Shown: positions 1 through 64,000 of the stretch, in pieces
How the letters are laid out: every line of letters starts with the position of its first letter
Position numbering within the stretch: the first letter of the stretch is position 1
NCBI GenBank assembly: GCA_003193925.1
Contig: PSPG01000008.1
Location: 64,001-128,000, forward strand
Length of the DNA stretch: 64,000 nucleotides
From: Candidatus Thalassarchaeum betae
Lineage (GTDB): Archaea > Thermoplasmatota > Poseidoniia > Poseidoniales > Thalassarchaeaceae
Direction of reading: 5' to 3'
Position numbers and translations under genes: made by a program
The notes under the pieces: generated by a model
What the model was told of the DNA's origin: nothing
Databases searched by the model: none
What the model saw: the letters and a program-made list of their open reading frames with translations, nothing else

Positions 1-506
1 TGAAGCTCATCGGGAGGGTCGACATCACCGAGGCGCACTTCACCCGCGAGAAGGATGACCTAGTGGCCTCGTTGTGCCGAAAGGGGCTGCTCGCTGGGGG
101 TGCTGGAATCGACGAAGTCCTGCAGATAACAGTCGAGCACATGCTCTCTCGGAGGATGCAGTCCGTCGTCTTCTACAAGGGACTGGTCCCTTCGATGAGG
201 GCTGCTAGGAACCTGATAGTGCACGGTCACATCTCCATCGGCAAGCAGAGGATGACTGTTCCCGGTTATCACATCTTGAGGCACGAGGAGGACCTGCTCC
301 AGTACTCGTCCAACTCTCCATTCGCTGACCCAGAGCACCCATTCCGCAAGGACATGGAAGAATTGAGGCTCACCATGGTCGCCGACGTAGATGAAGAAGA
401 AGTCGAGCCTCTCCGCGAAGCGACTGAGGAGTTCGTCGAGGAGATCAAGTCCAAGGAGGCCGAGTTACCTAGCGTCGAGGACACCATTCCGAAGGAGGAT
501 GACTGA
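1..506 (+). CDS. rps4: 30S ribosomal protein uS4 (5'-truncated by window edge), acidic C-terminal tail
   Basis: S4 motif 'RRMQSVVFYKGLVPSMRAARNLIVHGHISIG'; frame stays open to the window start; precedes uS11 and Rpo3 as in the archaeal alpha operon. Confidence 0.95.
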   Translation, partial: KLIGRVDITEAHFTREKDDLVASLCRKGLLAGGAGIDEVLQITVEHMLSRRMQSVVFYKGLVPSMRAARNLIVHGHISIGKQRMTVPGYHILRHEEDLLQYSSNSPFADPEHPFRKDMEELRLTMVADVDEEEVEPLREATEEFVEEIKSKEAELPSVEDTIPKEDD

Positions 507-886
507 TGTCACGCAAGGCGATTCTGCACATATTCACCACTCACAACAACGTGCTGATCACCGCGACTGACCTGACCGGCGCCGAGACCATCTGCAAGGT
601 CTCCGGCGGCATGGTGACCAAGGGCGGAAGCGATTCAGGCAGCGGGTTCGCATCCACTAGGGCGGCCGAGAGGATCGCCGAGATGCTCGCCGAGAAGGGT
701 TTCGACCAAGTCATCGTGAAGTACCGCGGCGCTGGGGGCAACCGCTCCCACAGCGCGCCCGGGGCGACCGCCGCAATCCGGGCTCTCACCCGAGCCGGAG
801 TGACAATAACCCGAATCGAGGACGTGACCCCAATTGCGACCGACGGGACGAAGGGCAAGGGAGGGCGCAGAGGGCGCCGAGTGTGA
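506..886 (+). CDS. rps11: 30S ribosomal protein uS11
   Basis: 'NNVLITATDLTGAETI', 'IEDVTPIATDG...GGRRGRRV'. Confidence 0.96.
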   Translation: MSRKAILHIFTTHNNVLITATDLTGAETICKVSGGMVTKGGSDSGSGFASTRAAERIAEMLAEKGFDQVIVKYRGAGGNRSHSAPGATAAIRALTRAGVTITRIEDVTPIATDGTKGKGGRRGRRV

Positions 887-895
887 GGTGAAATC

Positions 896-1783
896 ATGGT
901 GAAGACGAAGATCATCGAAGAGAGCGACGAGAAAATCAGGATTCTGCTTACGGACACGGACCGAGCGTTCGTCAATTCGATTCGCCGCTCGCTGATCTCA
1001 GACACCCCGAAGATGGCGATAGACACCGTTCGATTCGAGATGGCTACCATCGAAATGGACGACGAAGTATGGGAGACGAACGGGCCTCTGCCCGACGAAA
1101 TGATCGCACAGAGGCTGGCCATGCTGCCCATACCGACCCGACATGACGAGTTCTACTTCCAGGACAGTTGCCCGAACTGCTCCGAACTAGTGGTCGAGGA
1201 CCGCGGCTGCCCGCTCTGCACGATGCTGTTCACATGCAAGACCTTCGGAACAGAAGAGGGCAGGATGGTCACCGCTGGAGACATGAACTTCCTCGGTGAA
1301 GACGACCTGAGCATTCCCGAGAAGTACCGCAGCATACCGATCACCAAGCTGTTCCGTGGCCAGATGATCGAGTTCTACGCGACTGCGGTCATGGGCCGCG
1401 GTCGAGACCATGCAAAGTGGTCTCCCGTCTGCGGAATCACATTCACCCCGAGATACGTCGGCGTCATCAACATCAAGACGAGGTCAAAGATGCTGTGGAA
1501 CCTCAACTTGAGCATCACCGCCAAGGACTTCGACAGCAACGGTCGTCTGGAGGACCTCGACAAGGTCGCTCAGCTGATTGAGGACCTACACCACGTCGGC
1601 GCTGGTACCGAGGAGTCGAGGGAGTTCAAGGACGCGGTCGTGGTGGAGGAGGTCCCGGGCGAGTTCATCCTGTCATTCGAGACGGATGGCTCGATAACCG
1701 CCAGAGTCGCCTTCGAGAAGGCCATCGAGGAGCTCTCAGGCCGCTTCGGAAAGATCGAGGAAGACCTCGCGGCGGTTCTCTGA
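896..1783 (+). CDS. rpoD: DNA-directed RNA polymerase subunit D (Rpo3)
   Basis: 'FVNSIRRSLISDTPKMAID', 'DEMIAQRLAMLPI', 'GRGRDHAKWSP', 'FILSFETDGS'; GAGGTGA RBS; operon context. Confidence 0.96.
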   Translation: MVKTKIIEESDEKIRILLTDTDRAFVNSIRRSLISDTPKMAIDTVRFEMATIEMDDEVWETNGPLPDEMIAQRLAMLPIPTRHDEFYFQDSCPNCSELVVEDRGCPLCTMLFTCKTFGTEEGRMVTAGDMNFLGEDDLSIPEKYRSIPITKLFRGQMIEFYATAVMGRGRDHAKWSPVCGITFTPRYVGVINIKTRSKMLWNLNLSITAKDFDSNGRLEDLDKVAQLIEDLHHVGAGTEESREFKDAVVVEEVPGEFILSFETDGSITARVAFEKAIEELSGRFGKIEEDLAAVL

Positions 1784-1824
1784 GCCGGACGAGGATTCTT
1801 GGCTGGAACGCTGGATGAGGCACC

Positions 1825-2802
1825 ATGCCCACGTTTCTTGGTCGGGGAGAGTGCGGCGGCCACGTCACCCTTCTGTTCACGGTGAGCGACCAGTCTGACG
1901 ACCCCGTGGAGCAGGGCAGCCTGGGTGCAGGGCTCTGCGTCGAAGACGGGGTCGAGGCGATTGCACGAGGCGAGGAAGGGGGTCCCGGACTCTCCGTCAG
2001 GTTCGTTGACGCTGAAGCCGACCCTACGCTATACGAGGATGTCCTCGGGCTGCTGGTCGAGGAAGTACCCGAGGTCGGCGATGTCTCCTGGGAGATCAAC
2101 GTGAGACTGGCTCTGCCAACCTCTCAGGGGTTCGGAATGTCTGGCTCAGGCGCCATAGCCGCGGCCATGGCTTTCCAGAGAGCCATGGGACTGCCGCACG
2201 AAGAGAGTCTCAGGCGCTGTTACTCGGTCGCGCACAGGGTCGAGCGAGCGCGCTCGACCGGGCTCGGTGATGTCACGGCCCTCGCGGCCGGTGGGGTCGA
2301 ACGCAGGCTCGTTGCTGGCGCGCCGTACCACGGCGCCCTTCTGGAGAATGGCCCTGGGCGCGCCGAGGGCTGGACCTGCAATACTCCAGTCGTCCTCGCT
2401 TGGCGCCCGGACGCTGGCAAACACACATCTGGCTACATCGATAATGCTCAGTGGAAGAAATCCATCAGCGAGGCTGGTGCCAAGCAGATGGAGAGACTCT
2501 CCCTGGGGGAATGGGACCAGAGCCGCTGGTTGGGGCTGATGGATGCGGCGCATGCCTTCGCTGAGGACAGCGGGCTGCTGAAAGACGCCTCGCGCACCGA
2601 GTTGCTTTCCACCGCCAGCGAGGTCATCGAAGTCAGCGGGATGAGGGATGAAGCGAGCGCTCTGCTATGCATGCTGGGAGAGAGCGTGGCGGTAGTTCCG
2701 ACCGATCCCGAAGATGAGGATTCAGGGCTCAGTGCGTTGGTTCCAGAGTTGGAGCAAGCCGGTCTGGAGTCGATCATGACCAGAGTCGGCGAACTCTCAT
2801 GA
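1825..2802 (+). CDS. Pantoate kinase (archaeal GHMP kinase)
   Basis: 'GHVTLLF...GSLGAG', GHMP loop 'LPTSQGFGMSGSGA', 'TGLGDV', 'MLGESV'; partner phosphopantothenate synthetase at 52305. Confidence 0.88.
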   Translation: MPTFLGRGECGGHVTLLFTVSDQSDDPVEQGSLGAGLCVEDGVEAIARGEEGGPGLSVRFVDAEADPTLYEDVLGLLVEEVPEVGDVSWEINVRLALPTSQGFGMSGSGAIAAAMAFQRAMGLPHEESLRRCYSVAHRVERARSTGLGDVTALAAGGVERRLVAGAPYHGALLENGPGRAEGWTCNTPVVLAWRPDAGKHTSGYIDNAQWKKSISEAGAKQMERLSLGEWDQSRWLGLMDAAHAFAEDSGLLKDASRTELLSTASEVIEVSGMRDEASALLCMLGESVAVVPTDPEDEDSGLSALVPELEQAGLESIMTRVGELS

Positions 2803-3855
2803 GCCGTATCTGGCATTCTCGTGGAAGTCTTTCAGAGGCTTTAGGTCCAACGGACTCGCGTCGAGCTGAATAGCCCCCTTGAGCTTCAGCCCGCCACAGA
2901 ATCCATGACGGTAGACTATGGCGCCCTGACCGTACTCGGCGACGTACCTGTTGATCTGCTTCTGGGTCTTCTTCTTGGGGAACTTGAGATCGGCACCAAA
3001 GAAGTGCTTGGCATCGATCCACGCACAAGGGATGCCGTTGATTCTCACGTAGTCCAGAAGGAGCAGGTCGGGCGTGATGATGGCTCTGCCCTCGCTCACC
3101 TTCTGCTCTGCCAGAAGATCCTCCTGACGACGGAACCTCACTCCGACGGAGGAGAAGTAATCGCACAGGACGTCCTCGAAGACCTCGGCGGCGTTCTGGG
3201 TCTCTGTCTGGTTCACCGAGCTCACCCTGTCTACTGACTCTGCGAGCTCGAACTGTTCGCGGTCGCGCTTGTTCAGTCTCGAGGGATTCTTGTTGAGCGT
3301 CTCCTTGATCCTATTCTTCGTCCATCCCCTCCCAGTAAGGACGGCTCGGAAGGTGTTGACGGGTGGTGCGTCAAAGCGCTTGGAGAGGGCGATGACGCTC
3401 TCGCCTGCGTTGTAACGCCGGCTGAGCTCGTTCGCTCGGCGCATCAGGCTAGAATGCGAGTAGACGCTCTTCTCCTGATTCAAGGCACTGCGCAGCGACA
3501 GGGCCTGCTCGATGGTTATCGGCAGGTCGTCTAGTTTGGAGGCGATCTCCTGGACCCTCTCCTCGGGAAGGAAGCCGAACTCCCCTGGTATGCATGCGAT
3601 TTTACCGGCCTTGCGTTGTACTTCCTTGGAGACCGGGTTGATCCGCCACCGGAGATCAATCCTCCGAGGGGGCGGGTCGATCTCCTTCGGGATACCCATC
3701 GGTCGGGGCTTAGCGGAGAAGCGAGCGAGCGCACGCTCGACCTCTTCGGATACAGTCGCCGTACTCGGCTCCTCGGGAGGACGGACGCCGCTCCCGGAGC
3801 GCCGGCGGCGTCGGCGGCGCCGTCGCTGCCGATTGCCACTCTTCTCCTCACTCAA
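2797..3855 (-). CDS. TPD-domain (C15orf41/CDIN1-like) PD-(D/E)xK nuclease-like protein
   Basis: 'FE...TPDLLL...WIDAKHFFG...KQINRY...YGQGAIVYRHGF'; start placed at TTG 3855 to avoid overlap with the upstream gene (uncertain). Confidence 0.75.
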   Translation of the reverse strand: MSEEKSGNRQRRRRRRRRRSGSGVRPPEEPSTATVSEEVERALARFSAKPRPMGIPKEIDPPPRRIDLRWRINPVSKEVQRKAGKIACIPGEFGFLPEERVQEIASKLDDLPITIEQALSLRSALNQEKSVYSHSSLMRRANELSRRYNAGESVIALSKRFDAPPVNTFRAVLTGRGWTKNRIKETLNKNPSRLNKRDREQFELAESVDRVSSVNQTETQNAAEVFEDVLCDYFSSVGVRFRRQEDLLAEQKVSEGRAIITPDLLLLDYVRINGIPCAWIDAKHFFGADLKFPKKKTQKQINRYVAEYGQGAIVYRHGFCGGLKLKGAIQLDASPLDLKPLKDFHENARYGS

Positions 3856-3908
3856 CGAGCCACCCCAGCCGAAGGAACCCCATGAACCCACCGAATATGC
3901 AGGTAGAG

Positions 3909-4241
3909 TCAGCGCCCGCTCGCGTAGACGTCGTAGCACAGGTCTCTGATCGGTCCCGGAATCAGCCACATCGCTGCAGCGAGGAGCCACGGGAATCCCA
4001 TTCTGAGCGCGATTCGGGATACTGCGGCGCTCTTTGCATACCACTCCCCATCCTCGGTGATGATGAACACAGAATCCACCCCCATCAGCTTGGCCGGTCT
4101 GGAGTCCATCAGTGAACGGCCTTCCTCAGTCTGCTGGCCAAGCGTTCTGAGCCTCGCGCTGCGATTGCGTCGCTCGACGAAGCGAGCCCAGCGGCTGCAC
4201 TTACCACAGGCGTCGTCGTAGAGCACGGTGGCCTGCGTCAT
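3909..4241 (-). CDS. DCC1-like thiol-disulfide oxidoreductase (DUF393)
   Basis: 'VLYDDACGKC' DxxCxxC motif; 'IPGPIRDLCYDVYA'. Confidence 0.88.
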   Translation of the reverse strand: MTQATVLYDDACGKCSRWARFVERRNRSARLRTLGQQTEEGRSLMDSRPAKLMGVDSVFIITEDGEWYAKSAAVSRIALRMGFPWLLAAAMWLIPGPIRDLCYDVYASGR

Positions 4242-4249
4242 CGGCTCAC

Positions 4250-7105
4250 CTACAGGAAAGCGATGCCGGGCTCCAACGGGAACGCGACACGGGCCTTACC
4301 CGCCACATCCTCACCATCTCCTACCGAGTATGCCTCGACCGAGTCGACGTCCAGCGCGGCGGCGAGGAAGCCGGCGTTAGCAGCGAGGATCCCGGCTTCG
4401 TCGAGGCCGCTGGAGATCAGCGTCCTCTCGCCATCAGACCAAGTGTGAATGCGGCCGCGCTTCTTCTTGCTGCCTGTCGTCATGGCCATCCAAGTCTGGA
4501 AAATCTCGCCTCGCAATGCCTCATTCTTGAATATCTCGAGGGACTGCAGGTGCGCCTGTCCCTGAGCCTTGAAGTCGAAGCCTTCCGAGTCGAGTCGGAT
4601 CGCGTCTTGAGCGAGCTCGGCCTTCCATGCGACTGCAGTCTGGATGACGACCCGACTGATTTCACCCTCTGTGTGGCGCTCGGCTAGGCCGCGCAGGTTG
4701 CGCGCGCTGTCGATTACGTTGCGCAGGTAGGTCTCGCGAGCGAGGACAGCGGTGTCGCCTACGGACTCACCGGCGTCGGGCAACACCAGCGTAGCCAGCA
4801 GACCCTCGCCGCCAGTCATCTGCCAGAACTCCTCGGCTACATGGGGAGTCGCCGGAGAGAGCATGGGTATCCATCCCTTCAGGAAGGCACTGGCAGTGGC
4901 TCGGTCGCAACCTCCTCGATGCCGATACCAGTTCCAATCTGAGAGCATCTCGAAGTGGCTCACCATCACTCCCTCACGAAGGCTGACGTTGCCCATCGCC
5001 TCACGCCACGCGCGTTGATTAGCGCGCAGTCTAGCGTTCAGCCAGTCGTCCATAGGACCCGGCGAGTCGTCCATGGAGAGCGCCGAGTCGACGGCGTCGA
5101 TAATCACGTGCATCTGTCGATGGTTCGCCTCCAGAGCGCTGTCAGACCAGTCCATGCCCGCCTCAGGGTTGGCTCCGAACAGAATGAACAGACGAATCGT
5201 GTCGGCGCCGTAGCGTCCGAGCATATCCCCCGGGCTGATTGTGTTGCCAAGCGACTTGCCCATCTTGGCGGAGCGTGTGCCTAGAGGCTTGCCGCAGGTC
5301 GGGCAGTCACCGCCGAAGTTGTCGACGTGATACTCGGCGTTGCAGTCGGCGCAGAAGGGCGCGGGAGCGTTCAGCATCCCCTGGCAGATCAGTCGGCCGA
5401 AGGGCTCGCCGACCGCGTTCATCCCGGCGTCGCGGGTCGCCTTGGTGAAGAAGCGGGCGTAGAGGAGGTGCATGACAGCGTGCTCGATGCCGCCGATGTA
5501 CAGATCAACGCCGTCGTCCATCCAGTAGTCGACTGTCTCGCGGTCGAAGGGCGCGGCGTCGTTGCTCGCGTCACAGAAGCGCATGAAGTACCACGAGGAG
5601 TCGTAGAACGTGTCCATCGTGTCCGTCTCGCGCTTGGCAGCGCCTTCGCACGAGGGGCATGTGGTGTTGACGAAGGCATCGTGAGATGCCAGAGGGTTGC
5701 CGCTCTGCTCCTCGCTGAAGGTCACGTCGAGCGGTAACTCGACTGGCAAATCGGCCGCTGGCACGGGCACGATGCCGCAGGCCTCGCAGTGAATCATCGG
5801 AATCGGCGTGCCCCAGAAGCGCTGGCGGCTCAACAGCCAGTCCTTGAGCCGGTACTCGATCGTGCCGTAGCCTGAGCCGTGGCCCTCAAGCGCGGCTATC
5901 ACAGCATCCTTGGCCTCGTCGCCGGCCAACCCATCGAAGGCATCACGACCGGAGTTGACCATTGGGCCGTAGCCCTCGAAGGCCCCGCTGAGCGCGGCAT
6001 CTGGGTCGTCGCCGGCTCGCTCAAGCAGCACACGCCTGATCTCGATGTCGTACCTCTCGGCGAAGTCGTAGTCGCGCTGGTCGTGCCCCGGCACGGCCAT
6101 CACAGCGCCGGTGCCATAGGAGGCGACGACGAAGTTGCCGGCGTAGATGGGCACCTCCTCGCCGTTCAGCGGGTTGATCGCGTGGCGGCCGAGGAAGACG
6201 CCCTTCTTCTCCTTCAGCATGTTGATGCGCTCGAACTCGGACATGCGCGCGCACTCGTCGCGAAGTTTGCTCCAGTCAGCCTCCCACTCGGTTCCCGCGC
6301 ACAGCTCCTCGCACAGCGGGTGCTCGGGCGAGAGGGTGACGAAGGTCACTCCGAAGATGGTGTCAGGCCGGGTGGTGAAGGTGCCGATGACGGCCTCAGA
6401 GCCGGCCACCGGGAAGTCGATGTGGGCGCCGTGGGAGCGGCCGATCCAGTTGCGCTGCATCGCCTTGACGTTCTCCGGGAAGGCGATGTTGTCGAGTTCG
6501 TCGAGCAACTCGTCGGAGTACTCGGTCATGCGCAGAAACCACTGCGCCATGTCCCTCTGCACGACCTCGAGGCCGCAGCGCCAGCAGCGGTTGTTCTTGA
6601 CCTGCTCGTTGGCGAGCACGGTGTCGCAGTCCACGCACCAGTTGACCGGTGCCATCCTGCGCTCGACCAGCCCGCGCTCGTTGAGCATCAGGAACATTCG
6701 CTGGTTCCAGTGGTAGTAGTCGACATCCGAGGTCGCGAGGAAGCGCCGCCAGTCGTACGAGTAACCCATCCGCTCCTGGTCGGCGCGGATGCTGGCGATG
6801 TTGCGGTGAGTCACCGTGTGCGGGTGCCCGCCCTCCTTCTTCGCCGCGTTCTCGGCGGGCATCCCGAACGAGTCGTAGCCCATTGGGTAGAGCACGTTGC
6901 TCCCCATTAGCCGGTGGAAGCGCGCCATGGCGTCGCCGATCGAGTAGTTCCGTACATGACCCATGTGCATGCTTCCGGAGGGGTAGGGGAACATCTCGAG
7001 GCAGTAGAACTTCGGTTTGGAGGAGTCGACTTCGACTTCGAAGGCACCAGCATCCGCCCACGCCTTCTGCCAGCGGGCCTCTACCTCTTGCGCGTCGTAT
7101 GCCAT
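4250..7105 (-). CDS. leuS: Leucine--tRNA ligase (bacterial-type core, archaeal-type C-terminal domain)
   Basis: 'EMFPYPSGSMHMGHVRNY', editing domain 'FTTRPDTIFG'/'GTGAVMAVPGHDQRD', 'SRQRFWGTPIP', 'KMGKS'. Confidence 0.97.
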   Translation of the reverse strand: MAYDAQEVEARWQKAWADAGAFEVEVDSSKPKFYCLEMFPYPSGSMHMGHVRNYSIGDAMARFHRLMGSNVLYPMGYDSFGMPAENAAKKEGGHPHTVTHRNIASIRADQERMGYSYDWRRFLATSDVDYYHWNQRMFLMLNERGLVERRMAPVNWCVDCDTVLANEQVKNNRCWRCGLEVVQRDMAQWFLRMTEYSDELLDELDNIAFPENVKAMQRNWIGRSHGAHIDFPVAGSEAVIGTFTTRPDTIFGVTFVTLSPEHPLCEELCAGTEWEADWSKLRDECARMSEFERINMLKEKKGVFLGRHAINPLNGEEVPIYAGNFVVASYGTGAVMAVPGHDQRDYDFAERYDIEIRRVLLERAGDDPDAALSGAFEGYGPMVNSGRDAFDGLAGDEAKDAVIAALEGHGSGYGTIEYRLKDWLLSRQRFWGTPIPMIHCEACGIVPVPAADLPVELPLDVTFSEEQSGNPLASHDAFVNTTCPSCEGAAKRETDTMDTFYDSSWYFMRFCDASNDAAPFDRETVDYWMDDGVDLYIGGIEHAVMHLLYARFFTKATRDAGMNAVGEPFGRLICQGMLNAPAPFCADCNAEYHVDNFGGDCPTCGKPLGTRSAKMGKSLGNTISPGDMLGRYGADTIRLFILFGANPEAGMDWSDSALEANHRQMHVIIDAVDSALSMDDSPGPMDDWLNARLRANQRAWREAMGNVSLREGVMVSHFEMLSDWNWYRHRGGCDRATASAFLKGWIPMLSPATPHVAEEFWQMTGGEGLLATLVLPDAGESVGDTAVLARETYLRNVIDSARNLRGLAERHTEGEISRVVIQTAVAWKAELAQDAIRLDSEGFDFKAQGQAHLQSLEIFKNEALRGEIFQTWMAMTTGSKKKRGRIHTWSDGERTLISSGLDEAGILAANAGFLAAALDVDSVEAYSVGDGEDVAGKARVAFPLEPGIAFL

Positions 7106-7301
7106 TTCCTCACTCCCATCGGGCTTCGAGGGGAGCCATCAGGCTCCCCGCAGAAGCAGTAGAACGGGCGCGAGCCCGCCTAGCAGGGTATGTGAAGCGG
7201 GCTTTCGTGCCACGCCCCGCGACTCGGAGGCCACGCTTTGAAGCCTGCCCTGAGAGGGAGTGGCCGCCACACCTATGCGGCGTGGTCCGGTGGGTTGGGC
7301 G

Positions 7302-8054
7302 ATGCTGGAGGACGGGGAGTTCGATGTGGCTGTCGCAGATGACGGCATCGAGGTCTGGGTCACCCAGATGGGCGGCTACATGAACATGAACACCGCATTC
7401 ATCGACAGGGCTGCCGGAATAGTCGCTATAGTCGACCCGTTCGATGCCAAGCGCTGGGTCGCGGCTCTGGCCGAGGAGGGGCTCTCGCCCACGCACCTGC
7501 TCTACACCCACACACATCGCGACCACACCGCCGGATACTCGATGATGCTCAACCTAGTCCCGGACGTCGAGGTCTGGGGGCACGAGGAGGCGCGGGTGCC
7601 GAGCCTGCTCAGCCATGTCGTATTCAAGAAGGTCGATTTCACCCACACCTGGGACAGCGAGCCGGACACCACCGTGGAGTGGTCTGCCGGATTGATCAGG
7701 CTCGGGGTCACGCATTCGCCCGGCCACGCCCCCGGCCACGTCACCTTCCACGGTCACGGAGTCTACCACGCCGGAGACCTACTGTTCACAGCGCACTCCG
7801 GGCGCGTCGACCTGCCCGGCAGCGACCCGCGTGCGCAGTGGAGGAGCGTGCTGTACGCGCGCGAGCTTCTCAGGGGATTGCCCGGTGACTGGAGGCTGAT
7901 CCCCGGGCACCGCTATGAGTGGATAGACGGCTCAACTCCTGACTGGGTAAGCCTCGAGCAGGCACTGGCGCACAACTTCTCGTTGAACTCGCCGGCGCTT
8001 GAGGCGTTCGAGCGACTGCCATGGCAGAGTTTCGATGATGATGTCAGCGCATGA
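7302..8054 (+). CDS. Metallo-beta-lactamase fold hydrolase (glyoxalase II-like)
   Basis: 'THTHRDH', 'SPGHAPGH', 'AGDLLF', 'GRVDLPGS', 'IPGH'; start uncertain (7260/7275/7302). Confidence 0.9.
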   Translation: MLEDGEFDVAVADDGIEVWVTQMGGYMNMNTAFIDRAAGIVAIVDPFDAKRWVAALAEEGLSPTHLLYTHTHRDHTAGYSMMLNLVPDVEVWGHEEARVPSLLSHVVFKKVDFTHTWDSEPDTTVEWSAGLIRLGVTHSPGHAPGHVTFHGHGVYHAGDLLFTAHSGRVDLPGSDPRAQWRSVLYARELLRGLPGDWRLIPGHRYEWIDGSTPDWVSLEQALAHNFSLNSPALEAFERLPWQSFDDDVSA

Positions 8055-8127
8055 GGTCGTGCCGGGAAACTGAGTCACCGGCTCATTCCCTCACTGCATC
8101 TTATTCGCGGGCGCAGGAGAGGGAGGA

Positions 8128-8143
8128 GGAACCGATATAATAG
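8128..8143 (+). promoter_or_regulatory. Putative TATA box upstream of the OFOR operon
   Basis: GATATAATA in GC-rich context ~70 nt upstream of the GTG start at 8208. Confidence 0.5.
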
Positions 8144-8207
8144 CAGGTCCTGTCGGCCGAACCCCTACAGGGCAGGGGTAGTAGCAGCATGAACAGGCGC
8201 TTGGTGG

Positions 8208-9981
8208 GTGAGTAATGTGGGTTCTTTCGATTACGTAATCAGCATCGGCGGCGCGGCTGGACAGGGCATTGCGACTCCTGGGAACATCCTCGCTCGCCTG
8301 TTTGCTCGCCGGGGCATCCACATGTACGCCTACAACGCCTACCAATCCATCATCCGTGGTGGCCACTCCTTCCTCACCGTCCGTTGCAGTGACCGCGAGA
8401 TCCGCACCCATGGCGATGTCATCGACCTGATAATCTGCCTCAATCAGGACACGATGGACCGACACCTCGAGCACCTCGGCCCTGGCACCTCGGTCATCTT
8501 CAACAGCGACACAATCAAACCTGGAGAGGCGACCGAAGGAGTTCAGCTCTGCCCGATGGCTGTTGGCGAACTTGCTGGAAAGGGCTCCAACAAACTGATC
8601 CAGAACACGGTTTCGATTGCTGTCGCATGCCAGCTCCTAGGAGTCGAGTTCTCAGCCCTTGAAGACGTACTCGACTTCCAGTTCTCGGCCAAGGGCGAGG
8701 AACTGGTGGCGGAGAACGTGCGCGTGGCAAAGGCGGCGTACGAACACTCGGCGGCCAACTTCCAGCCTGCAGCGCAGCAGGCGCCACAGCCAAGTGCGCC
8801 TCTCGCCGTGTGGGCGGGCAATCAGGCCTTCGCCATGGCGTCGGCCAGTGCCGGTGTCAAGTTCTACTGCGCCTATCCGATGAGTCCCTCGACCGGCATC
8901 CTGCACTGGATGGCGGCCAACGCCCGTGAACTCGGCATCATGGTGCGTCAGGTCGAAGACGAGATCAGCGTCATCTGCATGACTGTGGGGGCGGCCCACG
9001 CCGGCTGTCGTTCGATGTGCGCCACCTCAGGTGGTGGATTCGCGTTGATGACTGAAGGGATAGGTGCAGCCGCCATGATGGGTCGTCAACGTGCAGCGTG
9101 CCGGCCCCTCCACCGGGGTGCCCACGAAGACCGAGCAGGGTGACCTGTGGCAGGTGCTCGGCGCCAGTCAGGGCGACTTCCCGAAACTCATCCTCGCACC
9201 AAGCAATCCTCTCGACGCCTTCCAGACGATTCCCGAGGTGTTCAACCTCGCCGACAAGTACCAGTTGCCGGCAATCATCGTCTCCGACCTGCTGATATCC
9301 GACGAGACTTCGACCATCGACCCGAAACTGCTCGACATGCATCCGGTCATCGACCGAGGTGAGCTCATCACCGAGGCTGGAGAGGAGGCTGGAAACTACG
9401 AGCGTTACAAGTTCACCGACAGCGGCATCTCGCCCCGTGCCCTCCCAGGGATCCCCGGCTACGAGCATATCGTGTCCACCGACGAGCACATGCCCGACGG
9501 CGTGCTCATCAGCGATGAGTTCACCCACCCGCACAAGCGCCGGGCGATGGTGGAGAAGAGACAGAGCAAGATGGATGGTCTGCTGGCTGAACTGGCTCCT
9601 CCGGCAATCGTCGGCCCCGCTGATGCTGAGGTAACTCTCGTCGGCTGGGGCTCTACCGCCGGCGTCATCCAAGAGGCCATCGAACAACTGGCGGCGGCCG
9701 GCGTGGTCGCCAATCATCTGCACTTCAAGTGGCTGGTCCCGTTCCACGCTGACGAGGCGAACGAGCTGCTGTCATCCTGCAAGCACACCATCATAGTCGA
9801 GAACAACTACACCGGGCTCTTCCATCGGTACCTGCGCAGCGAGACAGGTTTCACAGTGGATGGGCACATCCGCAAGTATGACGGTGAGCCGTTCAAGCCG
9901 CATCACATCACGGCCGCCGTTCAAGACCAACTGGCGGGTGGAGAGGCGTTGTCGGTGCCGTATGAGGAAATAATAGTCTGA
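8208..9981 (+). pseudogene. korA: 2-oxoacid:ferredoxin oxidoreductase alpha subunit (gamma-alpha fusion), frameshifted at ~9081
   Basis: ORF 8208-9143 ('GGAAGQGI','YQSIIRGG','YPMSPST','ATSGGGFALMTE') continues in another frame as 'VVNVQRAGPSTGVPTKTEQGD' to 9981. Confidence 0.85.
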
Positions 9982-9992
9982 GGGGTGAGTGA

Positions 9993-10886
9993 ATGAGCGA
10001 TACGAATGTGCAAATCAGCTTGAAACCAAAGGACTTCAAGGGCAAGGTGGACCCTGATTGGTGCCCCGGCTGCGGCGACTTCGGCGTGCTGAGCGGTCTC
10101 CAGCGAGCGGTCTGTGAACTCGGTCTGCAACCGCATGAGATCCTCACCATCAGCGGCATCGGATGCTCATCGAACTTCCCCGGCTTCTTCAACTCGTACG
10201 GGATGCACACGCTGCACGGGCGGGCGCTGCCGCACGCGAGCGGGGCGAAGCTAGCGAACCACGAGATGAATGTCATAGTGACCGGAGGAGATGGAGACGG
10301 CTACGGCATCGGGGGGAATCACTTCACCCATACCAGCCGGCGTAACCTCGACATCCTGTACATCGTGATGAACAATCAGATCTACGGACTAACGACCGGT
10401 CAGATCTCGCCCACCAGCGAGGTCGGCATGAAGACCAAGAGCACCCCGTTCGGCAGCGTCGAGTTGCCAATCAACCCCATCGCGAGTGCGATTACGGCGG
10501 GAGCGACGTGGGTCGCGAGAGGCTACACTGGCAACATCAAGCAACTGACTCGATTGATTGTCGAGGGTATCCAGCACAAGGGATTCGCCCTACTCGACGT
10601 GTTCAGCCCATGTGTGACGTTCAACAAGGTCAACACCTACCAGTTCTTCCGGCCACGGGTGCAGCCACTGGAGGACATCGAGCATGATCCGAGCGACTGG
10701 AAGGCGGGTATCGAGAAGGCGATGCTTTGGGGGGATGTAATTCACACCGGCGTCTTCTTCGAGACCAAAACCAGGCTCACCCTGGGAGAACAGGAACCGG
10801 TACTCGACGAAGGCGGGCCGCTCGCCTTCCGCGAGCTCGGCCTCAGCAGTGAACAGACCGAACGCATCATCGCCCGCATGATGTGA
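9993..10886 (+). CDS. korB: 2-oxoacid:ferredoxin oxidoreductase beta subunit
   Basis: 'WCPGCGD', 'SGIGCS', TPP motif 'GGDGDG...NNQIYGLTTGQ', 'SPCVTFN'. Confidence 0.95.
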   Translation: MSDTNVQISLKPKDFKGKVDPDWCPGCGDFGVLSGLQRAVCELGLQPHEILTISGIGCSSNFPGFFNSYGMHTLHGRALPHASGAKLANHEMNVIVTGGDGDGYGIGGNHFTHTSRRNLDILYIVMNNQIYGLTTGQISPTSEVGMKTKSTPFGSVELPINPIASAITAGATWVARGYTGNIKQLTRLIVEGIQHKGFALLDVFSPCVTFNKVNTYQFFRPRVQPLEDIEHDPSDWKAGIEKAMLWGDVIHTGVFFETKTRLTLGEQEPVLDEGGPLAFRELGLSSEQTERIIARMM

Positions 10887-10896
10887 TTCGACGAAG

Positions 10897-11490
10897 CTAG
10901 CTGTTCTTCGACGGCCCTCTGTCCGGGCCTACAACAATGGTATGACACTGGTGAAGGGTTCGAACTCCTGCGACGGTGATGGCCGAGTCTCCATCTACGC
11001 AGCGCTCGCCTCCCCAGTCGCGGACCGTTCGCATCACCGTGCTTCGACCAGCATGGTTGTGGGGGTCGACCTTGAGCTCGACGCAGAGCTCCTCTGCTTC
11101 GCCCAGCCAGAGCAGCGAGGCGTCTATGGCCTTGCGTGCCAAGCCGTGCTGCTGCTCGGAGCTGCGGACCCAGTAGCCTAGGTTCCAGATTGCCTTGCCG
11201 GAGCGCGTCACGCGGTCGAATCCGACCAGTCCAAGAAGAGCTCCGTCCCAAGGTCGAATCATCAACCAATGATGTAGCATCCCGGTCCGTCCCATTCGCT
11301 CGGTCTCGGCGAGGAAGTCCACTATCTGGGAGTCGAAGGGCCGGTCCGGGTTAATCCAAGGCATCGCCCTGCTGACCTCGGGCCAAGTCTCCTCGAAGGC
11401 CTCCATCATCTCCGGGCCGTACTCGCTCGTCGCAGGCCTCAGCACCAGCCTGTCATCGACCCGAATAGTGGCCGTCGCACGCCTCAGCAC
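10897..11490 (-). CDS. GNAT acetyltransferase, RimJ/RimL family
   Basis: 'RLVLRP', 'NLGYWVRSSEQQHGLA', 'VDPHNHAG'. Confidence 0.8.
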   Translation of the reverse strand: MLRRATATIRVDDRLVLRPATSEYGPEMMEAFEETWPEVSRAMPWINPDRPFDSQIVDFLAETERMGRTGMLHHWLMIRPWDGALLGLVGFDRVTRSGKAIWNLGYWVRSSEQQHGLARKAIDASLLWLGEAEELCVELKVDPHNHAGRSTVMRTVRDWGGERCVDGDSAITVAGVRTLHQCHTIVVGPDRGPSKNS

Positions 11491-11533
11491 GGAGTTTCGG
11501 CAGCGGTCCTATCGCATCAGGGCTACGGATCCA

Positions 11534-12730
11534 TCAAGGTCGCAACTTCGCCTTCGCCGTCGCCACATTCGGGTCGCTGGGCAGCTCTTTCTGGGCCGAT
11601 TTCAAAAGAGCGTCCACCGCATTCGAGCGGCCTATCCTCTGCAGCAGGGCTCCCACGGGGTAGACCAGCTTGGGGCGGTCGCCGAGATGGGGGCCGACTT
11701 CGTCGATGATGACGGTGGACTGCGCGATGTCCCTGGAGCGGGCCGCCTCCATCGCCGCTTTCACCCGAAGAGCGACCTTGCGATCAGACCACATGTCCTG
11801 CTGAGCCCATGGCCAGTAGTTGTCGGGCTCAGGAGCCTTGGCACTGATGGGCGGAATAACCGGGGGCGGTGGGATGGGCATCGGCTCCTGGTCCTCGTCG
11901 ACTTCTGGAGGGGATGGTGGGGCCGGGGGCATCAGCGGTGGTGGAAGATCAGTCGGAGGCGGTGGTATCTCGACCTCGCCTGGAGCCTCTTCCGGCTCGG
12001 CCTCTAGCAGGGTTATCAAATCGGACTTATTGAGTTTGGAGAAGCCTGTCAGTCCGCGCTCCCTCGCCATCTTCTTCAGAGTGTCCACGGTCATGTTCGA
12101 AAGGCCGGAATCGGCCTCGGGCTCCACCTCTGGCTCGGGCTCCGGTGCCGGCTCAGACCCTTGGACCTCAGCCATCTCGCCGTTCGTGTCCGGAATCTCA
12201 CTGGCCGAGATGACCTCGACGGTCTCAGGTGCGTCGGCGGTGGGCTGAACGAGTTCTATCTGCTGCGTCTGAATCGCCTCAATCGGTTCCGGTTCGATCT
12301 CCGGGACCTCGAACTTAGTAACGAACTCGGGAGCGTCCCCGGGCTTGAGCTCGTACTCCACATCCTCCTCGTCCGATGGCTCTGGGTGGTCGACGGTCAT
12401 GGCGAAGGACGGCTTCTGATTCGTCAGCACCACGTCGTCCTTGCCGTACTGCTTGACTTCAATCGTCATATCGTCCATGGTGAATGAGGCCTTCGACCAA
12501 TCGATAATCTCGTCGCTGTCGTCCTCCTCCATCTGCTCAAGGAGCTCGTCGAAGAGGTCGGTGGCGACCTCATCATCGATAGTCGATTCCTGCTGGTGAG
12601 AGGCTTTCTGCAGTTGGTAGGAGCAACGAGAGCAACTCTCGGTGCCCTCGGGGTTCCTCTGCTGGCACAACGGGCATTCGACACCCACCTCCTCCTGCTT
12701 TCGCCAGGCTTTGAATCGGTCGAACACCAT
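11534..12730 (-). CDS. Acidic, Pro-rich protein with N-terminal zinc ribbon and internal Rho-N/HeH-like motif
   Basis: 'CPLC-x9-CSRC'; 'LSNMTVDTLKKMARERGLTGFSKLNKSDLITLL'; poly-Pro linker; helical C-terminal domain. Confidence 0.75.
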   Translation of the reverse strand: MVFDRFKAWRKQEEVGVECPLCQQRNPEGTESCSRCSYQLQKASHQQESTIDDEVATDLFDELLEQMEEDDSDEIIDWSKASFTMDDMTIEVKQYGKDDVVLTNQKPSFAMTVDHPEPSDEEDVEYELKPGDAPEFVTKFEVPEIEPEPIEAIQTQQIELVQPTADAPETVEVISASEIPDTNGEMAEVQGSEPAPEPEPEVEPEADSGLSNMTVDTLKKMARERGLTGFSKLNKSDLITLLEAEPEEAPGEVEIPPPPTDLPPPLMPPAPPSPPEVDEDQEPMPIPPPPVIPPISAKAPEPDNYWPWAQQDMWSDRKVALRVKAAMEAARSRDIAQSTVIIDEVGPHLGDRPKLVYPVGALLQRIGRSNAVDALLKSAQKELPSDPNVATAKAKLRP

Positions 12731-12866
12731 TCAGTCCCCTCCTAGATGCCCGTCCTCGTCGAAAGTCTCCGTATAATATTCACCCGGTGTTGGTCGCCCG
12801 CCGTCTAGGACGGCGGCGGCCGTGATAGAGGGAATCGTGATGTGATGGCACGTTCGTCGGCTGTGC

Positions 12867-14792
12867 ATGGCAGACGACCCTGGGGAGTTGCCGGCGCGCT
12901 TCAATCGCAGTCAGGATCATCACGAGGCCTATCTGAATCTGATTGGGTGGGAGTTGGAAGACGAGCTGGCAGCGACGGAGAAGCGGCTTCGCGAATGGCC
13001 CGATGGCAGGCTCGCAGCAAACGGGATTGCGCTGTTCGACTTGGTCGCGAAGACTGACGGCTGGCTGTTCGGGCAGCGCATCGTGAAGCTGGTGAGGCGT
13101 GATCGGCAGGCCTTCGGGATGCATCGCTTCAGGCAGGGCGACATCGTGATGCTCAGCCGTCGCAACCCGCTTTCCGAGAAGCCGGTCGAGGCGATTGTCA
13201 GCAATCGGACGCGTTTCTTCATTCGCATCGTCCTGCCCGAGGCCCCCACCGGCCTACGTAGGGACACCTGGAGGATGGACAGAGGCGCCAACAGGGTGGC
13301 GCACGACAGGATGCGCGATGCTCTGAACTCAATCTTCGAGGAGGATGGCGGTGCTCCGATGCGCGACCTCCTGCTCGGCTTGGTCCACGACCCCGTCGGT
13401 ACGGCCTCGCTGGCCCCTCACCTAGGGGTCGCACGCTCCAGACCGACCTCTCTGGCCTCCGATCTCAACAAGGCCCAGAGGGAGGCCGCCCAAGCCGCTC
13501 TGGAACAGCGTCTCACTCTGATCCAGGGTCCGCCGGGAACCGGGAAGACCCATACCGGCGTGCGCATCCTCGAGACTTGGGCCAAGCAGGACCTTGGAAC
13601 CATTCTCGCGGTCGCCGACTCCAACGTCGCGGTCGACAACCTGCTCGAGGGTCTGCTCTCCCTCAATATCCGCGCCGTGCGTCTCGGACAGCCCGTCAAG
13701 GTCAGAGAGAGCCTCAGAGAAGCCACGATGGATGCCCAGATGGAGGAGCATCCCCTGCATCGCGACCTCGACCACTGGCTCAAGTCAAACGAGAAACTCG
13801 ATCGCCGAGTCAAGGGGATGAAGGGCAAGGAAAAGGGGCTGGCGCACCGCGATCTGAGGCGCGGTTGGAAGGAGGTTCGCCGGATCGAGGCGCAGATGCG
13901 GGATGACATCCTAGACCGTGCTCAGGTGCTGTGCTGCACCTGCATTGGCTCGGGACACCAAATACTGGACGGGCGCAGGTTCTCCCGCGTCCTCATCGAC
14001 GAGGCCACGCAAGCCACCGAACCTGCCGCTCTGGTTCCTCTGGTGCGCGGCGCACGCCAGATTGTCCTGATCGGGGACCATCGCCAACTGCCACCGACAG
14101 TCATCTCACAGCGCGCCGAGAACGGTGGTCTGAACCGCTCCCTGTTCGAGCGGATAACTGAGATGGGCATCGAGCCGCTGCTGCTGCGAACCCAGTACAG
14201 AATGCACCCGGCGATCTCCTGCTTTCCCAACGAGCGCTTCTATGGGGGTCTGCTGGAGGACGGGGTCGCAGCAGAGGACAGGGCGACACCTGCCGGTCTG
14301 CTTTGGCCCGACTGGGAGCAGCCGATCGCCTTCCTCCCACTCAAAGGCGGCGAAGTGACAGCACCTGACGGCGCATCTAAGGAGAATCCGGCCGAGGCGG
14401 TGTGGATAGCGCGCCTGCTCGAGGGGCTCTTGGACGCAGGCGAGCTGCAGCAGGAGGACATCGGAATCATCACGCCGTACGCGGGGCAGGTCAGGGCGAT
14501 CCGCGACAGCGTCCCGGAGAAGTACGACGGGGTCGAGGTCCACACCGTCGACGGCTACCAGGGACGCGAGAAGGAAGTCATCCTATTCTCCTGCGTGCGC
14601 TCCAACAGCGATGGCAACGTCGGCTTCCTCGCCGACTCGCGGCGGCTCAACGTCGCGCTGACCCGCGCCAAGCGTGGATTGATCGTGGTCGGGGACCCCG
14701 GAACGCTGCGCTACGACGAGGATTGGGCAGCGTGGCTAGAACACGTGCGAAGTCGCAACCTTGAGGCGTGGCACTTGCTCGGAATGGCCTGA
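12867..14792 (+). CDS. Superfamily 1 helicase, Upf1/IGHMBP2/DNA2-like
   Basis: 'QGPPGTGKT', 'SNVAVDN', 'IDEATQ', 'GDHRQLPP', 'QYRMHP', 'VDGYQGREK', 'RRLNVALTRA'. Confidence 0.95.
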   Translation: MADDPGELPARFNRSQDHHEAYLNLIGWELEDELAATEKRLREWPDGRLAANGIALFDLVAKTDGWLFGQRIVKLVRRDRQAFGMHRFRQGDIVMLSRRNPLSEKPVEAIVSNRTRFFIRIVLPEAPTGLRRDTWRMDRGANRVAHDRMRDALNSIFEEDGGAPMRDLLLGLVHDPVGTASLAPHLGVARSRPTSLASDLNKAQREAAQAALEQRLTLIQGPPGTGKTHTGVRILETWAKQDLGTILAVADSNVAVDNLLEGLLSLNIRAVRLGQPVKVRESLREATMDAQMEEHPLHRDLDHWLKSNEKLDRRVKGMKGKEKGLAHRDLRRGWKEVRRIEAQMRDDILDRAQVLCCTCIGSGHQILDGRRFSRVLIDEATQATEPAALVPLVRGARQIVLIGDHRQLPPTVISQRAENGGLNRSLFERITEMGIEPLLLRTQYRMHPAISCFPNERFYGGLLEDGVAAEDRATPAGLLWPDWEQPIAFLPLKGGEVTAPDGASKENPAEAVWIARLLEGLLDAGELQQEDIGIITPYAGQVRAIRDSVPEKYDGVEVHTVDGYQGREKEVILFSCVRSNSDGNVGFLADSRRLNVALTRAKRGLIVVGDPGTLRYDEDWAAWLEHVRSRNLEAWHLLGMA

Positions 14793-14801
14793 GAGGTACG
14801 C

Positions 14802-15380
14802 ATGACTGACCACGACTCGCCTATTCAATTGAACCTGAGTGGTGGCACTCTGGCCAAGCAGATTGTCTCTGCCGGGGACGGCGGACACTGGCCGATCCCC
14901 GACGGCACGATACTGGCTTCCGGAGTCAGGAGGCTGGCTGCCTTCGCAGTGGACGTCGTGATTGTGACGACCATCCTGATGGTCGTGACCAGAAGGCAGG
15001 TCATAAACGCCTGGAACATCGACCTCTGGACTTCTCCGGACTTCCATTACGCCCTCGCCCACGCCTCGGTCGTACTGATTGCCCACTGGCTGTACTGGAG
15101 GGTCACCGGACTGAGCTTCTCACGTTCGCTCGGACAACGCATGTTCGGCATCGCGGTGATTGCCGAGGACGGCTCGGGCATGACGAGCCAGATGTGGGAC
15201 CGGAGGGCGCTGCGCAAGCTGCTCTACCTCCTGCCGGTCCTGAACCTCTACTTCGGAGCGTACGACCTAGCGAGGATCTCACAGCGCCACACGCACCAGT
15301 CGAACATCGACCTGCACGTGGGCTCCATCGTTGCGCATGCAGACTCGCTGCCGCCGGCGAGCAGGCGCCACATAAGGTAG
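14802..15380 (+). CDS. RDD family membrane protein
   Basis: 'RRLAAFAVD', 'SLGQRMFGIAV', hydrophobic segments. Confidence 0.85.
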   Translation: MTDHDSPIQLNLSGGTLAKQIVSAGDGGHWPIPDGTILASGVRRLAAFAVDVVIVTTILMVVTRRQVINAWNIDLWTSPDFHYALAHASVVLIAHWLYWRVTGLSFSRSLGQRMFGIAVIAEDGSGMTSQMWDRRALRKLLYLLPVLNLYFGAYDLARISQRHTHQSNIDLHVGSIVAHADSLPPASRRHIR

Positions 15381-15388
15381 GTGAGGAG

Positions 15389-15991
15389 ATGCTGGATGCA
15401 GTGGAGTGCGCGCTTTCAGGCGGGTGCATCGTCTACCCTACCACGACCCAGCCGGCGCTGGGCTGCCTGCCCGAGCCGGCTGCGCTCGACGGGCTGTACG
15501 AGCTGAAGCAGCGGCCTGCTGACATGCCTGTCAGCATTGGCGTGGCAAGCCTCGAACAGGCCGCCGCGCTGGTCGAGGTGCCAGACGACGTGCGCGACTT
15601 CCTCGCAGCCTTTCCAGAGGGCTCCCTGACCGTGGTTCTGCGAGCCCACGAGACTCTGGACGCGCGACTCGGGGGCGATAACGTGGCAATCCGAGTCGTC
15701 GCTCACCCGGTGGCCAAGGAGCTGCTCGCAATCACCGGCCCGCTCACGGCGAGCAGTGCCAACAGGAGCGGTGAGGAGCCAGTCTCCGACTGCGACGAGG
15801 CAACGCGCCTCCTATCAGCCACCGGAGAGGGGGTATCGAGCGTGTCCGGTGTGTGTCCCGGAGGGGCACCCAGTACATTGATAGCGTGGTATTCGGTCTG
15901 TGGTTCAACCCAGTTGAGTGATACCGAGGTATTGAGAGAGGGAGTAGTTAGCACTGAGGAGATTCTCACATGGTTGAGGAAGGAGACCTGA
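15389..15991 (+). CDS. Threonylcarbamoyl-AMP synthase (Sua5/YrdC/TsaC)
   Basis: 'IVYPTTT', 'LYELKQRP', 'PLTASSANRSG'; GTGAGGAG RBS before ATG 15389. Confidence 0.88.
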   Translation: MLDAVECALSGGCIVYPTTTQPALGCLPEPAALDGLYELKQRPADMPVSIGVASLEQAAALVEVPDDVRDFLAAFPEGSLTVVLRAHETLDARLGGDNVAIRVVAHPVAKELLAITGPLTASSANRSGEEPVSDCDEATRLLSATGEGVSSVSGVCPGGAPSTLIAWYSVCGSTQLSDTEVLREGVVSTEEILTWLRKET

Positions 15992-16983
15992 AGCAGTGGC
16001 GAGATGCCGGCCGCGTCGCTCGCAGGACCATCGAGGGAATCAAGGGCGAGATCACAGCCGGCAAGTCCTGGGACGAGGTCATCGACTCCGCGGAGCGCTT
16101 CATCAAGCGTCACGGAGGGCACGCCGCCTTCCCCGTAACCATCTCCGTCAATGAGATGGCTGCGCACTACACCACCAACACCGAGCTCGAGCCTCCTGAG
16201 GGGTTGGAGGGGGAGATGGTCTTTCAGAAGGGGGATCTCGTCAAATTCGACGTCGGCGTCCACATCAAGGGCGCCATCGCCGACAACGCGCTCACCGTAG
16301 AAGTGGGCGGTGGCGGCAAACACACCGATCAAATCCGCGCTGCCGAGGAGGCTCGTGACGCTGCCATCGAGAAGATGCACCCCGGAACCCCTTGGCACGA
16401 GATAGGGGCTGCCGCCGAGCAGGTGTCCAAGGATGCAGGCTTCGAGCCGATACGGAACCTCTGCGGGCACCAGCTCGAGCGCTGGAACCTGCACGCTGGA
16501 ACCTCAATCCCATCGTACTCGTGTGGAGCGAAGAACCCCGGTTTCAAGGGCGACGTGGAGGTCGGCGGGATCTATGCAGTCGAGCCATTCAACACTACGG
16601 GAAAGTCCGGTATGGTGGAGAATGTCCCTCCTGTCGGCTCCTCCAACATCCTGAGGGTCACTGGCGATGTCAAGATTCGCAAGGCCCTAGCCAAGGGCAA
16701 ACTCAAGCCACTCGGCGCGACCATGGCTCGTTACATAGAAGAGAGGTATAACACGCTCCCGTTCGCCGAGCGTTGGGCCTACCCCCTGTTGGTGAAGCCG
16801 TTCCCCGGCGAGGAAAAGGAGTCGTTGCGCCGCAAGTGGAATGCCCTGGTCAAGAAACTGATCTCGATCAGGTTCGCAGAGGTCTATGCGGCGCTGCGTG
16901 ACGCCGATGGCGGCAACGTCGGACAGTTCGAGCACACGGTGCTCGTTACCGAAGGCGGACCAGAGGTTCTTACTATCCAATGA
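15970..16983 (+). CDS. map: Methionine aminopeptidase type II
   Basis: 'AFPVTISVNEMAAHYT', 'KFDVGVHIKGAIADNA', 'NLCGH', 'AVEPF', 'QFEHTV'. Confidence 0.96.
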   Translation: MVEEGDLKQWRDAGRVARRTIEGIKGEITAGKSWDEVIDSAERFIKRHGGHAAFPVTISVNEMAAHYTTNTELEPPEGLEGEMVFQKGDLVKFDVGVHIKGAIADNALTVEVGGGGKHTDQIRAAEEARDAAIEKMHPGTPWHEIGAAAEQVSKDAGFEPIRNLCGHQLERWNLHAGTSIPSYSCGAKNPGFKGDVEVGGIYAVEPFNTTGKSGMVENVPPVGSSNILRVTGDVKIRKALAKGKLKPLGATMARYIEERYNTLPFAERWAYPLLVKPFPGEEKESLRRKWNALVKKLISIRFAEVYAALRDADGGNVGQFEHTVLVTEGGPEVLTIQ

Positions 16984-17042
16984 TAGGCTCTCAATACAGC
17001 GTTTCTTGGTCCTAATGACTGAAATCTCGCAACGATTATCAA

Positions 17043-17260
17043 GCGCCGGCTCCAATGAGCGACTGTACAGGGACGACAGGTTCTCGCTGAGTGCATCCCA
17101 TCCCCTCGCTTTTATCTCTCGCCCTGTACACCTGAATCGGGTGGCTGCAAGGCTATGCTAAGTCCTGTTTCGGTATCTCTAGCCGGTAAAAGTTCCATTC
17201 GCATCACCACCATCACGGGGCGTGGAACCCGTAGACGAGTGGACCGTGGCGAACTCAAGG
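17043..17260. repeat. Direct repeat copy A (~218 bp, ~90% identical to 18350-18568)
   Basis: Manual alignment: about 20 substitutions and a 1-nt deletion relative to copy B. Confidence 0.92.
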
Positions 17261-17457
17261 ACCTCGATCTCGTCGTGGCAGTCAGCATCGGCTTCCTGAC
17301 CTTGCCGACATGGGCCGGGGTGCTGGGTGGAATCGGAACCTCGGAAGCCCTCGCCAGCTTGCCGCTGAGCATGATACCGACGTTCGCGGTTCCAATCTAC
17401 TTCATCTTCCACCTGATCACGCTGCGACGACTGCGAAAATGGCCTGCTCACCGATGA
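17222..17457 (+). pseudogene. Chimeric remnant: frameshifted SAP-gene start joined to the C-terminal fragment of a membrane protein
   Basis: GTG GAA CCC GTA GAC GAG TGG ACC GTG GC- GAA CTC AAG, then 'DLDLVVAVSIGFL...LPLSMIPTFAVPIYFIFHLITLRRL'. Confidence 0.6.
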
Positions 17458-17482
17458 CTGGACAGCGTTCGATGATCTCTGA

Positions 17483-18301
17483 TTAGTCGTCACGCGACCT
17501 AGAACGGCTCCACGAAGATGCCAGCGCTAGAGTGCCCAACCCAGACAACAGCCCGAATCCGGGTAGCGCCCCGACTCCGGGAAGCATCCCATCTTCCTCA
17601 GGCTCCTCATCTTCGACGATTTCGGGAGCGTCCACGATTGGGAACCGAATCTGAGATCGCATCCCATCTTGGTTGTTCGCGTAATACAGCCGGAAGGAAC
17701 CTCCGCATTTCAGCACCTGCAAAGGCCCACTGCACGGAGTCCCCGATGAATCCCAACCCACCTTGGAAATCTCAAACCTGATCCCCGGCTCATCGCCGCT
17801 TCGGTTCCACCTGGTCATGTTTGAATCGACGTCGAGCTCCCAAGTGATTTGCTCGTCCTCGTCTGTCACTAGATCCGGGAACGCCTTGCGAGCAACTTCC
17901 ACATCACCTTTCATCAGGGTGATGTTGAAGTCCTCGTCTGCGTCGTCTTCGGCTTCCGCGTGATCCACCCTGAGACCGAATTCGATCAATATCTTCCCCG
18001 TGGGGTTCAGGAACACGTCCTCATCGAAGGTGTACTTCATCTGGCAGGTGATGTCGACCTCCAGACGTTGACTGTCACTTCCGTCAACCTCCTCCCCATA
18101 CCCGTCATCTGCAGCTCCTGCTGAGCCCTCGGCATCGAAATTCTGCCAGCAGTCGGATATGTCGTCATTCCCCCAGAAGTACAACATATTATTGCTTGGA
18201 GAGGGTTGCTCGGGACCCACGATCTGGGCCGATACCGGAGCAGCGGCCGTTGAAGAGCCCAGCAGCATGACGAGAAGCACGGCGACGATCCTCCTTATCA
18301 T
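17483..18301 (-). CDS. Secreted/surface protein with PGF-CTERM-like sorting signal
   Basis: Signal peptide 'MIRRIVAVLLVMLLGSSTAAAPVSA'; C-terminus 'LPGFGLLSGLGTLALASSWSRSRSR'. Confidence 0.8.
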   Translation of the reverse strand: MIRRIVAVLLVMLLGSSTAAAPVSAQIVGPEQPSPSNNMLYFWGNDDISDCWQNFDAEGSAGAADDGYGEEVDGSDSQRLEVDITCQMKYTFDEDVFLNPTGKILIEFGLRVDHAEAEDDADEDFNITLMKGDVEVARKAFPDLVTDEDEQITWELDVDSNMTRWNRSGDEPGIRFEISKVGWDSSGTPCSGPLQVLKCGGSFRLYYANNQDGMRSQIRFPIVDAPEIVEDEEPEEDGMLPGVGALPGFGLLSGLGTLALASSWSRSRSRDD

Positions 18302-18349
18302 CAGAAACCGCACGAGAATCGCGCCGTTTGAGGTTATCCCATCTCGTCT

Positions 18350-18568
18350 GCGCCGACTCCGATGAGCAACTGTACAAGGACGACAGGTTCTCGCTGAGTG
18401 CATCCCATCCCCTCGCTTTTTTCTCTCGCCCTGTACACCCGAATAAGGCGGTTGCGAGGCTATGCAAAGTCCCGTTTCCGTATTTCTAACCGACAAAAGT
18501 TCCATTCGTATCACCACCATCCCGGGGCGTGGAACCCGTAGACGAGTGGACCGTGGCCGAACTCAAGG
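18350..18568. repeat. Direct repeat copy B (divergent intergenic region plus the start of the SAP gene)
   Basis: Aligns with 17043-17260. Confidence 0.92.
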
Positions 18569-19392
18569 CCGAACTCAAGGAACTCGGGCTCTCAAACAGT
18601 GGGAACAAGCAGGAGTTGTACGACCGCCTGGTCGAATACGAGGAGGGTGAGGACTGGGACGAGGATGAATCGGGCTTCGACGCCTCTGATCTGGCTCGCT
18701 CTTTCGCTGGTGCCATGGTGAGGAACAGAGTCGCCATAGGGGCGGTCTCCGCGGTAGTTATCCTAGTCGTCGCAGTGGCATTCGCCGGCCCGATGCTGCT
18801 CGACCTGTTCCGGCAGGAGGGGGCGAGCGAGCCGGAGGTGTACGTCTGGGAGTTCACGGTAGAGGAGAGGAACGTTACCGATGTCAAGAGTTACTTCATC
18901 AACGATGACACCACCGAGAGTGTGGTGGTCACGGTTCCGCTTACGAGGAACCTCTCTAGCATATACATCGGGGCCTACTGGCGGGAGTCTGACGAGCAGC
19001 CCGGGGGGATCATAGGCTGTGACGAGGTGACTATGGAGGTGTTTACCACCGATGTGAACAAGACGAACCTCTACTCTCTATCCAATACCGATGCCGCTAG
19101 TTCGGACTGCGATGCCGATGGAACCGAGCCATGGGACCACATATGGTACCAGTATGACCTCGAGCTTCCCAATATCACCGGTTTCGAGGGCACCGAGGAG
19201 GAGGCGCTTGCGATCTGGGATACCTACACGGGAATAGGGACCGGTGCGTGGCTCATCGATATCAGCGTGGACACTTACACCCTCTGGGGTCCAGTCTGTG
19301 ACTGCGAGGATGGCGAGGACGTCAGGCTGACCGTTTCCTACATCGAGTACGATGTCAATATGGCGAAGGCGCAGCCCTCGACCGATGGGTAG
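18529..19392 (+). CDS. Membrane-anchored SAP-domain protein
   Basis: SAP motif 'WTVAELKAELKELGLSNSGNKQELYDRL', one TM 'VAIGAVSAVVILVVAVAFAGP', acidic domain with N-x-S/T sequons. Confidence 0.82.
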   Translation: MEPVDEWTVAELKAELKELGLSNSGNKQELYDRLVEYEEGEDWDEDESGFDASDLARSFAGAMVRNRVAIGAVSAVVILVVAVAFAGPMLLDLFRQEGASEPEVYVWEFTVEERNVTDVKSYFINDDTTESVVVTVPLTRNLSSIYIGAYWRESDEQPGGIIGCDEVTMEVFTTDVNKTNLYSLSNTDAASSDCDADGTEPWDHIWYQYDLELPNITGFEGTEEEALAIWDTYTGIGTGAWLIDISVDTYTLWGPVCDCEDGEDVRLTVSYIEYDVNMAKAQPSTDG

Positions 19393-20310
19393 TCACTCTG
19401 ATTCGACCGTGCTCGCAGAGCCATACAGAGTCACGGTGACTATAGCCACCAGAACAAGGAAGACTCCGATGGCCTGGTTCTGCGAGTGGCCTTCCTGATG
19501 CAATATGAAATAACCCCAGATGAGCGTCAAAACAGGCTGCAGGAGGATGGCGAAGGAAGTGTGTGCTGCTGGTAGACGCGGTAGAGCGTGGGCGATGGCC
19601 AGCCAACCGGCTACCTGACAAAGCAGTGCGAGCAGGATGAGCCAGCCGTGACCGGGCCAGATCGGCTGCAATTCTAGCGGTTCTATGGCCACGCTACTAA
19701 GTGGGAGCAAGCCGAGTACGAGCAGCCCGAGGGCGGCGCCTACCGTGGCGTCCAATTGCACAGAAGATGATGGTGCCAGTTCCCTGTTCGAGTATCGGAA
19801 CAGGATGAGGAATGAGGAGTAGAAGAACGCAGCCATCATCCCGAATACGACGCCTTTGACGGGGTCTTCGCCGTATGGCTCTGGATCGGCGAAGCCCGAA
19901 ATCAGCGCCAATCCGATGATGACTACGGGAAGAGACAGCAGAATGGCCGGATTCGGCTTCTCTCCGAACAGCTTCCAAGATGCCAGGGTCACTATGATGA
20001 CCTGTGAGTTGCCAATCAGCGTGGCGATGCCGATGCCGATGAAAATCATCGAACTATGATACGAAAGCATATCGGGTGCGAGTATCAGTCCAGCGCCGAA
20101 GGCTGTCCATCGTGTGCGTGAGGAGCGCGTGTCGGCCTTGCGGACGAGATAAGCTAGCAATGCAAGCGCTGGGAGCGCGTACAGCATCCGGAAGAACGCC
20201 CCGGTAGATGGATTGGTGTCCGAGTAGACGTAGAACACGGGGGAGAACGAGATAGCCACAGCGCCAGCCAGCGCTATCAGCATGGTTCGACGGTCCGAGT
20301 CGGCCGACAT
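19393..20310 (-). CDS. EamA/DMT family transporter
   Basis: ~10 TM helices; 'GIATLIGNSQ', 'LFGEKP', 'LLQPV'. Confidence 0.92.
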   Translation of the reverse strand: MSADSDRRTMLIALAGAVAISFSPVFYVYSDTNPSTGAFFRMLYALPALALLAYLVRKADTRSSRTRWTAFGAGLILAPDMLSYHSSMIFIGIGIATLIGNSQVIIVTLASWKLFGEKPNPAILLSLPVVIIGLALISGFADPEPYGEDPVKGVVFGMMAAFFYSSFLILFRYSNRELAPSSSVQLDATVGAALGLLVLGLLPLSSVAIEPLELQPIWPGHGWLILLALLCQVAGWLAIAHALPRLPAAHTSFAILLQPVLTLIWGYFILHQEGHSQNQAIGVFLVLVAIVTVTLYGSASTVESE

Positions 20311-20320
20311 AGCCGGCCAC

Positions 20321-20650
20321 CTACTCTGATTCGCCGTCCACGAGCATCTGCTGGAGCTCGCCGCTCTCGTACATCTCCAGAGCTATGTCAGAGCCTCCGA
20401 TGAGCTCGCCGTGAACGAATATCTGGGGCATTGTGGGGAAGTCCGACCACGCGCAAACCGAGGGGATTGCTCGGTGGTCGGAGAGTATGTCGACGGTGAC
20501 GAACGGCTGTCCGAGCTGCTGCAGCACCTTCGAGGCGCGGTTGGAGAACCCGCACTGCGGCTCCTCCGGCGTCCCCTTCATGAAGAGTACCAGCCTGTTG
20601 TTGTCGACTATCTCTTGCAACTCCTCCGGGGACCAGTTGAATTCTGCCAC
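20321..20650 (-). CDS. grxD: Monothiol glutaredoxin (Grx4/GrxD)
   Basis: 'LFMKGTPEEPQCGFS', 'SDFPTMPQIFVHGELIGGSDI'. Confidence 0.93.
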   Translation of the reverse strand: MAEFNWSPEELQEIVDNNRLVLFMKGTPEEPQCGFSNRASKVLQQLGQPFVTVDILSDHRAIPSVCAWSDFPTMPQIFVHGELIGGSDIALEMYESGELQQMLVDGESE

Positions 20651-20654
20651 ATCA

Positions 20655-20978
20655 TCACCCCTTGTCCGGCCTGCGGATGTGCACCCCAAAGAACTCCACT
20701 TCTTCACCATGAGGGTCGAAAGCGGTGTCCCCGCTCTCTCCAGCCTGCTCCGGGGTCATGCACTTCAGATCCAGCGCATGCACGATGTTCTGCGCGATGT
20801 GGGGCTTGAAGTGGTTCAGGATCGGTCGCTGCCTCTGCAGCGGCCGCACACCCTGGTAACTCTCCGAAATCACCCTGACATGGAAGTGGTCGCCACTGCC
20901 ATGTAGGTCGGATGCCTCGACCTCGGCGTCGGGAACGACCTTTCGGACCTCCTCGACCATCCACTGCTCTGTGACCAT
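20655..20978 (-). CDS. BolA/IbaG family protein
   Basis: 'GDHFHVRVISESYQG..PLQRQR', 'VHALDLK'; adjacent to GrxD. Confidence 0.92.
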   Translation of the reverse strand: MVTEQWMVEEVRKVVPDAEVEASDLHGSGDHFHVRVISESYQGVRPLQRQRPILNHFKPHIAQNIVHALDLKCMTPEQAGESGDTAFDPHGEEVEFFGVHIRRPDKG

Positions 20979-21020
20979 CGAGACTCCCCTCGGGGCTGAG
21001 TGCTTTGAATGCTCTCGGCG

Positions 21021-21731
21021 CTACTCGTCGAGAGCGGCGGTGATGGCAGCGAGGTTCTCGGCTATCGTGCCGCGGTCGTTGATGAGTCCTGATCCCACGA
21101 CCGCGATGTCAATTCCCCACTCTGCAATCATTGCGGCGTTGTGGTCCTTCACGCCACCATCTATCATCAGCTTGGTAGCGCGCCCGCCGGCTGCAGACTG
21201 AGCATCGATGGCTGCGCGGAAGGCGCGCACCTTGTCCTCGACCTCAGGCATGAACTGCTGTCCGCCCTTGCCCGGGACAATAGACATCACCAGAACGAGG
21301 TCCAAGTCCTGTAGGAAGGGGAAGACATCCTCGGCTGGAGTGTCGGGGTTCAGCACGCAGCCGGCCTGCACTCCGGCGTCGTGCAGATTCTCGATTAGCG
21401 CGGGAAAGTCTCCTACGGCCTCAATGTGGGCGATTACCATGTCCACACCGGCGTCGACGTACTGGTCCCAGGTCTCCTCAGCGTTTGTGATCATCAGATG
21501 GCAGTCGATGGTGACCTCGGAGCCGAGTCGGTCGCGTACAGAGCGTATCAGAGCGGGGCCGAACGTGATTGTCCGGTTGACGACCCAGTTGCCGTCCATG
21601 ACGTCCATATGGATCCAGTCTATGCCCGCGGCAATCGCTTCCTCCAGCGTCTCGCCGAGCCTCGAGAAGTCGGCTGTGAGGATGCTCGGCGTGACTTCCA
21701 CGGGCCGTCGGGGGTGGCTTTCGGTTCTCAA
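21021..21731 (-). CDS. rpe: Ribulose-phosphate 3-epimerase
   Basis: 'PSILTADF', 'HMDVMDG', 'DCHLM', 'MSIVPGKGGQ', 'IDGG'. Confidence 0.95.
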   Translation of the reverse strand: MRTESHPRRPVEVTPSILTADFSRLGETLEEAIAAGIDWIHMDVMDGNWVVNRTITFGPALIRSVRDRLGSEVTIDCHLMITNAEETWDQYVDAGVDMVIAHIEAVGDFPALIENLHDAGVQAGCVLNPDTPAEDVFPFLQDLDLVLVMSIVPGKGGQQFMPEVEDKVRAFRAAIDAQSAAGGRATKLMIDGGVKDHNAAMIAEWGIDIAVVGSGLINDRGTIAENLAAITAALDE

Positions 21732-21810
21732 TCCCTCGGCAGGGGATTGTGCCTGCTAGAGACACAAATTGATAGGATGCGGATGCGGCGACGGTCCCAC
21801 AGGTGAGCGA

Positions 21811-22128
21811 ATGGGGAAAGTTGTCGAGGCGAGTGACGCTGATTTCGACATGGTGACTAACAGTGACGAGTGGGTCCTAGTGGACTTCTGGGCGCCTTGG
21901 TGCGGTCCGTGCAAGATGATTGCGCCGGTGCTTGAGCAGATCGCCGGAGAACGTGAAATCACCATAGCCAAGGTCAACACCGATGTCAATCAGCTCTCAC
22001 CCGGGAAATACGGCGTCCGAGGTATACCGAACCTCATTCTGTTCCGCAACGGCCAACTCGTCGATCGGATGACCGGGGCCATGCCGAAGCTCGGGATGGA
22101 CGACTGGCTCGACCGGCACATGGCCTAG
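21811..22128 (+). CDS. trxA: Thioredoxin
   Basis: 'VDFWAPWCGPCK'. Confidence 0.95.
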   Translation: MGKVVEASDADFDMVTNSDEWVLVDFWAPWCGPCKMIAPVLEQIAGEREITIAKVNTDVNQLSPGKYGVRGIPNLILFRNGQLVDRMTGAMPKLGMDDWLDRHMA

Positions 22129-23669
22129 TCGACTGCCTCGCGCAGCCTCCGTGCTCGCTCCTCGTGCGGCGCGCCGACTTCCCTCAGCAGTCGGGCGCGC
22201 AGCGCCTCGTGCAGCCACATACCATCGCTGAGCTCCAGCATCAGGCCGCGTTCGAGCAGGTCTGCTGGCGGAGGGCCATCGGCGCCTGCAGCAGCCGCTA
22301 AGGTGGCCCATGGGACAGGGCGCTCTGCGACCGCGAGCAGGGCGAGCATCTCCCGTCGGTCGCCGGGCAGCACGTCGAGTATCTCCTCGTCGAGGAAGCG
22401 CAGCCAGTCCTCGTGCAGGGTCTGGCCGTACATCTCGAGCAGTTCGACGGCCAGCGGGTGCCCACCGGTGGCGCGATGGATTTCCTCTGCGGGCGCTTCG
22501 CTCGGCAAGTCGAGCGAAGCGAGCCACGCGGAGATCTCCTCGAGAGTCAGGCCCGAGAGGGAGAGTTCGGACACGCGTCCTCGCGTGTGCACATCGCGCC
22601 TGTCGTAGAAGGCGAGATTGGTGCGAGAAATCAGAAGCAGTCGCATCGGAGAAGCCTCAGCGATTTGTAGCAGCGCGCCGAACAGGTGCGCCCCGTCGGA
22701 GCCGATGTTGTGGACGTCGTCAAGTATCACCAGCAGTTCCTCCGAGGTGCCACCGCAGCGTCCATCCTCATCGAGCAGGTGAGCAATCAGGCGGCGACGA
22801 TACTGATCGAGGTCGAGTCGGGCGCCGGGCTTGAGAGGGAGGGCCTCAAGGATGCTGTATGGGTCCTCGGAGTCGTCATCAGGGCCGATGCCGAGCCTGT
22901 GCAGCAGGCTCGTGGCGATACCCAGCGGAGAGTCCCATGGCTGGCACGGGTAGTACATCACGTCAAGCTCTGGCTTGTCTCCAAGCAGCCCCTCGAGCCA
23001 GAAGGAGGCCAACGTGGTCTTACCGCACCCAGCGATGCCGGACAGCACGAACATGGGCGTGGCCGAGGAGTGCCAGTCGTCCAGCCTCAGCTTCTCTGCA
23101 GACCTGCCGTGAACAGTGCGCGTCTCGGGCAGGCGCGTGTGGTAGGTGGAGTGGGCGCCCGCCAGCAGGGAGAGAGATCCAGGGGAGGGTGCGTCGTCGG
23201 GCTTGACGATGGCCCCGAAGCGGATGTCGCCGAAGTTCAGCACGCCCTCGTGCTGAGCGTGCATCAGGACCTGTAGCAGCGTCAATCCGGTCTGCAGCCG
23301 CGCTGCGGCCTCGTCGGCACGAACCTCCAGCAACTTGCCGTCGTGGCTGCGCAGGAGGATCTGGGTTGAGCGGAGGTCCGCAATGCGCTCGCGCGCCTCC
23401 GCGCGCCCCTCCTCGGTGAGTTGCCACGTCTTCTGGCGGCGCTCGTCCCCCCGGACAGTGCGAGTGTGCTCGGTGACCCAGTCGTTGGACATCAGCTCGC
23501 GCATCGAGCGAGACACGTTGGGCGGGTGCAGAGCGCATATCTCCGCGATTCCGGGACGAGTCATCTCGTAGGTCACGAGGTAGTGGTCCGCTTGGTGGTC
23601 CTGCTCCCACAGATGCAGCAGAATGCGGTCCGAGACGGGTACGGAGACCCGAGCGTCATTGCGCACCAT
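22125..23669 (-). CDS. Winged-HTH plus P-loop NTPase (STAND/MalT-like) putative regulator
   Basis: N-terminal wHTH ('TRPGIAE...NVSRSMREL...WQLTEEG'); 'GR..E', Walker A 'GIAGCGKT', Walker B 'ILDDVH', 'TGGHPLA'. Confidence 0.8.
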   Translation of the reverse strand: MVRNDARVSVPVSDRILLHLWEQDHQADHYLVTYEMTRPGIAEICALHPPNVSRSMRELMSNDWVTEHTRTVRGDERRQKTWQLTEEGRAEARERIADLRSTQILLRSHDGKLLEVRADEAAARLQTGLTLLQVLMHAQHEGVLNFGDIRFGAIVKPDDAPSPGSLSLLAGAHSTYHTRLPETRTVHGRSAEKLRLDDWHSSATPMFVLSGIAGCGKTTLASFWLEGLLGDKPELDVMYYPCQPWDSPLGIATSLLHRLGIGPDDDSEDPYSILEALPLKPGARLDLDQYRRRLIAHLLDEDGRCGGTSEELLVILDDVHNIGSDGAHLFGALLQIAEASPMRLLLISRTNLAFYDRRDVHTRGRVSELSLSGLTLEEISAWLASLDLPSEAPAEEIHRATGGHPLAVELLEMYGQTLHEDWLRFLDEEILDVLPGDRREMLALLAVAERPVPWATLAAAAGADGPPPADLLERGLMLELSDGMWLHEALRARLLREVGAPHEERARRLREAVD

Positions 23670-23749
23670 GGGCCGGTGCGACCGCCCCGGCGCGCATCAA
23701 GCGTTCGTAGGGCTGCGCGCCCGGTTGAGATGGCTTTGGTCATATTCAA

Positions 23750-24655
23750 GTGAAAACGGCCTCAGCGCCCCACGTGGACGAATCCACACGAGCGAGGCTG
23801 CTCGAGCTGCAGCGCATGGAGGCGACCGAGGCGGAGGTGTACCGACGCCTCGCCAAGATGCAGCCCGACCCCGTCAACCAGTCAATACTCAACGGCATAG
23901 CGCTCGAGGAGGAGAGGCACGAGGCGGTCATCGCCAAGATGACCGGTGAGGAGGTCAAGGCGGACGGACTGCGGGTGATGAAGCAGGTCGTTCTGGCTAA
24001 GCTGTTCGGATTCACCTTCTCTGTCAAGTTGATGGAGGGGACCGAGCACGATGCTGCTGCCGAGTACCGCGAACTGGGCCTCTACGACATCGCGGAGGAG
24101 GAGGAGGCTCACGAGCAGAATATGATCGACATGCTAGATGAGGAGCGTCTGCGCTACTCGGGAAGCGTGGTGCTGGGGATGTCAGACGCGCTGATCGAGC
24201 TGACGGGGGCCCTCGCCGGCCTCACCTTCGCCTTGCAGAGCCTGCAGCTGGTCGCGCTCGCGGGGCTGGTCACTGGTATCGCTGCCGCGTTCAGCATGGG
24301 GGCTTCGGAGTACCTGTCGTCTCGCGCGGAGAAGAAGGCGGAGTCTGCGATCAAGGCCGCGTTCTTCACCTGGCTGTCATATCTCGTGACCGTGTTCCTT
24401 CTGGTCGGCCCGTATTTGGTCTTCCAAGTCGACAGTCCTGACTTCCATGGCTTAGAACCTCACGTTCAGGCTCTTATGTGCACCTTCGCGATAGGGCTCC
24501 TGATAGTCGCTGTGTTCAACATCTACGTGTCCGTGGTCGAGGAGGTCTCGTTCAGGAGCCGCTTCCTCGAGATGACTGGCATCCTCGGTGTGGTCAGTCT
24601 GATATCGTACGGCATCGGAATAGCCCTCAGAGGCATGCTCGGAATCGAAATCTGA
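23750..24655 (+). CDS. Ferritin-like (rubrerythrin) plus VIT1/CCC1 iron/manganese transporter
   Basis: ExxH motifs 'EEERH','EEAH'; 'VLGMSDALIELTG', 'SMGASEYLS'. Confidence 0.9.
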   Translation: MKTASAPHVDESTRARLLELQRMEATEAEVYRRLAKMQPDPVNQSILNGIALEEERHEAVIAKMTGEEVKADGLRVMKQVVLAKLFGFTFSVKLMEGTEHDAAAEYRELGLYDIAEEEEAHEQNMIDMLDEERLRYSGSVVLGMSDALIELTGALAGLTFALQSLQLVALAGLVTGIAAAFSMGASEYLSSRAEKKAESAIKAAFFTWLSYLVTVFLLVGPYLVFQVDSPDFHGLEPHVQALMCTFAIGLLIVAVFNIYVSVVEEVSFRSRFLEMTGILGVVSLISYGIGIALRGMLGIEI

Positions 24656-24706
24656 GTAGGAATCAGCCTCCGCAACCTATGTGTCTGAGACCGCTCTCGC
24701 GAACCC

Positions 24707-26209
24707 ATGAGTGCTTACGACGAGTTGCTGGAGCGACTGAAGGACATCGATATGATCGGCCAGATTGGCGGCCTCTTGGGCTGGGACCAAGAGGTCCTGA
24801 TGCCGCCCAAGGCCGCCGCACTGCGCGCCGAGCAGCTGGCTTGGGCCTCCAAGGCAGGTCACATGCGACTGACCGACCCCCGAATCGGGGAGCTGCTCGA
24901 GGAGCTCGAGGCTAGCGAGGAGCTGGACGATGTCCAAGCGGCCAACATCAGGCTCGCTCGCGAGTCGTATGACAAGGCCACCAAGCTGCCGACCGAGTTC
25001 GTCGCCGAGATGGCCAAGCACCGCTCCGAGTCACTGGTATCATGGACCGAGGCTCGGGCGAAGGACGACTTCTCAATCTTCCGCGATAATCTCGCCAAGT
25101 CAATCGACCTCGCCCGCCAGAAAGCGGACTACCTAGGCTTTGACGAGTTGCGCTACGACGCGCTGCTAGATATCTACGAGACTGGGCTGACCGTGGCTAG
25201 GCTCGACCCGCTGTTCGCAGGATTGCGAGACAGCGTCGCGCCCCTGATCAAAGCCGTAGTAGAGAGCGAAAACCGCCCCGACATGTCGTGGGTAGAGGGG
25301 AACTCCTGGGCTCAGTCCGGACAGGAGGCGCTCAGTCAAGGGGTGACCGAGGCCATCGGATTCGACTTCGACGCCGGCCGCCGGGACGTCTCGACCCACC
25401 CGTTCTGCGGCGGGACGAACCCGGACGACGTGCGCTGGACGACTCGCTACAGCGAGTCCGACCCGTTCGGCTCACTGTACGGCTCGATGCACGAGACAGG
25501 TCACGGGACCTATGAGCAGGGGCGCCGGCGCGACCTTGACTTCCAGCCCGCCGGCGAGGCCAATGGATTGGGCGTCCATGAGAGCCAGAGCAGGATGTGG
25601 GAGAACCAAGTGGGTCGCTCAAGGGAGTTCTGCGAGTGGGTCCTGCCGCTGTGGCAGCAGCACTTCCCCGAGAACATGGAGGGTGTCAGCGCCAAGGCGC
25701 TGTGGCAGGCCGTCAACCTCGTCGAGCCGAGCCTGATACGGGTCGAGGCCGACGAGGCCACCTACAACCTCCACATCATGATCCGCTACGAGATCGAGAA
25801 GAGGCTAATCGCCGGTGACCTCGAGGTCGACGACCTGCCGGACGCCTGGGACGACATGTACGAGAAGTTCCTCGGTATCCGCGCACCCAACCGCGCCCTC
25901 GGCGTGCTGCAGGACATCCACTGGTCCATGGGGGCCTTCGGCTACTTCCCCACCTACACTCTGGGCAATTTGTACGCCGCGCAACTGCTGGCCGCCGCGC
26001 GCGAGGACCTGCCCGAGCACGACGAGCAGATCAGGCGCGGTGAGTTCGCACCACTGCTCGCTTGGATGCGCGAGCACGTGCACCAACGCGGCAGCATACT
26101 CGAGCCAGCCGACCTCATCGAGGAGGCGACCGGCTCGCCGCCCTCCCCCGACGCTTTCGTCGAGTATCTGCAAGACAAAGTCGAGCGGCTCTATGGCGTC
26201 ACTGCCTGA
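24707..26209 (+). CDS. Carboxypeptidase M32 (Taq family)
   Basis: 'HPF', 'HETGH', 'HESQSR', 'IRVEADE', 'QDIHW', 'GYFPTY'. Confidence 0.96.
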   Translation: MSAYDELLERLKDIDMIGQIGGLLGWDQEVLMPPKAAALRAEQLAWASKAGHMRLTDPRIGELLEELEASEELDDVQAANIRLARESYDKATKLPTEFVAEMAKHRSESLVSWTEARAKDDFSIFRDNLAKSIDLARQKADYLGFDELRYDALLDIYETGLTVARLDPLFAGLRDSVAPLIKAVVESENRPDMSWVEGNSWAQSGQEALSQGVTEAIGFDFDAGRRDVSTHPFCGGTNPDDVRWTTRYSESDPFGSLYGSMHETGHGTYEQGRRRDLDFQPAGEANGLGVHESQSRMWENQVGRSREFCEWVLPLWQQHFPENMEGVSAKALWQAVNLVEPSLIRVEADEATYNLHIMIRYEIEKRLIAGDLEVDDLPDAWDDMYEKFLGIRAPNRALGVLQDIHWSMGAFGYFPTYTLGNLYAAQLLAAAREDLPEHDEQIRRGEFAPLLAWMREHVHQRGSILEPADLIEEATGSPPSPDAFVEYLQDKVERLYGVTA

Positions 26210-26259
26210 GCGACTTGCCTACGCGAAAGCCCGATAGCGGAGCATCGGGGTGTGGAGCC

Positions 26260-27348
26260 ATGGGCGGCCATACCTTGGAGGGGCTCGCATCGCTGGTGCG
26301 CAACCTCGGCAGCGCCTGCACCTTGCTGCGCATTGCCGACGACGACCTGCTGGCTGGCTCGCAAGAAGGAGAGCTGATATGCTGGTCAGTCGAATCCGGC
26401 ACCGAGCGCTGGAGGGTCGAGGTCGACGGGCCATTGTCCGACCTCGCCATCGACGGCGGTCGTGTCTACGCCTCGGCCTCAGCCAGCCTGCACGCGATTG
26501 ACCTGGATACTGGCGAGATTCTCTGGAGTCGGGGGCTCGAGGGGGCGAGCGACTACGTCCAAGCATGGGACGGCAGCGTCTGGGCTGTGTCCTCGGTCTA
26601 TGAGATCGAGGTTTCCGACTACACCGAGTCGACTGTCTGGAGATTCGACGGAATGGGGGAGCTGCAGGAGCGCTGGACTGTGCCTGAACGCGCTTGGCAC
26701 TTCGGACTGCACGAAGACGGGGGCGTCCTGCTCGGTCTCGGCAGACCCCGCTGCGGGTTCCTGAGAATCCGAAGCGGTGAGGAGCCTGAGCATCACCAGA
26801 TCGAGGGTGACAGCCCCGTCACAGTCGGAGCCTGCGGTTCGAGCGGTCGGTTCCTGATTGGCCACTCCGACGGAAGCGTCAGTACGATCGTCGGCTCCGA
26901 CGCGAAGACCGCAGGCGAGGGGTCGTCGCCGGTTCGTGCCATCACCGGCCACGGCGACGATTGGATCGCCGGTCAGGAATCGGGCCAAGTCGTCTCGAGC
27001 CGGGGTTGGACCACGACGGCGGCCGGCTCGGTGGACTCGCTCTCGATGGGGCCCTCGACATCCGAGGGCGAAGCCGTCTGGGTATCCTCGTGGAAAGGAG
27101 ACGGGGTGAGAATATCGGTCCTCGACCCAGACGGCGGCGGCTCCCTGCTGGAGTTCGACCACGGCCATAGGACAAGGCACATCCAAGCGAGCGCAGGTAA
27201 AGTCGTCCTAGGGGACTCCAGGGGGCGAATTCACCTGATCGAGGCAGGGGTCCTTACAAGGCGCGTGAAGGAATCGCCCGTGCCTGCCTCTGACGATGAG
27301 AATCGGGAGCGCCTGATGGAGCGTCTGAGGCAGCTTCGCGGCTCTTGA
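26260..27348 (+). CDS. PQQ-like/BamB beta-propeller protein
   Basis: Repeats such as 'ESGTERW', 'AIDLDTGEILW'. Confidence 0.7.
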   Translation: MGGHTLEGLASLVRNLGSACTLLRIADDDLLAGSQEGELICWSVESGTERWRVEVDGPLSDLAIDGGRVYASASASLHAIDLDTGEILWSRGLEGASDYVQAWDGSVWAVSSVYEIEVSDYTESTVWRFDGMGELQERWTVPERAWHFGLHEDGGVLLGLGRPRCGFLRIRSGEEPEHHQIEGDSPVTVGACGSSGRFLIGHSDGSVSTIVGSDAKTAGEGSSPVRAITGHGDDWIAGQESGQVVSSRGWTTTAAGSVDSLSMGPSTSEGEAVWVSSWKGDGVRISVLDPDGGGSLLEFDHGHRTRHIQASAGKVVLGDSRGRIHLIEAGVLTRRVKESPVPASDDENRERLMERLRQLRGS

Positions 27349-27404
27349 ATTCAATAGAAATTAACAGTTGGGTACCCCTGTTTCCGGTGGACTGCGGGTC
27401 TGTT

Positions 27405-27420
27405 TGAAAAGGTTTAAGTG
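27405..27420 (+). promoter_or_regulatory. Putative BRE-TATA promoter pointing into the repeat locus
   Basis: TGAAAAGGTTTAAGTG: purine-rich BRE followed by TTTAAG; no credible CDS downstream. Confidence 0.55.
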
Positions 27421-27439
27421 GGTACACCTGCCCTGTCAT

Positions 27440-28300
27440 CTTTGCCGCTTCTTTGGAGTGGTGTGGGGGCGCTTCGGCGCGACCCGCGGGCCACAGAACG
27501 AAGCCCCGAGAAAGGGGCGGCGGAACCCGGGATCTGGAAAGAGAACGGGGAAGAGTCGGAACGCCTGTAGGCGGGAAGACGGCGGGAGAGCCGAAGCGGA
27601 CGAGAGTGGAGAGAACCGGAGAGAACTGGACGAAAGGAAGGGGGAGGAAGGGGAAAGGAAGCTGGAGGAAGCGGAGGGGGAAGCTGAGGAAAACGTAACC
27701 GAACTGGAGAGAACTGGACGCAAGGAAGGGGAAGGAAGGGGAAAACACAACCGAGGCAGAGGAACCATCCCGAAGAGATACGCGCGGAAGGGGGAGGAGA
27801 CGAACCTGGAGGCGGCGTGGAGAACGAAGTGGAGAGACCGACGGGAACCGGACGCAAGGAAGGGGAAGAACGGGAAGGAAGCGGAGGAGGAACACGAGTG
27901 AACGAGGGCGGAGAGATCCGTGGAGGAAGCTGTATCGGACCGTGGAGAGAACCGGAGAGAACTGGACGCAAGGAAGGGGGAGGAAGGGGAAGGAAGCGGA
28001 GAACGCGAAGGGGGGGGAAACGCCCTTGGAGAGAGAAGATGAGCGAAGTGGAGAGAACCGGAGAGAACTGGACGCAAGGAAGGGGGAGGAAGGGGAAGGA
28101 AGCGGAGCGCGACGAAGTGGAGAGAACCGGAGAGAACTGGACGCAAGGAAGGGGGAGGAAGGGGAAGGAAGCGGAGGAGTCTACCCGGGGAAGCCCGGGC
28201 CTTAGGGCCCGGGGGACACCCGGACCCTGCGGAGTATGCAGGGGGGGAAGCTCCCCCATGTGCGGAACCCCCTGCTGCTCCCACCTGTACCGCCAAGTAC
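27440..28300 (+). ncRNA. Candidate long purine-rich ncRNA (hypothetical)
   Basis: Promoter-like element, C(UUCG)G hairpin 27469-27480, hairpin 27503-27518, repeat array, hairpin train 28184-28257. Confidence 0.35.
27606..28176 (+). repeat. Purine-rich interspaced 60-nt repeat array
   Basis: GTGGAGAGAACCGGAGAGAACTGGACGCAAGGAAGGGGGAGGAAGGGGAAGGAAGCGGAG exact at 27942, 28048 and 28117; variants at 27606, ~27701 (partial) and 27829. Confidence 0.95.
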
Positions 28301-28387
28301 GTCATCGGCCCACCTTGTCAGCGTTACAATCATTGCGGAGCGTTTCGCTCCGCTTGAGACGGTTTCGGAAGGCTGAGAAAATCACCG

Positions 28388-29989
<1,602 letters not shown>

Positions 29990-30007
29990 ATTTCGCAGCG
30001 CGTTAAT

Positions 30008-30025
30008 TGGTTATTAATAAAGTCA
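30008..30025 (-). promoter_or_regulatory. TATA box of fumC (palindromic TTATTAATAA), probably a leaderless transcript
   Basis: TTATTAATAA at 30011-30020, 22-31 nt upstream of ATG 29989. Confidence 0.65.
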
Positions 30026-30079
30026 GGCTGTCGAGTCGCAGTGCATCGTATTGTTTGATGACTATTCACGATATGGCAG

Positions 30080-30565
30080 CTAGATTCGCTCGACACTGAC
30101 GATTTGCTGTGGGTCATAGGGCCGGTCACCTGGCTTGATGTCGCAATTCTCGATTCGGTACACGTTCTCCATACCCTCGATGACCTCTCCGAAGACTGCG
30201 TGGTTGCCATCGAGCCACGGTGTGGGCACGGTGGTGAGGAAGAACTGCGAGCCGCCGGTGTTGCGGCCCGCGTTGGCCATCGAGAACAGCCCGGGACGGT
30301 CGTGTCGCTTGGCGAGGGCTGAGGGCTCGCACGGAATCTTCCACCCAGGCCCCCCAGTACCAGCGGCTCGGCTGTCCGGGTCCCTCGAGCGCGGGCAGCC
30401 TCCTTGGATCATGAAATCCTTGATGACGCGGTGGAAGTGCTGGCCATTGTAGAACCCGGCATCGACGAGCTTGAGGAAGTTCCCCGTGGTCTCCGGGCAG
30501 TCCTCGGTGTACAGTGCGATCAGTATCTCTCCGGCGCTGGTTGTCATCTTGACTACAGTAGGCAT
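30080..30565 (-). CDS. Cyclophilin-type peptidyl-prolyl isomerase
   Basis: 'FHRVIKDFMIQGG', 'SMANAGRNTGGSQFF', 'WLDGNHAVFG'. Confidence 0.96.
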   Translation of the reverse strand: MPTVVKMTTSAGEILIALYTEDCPETTGNFLKLVDAGFYNGQHFHRVIKDFMIQGGCPRSRDPDSRAAGTGGPGWKIPCEPSALAKRHDRPGLFSMANAGRNTGGSQFFLTTVPTPWLDGNHAVFGEVIEGMENVYRIENCDIKPGDRPYDPQQIVSVERI

Positions 30566-30644
30566 GGACTCGGGAACGCTCACAGGCACAAGAGCATATG
30601 TGTGTCGCCCTAACCCTAATGATGGTGTCCGGAACTGGCCCAAT

Positions 30645-31814
30645 GTGAGTACCCTTAGCGACTACGACTGCCCCAAGTGCTCGACGAAACTCAGGGTGGA
30701 GTCAGCCGAGGAAGTAGATGGCGTCGACTTGCTGGTCTGCATCAAGTGCTGGGGCCTCGCAGTACAGGCCAAGACGATGCAAGGAATCGTTCCTGACGAA
30801 GTACGGGAGAAAATCGAGAACGCGGGGTTCAAGCACCCAGAGGGGCGCAGCTGCCCGGTTTGCCCCTCTACGATGATGGAAATAGCAGTGCCCAAACCAT
30901 TCGGATCAGAGGACCGAGCGAGCGAGCACGATGTGAAGATAGACATCTGCGGGGACTGCGCCACCATCTGGTTCGATGCAGGCGAGCTCGACACCCTGAA
31001 CGGCATCAAGCCGAAGCTGCGTAAGGTGGAGATGGAGGATAGCGCTGACAAGATAACGGCGGTTGTCGACGACTCGAGTTCCTCAGTGAAGTCGAGGAGG
31101 GTCGCGGGGATTTTCCTAGCATCACTCGGGTTGATGTTGCTGGGTGCAGGTTCGGGTGCCTGCTGGTCCATCACATCACTTCTGGTGATCCTGGGAGGCG
31201 GGATCCTTGCCATTACCGTGGCCCCGGAGACCGGACTTGAGAAGGGGGCCTGCAGCCGCTGCGGCCTCGAGGACGAGACGATTGGTTGGACTTGCCAGAG
31301 GGCGGGGTGCGAGGCTCCCATCTGCACCACATGCAGGTCGGCGGGTCAAGATCCGGCCGCGCAATACGTGAAGACCCTAGGTGGCGGTGCGTTGATGGTG
31401 GCGGGAGTCGTGCTTGGTATCGGTCTCCTCGTCGTCACTGAAGGGGCTGTGGCTGAAGGATTCCTCCCGGCAGCAGCCGGTTACGAATTGATTTCAGACG
31501 ATGAGGAGGAAGGTCTGCTAGTCTGCAAGGAATGCAAAAAGGAGATGGGTGCCCTTCAGTTCGCCGATTCCGATGCTCGCACAGAAAGAAAGGAATGGAC
31601 TGAGAAGGAAAAGAAGACGGCGGCAGGGGGGCCTTGGGATGTTGTCGATTCTTTCGCCGAGGGGGTGAAGGATGCGGAGTCAAAGAGTGCTCAGCGCGAA
31701 GAGTACCTGAAATCGCAGACCCACTGCCTACACATTGACGGGAAGACTGTCAAAAGGTGCCGCAGGATGGTTTTTCGCAAGTCAGGCTACTGCTACAGAC
31801 ACCAACGGGAGTGA
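30645..31814 (+). CDS. Membrane protein with multiple zinc fingers (zf-TFIIB-like, C-terminal C3H)
   Basis: 'CPKC..CIKC', 'CPVC..IDICGDCATIWFDAGEL', 2-3 TM segments, 'C-x10-C-x9-CYRH'; start at GTG 30645 inferred. Confidence 0.75.
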   Translation: MSTLSDYDCPKCSTKLRVESAEEVDGVDLLVCIKCWGLAVQAKTMQGIVPDEVREKIENAGFKHPEGRSCPVCPSTMMEIAVPKPFGSEDRASEHDVKIDICGDCATIWFDAGELDTLNGIKPKLRKVEMEDSADKITAVVDDSSSSVKSRRVAGIFLASLGLMLLGAGSGACWSITSLLVILGGGILAITVAPETGLEKGACSRCGLEDETIGWTCQRAGCEAPICTTCRSAGQDPAAQYVKTLGGGALMVAGVVLGIGLLVVTEGAVAEGFLPAAAGYELISDDEEEGLLVCKECKKEMGALQFADSDARTERKEWTEKEKKTAAGGPWDVVDSFAEGVKDAESKSAQREEYLKSQTHCLHIDGKTVKRCRRMVFRKSGYCYRHQRE

Positions 31815-31818
31815 TTGA

Positions 31819-32700
31819 ATGGCAAAGTGCAAGGGCATAGATGAGAATGGAGAGGTTTGTGGGCGCCCCGCCATGTACAATTCCGATTACTGCAAGAATC
31901 ACAGGACTCAGGACCCAACTGTGAGTATCTGCATGGGCAAGAACCCCGCTGGCAAACCCTGCTCTAGGATGGCGTTGGAGGGCCTTCTATTCTGCAGGCA
32001 GCACAGGACCCAGATAGCTGATATCGAAAAGCTCCAATGCCCCCGGGGATGCGGTCTGCTCAGTTACAGATGGGTAGACAACAAAGGCGGGTACTATGTT
32101 TGCAAAGAATGCAGGGGTGCAGTGCTAGATTCAAAGGCGATGGAGACTAGGCTTTCGAAGCACGTTGAGGGTCTAAACGAGCTTCTTGAGAGTGGTGAGG
32201 AGTGCTCTCTGAAGTGCCCTAATTGCGAGGGTGTGATGCTAGAGTTCAGGGTTGCCTACGTAATCGAAAGAGGTGGTGGTGGAGGCATGCACTTAGGCGG
32301 TGGCGGTGGTGGTGGTGCAATAATTGCCGGTATCGTTGTACTCGCCATAGTTGCAGCAGCTGCTGAAGCCTCAAAGAGGAAGTCCAAAGGTGAATATGAG
32401 CAGAATATAGGAGAAACCATGGTAGTCGATGGGTGTCGAGAGTGTGGGACATTCTGGTTCGATGGTGACGAATTGGGCATTGCACGAAACTCGTTAATCG
32501 AGGGCGCGAGTGCAGCGCATGTAGCCCGGATACAAGCAAATATTGCCGAGAAGAAGGCGTCCAAAGAGAGAATTCGATCGGCGGCTGGAACGGAGAATTG
32601 CATGCATGTTGAGAAGCGTGGGATGCCCCCGGCTTTGAAGAAGTGTAGAAGGGTCACTTATCGCGGCACTGAATACTGCTACATGCACCAGCCGGAGTGA
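31819..32700 (+). CDS. Zinc-finger membrane protein (three C3H fingers plus zf-TFIIB-like)
   Basis: 'CKGIDENGEVC...YCKNH', 'CMGKNPAGKPC...FCRQH', 'CPNC...VDGCRECGTFWFDGDEL', Gly-rich/hydrophobic insert. Confidence 0.78.
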   Translation: MAKCKGIDENGEVCGRPAMYNSDYCKNHRTQDPTVSICMGKNPAGKPCSRMALEGLLFCRQHRTQIADIEKLQCPRGCGLLSYRWVDNKGGYYVCKECRGAVLDSKAMETRLSKHVEGLNELLESGEECSLKCPNCEGVMLEFRVAYVIERGGGGGMHLGGGGGGGAIIAGIVVLAIVAAAAEASKRKSKGEYEQNIGETMVVDGCRECGTFWFDGDELGIARNSLIEGASAAHVARIQANIAEKKASKERIRSAAGTENCMHVEKRGMPPALKKCRRVTYRGTEYCYMHQPE

Positions 32701-33099
32701 TCAGGCGACCATGGAGCCGGGCAGTACGCCTTCGGGCAGCTCGAGCAGGCGCACCGTGCCGTCGGGGTCGATCGCACCGAGCACGAGGAACTGCGAGACG
32801 AAGCCGCTTGGCAGGGTCTTGTCGCCGAGGTTGAGCGCGCCCACCACAGTGCGGCCCATCAGCTGGGCGCGCGAGTAGTTGGTTATCTGGGCCGAGCTCC
32901 ACAATTTCCCCATCACCGGCCCGAAGTCGACGTGGAACTTGTACGACGGCTTGCGCATCTCGGGGAACTCCTCGACCTCGATGACCACTCCCGCACGCAG
33001 GTCCAGCTCGAAGTACGCTGCCGCGCCCACGTACTCCTTCCTGTCGATCTTCTCGGGGTGGTAGGGCTCGCCAGTGGGGTCGATCTCGTGCTGGCTCAC
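32701..33099 (-). CDS. csaA: CsaA/Trbp111 tRNA-binding OB-fold protein
   Basis: 'LDLRAG...EFPEMRKPSYK..VDFG...SSAQIT'. Confidence 0.9.
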   Translation of the reverse strand: MSQHEIDPTGEPYHPEKIDRKEYVGAAAYFELDLRAGVVIEVEEFPEMRKPSYKFHVDFGPVMGKLWSSAQITNYSRAQLMGRTVVGALNLGDKTLPSGFVSQFLVLGAIDPDGTVRLLELPEGVLPGSMVA

Positions 33100-33687
33100 T
33101 CACTCACCCGCCACGTCCGACCTCAGCAGCAGCGGCCTGAGCTCGATGCCGGCCTCGGCGAAGGCCTGCGCCCCGCCCTCCTCGCGGTCGAGTATGGTGA
33201 TGCAGGCCGCGACCTCGCAACCCATCTCGGTGAGTCTGGCAGCAGCCTGCAGCGCCGAGTTGCCGGTAGTGGTGACGTCCTCGAGCAGCACCACCCTGTC
33301 GCCGGCAGCGAGGCTCGAGCCCTCGATTCCCGGCGGGTTGCCGGTCTTGCGCCCGCCGCGCCCCTTGGGCTCCTTTCGTACTAGGAATCCTCGCAGGCTC
33401 GAGCCTATGCGAGCCTTGGCGATGGCGATGCCTGTGAGTGGCACCGCGCCGAGTTCGAGGCCACCGACCGCATCCACGCCACCGATATCGTCGATCTCGG
33501 CGTGGATGAGCACGCCCAGCAGGTGGGCAGAGTCGGGGTCCATCATGACCGGCTTCATGTCGAAGAAGTGGGCGCTCTGACGGCCGCTGGCGAGAGTGAA
33601 CGGCTCATCGGGGGAATGCAGATAGGCCAAGTCACGGACCTTGCCGACGAGCCTCGACCTCGCTTCATCCGCAGTGGTTGACGCCAT
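33100..33687 (-). CDS. pyrE: Orotate phosphoribosyltransferase
   Basis: 'FTLASGRQS..FFD', 'VRKEPK', 'LLEDVTTTGNS'. Confidence 0.95.
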   Translation of the reverse strand: MASTTADEARSRLVGKVRDLAYLHSPDEPFTLASGRQSAHFFDMKPVMMDPDSAHLLGVLIHAEIDDIGGVDAVGGLELGAVPLTGIAIAKARIGSSLRGFLVRKEPKGRGGRKTGNPPGIEGSSLAAGDRVVLLEDVTTTGNSALQAAARLTEMGCEVAACITILDREEGGAQAFAEAGIELRPLLLRSDVAGE

Positions 33688-33824
33688 CTTCCTCCTTCAC
33701 TTCGGCTCAGTGGGGGTCGGATGAAGGTTCGCACTGCGAACAGCCCGATTGGCAGTCATTACGGTGAATGTTCTTGGACGGCCTCTTTCAGTGTCAGGAT
33801 GCTCGACAGCGGAGCGTGTGCGAG

Positions 33825-36800
33825 ATGGGCGGAGATAAGCGGCAGATGGCGGTATACGACGAGGCTCGCCTTAGCGCTGAGCGCGAGGCTTACCAGAGCT
33901 GGTTGGACCGGCGCGCCGAAGAGGTCTACCGGATTGCTGCGGCGGCTAAGGCCAAGGGCCTTGACTTCTCGGACGAGATCGAGATTCCTCGCGCCGCTGA
34001 CCTAGCCAGTCGCACTCAGAAGCTGCTCGAGGCAGATTACCTGCATGGACTGAACATAGAGGACGACCTGCGCAACCTGCTCAATACCTCCGAGCGCGAG
34101 GACGCGGCGATCGAGATCGCCCTCGATGTCGCAAGGAGGATGCACGCGAAGACCAGCGATATCGAGAAGGCCATCGACTCGGGTCTGAGGGTCGGCCTCG
34201 CGGTGCTGACCGAGGCGGTGCTGGTAGCACCGCTCGAAGGCATCGGCGGAGTCCGAATCATGAACAACGCCGACGGCTCGGAGTTCCTCTCGATCGACTA
34301 CGCCGGACCGATCCGAGCGGCCGGCGGGACCGCCCAGGCGCTCGGCGTGCTGATCGGCGACATGATCCGCACGGAGCTAGGCATCGGCAGGTACGTTCCC
34401 ACGACTCCAGAGGTAGAGCGAGTCAAGGAGGAGTTCGGCCTCTACAGGGTCAGTCTGCAGTACAAGCCACCTCCCGAGGAGATCGAAGTCATCGTGAGGG
34501 CCTGCCCCGTGATGATCAACGGCGAGGAGACCGAGCGCCTGGAGTGCGCGGGCTACAAGGAGGTCCGCAACATCATCAACTCGAACGGCTCGCCGCGAAC
34601 CAGGATACGCGGCGGCGTCTTGCTGGTAATCGGCGAGGGGCTGTGCCTCAAGGCACCGAAGATCCTCAGGCACACCGAGAGGCTCGATGTACCCGGCTGG
34701 GACTTCGTAGCCCAGTTCGTCGGCAAGGGCAAGGGCAACGACGAAGGCGAAGATGGGCTCAAGAAGAGGGAGATTTCCAAGGTCACCCGCTACATGGAGG
34801 ACATCATCGCCGGCAGGCCCGTCTTCGGCGAGCCGGGAGAGCCGGGCGGGTTCAGACTGAGGTACGGCAGGAGCCGCGCCTCTGGGCTGGCCGCAGCAGG
34901 AGTGAACCCGGTCTCGATGGAAGCCCTAGGGGGATTCCTGTCGGTTGGCACTCAGATGAAGGTCGAGAGACCGGGCAAGGCCTGCGCGGTGACGCCCTGC
35001 ATCGACATCGACGGGCCAACTGTGCTGCTTGAGGACGGGACCTTCCAGAGGATCTTCACCATCGAGGAGTGGCGCGAGTGCTCGCACAGGGTGCTCAGCA
35101 TCTGGGACTCGGGTGAGATCCTCTCCGGCTTCGGCGAGTTCCTCGAGAATAACAAGGACCTCGTTCCATCGGCCTACAACCGTGACTGGTGGGCGGCCGA
35201 CCTAGCCGACGCGCTGGACCACCCTGAGAAGGTCGACAGATTCGCCGAGCTGCTCGGAGCCAGCCGGGAGAGCCTGCCCCCCGGCATCCCGTTCAACGGT
35301 GCCATAGAGAGAGGCGGGGAGAGCGCGCTCGAGCGCAACTGGCGGCGGCGTGACTGGTACCTGTGCCTGCGCGACATGGAGCTGGACTGGGAGCAGGCGC
35401 GTGCGCTGGCTCAGGAGTTCGGGACCGCCGTCCCGACGCCGTGGAACCTGTGGTGGTCCGACATGCCGATATCATTCGCGCCCGCTGTCATCGAGGCACT
35501 GGTAGCCTCTACTGTCGAAGAGGGGAGGGTCCGTCTGCACGGAGCCGCCCGGGATTGGGCTCCTGAGACCCACATCGAGGACATCGGCCTGCCGGCACCT
35601 TCGACGGGAGTGTGGCCGCGCTGGACCGAGGTCCACAGCCATGGCATCCTCAAGTCAGCCCTGATGACTCTGGGCGTCGAGCACCACCACGAAGGCGAGG
35701 ACATGGTGATCCCCACCCACTGGGAGGGCTTGGTAGAGGGACTCGGTCTGGAGTTCCATGACAACGCAATCCGCGTCGCCACCGAGGCTGGCCCGCACAT
35801 CGAGGACAGAGTGAGTAGGATTCGAGCGGCCACCGACGTAATCGCTCAGGAGAAGGCTCGTCAGGAGGAGTTGGAGGGGCGCCGCGCTGTGGTCAGGATG
35901 AAGACCGAGACCGCCGCCAGGCAGGAAGGACTCGGCATCCAGGAGACCGAAGCGGCTGGGAGAGAGGCCGTGGAGGAGATCGAGGACCCTGGTCCGGACG
36001 ACCCCGCAGCCCTGCGGGCTGCACTCACACTGATAGACGAACACAGCGTCGAGCGCTCGCTGTGGCTGGCAAGACGGCTGTCCGACCTGCGTTGGGAGGA
36101 CTCCGCGCCGTGCAGAGTCGGGTCCCGGATGGGCAGGCCCGAGAAGGCCGGTGCCCGTCAGATGAAGCCGTTGGTGCACGCTCTGTACCCCATCGGGGAG
36201 AACGGTGGGCCCCAGCGTCTGCTGGGACAGGCCGCCAGCAAGGGGATAATCCGCGTCGATATGGGGCCAAGAATCTGCGACAAGTGCGGAAGGGACTCGC
36301 CGCACCTCAGGTGCCACAACCGTCTGACTGCAGGTGAGGCCGTAGAGTGCGGAGGCAGGACGCGAGTGAAGAAGCGTCGCGGTGGCCACATGAGGCGCAG
36401 ATTGGGCCTGCGTACGAGCGTCCCGCTCGCTGAGATTATCGAAGTCAAGAGGCGCGCGCTCGGGCTGGACAGGATACCCGTCAGGATCAAGGCTGTCAAA
36501 GGACTGATCTCCATCGGACAGACGCCCGAACCGATAGAGAAGGGGATCCTGCGCGCCAAGCACGGTATCTCGGTGTTCCGCGACGGGACCTCGCGCTACG
36601 ACATGAGCGATGTCCCGATGACTCACTTCAGACCGAGCGAGATAGGGACCCCCTGGAAGACGCTGCTCGATCTGGGCTACAAGCACGACATCTTCGGAGA
36701 GGAGCTATCCTCAGACGAGCAACTGCTGGAGCTGCTACCCCAGGACTTCGTCCCATCGATCGCTGCGAAAGGGCAACTGCTCGCCGTCTGTGGCTTCGTC

Positions 36801-37799
36801 GACGACCTGCTGGTTCGTTTCTATGGGATGCAGGCATTCTACGAGGTCGGCGACGAGAGGGATCTAATCGGCCACCTCGCGATTGGTCTCTCGCCCCACA
36901 CATCTGGAGGGGTGCTCTGCAGAATCATCGGGTGGACCACTGCCTCCGCTGGCTACGCCCACCCTCTGTTCCACGCCGCCAAGCGCCGCAACTGCGACGG
37001 CGACGAGGACGGTCTGATGATGCTGCTCGACGGTCTGCTCAACTTCTCCAAGTCAATCCTGCCCGCGGGGCGCGGCGGCCAGATGGACGCCCCGCTGGTT
37101 CTCAGCACACGAATCAATCCGAAGGAGATCGACAAGGAGGCGCTCAACGTCGACTGCTCATGGGCCTACACGCGCGCCTTCTATGAGGCGACCAAGTCAC
37201 AGCCGCACCCCAGCGAGGTCGAGCCCTTGGTCGACCTAGTCGCCGACCGAGTCGGCTCGGTCGGCGAGATACGTGGTTACGGCTGGACGCACGACTCGGG
37301 CCGGCTGGACGCCGGCCCGGTGAACTCGGCCTACAAAACGCTCGAGACAATGGAGGACAAGATGCTGGCGCAGTTGGCGCTAGGCCAGCAACTCAGAGCG
37401 GTCAGCGTGCAGCGCGTGGCCTCACAGGTCATCGAATCGCACTTCCTCCCCGACCTGCGCGGTAACCTGATGGCTTTCACGAGACAGAAGGTGCGCTGCG
37501 TGAAGTGCGCCCACTCCTATCGGAGGATCCCACTGGCGGGCAAGTGCATACAGAACCTCGCGACATCCGGGGGGCTGTCCGGGGCGAGGGGTGACGAGAG
37601 TACTCTGTGCGGGGGCAATGTCGTTCTGACGGTCTCCGAAGGAGCCGTTCGCAAATACATCAAAATCACCCGCGAGGTCATCGAGAAATACGGCGTCGAC
37701 ACCTACACCAAGCAACGTGTGGAGTGGATGACCGACAGCGCCGACTCGCTGTTCAACGACGACACGGTCACCGTGATGACCCTGAACGACTTCGTCTAG
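33825..37799 (+). CDS. polC: DNA polymerase D large subunit DP2, no intein
   Basis: 'VLVAPLEGI', 'YAGPIRAAGGTAQA', 'RMGRPEKA', 'HAAKRRNCDGDED', 'GGQMDAPL', C-terminal Zn finger and 'TLNDF'; start uncertain (33768-33846). Confidence 0.97.
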   Translation: MGGDKRQMAVYDEARLSAEREAYQSWLDRRAEEVYRIAAAAKAKGLDFSDEIEIPRAADLASRTQKLLEADYLHGLNIEDDLRNLLNTSEREDAAIEIALDVARRMHAKTSDIEKAIDSGLRVGLAVLTEAVLVAPLEGIGGVRIMNNADGSEFLSIDYAGPIRAAGGTAQALGVLIGDMIRTELGIGRYVPTTPEVERVKEEFGLYRVSLQYKPPPEEIEVIVRACPVMINGEETERLECAGYKEVRNIINSNGSPRTRIRGGVLLVIGEGLCLKAPKILRHTERLDVPGWDFVAQFVGKGKGNDEGEDGLKKREISKVTRYMEDIIAGRPVFGEPGEPGGFRLRYGRSRASGLAAAGVNPVSMEALGGFLSVGTQMKVERPGKACAVTPCIDIDGPTVLLEDGTFQRIFTIEEWRECSHRVLSIWDSGEILSGFGEFLENNKDLVPSAYNRDWWAADLADALDHPEKVDRFAELLGASRESLPPGIPFNGAIERGGESALERNWRRRDWYLCLRDMELDWEQARALAQEFGTAVPTPWNLWWSDMPISFAPAVIEALVASTVEEGRVRLHGAARDWAPETHIEDIGLPAPSTGVWPRWTEVHSHGILKSALMTLGVEHHHEGEDMVIPTHWEGLVEGLGLEFHDNAIRVATEAGPHIEDRVSRIRAATDVIAQEKARQEELEGRRAVVRMKTETAARQEGLGIQETEAAGREAVEEIEDPGPDDPAALRAALTLIDEHSVERSLWLARRLSDLRWEDSAPCRVGSRMGRPEKAGARQMKPLVHALYPIGENGGPQRLLGQAASKGIIRVDMGPRICDKCGRDSPHLRCHNRLTAGEAVECGGRTRVKKRRGGHMRRRLGLRTSVPLAEIIEVKRRALGLDRIPVRIKAVKGLISIGQTPEPIEKGILRAKHGISVFRDGTSRYDMSDVPMTHFRPSEIGTPWKTLLDLGYKHDIFGEELSSDEQLLELLPQDFVPSIAAKGQLLAVCGFVDDLLVRFYGMQAFYEVGDERDLIGHLAIGLSPHTSGGVLCRIIGWTTASAGYAHPLFHAAKRRNCDGDEDGLMMLLDGLLNFSKSILPAGRGGQMDAPLVLSTRINPKEIDKEALNVDCSWAYTRAFYEATKSQPHPSEVEPLVDLVADRVGSVGEIRGYGWTHDSGRLDAGPVNSAYKTLETMEDKMLAQLALGQQLRAVSVQRVASQVIESHFLPDLRGNLMAFTRQKVRCVKCAHSYRRIPLAGKCIQNLATSGGLSGARGDESTLCGGNVVLTVSEGAVRKYIKITREVIEKYGVDTYTKQRVEWMTDSADSLFNDDTVTVMTLNDFV

Positions 37800-38554
37800 T
37801 ATTCCAGATCCAAGGTCCCTAGGACCTTGTCCATCCACTGCAGCTTAGCCAACTTGTTCTCCGCGTCAGTGGCGCCCGACCACCGCCCGACCGCGTCAGA
37901 CCTCGTCCCAAGCATGGTAATCGACGCCGCAGGGACCCCCAGCGAGCGGACGAAACAAGCTGCACGGTCGCCGTCGGTGAAACCCCCTGGATTGTGCATG
38001 CCGGGAATCTCGCCCGGGGTCTGATGAGTCAGCACCAGTGGCGAGGGGGTTGAAGTCGAGGCTGCGAGTTCCAGCAGCGAGCCCCACTCGGGCACATTGT
38101 CGCCGTGAGCGTGCAGAATCACCGGTATTCCGCGCTTGACCGCGGCCGTGGTGCCGTCGCCGCCATCGCCGTCGCTGACGATGCAGGCCAAGCGTGACCA
38201 AGCGCGCTCTGCCGTCGAGTCGGGTAGCGTGGAGAGGACTCCCGCCGCGCCGTCGGCTGCGACCAGCAGCGCTGGGCGCTCAAGGACGCTAAGCAGGTCC
38301 TCGGCCTCCACCGCCGCTCCGAGAATCGCGACCTCGGCCTCCCTGAGGACGAGTCTGCGCCGCAGATTGGCCACAGAGGCCGCGCGCCGTGGCCGCGACC
38401 ATGCCTCGACGAACGACTCCTCGACCGTCGCGAGCAGGGCCTCGGCGCTGCTCGCATCGGCGTCCAGCGCCCAACCGAAGTGGACGCGGACATCTGATTG
38501 GATGGCCACTAACGCGGCATCGACCGGAAGCAGGTCGGTCGGCCTGTCTATCAT
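37796..38554 (-). CDS. 6-hydroxymethyl-7,8-dihydropterin pyrophosphokinase MptE-like (DUF115)
   Basis: 'AADGA', 'IVSDGDG', 'HAHGDN', 'NPGGFTDGDRA', 'KLAKL'. Confidence 0.85.
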   Translation of the reverse strand: MIDRPTDLLPVDAALVAIQSDVRVHFGWALDADASSAEALLATVEESFVEAWSRPRRAASVANLRRRLVLREAEVAILGAAVEAEDLLSVLERPALLVAADGAAGVLSTLPDSTAERAWSRLACIVSDGDGGDGTTAAVKRGIPVILHAHGDNVPEWGSLLELAASTSTPSPLVLTHQTPGEIPGMHNPGGFTDGDRAACFVRSLGVPAASITMLGTRSDAVGRWSGATDAENKLAKLQWMDKVLGTLDLEY

Positions 38555-38618
38555 GCGCTCGCTCCAGTGGAAGGACTCGGTGAGTGTTGAAGAACCCTCG
38601 CGGTCCACTGTGCTACCC

Positions 38619-39791
38619 ATGCCGATGCCTCTAGCGCTGCCGGACATCGAGGACGAGGTCCTGCTGGCTCGCTACCCCTTCCTGCCTCAAGGCCGCGAAC
38701 ACATGCGCCAAGTTCTGGAGAGCAACGGAATCACCGTCGAGGACCTCATCGAGGCGCCTTGGCTGGAGGACGTCCGAACCCGAGGCAGGCTGCGTCTGCT
38801 CGAGAGCGTGATGCACAAGGACGGCGCCGACATAGCGACCACCGTCGACCTCTCGACCGAAGTCGGCCGGATGACCGAGGTCCTGTCGTTCCTGCACGCC
38901 ATGCTCGTGGTGTGCGCCTCGTTCAACGAGAGGCTGCTGGCGCGCTGGATCGAGGGCGAGGCGACACGGGCTGACCAGCTGTTCGGCATGGACTCGGGCA
39001 ACTTCGAGCTTCTTGCGCGCTCGTACTTCTCCGACATTAGGGAGCAGAGGAACGGCAGAGGGGACGATTCCGTGTTCTGGATACCGATGGCGGACTTCAT
39101 CGAGCTGTGCCCTCGGATCTCCGGCACTTACTGGCACTTGGCGAACAGGCCGGTGAGGGGAGGCTGGGTGTGTATGAGCCCAGGCGCAGGGGAGAACAGC
39201 AGACAGCGTACTGCGAGGCTGCTGAAGGAGAGGATCCGCGAGAACCTCAGCGAATCCTGCGTCGAGCGCATGGACAAGATGAGCGAGGAGTTCGCCGCCC
39301 TGTTCGCAGATCCCGTCGAGCGCATCACCGGCCTGCTGTCTGAGCGCGTCGAAGCCGAGATGCCGATGACTGCCGCGGTGCGCGAGGACTGGCCGCCGTG
39401 CTTCGAGTCCGCCATCTCCGAGCTGAATCAGGGAGTCAATGTGAATCACGTCGGACGGGTCTTCCTCGCGGCCTTCTCGAGGGCCATCGGCATGTCTCAG
39501 GAGCAAGCCTGCTCGTTCTTCGACAACGCTCCCGACTACAGCGCGGACACGACCTCCTACCAAGTGAACCAGATCTACGAGCGGGGCTACACTCCGCACG
39601 GCTGCGCCGCGCTGAAGACGGGAGCGAGGTGTCCCGTCCAGCCCGGTGACGACAGGCTGTGCGACCAAGAGTGGATGACGCATCCACTGAAGTACCTCAG
39701 GGTGAAGCAGCGCAGCCGGTATCGGGAGGGCTCGCGACCCGAGGAGGAGCCTGAAGTCGAGTCGGACGAGCCCAAGGCGGCCAATTCTTGA
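38619..39791 (+). CDS. priL: DNA primase large subunit
   Basis: 'ARYPFL', 'WPPC', 'NVNHVGR', 'APDY...T.YQV', Fe-S Cys region, 'HPLKY'. Confidence 0.92.
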   Translation: MPMPLALPDIEDEVLLARYPFLPQGREHMRQVLESNGITVEDLIEAPWLEDVRTRGRLRLLESVMHKDGADIATTVDLSTEVGRMTEVLSFLHAMLVVCASFNERLLARWIEGEATRADQLFGMDSGNFELLARSYFSDIREQRNGRGDDSVFWIPMADFIELCPRISGTYWHLANRPVRGGWVCMSPGAGENSRQRTARLLKERIRENLSESCVERMDKMSEEFAALFADPVERITGLLSERVEAEMPMTAAVREDWPPCFESAISELNQGVNVNHVGRVFLAAFSRAIGMSQEQACSFFDNAPDYSADTTSYQVNQIYERGYTPHGCAALKTGARCPVQPGDDRLCDQEWMTHPLKYLRVKQRSRYREGSRPEEEPEVESDEPKAANS

Positions 39792-39834
39792 TATGGGCCT
39801 GCATCCTATCGCGGTTCACATCGGATGAATAGGC

Positions 39835-41007
39835 ATGGTGAGAACTCTCGTACTCACGGTTGACAGGGACAACGACCTCGGGGTCAAAGCCGGCATCCGC
39901 GGTCCGGTCATCGGTCGCAAGGCCACTTTGACAGCGGCCTTGCGTCTGGGCATCGCGGATCCCGAGGAGTCGGACACCAACGCGATCCTGGGGGCTCTGC
40001 GCCACCACGACAGGCTGGTCGAGAACGCGCAGGGCAACGATGAGATCGAAATCGCCCTGCTGACCGGCGATGTAAGGGTCGGGCCGCGCAGCGACCGGGC
40101 CATCGCGATGCAACTGGACGAGATTATCCAGGAGTTCCAGCCCGACTCGGCCGTGCTGGTCACCGACGGGGCCGACGACGAGGCTTCGCTTCCGATCATC
40201 ACCTCAAGGGTGCGGGTCGACCACGTCGAGAAGATCATCGTAAGGCAGTCGAAGGGCATCGAGAGCACGTACTACTATGTCGCCAAGGCGATTGACGACC
40301 CGCGTTGGCGGGCCAAACTGCTCGTTCCGGTGGCCGTCTTCCTGATGATCATCGGCCTCGGCCTGATCATCCCCGGAGGCGGGGCGCTGATCGGCGCCAT
40401 GCCGCTGTTCATCGGTATCTGGCTCCTAGCCAAGGGGCTTGGCTGGGAGCAGCAGCTGGAGCGCCTGATGATCGACATGAGGGACAGTGCGACCGGGGGG
40501 ATATGGTCGTCCCTGCTGTGGGGGCTGTCCATCGTCTCCGTGCTGCTGGCGGTACTCACAGCGTACCAGGTGTTCACTGCCTCGAGCACCGAAATCGACG
40601 CCTACGTCGCTTGGCTGGCCCTCGCTGATTTCAACGTGGACGCAGTGAACAGCGATCTCACGGTATGGGCCATCGCAGTCAACGAGGCTCTGACGTGGAT
40701 CGTCGTCTCGGCGTTCTCCTTCGCCCTGTCCCTGGGTGTGCTGCGCTGGAAGGAGGGGAGCTTCACCGGACGCAGCCTGTTGCTGCTCGGGCTGGGCATT
40801 GTGGTCTACACCTTCGCCAAGGCGACCTTGGTGGTCATCCTCATCGAGATGGGGGGCGCCGACTACAGCCTCGACTACCAGAGCGTCTCCGACACCTGGG
40901 GGATGCCTGTGTTCACAATCATCCTGTACTACCTGCTGAGGACCGCAGTGCAGTCCGTCACGGAGGAAGAGGGCGTCAGCGGGGAGAACAGGTTCTGGGG
41001 CGTCTGA
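39835..41007 (+). CDS. DUF373 family archaeal membrane protein
   Basis: 'LVLTVDRDNDLG.K', 'DPEESDTN', 'TDGADDE', 'VRQS..IESTYY'. Confidence 0.92.
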   Translation: MVRTLVLTVDRDNDLGVKAGIRGPVIGRKATLTAALRLGIADPEESDTNAILGALRHHDRLVENAQGNDEIEIALLTGDVRVGPRSDRAIAMQLDEIIQEFQPDSAVLVTDGADDEASLPIITSRVRVDHVEKIIVRQSKGIESTYYYVAKAIDDPRWRAKLLVPVAVFLMIIGLGLIIPGGGALIGAMPLFIGIWLLAKGLGWEQQLERLMIDMRDSATGGIWSSLLWGLSIVSVLLAVLTAYQVFTASSTEIDAYVAWLALADFNVDAVNSDLTVWAIAVNEALTWIVVSAFSFALSLGVLRWKEGSFTGRSLLLLGLGIVVYTFAKATLVVILIEMGGADYSLDYQSVSDTWGMPVFTIILYYLLRTAVQSVTEEEGVSGENRFWGV

Positions 41008-41424
41008 TCACGACTCGAATGTCGTGTCCATCATGCATGCGGGGCACGTCACCCTGATTGGGCGGGTGTCGGGGATGCCCAGCGCGGAGTTGCAGTGAGG
41101 GCAGACTATGGCCTGTGTGGCCCTCTCCTGACGTGCCTTGCCGGTGTGGCTGGGGTCGTACCTGAATCGGTATTTGTGCGAGTCCTCGATGAAGTCGGGG
41201 CTGCCTTCCTTCTTCTTGTTCGGCTCCTTGAACTTGGACTCTCGTTTAGGGGCGGCGGCGGGTTGATTCTGATTGAAGCCACCGCTCTGGAAGTTCTCTA
41301 TCTCGGCTTCGATCCCCTCGACGGTCATCCCCAAATCACGGGCGGCCTTGTCCACGGCGAGCTTGCGCTCGTAGTCGGACAGACCGATGAAATGCTGGAG
41401 GATGGTCGCGGGAATCTTCGCCAT
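41008..41424 (-). CDS. Hypothetical protein with C-terminal zinc ribbon
   Basis: 'CPHC-x14-CPAC'; ATG 41424 preceded by GGAG. Confidence 0.75.
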   Translation of the reverse strand: MAKIPATILQHFIGLSDYERKLAVDKAARDLGMTVEGIEAEIENFQSGGFNQNQPAAAPKRESKFKEPNKKKEGSPDFIEDSHKYRFRYDPSHTGKARQERATQAIVCPHCNSALGIPDTRPIRVTCPACMMDTTFES

Positions 41425-41528
41425 GCGCTCGCTCCGTTCGACCCGAGATATCCTACCTCTTTGAATATCAACCCGTTCCCGTTCGCAGAGCAGTATCGCT
41501 AAGAGCGTTCGATTGCGATTGCCCCCCG

Positions 41529-42758
41529 ATGTTCCCGGAATGCATCGAGTGTCGCGGCACTCGAGGAATGTGCGGAATCTCCCCCTGTCCCCTGCTCGCT
41601 GACATCCGGGGCAGGTTGCCGGCGGCCGCGACGAGTTCGGTGAGCGAGTTGGTCGGCCCGAGCCCGCCCTCGCTGTTCGTAGGGAGGTACGGTTATCCCA
41701 AGGTGCGGACCGGCCCCAGCGCCGCATGGCTGGCTGACGAGGATGCGGATGCCGCCCCGCTGGTGAGCGGCGACCCAGCCGACCTCTTCGGAAGGCCACT
41801 GGAGGAGGTCGCTGCTCGTCACGCCAACCTAATCACCGGTGGGAGCGCGATGTCGGTGGAGAGCCCACGCTCGCCCGACGCCATGCTAGAGACGACGCAG
41901 CAGATAGCCATGGCCGAGAGCAGCGTCGACATCGAGCTGGACTTCGCCAAGCCCATCATGGTGGGCATGAATCCGACGTTCGACAGCATGAGCACCCCCC
42001 TAGGACCCTCAGGCGAGGTCCTACGGGCTGAGGTGGTGGGCCATGTCAGCATTCCGAGGAAGGTCGATGCGGTGGCCAACGAGGACGACCTGCTTGCTGT
42101 CGATGCCATGGATGAGCTGACAGAGGCCTCGATCGGCGAGGCTCAGATTTCCCGCCTGCTCTCCTCGGGCTTGCTGGGTCGCGAAGGCAGCAGGAAACTA
42201 GTGCCGACAAGATGGAGCATCACAGCCACCGACGACATGCTCAGCAAGCGGCTGTGGGAGAGAGTCAGGGAGCACCCTTCCCTAGACAAGGTGCTGGTCT
42301 ACGAGGCGACTTATCTCGACAACATCTTCCACATCATCCTCACTCCCGGGCTCTGGGCCTTCCACATGCTCGAGGCATGGACGCGGGGCTCGGTATGGAC
42401 TGGGACTGGCAAGGTGCTGGGAGACTGGGAGGACCTCAAGCCGCGCAGCGAGTATGCGCACAGGATCACCGGAGCCTACTACTCTGCTAGACTGGGAGTG
42501 CTGGAGCAGATGGACTCGATGAGGCGCTCCGGCGCCTGCTTGCTCTGGCGAGACATCGGACCGGGCTACTGGGCGCCTGTCGGGGTCTGGCTGATCCGCG
42601 AGACCGTTCGCGAGGCGATGAAGCAGGCCCCGAAGCAGTTCGATTCCCTCAAGCAGGCCGTCGACTACGTTGCCCCGAGGGTCTCGGCTCCTGACGACCT
42701 GCGCAACAGCTGGTTCGTGAAGAGGAGTCGGCAGACCACGCTGGACTCGTTCGAGTGA
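41529..42758 (+). CDS. nreA: Archaeal DNA repair protein NreA (DUF650/651)
   Basis: 'CIECRG...CG...CP', 'SPPSLFVGRYGYPKV', 'LVPTRWSITATD', C-terminal PIP box 'QTTLDSF'. Confidence 0.92.
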   Translation: MFPECIECRGTRGMCGISPCPLLADIRGRLPAAATSSVSELVGPSPPSLFVGRYGYPKVRTGPSAAWLADEDADAAPLVSGDPADLFGRPLEEVAARHANLITGGSAMSVESPRSPDAMLETTQQIAMAESSVDIELDFAKPIMVGMNPTFDSMSTPLGPSGEVLRAEVVGHVSIPRKVDAVANEDDLLAVDAMDELTEASIGEAQISRLLSSGLLGREGSRKLVPTRWSITATDDMLSKRLWERVREHPSLDKVLVYEATYLDNIFHIILTPGLWAFHMLEAWTRGSVWTGTGKVLGDWEDLKPRSEYAHRITGAYYSARLGVLEQMDSMRRSGACLLWRDIGPGYWAPVGVWLIRETVREAMKQAPKQFDSLKQAVDYVAPRVSAPDDLRNSWFVKRSRQTTLDSFE

Positions 42759-43403
42759 TCAGCGCGACTTCTTGAGGAAGCCGCCGACGATCTCGCTCTC
42801 GGCCTTGACCAACTGCTCGGCCACAGTCGACTTGGACAGACCCAACTTGGAGGCGAGCCCCCTGATTGAAATCTTCTTTGGGACCTCGTACCAACCGTGC
42901 CGGTGAGCGATCTTGATGATTCTGTACTGCTGCAGGGTCGGGCCCTTCTGGACTATTCCCTCTGAATCCTTGGCCTTGGTGATGCGATCGACGGGTATCG
43001 CCCTCCTGAGCGCATTGAGGAAGGACACCAAGGAGGCCTGTCGGCCGGCGACCTGGATGATCAGCCCGCTCGATGTGATATTGCTCCCAGCGAGCAGAGT
43101 AAGGTCGCGAGAATGGAAGAACCGTCCGAGGAAGTCAGAATCGAAGTCGAGGATCACCAAGTGGTGGGTCAGATAGTCCGTGCTCCACTCTTCGATGATC
43201 TCCACGACTGTGATTCCTCCGACGCTGAAGCCTGGCGAAGGGCACCCTGCATCGGTGGTTATGCACTCGCACATCACGCGTAGGTTTCCGTCTACCTGGT
43301 CCAGTACTCCGCGGTAGTCCCAACTCACCGCTTGGAGGGCTGCTCGCGCCCTCGGGTCATGCACGATAGAGGGAATCGCGCACTCGACCCTGACGGCTCT
43401 CAT
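42759..43403 (-). CDS. Bacterio-opsin activator-type (HTH_10) transcription regulator
   Basis: 'TLQQ...AHRHGWYEVPKKISIRGLASKLGLSKSTVAEQLVKAE'. Confidence 0.88.
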   Translation of the reverse strand: MRAVRVECAIPSIVHDPRARAALQAVSWDYRGVLDQVDGNLRVMCECITTDAGCPSPGFSVGGITVVEIIEEWSTDYLTHHLVILDFDSDFLGRFFHSRDLTLLAGSNITSSGLIIQVAGRQASLVSFLNALRRAIPVDRITKAKDSEGIVQKGPTLQQYRIIKIAHRHGWYEVPKKISIRGLASKLGLSKSTVAEQLVKAESEIVGGFLKKSR

Positions 43404-43470
43404 AGGAGGTCCTCAGAGAATCGAGTCTCACCCGAGGTTATGAAAATACTTCATTGCTGCTCGTCTCGGC

Positions 43471-46400
43471 TCAATTTCTCCCTCTGCGCACCTTCTCCTC
43501 GTTCCTCACGATGGCCCTTGCCACCTCCGGTGAGTAACCGAGGTCGGACAGGTCTCGCACTTCCTTCTCGGGTGTATTCAGAGCGTGGGATGAGCCCGAG
43601 CGCATCGATTCCTCGACAGACCGGGTTTGGTCTGCGAGCTCGTACCGTCCTCGTCCTCTCTGGGAGGACAGGACCATTCCTGCTAGCAGCAGGACCGTCA
43701 GGCTGCCGATGATCAACGTCATGAAGGCGTTGCTGCGCAGCGTGTGTAGTATCCTGCCGGAGACGTGGTCGTCCTCTATCGAGTCCATGCAGCCGTCGCC
43801 GTCGATGTCGTTGTCCGAGTTGGAGTTCCAGTTGATTAGGCCCAGTGGGCAGCTGTCCTCGGAGTCCGGCACCCCGTCGCCGTCGTCGTCCCAGTCCTCG
43901 GTCTCGTCGTCGCAGCCGTCCCTGTCGTAGTCCGAGTTCACCGTCATGCTGTTCGGGCACTGGTCATCGGCGTCGAGGACGTTGTCGCCGTCGTCGTCCC
44001 AGTCCTCGGTCTCGTCGTCGCAGCCGTCCCTGTCGAAGTCGGTGATGAGAGTCGATACCCAATCCGAGGTTGGGTCGCCCTCGCAGTTGTCGAAGGCCGA
44101 CTCGATGCCGTCGTTGTCGAGGTCGTTGTCCTCGGTGTAGTCGTCGCAGCCGTCGCCGTCGAGGTCGGTGTGGGACTCGGCTGTTAGCACGCTGCGCACG
44201 CAGCTGTCCTCGAAGTCGGAATAGCCGTCACCGTCGTCGTCGCTGTCCTCGTTGGCGTCGTTGCAGCCGTCGGAGTCCCAGTCGTTGAGCGGGGTCGAGA
44301 TCCAACCGAGCATGCCCCTCGGGCACTCATCGAACTCGCCCAGCACGCCATCGTTGTCGATGTCCATGTCCTCGGCGACGTCGTGGCATCCGTCTGAGTC
44401 GTAGTCGCTCGACGGATCGGAGAACCACAGGGTCATGCCCAGCGGGCAGAGGTCGTCGGCGTCGGTGACGCCGTCGTTGTCGTCGTCCTCGTCCTCCTGG
44501 AGGTCGTGGCAGCCGTCGCCGTCGTGGTCGAAGATGGTGCTGCTCCACCCCACGACGCCCACGGGGCAGTCGTCCTCGGCGTCGGGGTACGGGTCGTTGT
44601 CGTCGTTGTCGTCCTCGTCGGCGTCGCGACAGCCGTCGCCGTCGTGGTCCTCGGCGAAGGAGCCCCAGTACTGCGCGCCGTTAGGACACAGGTCGAGGTA
44701 GTTCTCGACGCCGTCGCCGTCGGTGTCCGGGTCCTCGTGGAGGTCGTCGCACCCGTCAGCGTCCAGATCGACGTGCTCACCCATGTAGCCGGACGGGCAT
44801 GAGTCATAGGCGTCGGGATAAGCATCGTTGTCGTCGTTGAGGTCCTCGGAGGCGTCTCTGCAGCCGTCGCCGTCGTGGTCGGTGTCGATGTCCGAGGTCC
44901 AGCCGGTCTCGCCGAACTGGCAGTCGTCCTCGTCGTCGGTGACGCCGTCGCCGTCATCGTCGTTCCAGTCGGCCTCGTTGACGAGGTTGACCAAGATGGT
45001 CTTGCTAGTCGTAGCCTCGGCCTTGGTGGAGGAAGTCACGGTGACGGTCAGGTGGAACGTCTGGTCATCGTTGACCTCCTGCAGGCTCGGAGCGCGCAGG
45101 AACAGGTCGAGGTCGCTCGTGGTACCCTCGATCAGGGTCGTGGTAGACTGGTACGACTTCGAGAAGCCGACGTCGACGAACCAGTCATCCGGGGCGCCAT
45201 GCGCATCTGTGATCACGATGTCACTGCCACCCGATACCCTGATTCCGCGGAGCATCATCTCCACGTTGGTGGACTCGCCGGGCCCTAGGGTGATCTCGTC
45301 TGGCTGGGCGGGGGCCAACTCGATGACCATGTTGTAGACGTTCTCGGACCACATGCAGACGTCCCACCTGTCCGCTGAGGACGAGGTCTCGGAGCAGTCG
45401 GGCGTGGTCCAGATGATCTCCCTGTCGGGCCAGTCGAAGTTGACGATTGGCTGGGAGCTGCTGTCGAGACCGGTTCCGAAGACGCCCATCAGGTTGTCAG
45501 TGCTGGTGGCGATGATGCGGGTGTTGATGACCCCATAGGCCTGCTCGAGGGTCCGACCCAGTGGCATCTCGCCGTCTTCCAACTGCGGCGACACGATGCG
45601 GGTCCAGCGCAACTCGACCCTGCTGTTCTCGTCACCGGTACCCGACATCGACTCGAACCAGGTGATATGGATCGAGCCGTCGTTGTCGAAGTCGACCCGG
45701 GGGTTGGAGCCCCAAGTCATGTCGGAGCCTATTACAGCTGAATCAGTTACCACTGCGACTTGACTCATTTCTAGGCCATCAGCCTCGCCGTCGAGTGCAC
45801 CAGCGCGGTCGAGGTCAATCTGCATGTAGTGCAACTGCGACGGGCCGACCTTGCTGGGAATCGTAGAGCGACCATCTACCCAGACGACGTGGATATTGCC
45901 ATCATCGTCCACGTTGACATCTGGGCTGGAACTCCAACCGTGGCCATTGGTAAGGCGCGTGTCGTTGACCAGCACGAAGTGGCCTATTGTCCCCCAACCA
46001 CTGCCGTCTTCCTGCCAGACGTAGTCAAGCGCGGGTCCGATGTCCTCCACATACTGGCCGGTGTCTGGATCAATTGACGTGGCTGAATCGCCAGGCCTCC
46101 AGGTTGTACGCGGGTTGTTGAGAAGTGAATATGGATTTAGTACGGTGAGGAATGTTTCTGTCGAGCCGGTGCCAGAGGTGAGAGCGATGATCGACTGAAC
46201 CAGCGCCTGCATCTCCTCGGTGTAGTTAGCGAGCGGGACGACGACATCATCGATCCAGACAGCGTCGCTGCCTGCGCTGACGCTGCCGTCCTTGACGTAG
46301 GCCCACTTCAGAGTGTGCTGGCCGAGTGAGACCGGAGTGGAGAAGTTGCCACTCTGCGAGCCTGACCACTGGGCGATCTGAGCGCCGTCGATGGAGAAGG

Positions 46401-48633
46401 TCAGGAAGTCGTAGTTCGCCTCCGACGAGACGTTGTAGGCGAAGGTGACGGTGCCGTTGGAAAGCACCCCGGTGAACTCCAGATTGGTGTTGTCGCCGTC
46501 GGAAATATCTCCGGATCTGGCCGAGTACGCACCTGAGATGGGGGTCGAGGGGGGATTGGACGAAGAGACGTACGAGTAGTCAGCCGATACCGAGGTTCCT
46601 CCGTCGCCGTAGGTGTCATTCAGGTAAATTGTGTAATTCCCTGCGCCGGTGAAACTTACCAGAACCCCATTGTAGTAATTGTAGACAGTGCTGCTATTGA
46701 ATGAAGCAACTGTTCCATCGGGTAGAATGACATCCATGCTGAATTCGGATGCCCAGTTGTCCACGGTTACCGTCAGGTCGGCTGTGACCCCGGCGGGTTG
46801 CGTGTAGTTGCACGACACAGAGTAGAACGACGGGTTGTTTGTGGTCCCCCCGATATCGCACAGGTTGGCTTGAGAGTAGACGTTGCCGTTGTTGGCCGCT
46901 TCCACGTACCACATCGAGGTCCCGGACACGCCCCAGCCGTTGGTCAGGTAGCCCGACTCGAAGTCGCCCTCGAAGTTAGCCATGTTGTCGGTCGGGTAGA
47001 GGAACATGTCGCCTTCCGCATCTGTGGTGTTGACCGCGGAGTCGTCACAGGTTCTGTCCTGTATCCCCGTGGTGTTGGAAGCGCACTGAGCGAGATCCAT
47101 CATGTGAGAGCGGACGTGTGTGTCATTTGCCCATATCGTGCTCGCGCCGTAGGAGGTGGTGCCAGCCACCGGGATGGGGATGATGCCGGCGCTGACGCAG
47201 GCATCGTGGGCCTCGCTGATGCTCTGGTAATCGTTTGCCTCCTGAGCCTGATAGCCGTTGCCCGAGCCGCCGTACGGGCCCTCGTCTGAGACCGGGATGA
47301 CCAGTTTGGTGGCGTTGGGATTCCACTTGTGGTCAGCGGCCGTGGCCGGGTTGCCCGGGGTCATGCCCGAGTTGTCCCGCCAAGACAGGCATGCCCAGGT
47401 CGAGCCGGGGCCCCACATCTCGCTGTTGTAACCCCAATCTGGCGGGATGGTGAGTGAGGAGTTGTTGTACATGACAGCGTCCAGGGTGCGGATTCCCCCC
47501 GTCGTGTCAGATGAGTTCTGTCCGAGGTACGAGGTTCTGGGTCCCTCAGAGCCGCTGCCACCGATTATGTAGCCATCTTCGCAGTTCTTGTGCGTAGCAG
47601 CGTGGGACATCTGCCCGCTGATGGCGTAAAGAGTCTCGAGAACGGTGATGCTGGCCTGCTCGAGCAGCGGCTTGACTCCCTGGAAGTACTCGCCGCTGGT
47701 CAGGTTGCCACCGTAGAACACAGCGCAGATATCCTCCCACTCCGCGGTCATCGAGCCGGAGGAGTCGAGCAGCGCGACGTACTCGACGAGGCTGCCTCGC
47801 GTGTCCTCCCAGACCACGATGACGGTGTTGTTGGCTCCCATCGATATTGCCGGGTTGCCCTTGAACCCGAGTGCCGGTGTGATGATCGAGTTGTTGATCT
47901 GGACGGAGAAGTTCCCCGACGAGTCGTATGTCAGCATCGTGTAGTAAATCAGCGGGGTGCCGAAGTACAGCCCCTGCGAGTCGTAGGTGTCGACCCAGAC
48001 CACGTGAGCCCCGTCGTAGGAGTCGATGGCGATGTCGGGGTCGTCGCGCACTCCGGTGCCGTCTGCGACGGTGTAGGAGACCAGCGTCATGTTGGCGATG
48101 TCGCCGGAATCGCCGTCCCGGTCGTCCAAAGCGGGGTCGATAAGGGTGTACAGGATCTCGAGGTCGGTTATCGCCCAGACGATGTGAGCCCGGTTGTTAG
48201 AGTCGACCACCAGAGACGGGCTGGAGATGGCTGAGGAGCTGTTGGAGCCGATCAGGGTGTTGGATATCAGCACGGCATCGACGCCAGTGGTGGCTATCAG
48301 AGCGTACTGGAGAAGCGGCTGGGAGCCGTTCTCGATCCACACCAGATGGACTCTGCTCTGGTTGTCCATGACGCCTGTGACCTCGACCGGGTTCGATGTG
48401 TTGAGGCTCGACATCAGCGTCTGCGTGGAGCTGTCGTTCAGCGTGTTGTTGGCCGTGTCGTGCCGACTCTCGACTGGTTCGAGGAAGGAGGGGTCGGTCG
48501 ACATCGAGGGCGCGAACACAGAGGCTACCATCAGGAAGGACAGGAAGAGCGTCAGATGCGTCTTCCGGGTATTCTCGTTTCTAACACGCCTCAGCGGCGG
48601 GCAATCATATGTTGGGGCGGGCTGTCGAACCAT
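43471..48633 (-). CDS. Giant cell-surface protein: propeller-like repeats, vWA-like domain, thrombospondin type-3-like Ca-binding repeats, C-terminal TM
   Basis: Signal-like hydrophobic N-terminus; 'HxVW' repeats; MIDAS 'LLDSSGSM'; about a dozen 'D.D.DGC.D..ED.DDD.DG..D..D.CP' units; TM 'AFMTLIIGSLTVLLLAGMVL'. Confidence 0.88.
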   Translation of the reverse strand: MVRQPAPTYDCPPLRRVRNENTRKTHLTLFLSFLMVASVFAPSMSTDPSFLEPVESRHDTANNTLNDSSTQTLMSSLNTSNPVEVTGVMDNQSRVHLVWIENGSQPLLQYALIATTGVDAVLISNTLIGSNSSSAISSPSLVVDSNNRAHIVWAITDLEILYTLIDPALDDRDGDSGDIANMTLVSYTVADGTGVRDDPDIAIDSYDGAHVVWVDTYDSQGLYFGTPLIYYTMLTYDSSGNFSVQINNSIITPALGFKGNPAISMGANNTVIVVWEDTRGSLVEYVALLDSSGSMTAEWEDICAVFYGGNLTSGEYFQGVKPLLEQASITVLETLYAISGQMSHAATHKNCEDGYIIGGSGSEGPRTSYLGQNSSDTTGGIRTLDAVMYNNSSLTIPPDWGYNSEMWGPGSTWACLSWRDNSGMTPGNPATAADHKWNPNATKLVIPVSDEGPYGGSGNGYQAQEANDYQSISEAHDACVSAGIIPIPVAGTTSYGASTIWANDTHVRSHMMDLAQCASNTTGIQDRTCDDSAVNTTDAEGDMFLYPTDNMANFEGDFESGYLTNGWGVSGTSMWYVEAANNGNVYSQANLCDIGGTTNNPSFYSVSCNYTQPAGVTADLTVTVDNWASEFSMDVILPDGTVASFNSSTVYNYYNGVLVSFTGAGNYTIYLNDTYGDGGTSVSADYSYVSSSNPPSTPISGAYSARSGDISDGDNTNLEFTGVLSNGTVTFAYNVSSEANYDFLTFSIDGAQIAQWSGSQSGNFSTPVSLGQHTLKWAYVKDGSVSAGSDAVWIDDVVVPLANYTEEMQALVQSIIALTSGTGSTETFLTVLNPYSLLNNPRTTWRPGDSATSIDPDTGQYVEDIGPALDYVWQEDGSGWGTIGHFVLVNDTRLTNGHGWSSSPDVNVDDDGNIHVVWVDGRSTIPSKVGPSQLHYMQIDLDRAGALDGEADGLEMSQVAVVTDSAVIGSDMTWGSNPRVDFDNDGSIHITWFESMSGTGDENSRVELRWTRIVSPQLEDGEMPLGRTLEQAYGVINTRIIATSTDNLMGVFGTGLDSSSQPIVNFDWPDREIIWTTPDCSETSSSADRWDVCMWSENVYNMVIELAPAQPDEITLGPGESTNVEMMLRGIRVSGGSDIVITDAHGAPDDWFVDVGFSKSYQSTTTLIEGTTSDLDLFLRAPSLQEVNDDQTFHLTVTVTSSTKAEATTSKTILVNLVNEADWNDDDGDGVTDDEDDCQFGETGWTSDIDTDHDGDGCRDASEDLNDDNDAYPDAYDSCPSGYMGEHVDLDADGCDDLHEDPDTDGDGVENYLDLCPNGAQYWGSFAEDHDGDGCRDADEDDNDDNDPYPDAEDDCPVGVVGWSSTIFDHDGDGCHDLQEDEDDDNDGVTDADDLCPLGMTLWFSDPSSDYDSDGCHDVAEDMDIDNDGVLGEFDECPRGMLGWISTPLNDWDSDGCNDANEDSDDDGDGYSDFEDSCVRSVLTAESHTDLDGDGCDDYTEDNDLDNDGIESAFDNCEGDPTSDWVSTLITDFDRDGCDDETEDWDDDGDNVLDADDQCPNSMTVNSDYDRDGCDDETEDWDDDGDGVPDSEDSCPLGLINWNSNSDNDIDGDGCMDSIEDDHVSGRILHTLRSNAFMTLIIGSLTVLLLAGMVLSSQRGRGRYELADQTRSVEESMRSGSSHALNTPEKEVRDLSDLGYSPEVARAIVRNEEKVRRGRN

Positions 48634-48708
48634 GCTTGGCCAAAGCCAGGCATACCCATAGTAGGGTCGCCGGACAGGTCCGCTAAAGCCCGATTCCAGC
48701 GTTTTTCG

Positions 48709-49944
48709 TCAGGAGAGGAGGGCATCGATGCGCTCATCGTGGATGCGCTCCCAGGAGAAGTGCCCATCGTCGGTCGGGGGGCGCGCGAAGTGACCCCCTG
48801 TGGCCGTGGCTAGGAAGATGGGGCGCTTCAGGTCGAGGTCCGCGACAATCGCTGCCGGACGGAAGTCAAAGACTTCCGAGACTCGGGCCTTCAACTCGAT
48901 GTCGCTGAGCTTGCCGGTCCCGATAGTGTCCACTCGCAGGCTGACGGGATTGGCCTCACCGATCACGTAGGCCACCTGGATCTCACAGTGCTCGGCCAAG
49001 CCTGCCGCGACCACGTGCTTGGCCGCCCAGCGCGCGCAGTAGGCCGCTGAGCGGTCGACCTTGCTCGCGTCCTTGCCGCTGAACGCGCCGCCACCGTGCC
49101 TGCACATGCCGCCGTACGCGTCGACGACTATCTTGCGTCCGGTGATACCGGCGTCCGAGTACGGGCCACCCGGGTCGGCGAAGCGGCCGGTGCCGTTGAC
49201 TACCAGCCTGTAGCCGTGCTGCAGCCAGCGCGCGGGAATCGCATGCTCGACCACGTGCTCGCGCACCTGCGCGGTGACGAACTCACGCTCGGCTTCCTCG
49301 GAGTCGTCGAAGCGCTCCTTGAGGGCTGCATCGTGCTGTACTGCGACAACCACGGTCCTGACGCAGTTGGGCGCGCCGTCCTCGTACTCCACTGTGACCA
49401 TGCTCTTGCCGTCGGGGCGCATCCAAGGAATCTCGCCACTGCGCTGGATGATGTCCAAGCGGCGGGTGATCCGCTGTGCCAGAGCCGCGGCGACGGGGAA
49501 GTATCGGTCACGCAGCTCGTCGTCCTGCTCGGTCTCTGTGCAGGCATAGCCGAACATCATGCCTTGGTCGCCCGCGCCCTGTGAGTCCGGGTCGCCGCCA
49601 TCGACGCCCTGGCTGATGTCCGGCGACTGGGTGGTGATGTGCAGTTGGACATCGCAGAGCTCGATTGAGGTGGCGTCCATGCCGATGGCGTGGTCGTTGT
49701 AACCGATGTCGGCGGCGGTCTGGCGCGCGATGGCCTCGTAGTCCGGCGCATCGCCGTCCAGGCTGACCTCTCCAGCGAGGATGATGACGGAGCCATCGGC
49801 TCTGCCCTTCACGAGCGTCTCCACGGCCACGCGAGCGTTTGGGTCGACTGTCAGACAGGCATCGACAATCGCGTCCGAGATGGAGTCGCATATCTTGTCA
49901 GGGTGGCCGGAGGCCACCGACTCGGAGGTGAACATGGCCGCCAT
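48709..49944 (-). CDS. metK: S-adenosylmethionine synthetase, bacterial/eukaryotic type
   Basis: 'FTSESV..GHPDKICD', 'GAGDQGMMFGYA', 'GGGAFSGKD.SKVDRS'. Confidence 0.96.
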   Translation of the reverse strand: MAAMFTSESVASGHPDKICDSISDAIVDACLTVDPNARVAVETLVKGRADGSVIILAGEVSLDGDAPDYEAIARQTAADIGYNDHAIGMDATSIELCDVQLHITTQSPDISQGVDGGDPDSQGAGDQGMMFGYACTETEQDDELRDRYFPVAAALAQRITRRLDIIQRSGEIPWMRPDGKSMVTVEYEDGAPNCVRTVVVAVQHDAALKERFDDSEEAEREFVTAQVREHVVEHAIPARWLQHGYRLVVNGTGRFADPGGPYSDAGITGRKIVVDAYGGMCRHGGGAFSGKDASKVDRSAAYCARWAAKHVVAAGLAEHCEIQVAYVIGEANPVSLRVDTIGTGKLSDIELKARVSEVFDFRPAAIVADLDLKRPIFLATATGGHFARPPTDDGHFSWERIHDERIDALLS

Positions 49945-50030
49945 GGTCCCGCATGCGGACCATTCCCCTTGATGAGTTTTCGGAGATTGGCAACCGCAGT
50001 AGCGAAAGCGCGATGCGTCGTCCGAGTCTC

Positions 50031-50276
50031 ATGGGCAGGGTCGAGGCGGAGATTGTCTGGACTGGCTCCAGAGCGCGTGCAGAGGCCCTGTTGGCGGCCG
50101 TGGCGCCCGATGACCCCGAGTCATTCGACGCCGAGATCGTCGATGTCGGAGGAAGTTCGGAATTGCGGATTCGTGTCATTGGCGAGAAGCTCAAGACGGT
50201 GCGCTCGACGGTGGACGACCTCTTGGCGTGCCTCGCTGCAGCAGAGTCGGGTCTCGACGTCATCGACGGGGCTTGA
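50031..50276 (+). CDS. pcc1: KEOPS complex Pcc1-like subunit
   Basis: 81 aa; 'AEALLAAVAPDD...LRIRV...LKTVRSTVDDLLACLAAAE'. Confidence 0.75.
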   Translation: MGRVEAEIVWTGSRARAEALLAAVAPDDPESFDAEIVDVGGSSELRIRVIGEKLKTVRSTVDDLLACLAAAESGLDVIDGA

Positions 50277-51291
50277 GGGCCTTGGCCACGGCCCTCGCGG
50301 AATCCACCGCGGCATCACTCAGATGGTGCTCCGACTCGACATGACAGCCGGCCAGTCCTATGCCGTTCTCGAGGAACATGGTGCCGCCGACCCGTTCGCT
50401 GCGCGAGCATGGATGGAGCATTATTGAGGTCGTAGAACGACGCGCTGCGGCCATCCCTCGCCACCCTGAGCAGCGCGAGTCGAGGAACTCCTTGATGCCC
50501 TCGAGCGCGGCGTCCCCATCACCCTTGAGGCAGACTGCGTGCAGGATGGTGCACTCCGAAGCCTCAGCGCCCTCGGGTACCCTGTCATCGGCTGTCACAT
50601 CGATGGCGATGATGCCGCTCTCAGCCTCGAACAGGCCGGAGTAGGGTCGCATCGGCCTGCCCTCGAGCGCTACGTCCAGCGCGGCGACTCGATGCTCGTT
50701 GCACTCCCAGAGCGGCGATGCGTCGAGGCCGGCGGACTCGAGCAGCCTCGCGCTCTCGGCGGGTGGGACCGCGAGGATGACCGCATCGCACTCGACATCG
50801 TTGTCCGCGATGCGAACGGAGCGGACTCGCCTGTCCGCTCCGAGGAGGATAGACTCGGCGCTCTTTCCGGTATCGAACATCACATCGAGCTGGTTCGCGC
50901 CGACGATCAGTCGGCCGACCAGGCTCGACCAGCCGCCTCGCGGTATCACCAGTTGGCCCGGCCTGCGTACCTCCTCTGAGCCCAGAGACATTGTGGCGAG
51001 TGCGGTCATGGCGCTCTTGCCGTCGCCGCCGATCTCCAGCATCCCATCCTGCGGCCACTTGGATCCGAGTACACGTGGTGCGCGGAGTTTCCTCAGCAGC
51101 TGGTTCAGGGGGCCCTTGCGCCTCAGGAGATGGAGACCGGGGTCAAGGAGCCACTCCCCGGAGTCGCGCAGCCTGACACGGCCGCCCAAAGTGTCCCTCG
51201 ACTCGACTAGCAGCACAGTGGCTCCGTCGGCCGCCAGTTGGACCGCTGCTGCCAATCCCGCGACTCCGCCGCCGATGACAACGCTGCGCAT
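50260..51291 (-). CDS. FAD-dependent oxidoreductase (amine oxidase/phytoene desaturase-like)
   Basis: 'VIGGGVAGLAAA', 'E....LGGR', 'DPGLH', 'PRGGW'. Confidence 0.85.
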   Translation of the reverse strand: MRSVVIGGGVAGLAAAVQLAADGATVLLVESRDTLGGRVRLRDSGEWLLDPGLHLLRRKGPLNQLLRKLRAPRVLGSKWPQDGMLEIGGDGKSAMTALATMSLGSEEVRRPGQLVIPRGGWSSLVGRLIVGANQLDVMFDTGKSAESILLGADRRVRSVRIADNDVECDAVILAVPPAESARLLESAGLDASPLWECNEHRVAALDVALEGRPMRPYSGLFEAESGIIAIDVTADDRVPEGAEASECTILHAVCLKGDGDAALEGIKEFLDSRCSGWRGMAAARRSTTSIMLHPCSRSERVGGTMFLENGIGLAGCHVESEHHLSDAAVDSARAVAKALKPRR

Positions 51292-51320
51292 CTGCCGGTT
51301 TCAGGGGGGAGGATGGTAAA

Positions 51321-52304
51321 ATGTCGTTTCGGACCATTGAAGGCGGGGTTGTGACACGTCATGGCGTGGCCACACTGCCTCACGACCGCTCCACCCTCCT
51401 CTGGTCGGAGGATGGCCCAACCCCGCTCTTCCTCGATTCAATCGACAGGTGGGTCGATGCAATGGTAGCCGACGAGCACGGCGGGGGCGATGGGCCCGAC
51501 GGGCTCGTCGAGGCCAGGGTCGTGGCGAAGGCTTCGGGCGTCCTGTGCGGCCGCCCGGTGGCCGAGCGCTTGCTTGCAAGGCACCTCTCAGGGTGCTCGG
51601 CAGAGTGGGGGGCCAGCGAGGGTGGCCCTGTGGAGGAGGGTCGGACGGTACTGGTCCTGCACGGGCCGGCCAATGAGATTCTCCGAATTGAGCGGACCCT
51701 GCTCAATCTCTTGGGAAGGCTGTCCGGAATCGCCTCAAACACGACTCAGTGGGCCGAATCAGCCGGCTCGATGTGCATCGCAGCCACTCGCAAGACCGAA
51801 TGGGGGCTGCTCGACAAGTGGGCCATTCACATCGGCGGAGGGCTGACCCACAGGCTCGACCGCAGCGATGCATTGATGCTCAAGGAGAACGACATCGCGG
51901 CTGAGATGGGCGAAGGCGAGAGCGAGCTCGCAGCGATGAGACGAATGGTCTCCTCGGTAGACATGAAGCAGCATGCCGGGTTCACCGTGGTCGAGGTTCG
52001 CAGCGTCGAGCAGGCTGTCGCCGCAGCAGCCGCCTGGGACGCCTCGCAGCGCGCACGGGGAGGCGACGAGCGAGTCGTGCTGCTACTCGACAACATGGGC
52101 TCTGAGGGCGCTTCTGATGCAGGCACTGCCCTGAGCGAGCGCGGCTTGCGCCAGCGCTGCGTGCTGGAGGGCTCGGGCGGAGTGAGCCTCGACTCACTGG
52201 GTGATTGGGCTGCCAGCGGCGTCGATCTGGTGTCCTCGAGCGCTTTGAACCGCGGCGTGGAACCACTCGACCTGTCTATGCTGATTGGCGCCGGAGGAGA
52301 TTGA
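51321..52304 (+). CDS. nadC: Quinolinate phosphoribosyltransferase
   Basis: 'ERTLLNLL..LSGIA', 'TRKT', 'HRLD.SD..MLKEN', 'EV', 'LLDN', 'SGG'; start uncertain. Confidence 0.9.
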   Translation: MSFRTIEGGVVTRHGVATLPHDRSTLLWSEDGPTPLFLDSIDRWVDAMVADEHGGGDGPDGLVEARVVAKASGVLCGRPVAERLLARHLSGCSAEWGASEGGPVEEGRTVLVLHGPANEILRIERTLLNLLGRLSGIASNTTQWAESAGSMCIAATRKTEWGLLDKWAIHIGGGLTHRLDRSDALMLKENDIAAEMGEGESELAAMRRMVSSVDMKQHAGFTVVEVRSVEQAVAAAAAWDASQRARGGDERVVLLLDNMGSEGASDAGTALSERGLRQRCVLEGSGGVSLDSLGDWAASGVDLVSSSALNRGVEPLDLSMLIGAGGD

Positions 52305-53090
52305 ATGGGCGAGATACCTGAGAGCCACCCTCGACGCTCCTCGCTGCTGGCGAGGCAGAAGCTGGTCGACGCCGCAGCCGAGGGGCTGCTGGCGGACTCA
52401 GCGATGATAGCCCACGGCCGCGGCGAGGCTTTCGACTATCTGCTGGGCGAGCAGACCTCGGACTCGGCCAGAAGCGCGATTCGCGAGGCGTCGGCCAGAC
52501 TGCTGACCGCCGAACGACCTGTCATCTCGGTCAACGGTAACACAGTGGTGCTTGCTGGCGAGGACCTGATCCGCGTCGCAGCCGTCGTCGGCTGCCCAAT
52601 TGAGGTGAACCTGTACTACCGCACTCCCGAGAGGATCGCCAGACTGCTGACGAGGCTGGCGGAGCAGCGTGCCTCGGTCGCAGGTGGGCCGGCCCCTGAC
52701 GGCTGGTCCGAGGACTGGGCGAAGGCTGTCAGCTCGGTCGCCCTGCTGGGTGATGGGGCGGATGGCAGCATCGAGGGGCTGGAGGGGGCTCGGGCTATAT
52801 GCTGCACAAACGGCATCGGCAGTGCCGACATCGTACTGGTGCCACTCGAGGACGGAGATAGGTGCGAGGCGCTCGTCGAGATGGGCAAGCAGGTCGTGGT
52901 CATCGACCTCAACCCTCTTTCGCGCACATCGAGGATGGCCACGGTCACCATCGTGGACGAGGTTACGAGAGCCGCGACTGCTTTGGTTGATGAGGTCGTC
53001 TCGGGGCATGCGGCGCAGGGCGACTGGGACAATCGAGCCGCCTTGAGCGAAGCTCTCGACATCATCGCAGGTGCTTCCGCGGGTGAATGA
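52305..53090 (+). CDS. 4-phosphopantoate--beta-alanine ligase (archaeal phosphopantothenate synthetase)
   Basis: 'IPESHPR', 'AHGRGEAFDYLLGE', 'SVNGN', 'VPLEDGDR', 'IDLNPLSRT'. Confidence 0.93.
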   Translation: MGEIPESHPRRSSLLARQKLVDAAAEGLLADSAMIAHGRGEAFDYLLGEQTSDSARSAIREASARLLTAERPVISVNGNTVVLAGEDLIRVAAVVGCPIEVNLYYRTPERIARLLTRLAEQRASVAGGPAPDGWSEDWAKAVSSVALLGDGADGSIEGLEGARAICCTNGIGSADIVLVPLEDGDRCEALVEMGKQVVVIDLNPLSRTSRMATVTIVDEVTRAATALVDEVVSGHAAQGDWDNRAALSEALDIIAGASAGE

Positions 53091-54281
53091 TCAAGCAGAT
53101 GCGAACTTCTCTGCGAGGAGGACGGCGCATCGCTCGGCGATGGCCTGGCCGACCTCAGAGGTGGATGCCGTTCCTCCAAGGTCGTAGGTCACAGCGCCAC
53201 CGTCTGCGAGATGATTGGCTATCGCCTTCTCGAGGATGTCGGCGCACATTATCGCATCAGCGTCTCCATGTCGAACTCCGAGGCTGTCGAACATCAAATG
53301 GACCGAGGAGATGGCTGCAATTGGGTTGACCTTGTTCATACCGGCGTACTTGGGAGACGAGCCGTGAACCGGCTCGAACAGCATGTGCTCATCACCGATA
53401 TTGGCGCTGGCTGCCATTCCCATCCCGCCCTGCAGGACGGAGGCTAGGTCGGTGGCGATATCACCGAACATGTTCGGCAGGACTACGACGTCTAGGTCCT
53501 CGGGGTCGCGAACTAACCACATGGTGAACGCGTCGATATAGGCCTCATTGGACTCGATGTCCTCATACTGCTCCGATACCTCGTTGAAGACCTTCCTGAA
53601 CAGGCGGCATCCCCGCAGGACGTTGCTCTTATCCACACAGGTCACCTTCTGCGGAATGCCCATGCGAGACTTGCGCCGCTTGGCGATTTCGAAAGCGAAT
53701 CTGATGACGCGCTCGCTGCCGGCACGCGATATCGGCCTCGGGTCCCATGACACCTCTCCGTCGAGGCCGGGAAAACCGTCAATCATAATCGGGTCGTCCT
53801 TGGCACCGACCGCGCGTTGGGCCGAGCGTCGCAGAAGGCTGTGGTAGAGGCCTTCCGTGTTCTCGCGGACGAACACCATGTCGACAAGGTCGGGGTCCCA
53901 CACGTTGGTGTGGACGCCGTGCACCTTGTGCTGGACGCCATCGTAGAGTTTGACCGGCCTGATGTTGGCGTACAGGTCCAGTCCGGAGCGCAGCCCCAGT
54001 ATGACCTGTCCACCGGCCAAGTCACCGTTACTGAGCCGGGCGCCGGGCCATCCGATGGCACCAAGGAGAATCGCGTCGGAGTTGTCCCTGCAGTGCTCGA
54101 AGGATCCCTCGGGCCACTCCTCGCCGGTCTCAAGGAAGTACTGTCCACCGCACGGAATCTCCGTGATGTCGAAAGACAACGGGCTGTGCTCCTCGAATAC
54201 CTCGATGATGCGTCTGGCCTCGGCAATGACCTCGCGACCAGTGCCATCGCCGGGCAGGACAGTCAGGCGGTACTTGCTCAC
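53091..54281 (-). CDS. Isocitrate/isopropylmalate dehydrogenase family protein
   Basis: 'LPGDGTG.EV', 'LYANIRP', 'RENTEG', 'DKSNV', 'NMFGDI.TD', 'FEPVHGSSP'. Confidence 0.93.
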   Translation of the reverse strand: MSKYRLTVLPGDGTGREVIAEARRIIEVFEEHSPLSFDITEIPCGGQYFLETGEEWPEGSFEHCRDNSDAILLGAIGWPGARLSNGDLAGGQVILGLRSGLDLYANIRPVKLYDGVQHKVHGVHTNVWDPDLVDMVFVRENTEGLYHSLLRRSAQRAVGAKDDPIMIDGFPGLDGEVSWDPRPISRAGSERVIRFAFEIAKRRKSRMGIPQKVTCVDKSNVLRGCRLFRKVFNEVSEQYEDIESNEAYIDAFTMWLVRDPEDLDVVVLPNMFGDIATDLASVLQGGMGMAASANIGDEHMLFEPVHGSSPKYAGMNKVNPIAAISSVHLMFDSLGVRHGDADAIMCADILEKAIANHLADGGAVTYDLGGTASTSEVGQAIAERCAVLLAEKFASA

Positions 54282-54379
54282 GGTTGGGGCACTTGCTTTT
54301 CATTCATCAACCCAACCCCCGATTTCCCTCTGGTTCTGGATGACATAATTGATAGACGGTCAACACGAACCAACGTCCC

Positions 54380-54982
54380 ATGGACCGTACGCCCGATGAC
54401 GGAAGTGGTAGCCCACGAATAGACGTCAGAGCCTTGCCTGACTCAGTTGCGAGGCTGTGGGAGACCATGCTCAGGCTCGACCCCTCCTGGGACCTCGCCG
54501 ATTGGCTGGACGAGCGAGCTAACGAGGAGCTTGAACTCGTCGACGGGCACTTGGGTCGAGAACGCCTGAGGCTGGAGCAGCGGCTGCATCGCATCGAGAC
54601 TCTGGTCAAGCGCCTGAGGCGGCAGAGGGAGGTCGCCGAGCGAGCCACTTGGACCGACCCCCATCAGAGGAATCTCTTCGACGTCTACGAGAAGGAGGGT
54701 GCTGAGGAGGTGGAGGAGGACCTCAATGGCTTCCCTGCAATCGACTTCGGGTCTCTCGGAGCGGAGGACGACCCGTTGCTGGCGATTGTCGCAGAGCACG
54801 TCATCAGCATAATCGAGCGGGCTTGCGCCGAAGGTCCCGAGCCAGTTCACTACGACCTCTTCGTGGATGAGTTGAATCCCATCGGAATTAGGCCAGACGA
54901 GGTTGACGAGGCTGTGGCCTGGCTGCTGCAGAGGAGAGTCGTCATCGAGTTGGGCGAGGACTGCTTTGGGATGGCCTCCTGA
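54380..54982 (+). CDS. Hypothetical protein (coiled coil, possible C-terminal winged helix)
   Basis: 200-aa ORF filling the gap; heptad segment 'RERLRLEQRLHRIETLVKRL'. Confidence 0.7.
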   Translation: MDRTPDDGSGSPRIDVRALPDSVARLWETMLRLDPSWDLADWLDERANEELELVDGHLGRERLRLEQRLHRIETLVKRLRRQREVAERATWTDPHQRNLFDVYEKEGAEEVEEDLNGFPAIDFGSLGAEDDPLLAIVAEHVISIIERACAEGPEPVHYDLFVDELNPIGIRPDEVDEAVAWLLQRRVVIELGEDCFGMAS

Positions 54983-55058
54983 GTTTCCCGATTCGGGGCT
55001 CCCAACGGACAACCGTTCCCTTCAAAGAAGGGCGTCCTGTCGCGATGGCCGTAGTACC

Positions 55059-57038
55059 ATGGCAAGTGATGCATCGGGATGGTACGCGCGCCTCGATCAC
55101 GAGTGCTCTGACAGGCTCGAGCAGCTCTCTGTGTGGCTCGATTCCTGGGAGGAGGCGATCAGGCACCGGCTGCCGATTGCAGCCACTCTGCCCAGCCACT
55201 GGCCCATCCTGCCTGCCGGGCTCCTCTCCGATCCCGGAGCGGTCCTCGAGCACCTGCTCTCCAGACATGAGGCAGAGCGTGACGGCAGGTCGCCCAGAGG
55301 CGCCCACTCGACCCCGGGAAGGCTCATTGAGTCCATACTCGCGGACGAGTTGAAGAACACCCAGCGCAAGGCGAGGAAGGCTCCGCCTGCGACCTTGTCG
55401 CTAGCTGCCATGCCCCGGGGCTTCTGGGCCTATGCCGAGCGCTTCAACGAGAATGTGGTCGGGGGCTCGGGTGATTCGGAGGAAGTTTCCCAGGATGACG
55501 GAGCGCAGACTCGCTCGGGGATACCCATCCCATTCGCCGACCCTGCGGTCGGAGGTGGCGTCGTCCCATCGCGAGCGATCAGAATCCACGTCCTGCGCAG
55601 CGACGGTTACGATGCCTGCGAGATACGCGAAGACACTCGCAGACTGCTCCAGGGCATGCAGATGGCAGATGCTTCCGAGGCCGCTGTGACATGCACTAGG
55701 AGGAGGCTCCTGCTGGTCTTAGCGCGGGCTGGACTGGTCGATCTCGATGGCGAGGGCGACGAGTCTAGAATCGGGCGCCGCGAGGCTGAGGCGATCCTAG
55801 AGGACGGCGTGCGCTGCGCGGACGTCCTCCGAGGGGAATGGCCGTGGGACGAGGCGCCGCGCCTGCTGGTCAGCAGGCCGCCCTGGCTGCGCATCAAGGA
55901 CCGCTTCCGCGGCCACCCCGAAGGCAGCCAGATGCGCAAGGATCTCTCGAGGGAGTTGCGCGATACGAAGGAGCGCGATGGCAACCTGAGGTTCGCCGCG
56001 CTCAGAGGCAACATCAACCTCTACCGGCTGTTCCTCGAACGCTCGATGCAACTCGTTCGCGAGGGCTGCAGAATCCGCATGGTCGTCCCTGACGCCCTGC
56101 TGCGCGAGAAGAGCAGCATCGCCCTCCGCAAGCTGATGGTCGAGAGGAACGAATGGAGCTCCTCCTGGTCCTTCCCAGAGCCTCAGAGGGTCTTCCCGGG
56201 AGCCTCTCAGGGTGTTCTGGTAGTGGGGGTCACAGTCGGTGGCAGCACCGAGATGATGACTAGCTTCAGCCCTCTCGAAGTCAATGAAATCTCACCCAAT
56301 TCGGGCCTCGACAACAAGGCGCCGTTCCTGGAGTTGGAGCGCGGGCCCTGGTCAGTCTGGACCGACATGTCCTGGGCCGTCCCCAAGATGCCGCGAGACC
56401 CCTACCTGCGGCGAGCCGTGCTCAAGGCTATCGATGAACTCGCCGACCAGCCGCGTCTGGGCGAGGAAGGCAACTGGCTCAACCCCAACGGCAAGCCGAT
56501 TCGGGTGCGGGTCGGGGAAATCGACCAGACGAACTGGTCGTCCAACATCAGCGACTGGAAGATTGGCTCCGGGGGAGTTCCGTTCATCCGAGGTGCGCAC
56601 TTCTGCCTCGAGGACGGTGATGTCAGGATCAACCACCCCGGTTACGACACCGAAATCGAGGATGGGGCGATTGAGCGCTCACAGGCTCTGTGGAACGGGC
56701 CCATCGAGTCGAGGGGTCATTCCCGAGTTGCTTGCCAAGCCATCGTCAACGCCCAGAAGGAGCGCCGCCTCCGCTGGGCGGTCGTCCCACCCGACTGCGT
56801 GCTTGGCAACTCTGTTAATTTCCTAGAGCTCCCAGAGGGGGTCCTCGACAGTTTGGCCGAGGAGCACGGAAGTTTAGACGAGGGACTTCTCTTCGTCGCG
56901 GCCCAACTCAATTCAGAGGCTCTCGACCTCTGGTCGAGGGCTTGGGCTGCTAACAACAACGTGAACAACTACGAAATCGAGAGCCTCCCATTCCCACCTC
57001 CGTCTACCGAAAGCGCCCTGAATTACGCTTTGAGGTAG
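55059..57038 (+). CDS. Gamma-class amino-methyltransferase-like protein (Eco57I/TaqI-like) with degenerate motif IV
   Basis: Motif X 'GAHSTP', motif I 'ADPAVGGG', motif IV 'VSRPPW', 'NLYRLFLERS', 'VVPDALL', TRD-like C-terminus 'NNYEIESLPFP'. Confidence 0.72.
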   Translation: MASDASGWYARLDHECSDRLEQLSVWLDSWEEAIRHRLPIAATLPSHWPILPAGLLSDPGAVLEHLLSRHEAERDGRSPRGAHSTPGRLIESILADELKNTQRKARKAPPATLSLAAMPRGFWAYAERFNENVVGGSGDSEEVSQDDGAQTRSGIPIPFADPAVGGGVVPSRAIRIHVLRSDGYDACEIREDTRRLLQGMQMADASEAAVTCTRRRLLLVLARAGLVDLDGEGDESRIGRREAEAILEDGVRCADVLRGEWPWDEAPRLLVSRPPWLRIKDRFRGHPEGSQMRKDLSRELRDTKERDGNLRFAALRGNINLYRLFLERSMQLVREGCRIRMVVPDALLREKSSIALRKLMVERNEWSSSWSFPEPQRVFPGASQGVLVVGVTVGGSTEMMTSFSPLEVNEISPNSGLDNKAPFLELERGPWSVWTDMSWAVPKMPRDPYLRRAVLKAIDELADQPRLGEEGNWLNPNGKPIRVRVGEIDQTNWSSNISDWKIGSGGVPFIRGAHFCLEDGDVRINHPGYDTEIEDGAIERSQALWNGPIESRGHSRVACQAIVNAQKERRLRWAVVPPDCVLGNSVNFLELPEGVLDSLAEEHGSLDEGLLFVAAQLNSEALDLWSRAWAANNNVNNYEIESLPFPPPSTESALNYALR

Positions 57039-57185
57039 TGAATCGGGTAGACAGCGTCAATTTGTCGGTAGGATTTTTCCGTATTCCGGATTTATTGATG
57101 CGTCTGCACCAAACAGACTATTATCCGAGCGTGCCGTACGGGGAGCGTTCTATCGCGTTAGCGTTGAATTTAGAGGAAACAAGTT

Positions 57186-57767
57186 ATGGGAGTCCACCCA
57201 AAGATCGGTATCACAGGCCTGCCTAGGTCTGGGAAGTCTGCCGTGCTGGACAAGGTCGTCAGCATGGTCGTCGAGGCGCGTAAGGAGGAATCCCGTGGAC
57301 GCGGAGGAGGCGGTGAGATGAACATCATCGGAGGGATGAGGACTGAGGCGATCATCGAGGACGGTGAGCGAGTCGGGTACGCCTGCGTCGACATCTTCTC
57401 CGGCGACAAGGGCGTGATTGCCCACCGTGAGATAGACTCGCGAACTAGAATCCTCGGCTACGGCATAGACCCCAGCGAGGTGGACAGAGTGGGGGTGCCG
57501 GCCATCCAAAACGCCATCGGCAACTGCGAGATTATGGTCATCGACGAGGTCGGCAAGTTCTCCGTCGAGAGCGAGGCCTTCGTCGCAGTTGTGCGGAAGG
57601 CATTGGATCACGACATACCCACCCTGCTAACACTGCACAAGAAGAGTCGCCACCCTCTGCTGCAGGACATCCGCAGACGGGACGACGGGAGAATCCTGGA
57701 AGTGACCCCTGTTAACCGGGCCCTTCTACCGTACAAGATTCTCAGACTCATCCTAGAGACCTACTGA
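57186..57767 (+). CDS. Nucleoside-triphosphatase (THEP1/NTPase_1)
   Basis: 'ITGLPRSGKS', 'GGMRTE', 'IDEVGK', 'TLH', 'NR'. Confidence 0.92.
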   Translation: MGVHPKIGITGLPRSGKSAVLDKVVSMVVEARKEESRGRGGGGEMNIIGGMRTEAIIEDGERVGYACVDIFSGDKGVIAHREIDSRTRILGYGIDPSEVDRVGVPAIQNAIGNCEIMVIDEVGKFSVESEAFVAVVRKALDHDIPTLLTLHKKSRHPLLQDIRRRDDGRILEVTPVNRALLPYKILRLILETY

Positions 57768-57793
57768 CGCCCGCTCTGCGGTCAACTTGATGC

Positions 57794-58192
57794 ATGGGTG
57801 TCCACGCTCGATACTCGATGGACTCACCGGCGAGCCGCGTAGAGAGGGTACTCATCGGTCTTGCCGTACCCCTGTACCTGCTGACCGCTCTGGCCATCGC
57901 CGACGGCAGGATAGTAATCCTGTCCGAATCCAACGTCGACGAGGACTCGTTTGCGTACGTGTTCCCCGCCCTCGCTGTGCTGGCAACGCTGCTCTATACC
58001 TACATCCGAGGTGTGGGCTCACGTCCCCATGGCGATTCCCCTCTCGACAGGTGGTTCAGCCGCGAATCCGAGGACGAGATGCGCGAACGACTGAGGCAGG
58101 AGCAGATGGAAGCCGATGTCTCCAGCATGGGCTCGGCATGGGCGGAGAGGGAGAAGGAGCATCTCGAACGCACGCTCGGCGAGGAAGAGTGA
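57794..58192 (+). CDS. Hypothetical membrane protein (2 TM)
   Basis: Two hydrophobic segments and a charged tail; start may be 57817. Confidence 0.7.
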   Translation: MGVHARYSMDSPASRVERVLIGLAVPLYLLTALAIADGRIVILSESNVDEDSFAYVFPALAVLATLLYTYIRGVGSRPHGDSPLDRWFSRESEDEMRERLRQEQMEADVSSMGSAWAEREKEHLERTLGEEE

Positions 58193-58242
58193 GCATCGAA
58201 ACCTTCACTCTCCGAGTGCGTCGTGGGCGAGTTGGGCATACC

Positions 58243-58626
58243 ATGGGCGAAGTTCCGGCGGAGCTGCATTACACCGAGTCGCACGAATGGATCAGGGTCG
58301 TGGCCGACGAGGTCACCGTGGGAATCACTGACTTCGCGCAGAATGCTCTGACAGACGTCGTCTGGGTGGATCTCGCCGAAGTCGGTGCTGCTGTGGATGT
58401 CATGGAGCCATGCGCCAGTGTGGAGTCGGTGAAGTCGGTCAGCGAGATCTACGCTCCAGTCTCGGGGGACATCGTCGATTCCAATATGGAGCTGGAGGAC
58501 GCTCCCGAGCGAATCAACGAGGACCCTTACGGCGATGGCTGGATATTCAGGATGAGCATAGCCGACAGGGCGGATCTCGACGTTCTGCTGGACGCTGCAG
58601 CATATACCGCCTTGATTGGGGAATGA
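58243..58626 (+). CDS. gcvH: Glycine cleavage system H protein
   Basis: 'YTESHEW', 'VGITDFAQ', lipoyl-Lys 'ESVKSVSEIYAP', 'INEDPYGDGW'. Confidence 0.96.
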   Translation: MGEVPAELHYTESHEWIRVVADEVTVGITDFAQNALTDVVWVDLAEVGAAVDVMEPCASVESVKSVSEIYAPVSGDIVDSNMELEDAPERINEDPYGDGWIFRMSIADRADLDVLLDAAAYTALIGE

Positions 58627-59168
58627 AGATGACTGCATCCCACCCACTGTACATCTACGTAGATGGCTCCTGTGAGGAGAACAAAAACGTCACCGCCGAC
58701 ACGCCCGCGGGATGGGGATTCTGTGTGATATCAGGTGACAACGGAGTCGGACGAGGCGGCGGGGACGTCGTCTTCGAGAGGAGCGGGGCGGTCGTCACCG
58801 ACGAGGCTTCTGAGGGATACCTCGGAGCCGAAGTCGGCTCGAACAACACGGCCGAGCTGAGCGCCATCGCGCAAGCCATGAGATGGCTTCTGACCGATGG
58901 TGGCAGCCATGCCGTAGTCATCCGCGGAGACTCCCAGTACGCTCTCAACATAGGCTCGGCGGTATGGAGGGCGAAGGCAAACAGGGACCTCGCGCTGTCT
59001 GTTCAGGCCCTATGGGCCGAAGTCTCCTCCCTGCGCTCATTGACACCCGAGCACATCCGCGCGCACCGGGGGCACCGTTGGAACGAGCGCGCCGACCACC
59101 TCGCGTTCCGAGCGATGCAGGGTGAGAACGCGCTGCCCCTGCAATTCTGGAAACCCGGGCGTCGCTGA
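58623..59168 (+). CDS. rnhA: Ribonuclease HI
   Basis: 'YVDGSC', 'SNNTAELSA', 'GDSQY', 'AHRGHRWNERAD'; ATGA overlap with gcvH. Confidence 0.93.
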   Translation: MKMTASHPLYIYVDGSCEENKNVTADTPAGWGFCVISGDNGVGRGGGDVVFERSGAVVTDEASEGYLGAEVGSNNTAELSAIAQAMRWLLTDGGSHAVVIRGDSQYALNIGSAVWRAKANRDLALSVQALWAEVSSLRSLTPEHIRAHRGHRWNERADHLAFRAMQGENALPLQFWKPGRR

Positions 59169-59585
59169 CTACTCCTGATCTGCCAGCGGCCCGATGCTCA
59201 GCATCACGTAGACGGCTTGGAGCACCATCAGCAAGCCGATGAGCGTCAGAACCAGACCCGCGGGGTCGGGCATGTGGTCCTGCAGCGGGTTGCCCGTGAG
59301 CCATGCGAGAGCGATTGTAACGATGCCGACGCCGAGAAGCTTCCTAGACGAGCCCGATGGATCCTTCCAGAGGTCCATCCACGGAATCAGGCCCTTCCGC
59401 TTGAAGGTCACACGATACCAAGCGACGTAGAGCAATGCCAACCCGGTCAGCCCGATTACCCCCAAGGTGAATGATTCCGAGTCCCAGGGACCGGCCGGTG
59501 CGAGGTCGATAAGCAGTGTGTCGAGCATCATCAGCGCGCCCAATACTGCGTGGGGCCGCCATTCGGGCGCCACTTGCTCGGCCAT
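59169..59585 (-). CDS. Hypothetical membrane protein (4 TM)
   Basis: Four hydrophobic helices from 'MAEQVAPEWRPH'. Confidence 0.75.
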   Translation of the reverse strand: MAEQVAPEWRPHAVLGALMMLDTLLIDLAPAGPWDSESFTLGVIGLTGLALLYVAWYRVTFKRKGLIPWMDLWKDPSGSSRKLLGVGIVTIALAWLTGNPLQDHMPDPAGLVLTLIGLLMVLQAVYVMLSIGPLADQE

Positions 59586-59667
59586 GCTGTCACGAGGCGG
59601 GCCTACGGCTTGAAATCGCCGTAGCGATGATGTCTTCAAGACCACCCCGCAGGCGCTGGTGAGGCAC

Positions 59668-60618
59668 ATGGGGTACGCAATCGGGTTCAGCGACGTGCAG
59701 GCCGCTGCAGAGAGGGTCAGAGGCACCGTCAAGCGGACTGCCGTGGTTTCCTCAGAGGATCTCAACGAGATGGCGGGCCGAGAAGTCCTGCTGAAGTGCG
59801 AGAACCTGCAGCACGTTGGCGCCTTCAAGTTCCGCGGCGCCACGAACGCGGTGAAGATGCTCGGTGAAGAGGCTGAGAACGGTGTCTGCACTCACAGCAG
59901 CGGCAATCATGCCCAGGCACTGGCCCTCGCAGCGAAGCAGAGGGGGATCCCGGCCTACATCGTGATGCCGGAGACCGCTCCCCGGGTCAAGGTGGCTGGA
60001 GTAGAGAGCCATGATGCCGAGATAACCTTCTGCGAACCTACACTTGCAGCGAGGGAAGCGACGGCTGCAGATGTGATTGAGCGGACCAATGCGACTCTGG
60101 TGCACCCCTACGACGACCCGAACGTCATCGCGGGGCAGGGTACGGCCGCGATGGAGCTCTTCGAGCAGGCGGGCCCGGTGGATGCGATGATCGCCCCCGT
60201 GGGCGGTGGTGGACTGATGTCGGGGACTTGCATCACCACGCGGGCTCTGCTCCCGGAGACCAGACTATTCGGGGTCGAGCCGGAGGGGGCGGACGACGCT
60301 GCCCGCTCGCTGGCCGCTGGCGAGTACATCCCCCAAACGGGCCCAGACACCATCTGCGACGGTCTGCTGACCAGTATGGGGCAATTGACCTGGCCGATAC
60401 TGAAGGACCATCTCGAGGACATCATCACGGTCAGCGATGACGAGGTTATCGAGGCCATGCGGCTTCTGCTCAAGCACCTAGGGATGGTAGTCGAGCCCAG
60501 CGGCGCGACGACACTCGCGGCAATACTGAGACCCGAGTTCAGGGCGCTCGAAGGAATCGACAGAGTGGGGCTCATACTATCGGGTGGCAATGTGGACCCA
60601 GGAGCAATCGCCTACTAG
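59668..60618 (+). CDS. PLP-dependent serine/threonine dehydratase or serine racemase
   Basis: 'KCENLQ..GAFKFRGA', 'SSGNHAQ', 'GGGGL', 'EPSGA', 'SGGN'. Confidence 0.93.
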   Translation: MGYAIGFSDVQAAAERVRGTVKRTAVVSSEDLNEMAGREVLLKCENLQHVGAFKFRGATNAVKMLGEEAENGVCTHSSGNHAQALALAAKQRGIPAYIVMPETAPRVKVAGVESHDAEITFCEPTLAAREATAADVIERTNATLVHPYDDPNVIAGQGTAAMELFEQAGPVDAMIAPVGGGGLMSGTCITTRALLPETRLFGVEPEGADDAARSLAAGEYIPQTGPDTICDGLLTSMGQLTWPILKDHLEDIITVSDDEVIEAMRLLLKHLGMVVEPSGATTLAAILRPEFRALEGIDRVGLILSGGNVDPGAIAY

Positions 60619-60639
60619 GGCGGTCGCTGAGACCGAAGA

Positions 60640-60713
60640 TGGAGCACGGGCCGGGATTTGCACCCGGGTCCATGGATCTGCAGTCCATTGCATAGCTGCT
60701 CTGCCACCCGTGC
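60640..60713 (-). tRNA. tRNA-Cys (GCA), CCA encoded, no intron
   Basis: GCACGGG TGGCAGAGCAGCTATGCA ATGGA CT GCA GA TCCAT GGAC CCGGG TGCAAAT CCCGG CCCGTGC T CCA; U73 discriminator. Confidence 0.95.
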
Positions 60714-60822
60714 AGTGACTCTCGACCCCCGAGGGCCCCTTGAAGACTCTTTGGAAGGCGGCGAGGCCACATTCAGGGGACTTGGCGCATAGTTCATCCC
60801 CAGTCAGCCACCCGCCGGCGAT

Positions 60823-61956
60823 ATGCCTGAGATTTCTTCACGCTACGACGGGCTTGGCGTGGGCTTCGCTCCGTATCTGCAGCCCCCAGGGCCCGAAGTC
60901 GTTCGCTGGACCGTGGGCGAGCCCGGCTTCGATGCTCCGAGCGAGGTCATCGAAGCGGCAATCAAGGGGCTCGAGGATGGCAATACGAAGTACACCCGCG
61001 GAGCCGGCTCGATGGAACTGTGCCAAGCCGTGTCCGACTATCTCGCCCGTCATCACAGTATCGAAGTGGCGGCGGATGACGTGGTCATCACGCCGGGCGC
61101 CAAGCAGGCCCTGCTGTATTCGTTCATGATCACGACCATGCCCGGCGACGAGGCCATCCTGCTCGCTCCCTCGTGGGCTTCCTACGAGCCGATGCTCAAC
61201 CTGATTGGGGCGACCCCAGTGAACGTCCCGGTCAGGAAGGACAACTTCCACCCAGACATCGATGCCATTCGGGCGGCGGTCACCGAGAAGACGCGGATGA
61301 TCCTAATCAACTCGCCCTGCAACCCAACGGGGGCTGTGTTCACCCCCGACGAGATCCAGGCGATTGTCGACATAGCCGCCGAGCACGACTTCTGGATAGT
61401 CTCAGACGAGATCTACGCCAGACTGGTGTGGATGGACTACCCGCACGTCTCCCCCTCGACTCTTCCCGGAGGCAAGGAGCGCACGCTGATAGTCAACGGG
61501 TGGTCGAAGTCATGGGCGATGACGGGGATGAGGCTGGGCTTTCTCACGGGACCCCCCAATGCGATGAGAGCGGCCATAAAGACGCAAGCCAACTCAGCCT
61601 CGCACGTTCCCACTTTCATGATGCACGCGGCTGCGGTGGCGCTGGGTTGCGATGACTCGGTCGAGGAATTCAACCGAGAGTACCTGAAGCGACGCGAAAT
61701 CATGACCGACGGGCTGGCGGAACTTCCAGGTCTGAGGGTGGTCGAGCCAGAGGGAGCGTTCTACGTATTCGTCGATATCACCGCTACGGGAATGACCGAC
61801 ATCGAGTTCGCCGACGGCGCTCTCGAGGCCGGTGTCCAGTTGATTCCGACCTCGCTCATCACCGGCGGCGAGGGCTTCGTCAGAATCTCCTACGCCGCCG
61901 ACGAGGAGGCGATTCACGAAGGGCTGCGGCGCTTGCGAGCGTGGCTTGTGGATTAG
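60823..61956 (+). CDS. Class I/II aminotransferase (aspartate aminotransferase-like)
   Basis: 'GEPGF', 'GAKQA', 'NSPCNPTG', 'SDEIY', 'SKSWAMTGMRLG'. Confidence 0.95.
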   Translation: MPEISSRYDGLGVGFAPYLQPPGPEVVRWTVGEPGFDAPSEVIEAAIKGLEDGNTKYTRGAGSMELCQAVSDYLARHHSIEVAADDVVITPGAKQALLYSFMITTMPGDEAILLAPSWASYEPMLNLIGATPVNVPVRKDNFHPDIDAIRAAVTEKTRMILINSPCNPTGAVFTPDEIQAIVDIAAEHDFWIVSDEIYARLVWMDYPHVSPSTLPGGKERTLIVNGWSKSWAMTGMRLGFLTGPPNAMRAAIKTQANSASHVPTFMMHAAAVALGCDDSVEEFNREYLKRREIMTDGLAELPGLRVVEPEGAFYVFVDITATGMTDIEFADGALEAGVQLIPTSLITGGEGFVRISYAADEEAIHEGLRRLRAWLVD

Positions 61957-61991
61957 TCACCTTGAAATCGGGAAATAGACGCAGAGGACGC

Positions 61992-62378
61992 ATGAGCGGC
62001 TCCGCAGCGCACGGCGGGCATATCCTGCTGGACTACATCGGCTACGCCCCGCCAGTCGACAACGACGGCGATTGGATGCTGCAAGTGCTGCGCGACAGCG
62101 TCAGGAAAGCAGGTATCAGGGAGGTCCACTCCCATGTCGCGCAGTTCGACGGTGATGGCAGCCCGCCCGGCTTCGCAGCTGTCGTGCTGATCGACGAGAG
62201 CCATGTCAGCGCCCACTGCTACTCGGACAGAGGCCTGCTGGCAATCGACATCTTCACCTGCGGGGGCAACGACCCCGCCCCCCTAGCGGACGACATTCAC
62301 GAAGCGCTGCAGAGCGCCGTCCCCGGACTCGTGCTGTCAGGACGCGAGCATATCGACAGATTATCAGCGTTAGAATAG
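61992..62378 (+). CDS. speD: Pyruvoyl-dependent S-adenosylmethionine decarboxylase family proenzyme
   Basis: 'GGHILLD', cleavage site 'DESHVSAH', 'DIFTCG'. Confidence 0.88.
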   Translation: MSGSAAHGGHILLDYIGYAPPVDNDGDWMLQVLRDSVRKAGIREVHSHVAQFDGDGSPPGFAAVVLIDESHVSAHCYSDRGLLAIDIFTCGGNDPAPLADDIHEALQSAVPGLVLSGREHIDRLSALE

Positions 62379-63611
62379 ATTCGTGAAATCGCTGCACTGC
62401 TCTGATATTCTCAGCAATTGATTGTACTTCGATGTGCGATCGCTCCTCGCAGGAGCGCCGGTCTTGATCTGCCCGGCGTTCGTGCCGACGGCGAAGTCTG
62501 CGATGATGTCGTCCGAGGTCTCGCCCGAGCGGTGGCTGATGACGGTGGCAAAGCCCGCGGCACGGGCCATCTCAATGACGCGCAGGGTCTCGGTGACCGT
62601 GCCTATCTGGTTGAGTTTGATGAGGATGGCATTGCTCGCGCCCTCGGCTATGCCTCTGGCGAAGCGTGTGGGGTTGGTCACGTAGAGGTCGTCGCCGACA
62701 ATCTGCACCCGGTGCCCCTCACGGGCCGTGAATTCGACCCAGGACTCCCAGTCATCCTCGCCGAACGCGTCCTCGAGCGATACTATCGGGTAACTGTCCA
62801 GCCATGAGGAGTAGAGCGCGCCCAGCTCGGTGCCGGACATCGCCTTGCCGTCGATGTGGTAGCCGTCCTCACGGTGGAACTCCTGCGCGGCGCAGTCGAG
62901 GGCGATCGATATCTGCTCGCCGGGCGTGTATCCGGCTCGCTTTATGGCTCCGAGCACGTGGCGCAGCCCGTCCTCGTTGCGCGGGAGGTTCGGCGCGAAG
63001 CCGCCTTCATCACCAACGCCGCCGAGCATTCCCTCCTCTTCAAGCACCGATTTCAGCGCGTGGTACGTCTCCACGCCTGCGCGCAGGGCCTCTGGAAAGC
63101 TGTCGAATCCGTGAGGTACGACCATGAACTCCTGGATGTCGACGTTCGAGGCTGCGTGCACGCCGCCGTTGAGGATGTTCATCTGCGGCACAGGCAGACT
63201 GCTGGGGCCACTGCCCGCGAGGTACGTCCACAGGATTCCGCCTGCAGCTGCCCTCAGGCACGCCATCGAGGCACCGAGGACCGCGTTGGCGCCGAGGCGC
63301 CCTTTGTTCGCTGTCCCATCGAGTGCGACTAGGGCGGCGTCGATGCCCTCTTGGTCGGCCACGTCCATGCCAATCAGAGCATCACAGATCTCGCCGTTGA
63401 CATTGGCTGCGGCCACCTCGACGCCCTTGCCGCCCCACTCAGCGCCTCCGTCGCGCAACTCCACGGCCTCATGACTGCCGGTGCTGGCACCAGATGGAAC
63501 CGCAGCGCGGCCGCGCAGTACCCCGTCCACATAGCAGTCGACCTCGACGGTCGGGTTGCCGCGAGAATCCAGTATCATCCGAGCGGAGAGGTCGCTCACA
63601 GCGCCACTCAT
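62370..63611 (-). CDS. eno: Enolase
   Basis: 'DSRGNPTVE', 'VPSGASTG', 'GDEGG', 'IKLNQIGT', 'SHRSGET'. Confidence 0.97.
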   Translation of the reverse strand: MSGAVSDLSARMILDSRGNPTVEVDCYVDGVLRGRAAVPSGASTGSHEAVELRDGGAEWGGKGVEVAAANVNGEICDALIGMDVADQEGIDAALVALDGTANKGRLGANAVLGASMACLRAAAGGILWTYLAGSGPSSLPVPQMNILNGGVHAASNVDIQEFMVVPHGFDSFPEALRAGVETYHALKSVLEEEGMLGGVGDEGGFAPNLPRNEDGLRHVLGAIKRAGYTPGEQISIALDCAAQEFHREDGYHIDGKAMSGTELGALYSSWLDSYPIVSLEDAFGEDDWESWVEFTAREGHRVQIVGDDLYVTNPTRFARGIAEGASNAILIKLNQIGTVTETLRVIEMARAAGFATVISHRSGETSDDIIADFAVGTNAGQIKTGAPARSDRTSKYNQLLRISEQCSDFTNLF

Positions 63612-63660
63612 TGGTGCGGCGACCTGCCGGCCCCCTCTCAAGGTTGCGCAGAGGAAACAC

Positions 63661-64000
63661 TCAGACGTTGAGCCAACTTAGCCACCGAGCGACCCTTCCT
63701 TGGATCTCTGGCACTTCCATCTCAGAGCGGCAGCAGTGCTCCCAGCTGAGTTGCTCCTCGGTCGGCGAGATCGAGAACAACTCGGCGCGGAACAGGACTC
63801 CGTCATGCTCCTGGCACTTGCCGCGGTTGTCGTCAACGAAGCAGTGGAGAAGGTGCTTGGGGAAGTGTTGCATCTTGCCAGCGGAGGGGCTGCAGAACAT
63901 GACGCTCCTCTCGAGGAAGAGCAGCGAGTCGCCAGTGCATTGGTCGACCTCGTGGCCGAGCACCCTAGAGCCAGTCAGCAGAGATGCGACATCGACGTTG
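63661..64000 (-). CDS. Hypothetical protein (5'-truncated by window edge)
   Basis: Frame is open to the window end; no recognised motif. Confidence 0.65.
   Translation of the reverse strand, partial: NVDVASLLTGSRVLGHEVDQCTGDSLLFLERSVMFCSPSAGKMQHFPKHLLHCFVDDNRGKCQEHDGVLFRAELFSISPTEEQLSWEHCCRSEMEVPEIQGRVARWLSWLNV

What the first reader, a model, noticed from the sequence alone, without database searches (positions are those of the whole stretch)
27349..28387. ~1 kb non-coding locus with promoter, terminal hairpin clusters and a GGA-rich repeat core: candidate long ncRNA system
Seen: this is the only kb-scale gap in an otherwise zero-gap genome, and it lies between convergent genes, so neither neighbour needs a promoter here. 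It still carries a BRE/TATA-like GAAAAGGTTTAAG (27406-27418) pointing inward. Next come a C(UUCG)G hairpin (27469-27480) and GCCCC-GAGAAA-GGGGC (27503-27518), then ~600 nt of nearly T-free purine sequence with dozens of GGA/GGAG/GGAAG motifs, then a train of GC hairpins (28184-28257). GTGGGGGC (27463-27470) could pair with GCTCCCAC (28277-28284) to close the molecule, although this competes with the UUCG stem. Known: CsrB/RsmZ-type RNAs titrate proteins through repeated GGA motifs, and GGAG resembles a Shine-Dalgarno sequence. Inference: an unstructured multivalent purine scaffold with protected ends, acting as a protein or ribosome sponge. I recognise no such RNA family in archaea.
Basis: partly seen in the sequence, partly recalled or inferred. 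Interest (0 to 1): 0.85.

Follow-up and report, generated by a model that had tools for sequence, protein, structure and literature searches.

The report
Abundant large RNA of marine archaea
The "gap" encodes a roughly 850-base structured RNA, conserved in Marine Group II archaea, present in many ocean RNA libraries, absent from the RNA family library, and called a protein in public databases; its function is unknown.

Summary
The described features are all at the stated coordinates. The locus is a real, independently transcribed + strand non-coding RNA, about 27444 to 28290-28312. It is not in Rfam 15, and it is neither RNase P RNA nor SRP RNA, which lie elsewhere in the genome. A 5' domain and a 3' domain occur together, on one strand, in 40 of 40 loci from seven genera of the family, at the same site between a PQQ-like gene and fumC. 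More diverged versions with the same leader and the same promoter occur in further genera of both families of the order Poseidoniales. A full-length alignment of 26 RNAs supports 144 base pairs, 88 of them with compensatory changes. Contigs of RNA-labelled libraries from four studies tile the element. The purine "repeat core" is a lineage-specific amplification, to six copies here against two in most genera, of a conserved GNRA-capped purine hairpin. The interior is therefore not simply unstructured. Function is untested. My best guess is a multivalent RNP scaffold. There is no CsrA gene, no enrichment of Shine-Dalgarno-like words and no support for the proposed end-closing helix. The antisense reading frames are deposited as proteins. 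The published "Tan1" RNA and "disordered protein mRNAs" of these archaea may be this RNA, but I could not check that.

The parts
27381..27396 (+). Conserved upstream element TTTCCGGTGGACTGCG, about 50-65 nt before the RNA 5' end. Candidate regulator site, or the end of the PQQ-like gene's transcript.
   Evidence: The same word (TTTCCRGTGKACTGCG) stands at the same offset in most of the 26 loci printed. Its function was not tested.
27406..27418 (+). BRE/TATA-like promoter (GAAAAGG + TTTAAG).
Evidence: It is also present in the diverged loci. It lies 26-31 nt before the 5' end at 27444, which fits archaeal promoter geometry as I recall it.
27444..27444 (+). Probable 5' end of the RNA.
   Evidence: table 7. 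In run X7, four contigs carry foreign letters directly before 27444 that look like a template-switch oligo (recalled). In run X1, Illumina-adapter-like letters stand before 27450. Contigs cannot prove a start.
27439..27582 (+). Conserved 5' domain. It holds the leader hairpin 27444-27463, the UUCG hairpin helix about 27464-27489, the hairpin 27503-27518 and two further hairpins.
   Evidence: Models R1 and R3. R1 matched 96 of 151 family genomes. 22 of 37 pairs show changes on both sides; 94.4% of cells are paired, against 40-47% when the partners are slid.
27583..28171 (+). Purine-rich interior (81% purine). Six copies of the module core GGACG(C/A)AAGGAA... start at 27628, 27716, 27850, 27964, 28070 and 28139. 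Each is preceded by a small CCGG-AGAGAA-CUGG hairpin.
   Evidence: Relatives of the genus carry 2-5 copies; most other genera carry 2, at fixed places.
28044..28176 (+). Perfect 69-nt tandem duplication (1.9 copies), the youngest amplification step.
   Evidence: 100% matches, score 266. RNA-library contigs tile the junction with 0-2 differences (table 8, records 14-16 and 24). The copy number itself cannot be proven from short contigs.
28172..28288 (+). Conserved 3' domain: a nested hairpin CCCGGG...CCCGG, then a long hairpin closed by GGAGU/GCUCC, then the tail CCACCUGU.
   Evidence: Model R2 matched 40 of 40 loci on the same strand as R1. 18 of 32 pairs show changes on both sides; 92.7% paired against 36-56% slid. 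A homologous 3' hairpin is present in the diverged loci.
28287..28312 (+). Possible 3' trailer: a small GUAC-CGCCAA-GUAC hairpin and the conserved word AUCGGCCCA. The 3' end lies somewhere between about 28288 and 28312.
   Evidence: The word UCGGCCCA recurs 5-25 nt after the model end in most loci and is often followed by T runs. One X1 contig runs 12 letters past 28287 and then into adapter-like letters.
28335..28353 (.). Hairpin GCGGAGCG-TTTC... between the RNA and the fumC stop codon. Possible terminator for either transcript.
   Evidence: Inverted repeat seen. The same word is seen in several relatives. Not tested.
27436..28305 (-). Spurious antisense reading frame (289 aa, rich in S, P, L and F). 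A second one lies at 27254-27895 (-).
   Evidence: Both exact products are deposited in public protein collections. They have flat GC at the three codon positions, 0.59-0.67, against GC3 0.81 in fumC. Repeat spacings are not multiples of 3. A relative's product switches between two of the window's frames.

Best explanation
Identity (shown; I put it at about 0.95). The locus is the single-copy gene of a large, structured non-coding RNA. It is transcribed from its own archaeal promoter on the + strand, from about 27444 to about 28290-28312. It has been inherited vertically at one chromosomal site (PQQ-like gene, RNA, convergent fumC) in Marine Group II archaea (order Poseidoniales). It has a conserved 5' domain, a conserved 3' domain and a fast-evolving modular interior.

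Mechanism (inferred; about 0.4). The RNA acts as an abundant ribonucleoprotein scaffold. The conserved ends fold the molecule and hold core partners. The interior displays repeated hairpin modules as multiple equivalent binding sites for a protein that is still unknown. Each module is a two-pair stem, three stacked purine-purine pairs, one Watson-Crick pair and a GNRA tetraloop, with the sequence GGAC-GCAA-GGAA. In the genus of this window the module was amplified by tandem duplication from two to as many as six copies. That raised the valency and produced the T-poor purine core.
For: - Not a known RNA. A permissive Rfam scan of 26500-29500 gave only ilvH, at 25.6 bits against a cut-off of 55.1. 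RNase P RNA and SRP RNA lie on other contigs.
- Conservation within the genus. 17 of 20 same-genus genomes hold the element at 76-84% DNA identity, while the neighbouring PQQ-like protein is only 42-73% identical.
- Conservation across the family. R1 matched 96 of 151 family genomes, one match per genome with few exceptions. By genus: g1 13/14, g4 14/15, g11 14/15, g13 11/13, g15 12/14, g17 14/14, g18 10/12.
- R2 was found on the same strand in 40 of 40 loci, 479-850 nt end to end. These loci had been chosen by an R1 or DNA match.
- Synteny. fumC was adjacent in 29 of 30 loci and the PQQ-like gene in 26 of 30.
- Wider reach. The leader word TTGCYGCTYC-NNN-GRAGTGGTG (up to one mismatch) was found in 114 of 301 genomes of the order: f1 105/149, f3 8/149, f2 0/2. 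The reversed control matched in 4 genomes. The diverged loci share promoter, synteny and 3' hairpin. Outside the order it was 0/10 in the sister family and 2 of about 296 in the rest of the phylum, both with a mismatch.
- Structure. On a sequence-only alignment of 26 RNAs, 144 pairs in 38 helices were 90.6% paired against 35-46% slid. 88 pairs changed on both sides, against 27-33 slid. 0 of 500 shuffles reached the observed values.
- Strand. Invariant G-U pairs, for example columns 6-25, 569-582 and 920-969. Also the promoter direction and the template-switch-like letters before 27444.
- RNA libraries. 20 rows hold the stretch or part of it, 16 of them on record as RNA; the 20 come from 12 studies and one names none. 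Contigs of four runs from four studies cover 27439-28290, many with 0 differences. The summed word depth reached 557,453 in X1 and 160,078 in X7; the tool warns that this is a poor measure of expression.
- Module. GGA-N-GNRA-N'-RAA occurs 85 times in 40 RNAs, against 5.3 +/- 2.2 in shuffles. N/N' is C/G 73 times, G/C 10 times and unpaired 2 times. The flanks of 80 copies were CC/GG 40, CU/GG 24, CU/AG 12, UC/GA 3, AC/GG 1 and never CC/AG.
- Copy number varies from 2 to 6 within the genus. I recall this as typical of titrating RNAs.
Against: - No partner protein is known. No binding was tested, and none can be tested with these tools.
- The module is missing as such in g13 and reduced in g18. 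The diverged versions in g5, g12, g14 and family f3 are hairpin-rich and not purine-biased. The multivalent purine display is therefore not a property of the whole family.
- Many GNRA and UUCG hairpins would serve RNA-RNA tertiary or intermolecular contacts equally well.
- Abundance rests on contig depth and on my reading of one paper, not on counted reads.
- The structure was derived from the same alignment, and relatives are not independent, so the percentage paired is inflated. The count of pairs with changes on both sides is the more robust measure.
Confidence: 0.4

Rival explanations
1. Architectural, self-assembling RNA. The conserved ends and the many GNRA- or UUCG-capped hairpins mediate RNA-RNA contacts, so that the RNA forms defined multimers or particles by itself. 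This is what I recall being reported for the bacterial large RNAs ROOL, GOLLD and OLE. On this reading, amplifying the module adds contact points.
For: Size of 479-850 nt, and up to about 1100 nt in diverged loci. Dense covariation-supported helices. Many tetraloop hairpins. Presence in many RNA libraries.
Against: No match to any Rfam model, including those families. No tetraloop receptor was identified. No structural data. The size and interior vary far more between genera than I would expect for a closed symmetric assembly (inference).
Confidence: 0.15
2. Ribozyme, or the RNA subunit of an enzyme. The invariant stretches of the 5' and 3' domains would form a catalytic core and the interior would be peripheral decoration.
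For: Blocks that never vary across seven genera, for example CGCGGGCCACA in the 5' domain and GGAGU...GCUCCCACC in the 3' domain. The leader and the 3' hairpin are kept even where the interior is replaced.
Against: There is no similarity to known ribozymes. Tandem amplification of one hairpin is not expected of a catalytic RNA (inference). No substrate can be suggested from the neighbouring genes.
Confidence: 0.1
3. Single-stranded GGA or GGAG words would titrate ribosomes through the anti-Shine-Dalgarno sequence, or a CsrA-like protein, or pyrimidine-rich RNAs.
For: GGA is about 1.5-fold enriched over mononucleotide shuffles in six of seven genera. The MFE centroid leaves most of the core open.
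Against: GGAGG is at the level expected from composition, 7.3 against 6.4 in this genus and similar elsewhere. No CsrA (PF02599) was found in a genome that is 92% complete. No other genomic site is complementary to the 28-nt module at up to 5 mismatches. The GGA words lie inside a folded module.
Confidence: 0.05
4. A protein-coding gene for a low-complexity, disordered protein, as public databases currently list the antisense frames.
For: The 289-aa and 213-aa antisense products are deposited. 129 protein clusters match the first at E <= 0.001.
Against: All six frames are open only because one strand lacks T. Codon-position GC is flat. Repeat spacings are 88, 134, 114, 106 and 69 nt. A relative's product matches one window frame over residues 1-45 and another over residues 47-134. 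Base-pair covariation, the promoter and the G-U pairs point to the + strand. No Pfam domains are on record for these products.
Confidence: 0.01
5. No function as an RNA: a minisatellite, a DNA-level element (triplex-forming tract or origin) or an assembly artefact.
For: A polypurine tract with tandem repeats. The copy number varies between relatives.
Against: Conserved at one site across an order, with compensatory base-pair changes. RNA-library contigs identical to the window tile it. It occurs once in the genome.
Confidence: 0.01

Closest known systems
Tan1 (Thalassoarchaea ncRNA 1), Hou et al. 2016, Sci Rep, PMC5069720
   Same: An unknown, structured and highly abundant ncRNA of Marine Group II archaea in a metatranscriptome. 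Its homologs were found only in Thalassoarchaea sequences (section 10 read in full).
   Different: Tan1 is reported as 229 nt; this RNA is 479-850 nt or more. Its sequence is only in Fig. 5 and Table S5, which I could not see, so identity or overlap could not be tested. It could be a part of this RNA or a different one.
CsrB/RsmZ-type protein-titrating RNAs (recalled)
   Same: Repeated short hairpin modules containing GGA, with a copy number that varies between relatives. The likely logic is multivalent display.
   Different: No CsrA gene was found. There is no Rfam match. The host is an archaeon. The RNA is much larger, with conserved structured end domains and long-range helices. The GGA words sit in a purine-purine stack under a GNRA loop rather than in the loop.
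Large orphan bacterial RNAs: OLE, ROOL, GOLLD (recalled; their Rfam models were included)
   Same: Several hundred nucleotides, many covariation-supported helices, apparently high abundance, function not evident from gene context.
   Different: No sequence or structure match. Archaeal and restricted to one order. The interior is exceptionally purine-rich, 68-81% in seven genera.
Flexible-scaffold RNAs such as yeast telomerase RNA (recalled)
   Same: A conserved core with rapidly evolving, size-variable arms.
   Different: An analogy of architecture only. There is no template region, reverse transcriptase or other partner in evidence.
Sarcin-ricin loop of 23S rRNA (the genome's own copy was located)
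   Same: The top of the module (A, C, GNRA tetraloop, G, G, A, A) reads like the genome's own loop ...GUACGAGAGGAAC... at most positions.
   Different: The U of the bulged-G motif is G in the module, and the lower stem differs. A C-G-closed GNRA loop next to an A-G pair is a common motif. This is a resemblance and was not tested.

Membership tests
Any Rfam 15 family | Covariance-model match at or near the gathering score | tested here: not met
   (E up to 1, 26500-29500): only ilvH, 25.6 bits against a cut-off of 55.1. (gathering scores, whole window): only a tRNA at 60643-60713.
Archaeal RNase P RNA / SRP RNA | Match to RF00373 or RF01857 at this locus | tested here: not met
   Both are found elsewhere in the genome, over their cut-offs: C16:20489-20780 at 227.3 bits and C19:97784-98096 at 123.3 bits. 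Neither appears at this locus.
CsrB/RsmZ sponge RNAs | A CsrA/RsmA partner protein encoded in the genome | tested here: not met
   PF02599: no match in the genome, which is 91.8% complete; the controls responded in 3 reference genomes.
CsrB/RsmZ sponge RNAs | GGA presented in the loops of many short hairpins | tested here: inconclusive
   GGA is enriched and modules are repeated. However, the GGA words lie in the predicted purine-purine stack below a GNRA loop.
CRISPR array | Regular short repeats with unique spacers of similar length | tested here: not met
   The units are about 60 nt at spacings of 69-134 nt, the 'spacers' are conserved between genera, and the whole aligns as one RNA.
Tan1 (Hou et al. 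2016) | Sequence and structure identity with the published 229-nt RNA | not testable with these tools
Protein-coding gene | A conserved reading frame with codon-position bias | tested here: not met
Large structured ncRNA (generic kind) | Independent transcript, conserved secondary structure with compensatory changes, conservation beyond close relatives | tested here: met

The most novel reading that the evidence does not exclude
This would be the first OLE/ROOL-class giant structured RNA of Archaea and the dominant non-ribosomal transcript of Marine Group II cells. Its amplified hairpin modules would mimic the sarcin-ricin loop of 23S rRNA. They would act as decoys that titrate translational GTPases, tuning or hibernating translation, or that absorb loop-targeting ribotoxins. 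The published 'exceptionally expressed disordered-protein mRNAs' of these archaea would then be this RNA read on the wrong strand.
Probability: 0.07. Interest if true: 0.9.

Novelty: new member of a known kind. Interest (0 to 1): 0.78.

Why it matters
Marine Group II archaea are, as I recall, among the most abundant archaea of the surface ocean, and none has been cultured.

This is a large RNA with strong covariation support that is specific to the order. It is present in many ocean RNA libraries and has no Rfam family. That makes it a concrete new target for RNA structural biology and for understanding the physiology of these cells.

It also has a practical consequence. Gene callers turn its T-free strand into low-complexity "proteins" that are already in NCBI, JGI and ENA collections. 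Reads from the RNA in unstranded libraries would be credited to those frames. One published conclusion may need re-reading in this light. Hou et al. 2016 report that 93% of the Marine Group II RNA-Seq reads came from 13 mRNAs for disordered proteins. Their library was unstranded. This link is my inference and I could not verify it.

Three covariance models (R1, R2, R3) and a 22-nt leader word now allow the family to be annotated.

Tried and rejected
- Known RNA families: rejected.
- Coding: rejected.
- CsrA partner: none found.
- Shine-Dalgarno sponge: GGAGG is not above composition.
- Antisense regulator: no other genomic site is complementary to the module at up to 5 of 28 mismatches.
- A pseudoknot between the G-rich 5' strand and the C-rich 3' loop: dropped, because the G-rich strand pairs locally with covariation.
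- Circular RNA made by end joining: the joints listed are skips between repeats (27733/27738 to 28220, 27742 to 28112) and one back-step between repeats. No junction from the 3' end to the 5' end was listed, but 69 loose ends were not shown and contigs are a weak test.
- Parts without cover. The flanking genes 26800-27438 had no cover in any of the four runs. 28291-28900 had none in three runs and a depth of 1.6-8.7 in X1.
- "Only kb-scale gap": two crude codon-position screens listed other low-periodicity stretches and dropped real genes, so the claim is neither confirmed nor refuted.
- "Collagen-like" name: the + strand frame (10 hits) and the antisense frame carry only "uncharacterized" or "hypothetical" names. 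The link to that particular published cluster is not shown.
- Presence next to fumC in the common genera of family f3 (g7, g8, g10): four genomes have a membrane-protein gene there instead.
- The scan's earlier findings: nothing.
- Literature: no other description was found with the searches. Passages of PMC9723583 and PMC8049014 do not mention it.
Full report
**What is there.** The stretch lies between a PQQ_2/BamB-like ORF (26062-27348, +) and a fumarase C-like ORF (28388-29989, -). The core 27583-28171 has 27 T in 589 bases and 69 GGA. In the whole 1.48-Mb genome, all 12 of 29,466 300-nt windows with at least 70% or at most 30% purine lie here. The core holds six copies of a roughly 60-nt unit at spacings of 88, 134, 114, 106 and 69 nt. 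It also holds a perfect 69-nt tandem duplication at 28044-28176.

**Not coding.**
- All six frames are open only because one strand lacks T.
- The repeat spacings are not multiples of three.
- The frames have flat GC at the three codon positions (0.59-0.67), against GC3 0.81 and GC2 0.46 in fumC.
- A relative's deposited "protein" (P0052) follows one of the window's antisense frames over residues 1-45 and another over residues 47-134.

**Not a known RNA.** A permissive Rfam 15 scan gave only a sub-threshold ilvH match. With gathering scores the whole window holds one tRNA. RNase P RNA and SRP RNA are on other contigs.

**Conservation.**
- The element is single-copy in its genome.
- 17 of 20 same-genus genomes hold it at 76-84% DNA identity, in the same place. 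The upstream PQQ-like protein is only 42-73% identical and FumC 84-95%.
- Titles of relatives' records name Candidatus Thalassarchaeum and Poseidoniales, that is Marine Group II.
- I built covariance models of the 5' domain (R1, later R3) and the 3' domain (R2).
- R1 matched 96 of 151 genomes of the family, strongly in seven genera: g1 13/14, g4 14/15, g11 14/15, g13 11/13, g15 12/14, g17 14/14, g18 10/12. It matched weakly in g5 (4/15) and g12 (3/15). It did not match in g2 (0/2), g3 (0/5), g14 (0/2) or g16 (0/14).
- In 40 of 40 loci examined, R2 lies on the same strand 479-850 nt downstream, measured end to end. These loci had been chosen by an R1 or DNA match.
- fumC was adjacent in 29 of 30 loci of other genera and the PQQ-like gene in 26 of 30.
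- The weak hits are real. At the same site, behind the same AAAGGTTTAT promoter, an RNA of 800-1000 nt starts with the same leader and ends in a homologous hairpin plus CUCCCA. Its interior is different, hairpin-rich and not purine-biased.
- The 22-nt leader word (up to one mismatch) occurs in 114 of 301 genomes of the order, almost always once. By family: f1 105/149, f3 8/149, f2 0/2. It includes g2 and g14. The reversed control matched in 4 genomes.
- Nine of the ten loci fetched from that scan have the PQQ-like gene, the RNA and fumC in that order.
- Four genomes of the common f3 genera g7, g8 and g10 have a membrane-protein gene next to fumC instead.
- Outside the order: 0 of 10 in the sister family and 2 of about 296 elsewhere in the phylum, both with a mismatch.

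**Structure.**
- On model-fitted alignments, the 5' domain has 22 of 37 pairs with changes on both sides, and 94.4% of cells paired against 40-47% when the partners are slid. The 3' domain has 18 of 32, and 92.7% against 36-56%.
- A sequence-only MAFFT alignment of 26 full-length RNAs from seven genera aligns throughout.
- Its RNAalifold structure has 144 pairs in 38 helices. 90.6% of cells are paired, against 35-46% slid. 88 pairs have changes on both sides, against 27-33 slid. 0 of 500 shuffles reached the observed values.
- The structure was derived from the same sequences and relatives are not independent, so the percentage paired is inflated. The count of doubly changed pairs is the robust measure.
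- Long-range helices (columns 157-161 with 386-390, 395-399 with 594-598, 459-462 with 553-556) organise the interior. The interior is therefore not simply unstructured.
- Invariant G-U pairs fix the + strand.
- GUGGGG pairs locally with ACCCGC (GC in 20, AU in 6).
- The single sequence folds only modestly better than shuffles (z = -3.0 over 20 shuffles). Its centroid leaves most of the core open.

**The repeat module.**
- The core word GGACG(C/A)AAGGAA recurs 80 times in 40 RNAs. Its flanking dinucleotides are CC/GG 40, CU/GG 24, CU/AG 12, UC/GA 3 and AC/GG 1, and never CC/AG.
- The pattern GGA-N-GNRA-N'-RAA occurs 85 times, against 5.3 +/- 2.2 in shuffles. N/N' is C/G 73 times and G/C 10 times, nine of those in g15.
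- I read the module as a short stem, three purine-purine pairs, one Watson-Crick pair and a GNRA tetraloop.
- Most genera carry two copies at fixed places. g13 and g18 carry none by the 22-mer test. This genus carries two to six, and the window has the maximum.
- In this genome one copy replaces a GNRA hairpin that relatives have (columns about 321-356).
- The interior is 68-81% purine in all seven genera, even where the locus GC is 36%.

**Transcription.**
- A TTTAWN hexamer lies 20 nt before the model start in 26 of 26 loci. A purine-rich BRE-like word stands before it, CCCTG after it, and a conserved TTTCCRGTGKACTGCG further upstream.
- 20 public runs hold the stretch or part of it, 16 of them on record as RNA. 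The 20 come from 12 studies, and one names none.
- I laid four RNA-labelled runs from four studies. All are contigs, which cannot show strand or level. Their pieces cover 27439-28290, many without a single difference. Examples are 27494-27632, 27714-27971, 27744-27971, 27981-28073 and 28156-28234.
- Four contigs of X7 carry letters before 27444 that I recognise, from memory, as a template-switch oligo. X1 has adapter-like letters before 27450, and again 12 letters after 28287. These suggest ends near 27444 and 28290-28300.
- A conserved UCGGCCCA word (28304-28312), and T runs in relatives, leave the 3' end uncertain up to about 28312.
- Summed word depths reached 557,453 (X1) and 160,078 (X7), which the tool calls a poor measure of expression.

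**Prior sightings.**
- I read Hou et al. 2016 (PMC5069720) as follows: abstract, passages, section 10 in full and the methods passage.
- They report an unknown 229-nt RNA, Tan1, ranked fifth in RNA-Seq.
- They also report that 93% of RNA-Seq reads on Marine Group II contigs came from 13 mRNAs for disordered proteins, nine of which form two homolog clusters.
- Their RNA-Seq library was made with random hexamers and adapters on both ends, which I take to be unstranded.
- Two antisense frames of this locus (289 and 213 aa) are deposited as proteins.
- 129 protein clusters match the first at E <= 0.001. One is an "Uncharacterized protein" of an uncultured marine group II/III euryarchaeote fosmid.
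- I therefore suspect, but could not check (the figure and the supplements are not available), that Tan1 and/or those "mRNAs" are this RNA. None of the matched proteins carries the "collagen-like" name mentioned in the paper.
- No other description was found.

**Mechanism.**
- Shown: a conserved, structured, independently transcribed RNA with conserved end domains and a modular interior.
- Inferred: it is an abundant RNP scaffold whose repeated hairpin module offers several equivalent binding sites. The 2-to-6 copy variation within one genus is what I expect of a titrating or multivalent RNA, and not of a catalytic core.
- Against: no partner is known. There is no CsrA. GGAGG is not enriched. 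No complementary targets exist. The module is not universal in the family.
- Rivals: a self-assembling architectural RNA, a ribozyme, or a mimic of the sarcin-ricin loop. The top of the module reads like the genome's own 23S loop found, but that is a common motif and only a lead.

**Verdict.** This is a real and interesting RNA family that is not curated in Rfam, possibly glimpsed in 2016.

Noticed in passing
window 27436-28305 (-) and 27254-27895 (-): Antisense frames over the RNA are deposited as predicted proteins in NCBI, JGI/IMG and ENA collections, in clusters of 26 and 7 members. 129 protein clusters match the first. They look like misannotations and could draw RNA-Seq reads in unstranded studies.
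   Followed up: partly
window 27381-27396: The word TTTCCGGTGGACTGCG upstream of the promoter is conserved at a fixed offset across genera, as strongly as the RNA itself. It is a possible regulator binding site.
   Followed up: no
window 28388-29989 (-): The fumarase C-like ORF is 533 aa and has a weak ribbon-helix-helix (PF01402) match at residues 12-48 (E 2.6e-4, 21.3 bits against a cut-off of 20.5). Relatives in several genera align from residue 1, so the N-terminal extension seems conserved. This would be an unusual fusion for a fumarase.
   Followed up: no
window 28335-28353: The hairpin GCGGAGCG-TTTC-... between the RNA and the fumC stop recurs in several genera. It may terminate one or both convergent transcripts.
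   Followed up: no
window 26062-27348 (+): The PQQ-like beta-propeller ORF probably starts at an internal Met near residue 66, because the longer frame overlaps the preceding M32 carboxypeptidase gene. I saw no obvious signal peptide by eye. It stays next to the RNA across the order, which makes it a candidate partner worth testing.
   Followed up: no
G007 (contigs C34 and C42); also G089, G166, G295: A few genome bins carry two copies of the leader or 5' domain on different contigs. This is probably mixed populations within a bin rather than true paralogs.
   Followed up: no
L004 (G019:C38), about 260-340 of the intergenic sequence printed: One relative has a stretch of about 80 nt of ordinary, pyrimidine-containing sequence in place of part of the purine interior. 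This shows how freely the interior is remodelled.
   Followed up: no
L006, L009 3' domain (alignment A2 columns 63-81): Two relatives carry an extra GNRA-capped hairpin (CCCAGG-GAAA-CCUGGG) inserted in the 3' domain. This kind of insertion is typical of structured RNAs.
   Followed up: no
window 30471-31814 (+): A 447-aa ORF with a TFIIB-type zinc ribbon (PF13453, E 4.1e-5) lies two genes away.
   Followed up: no
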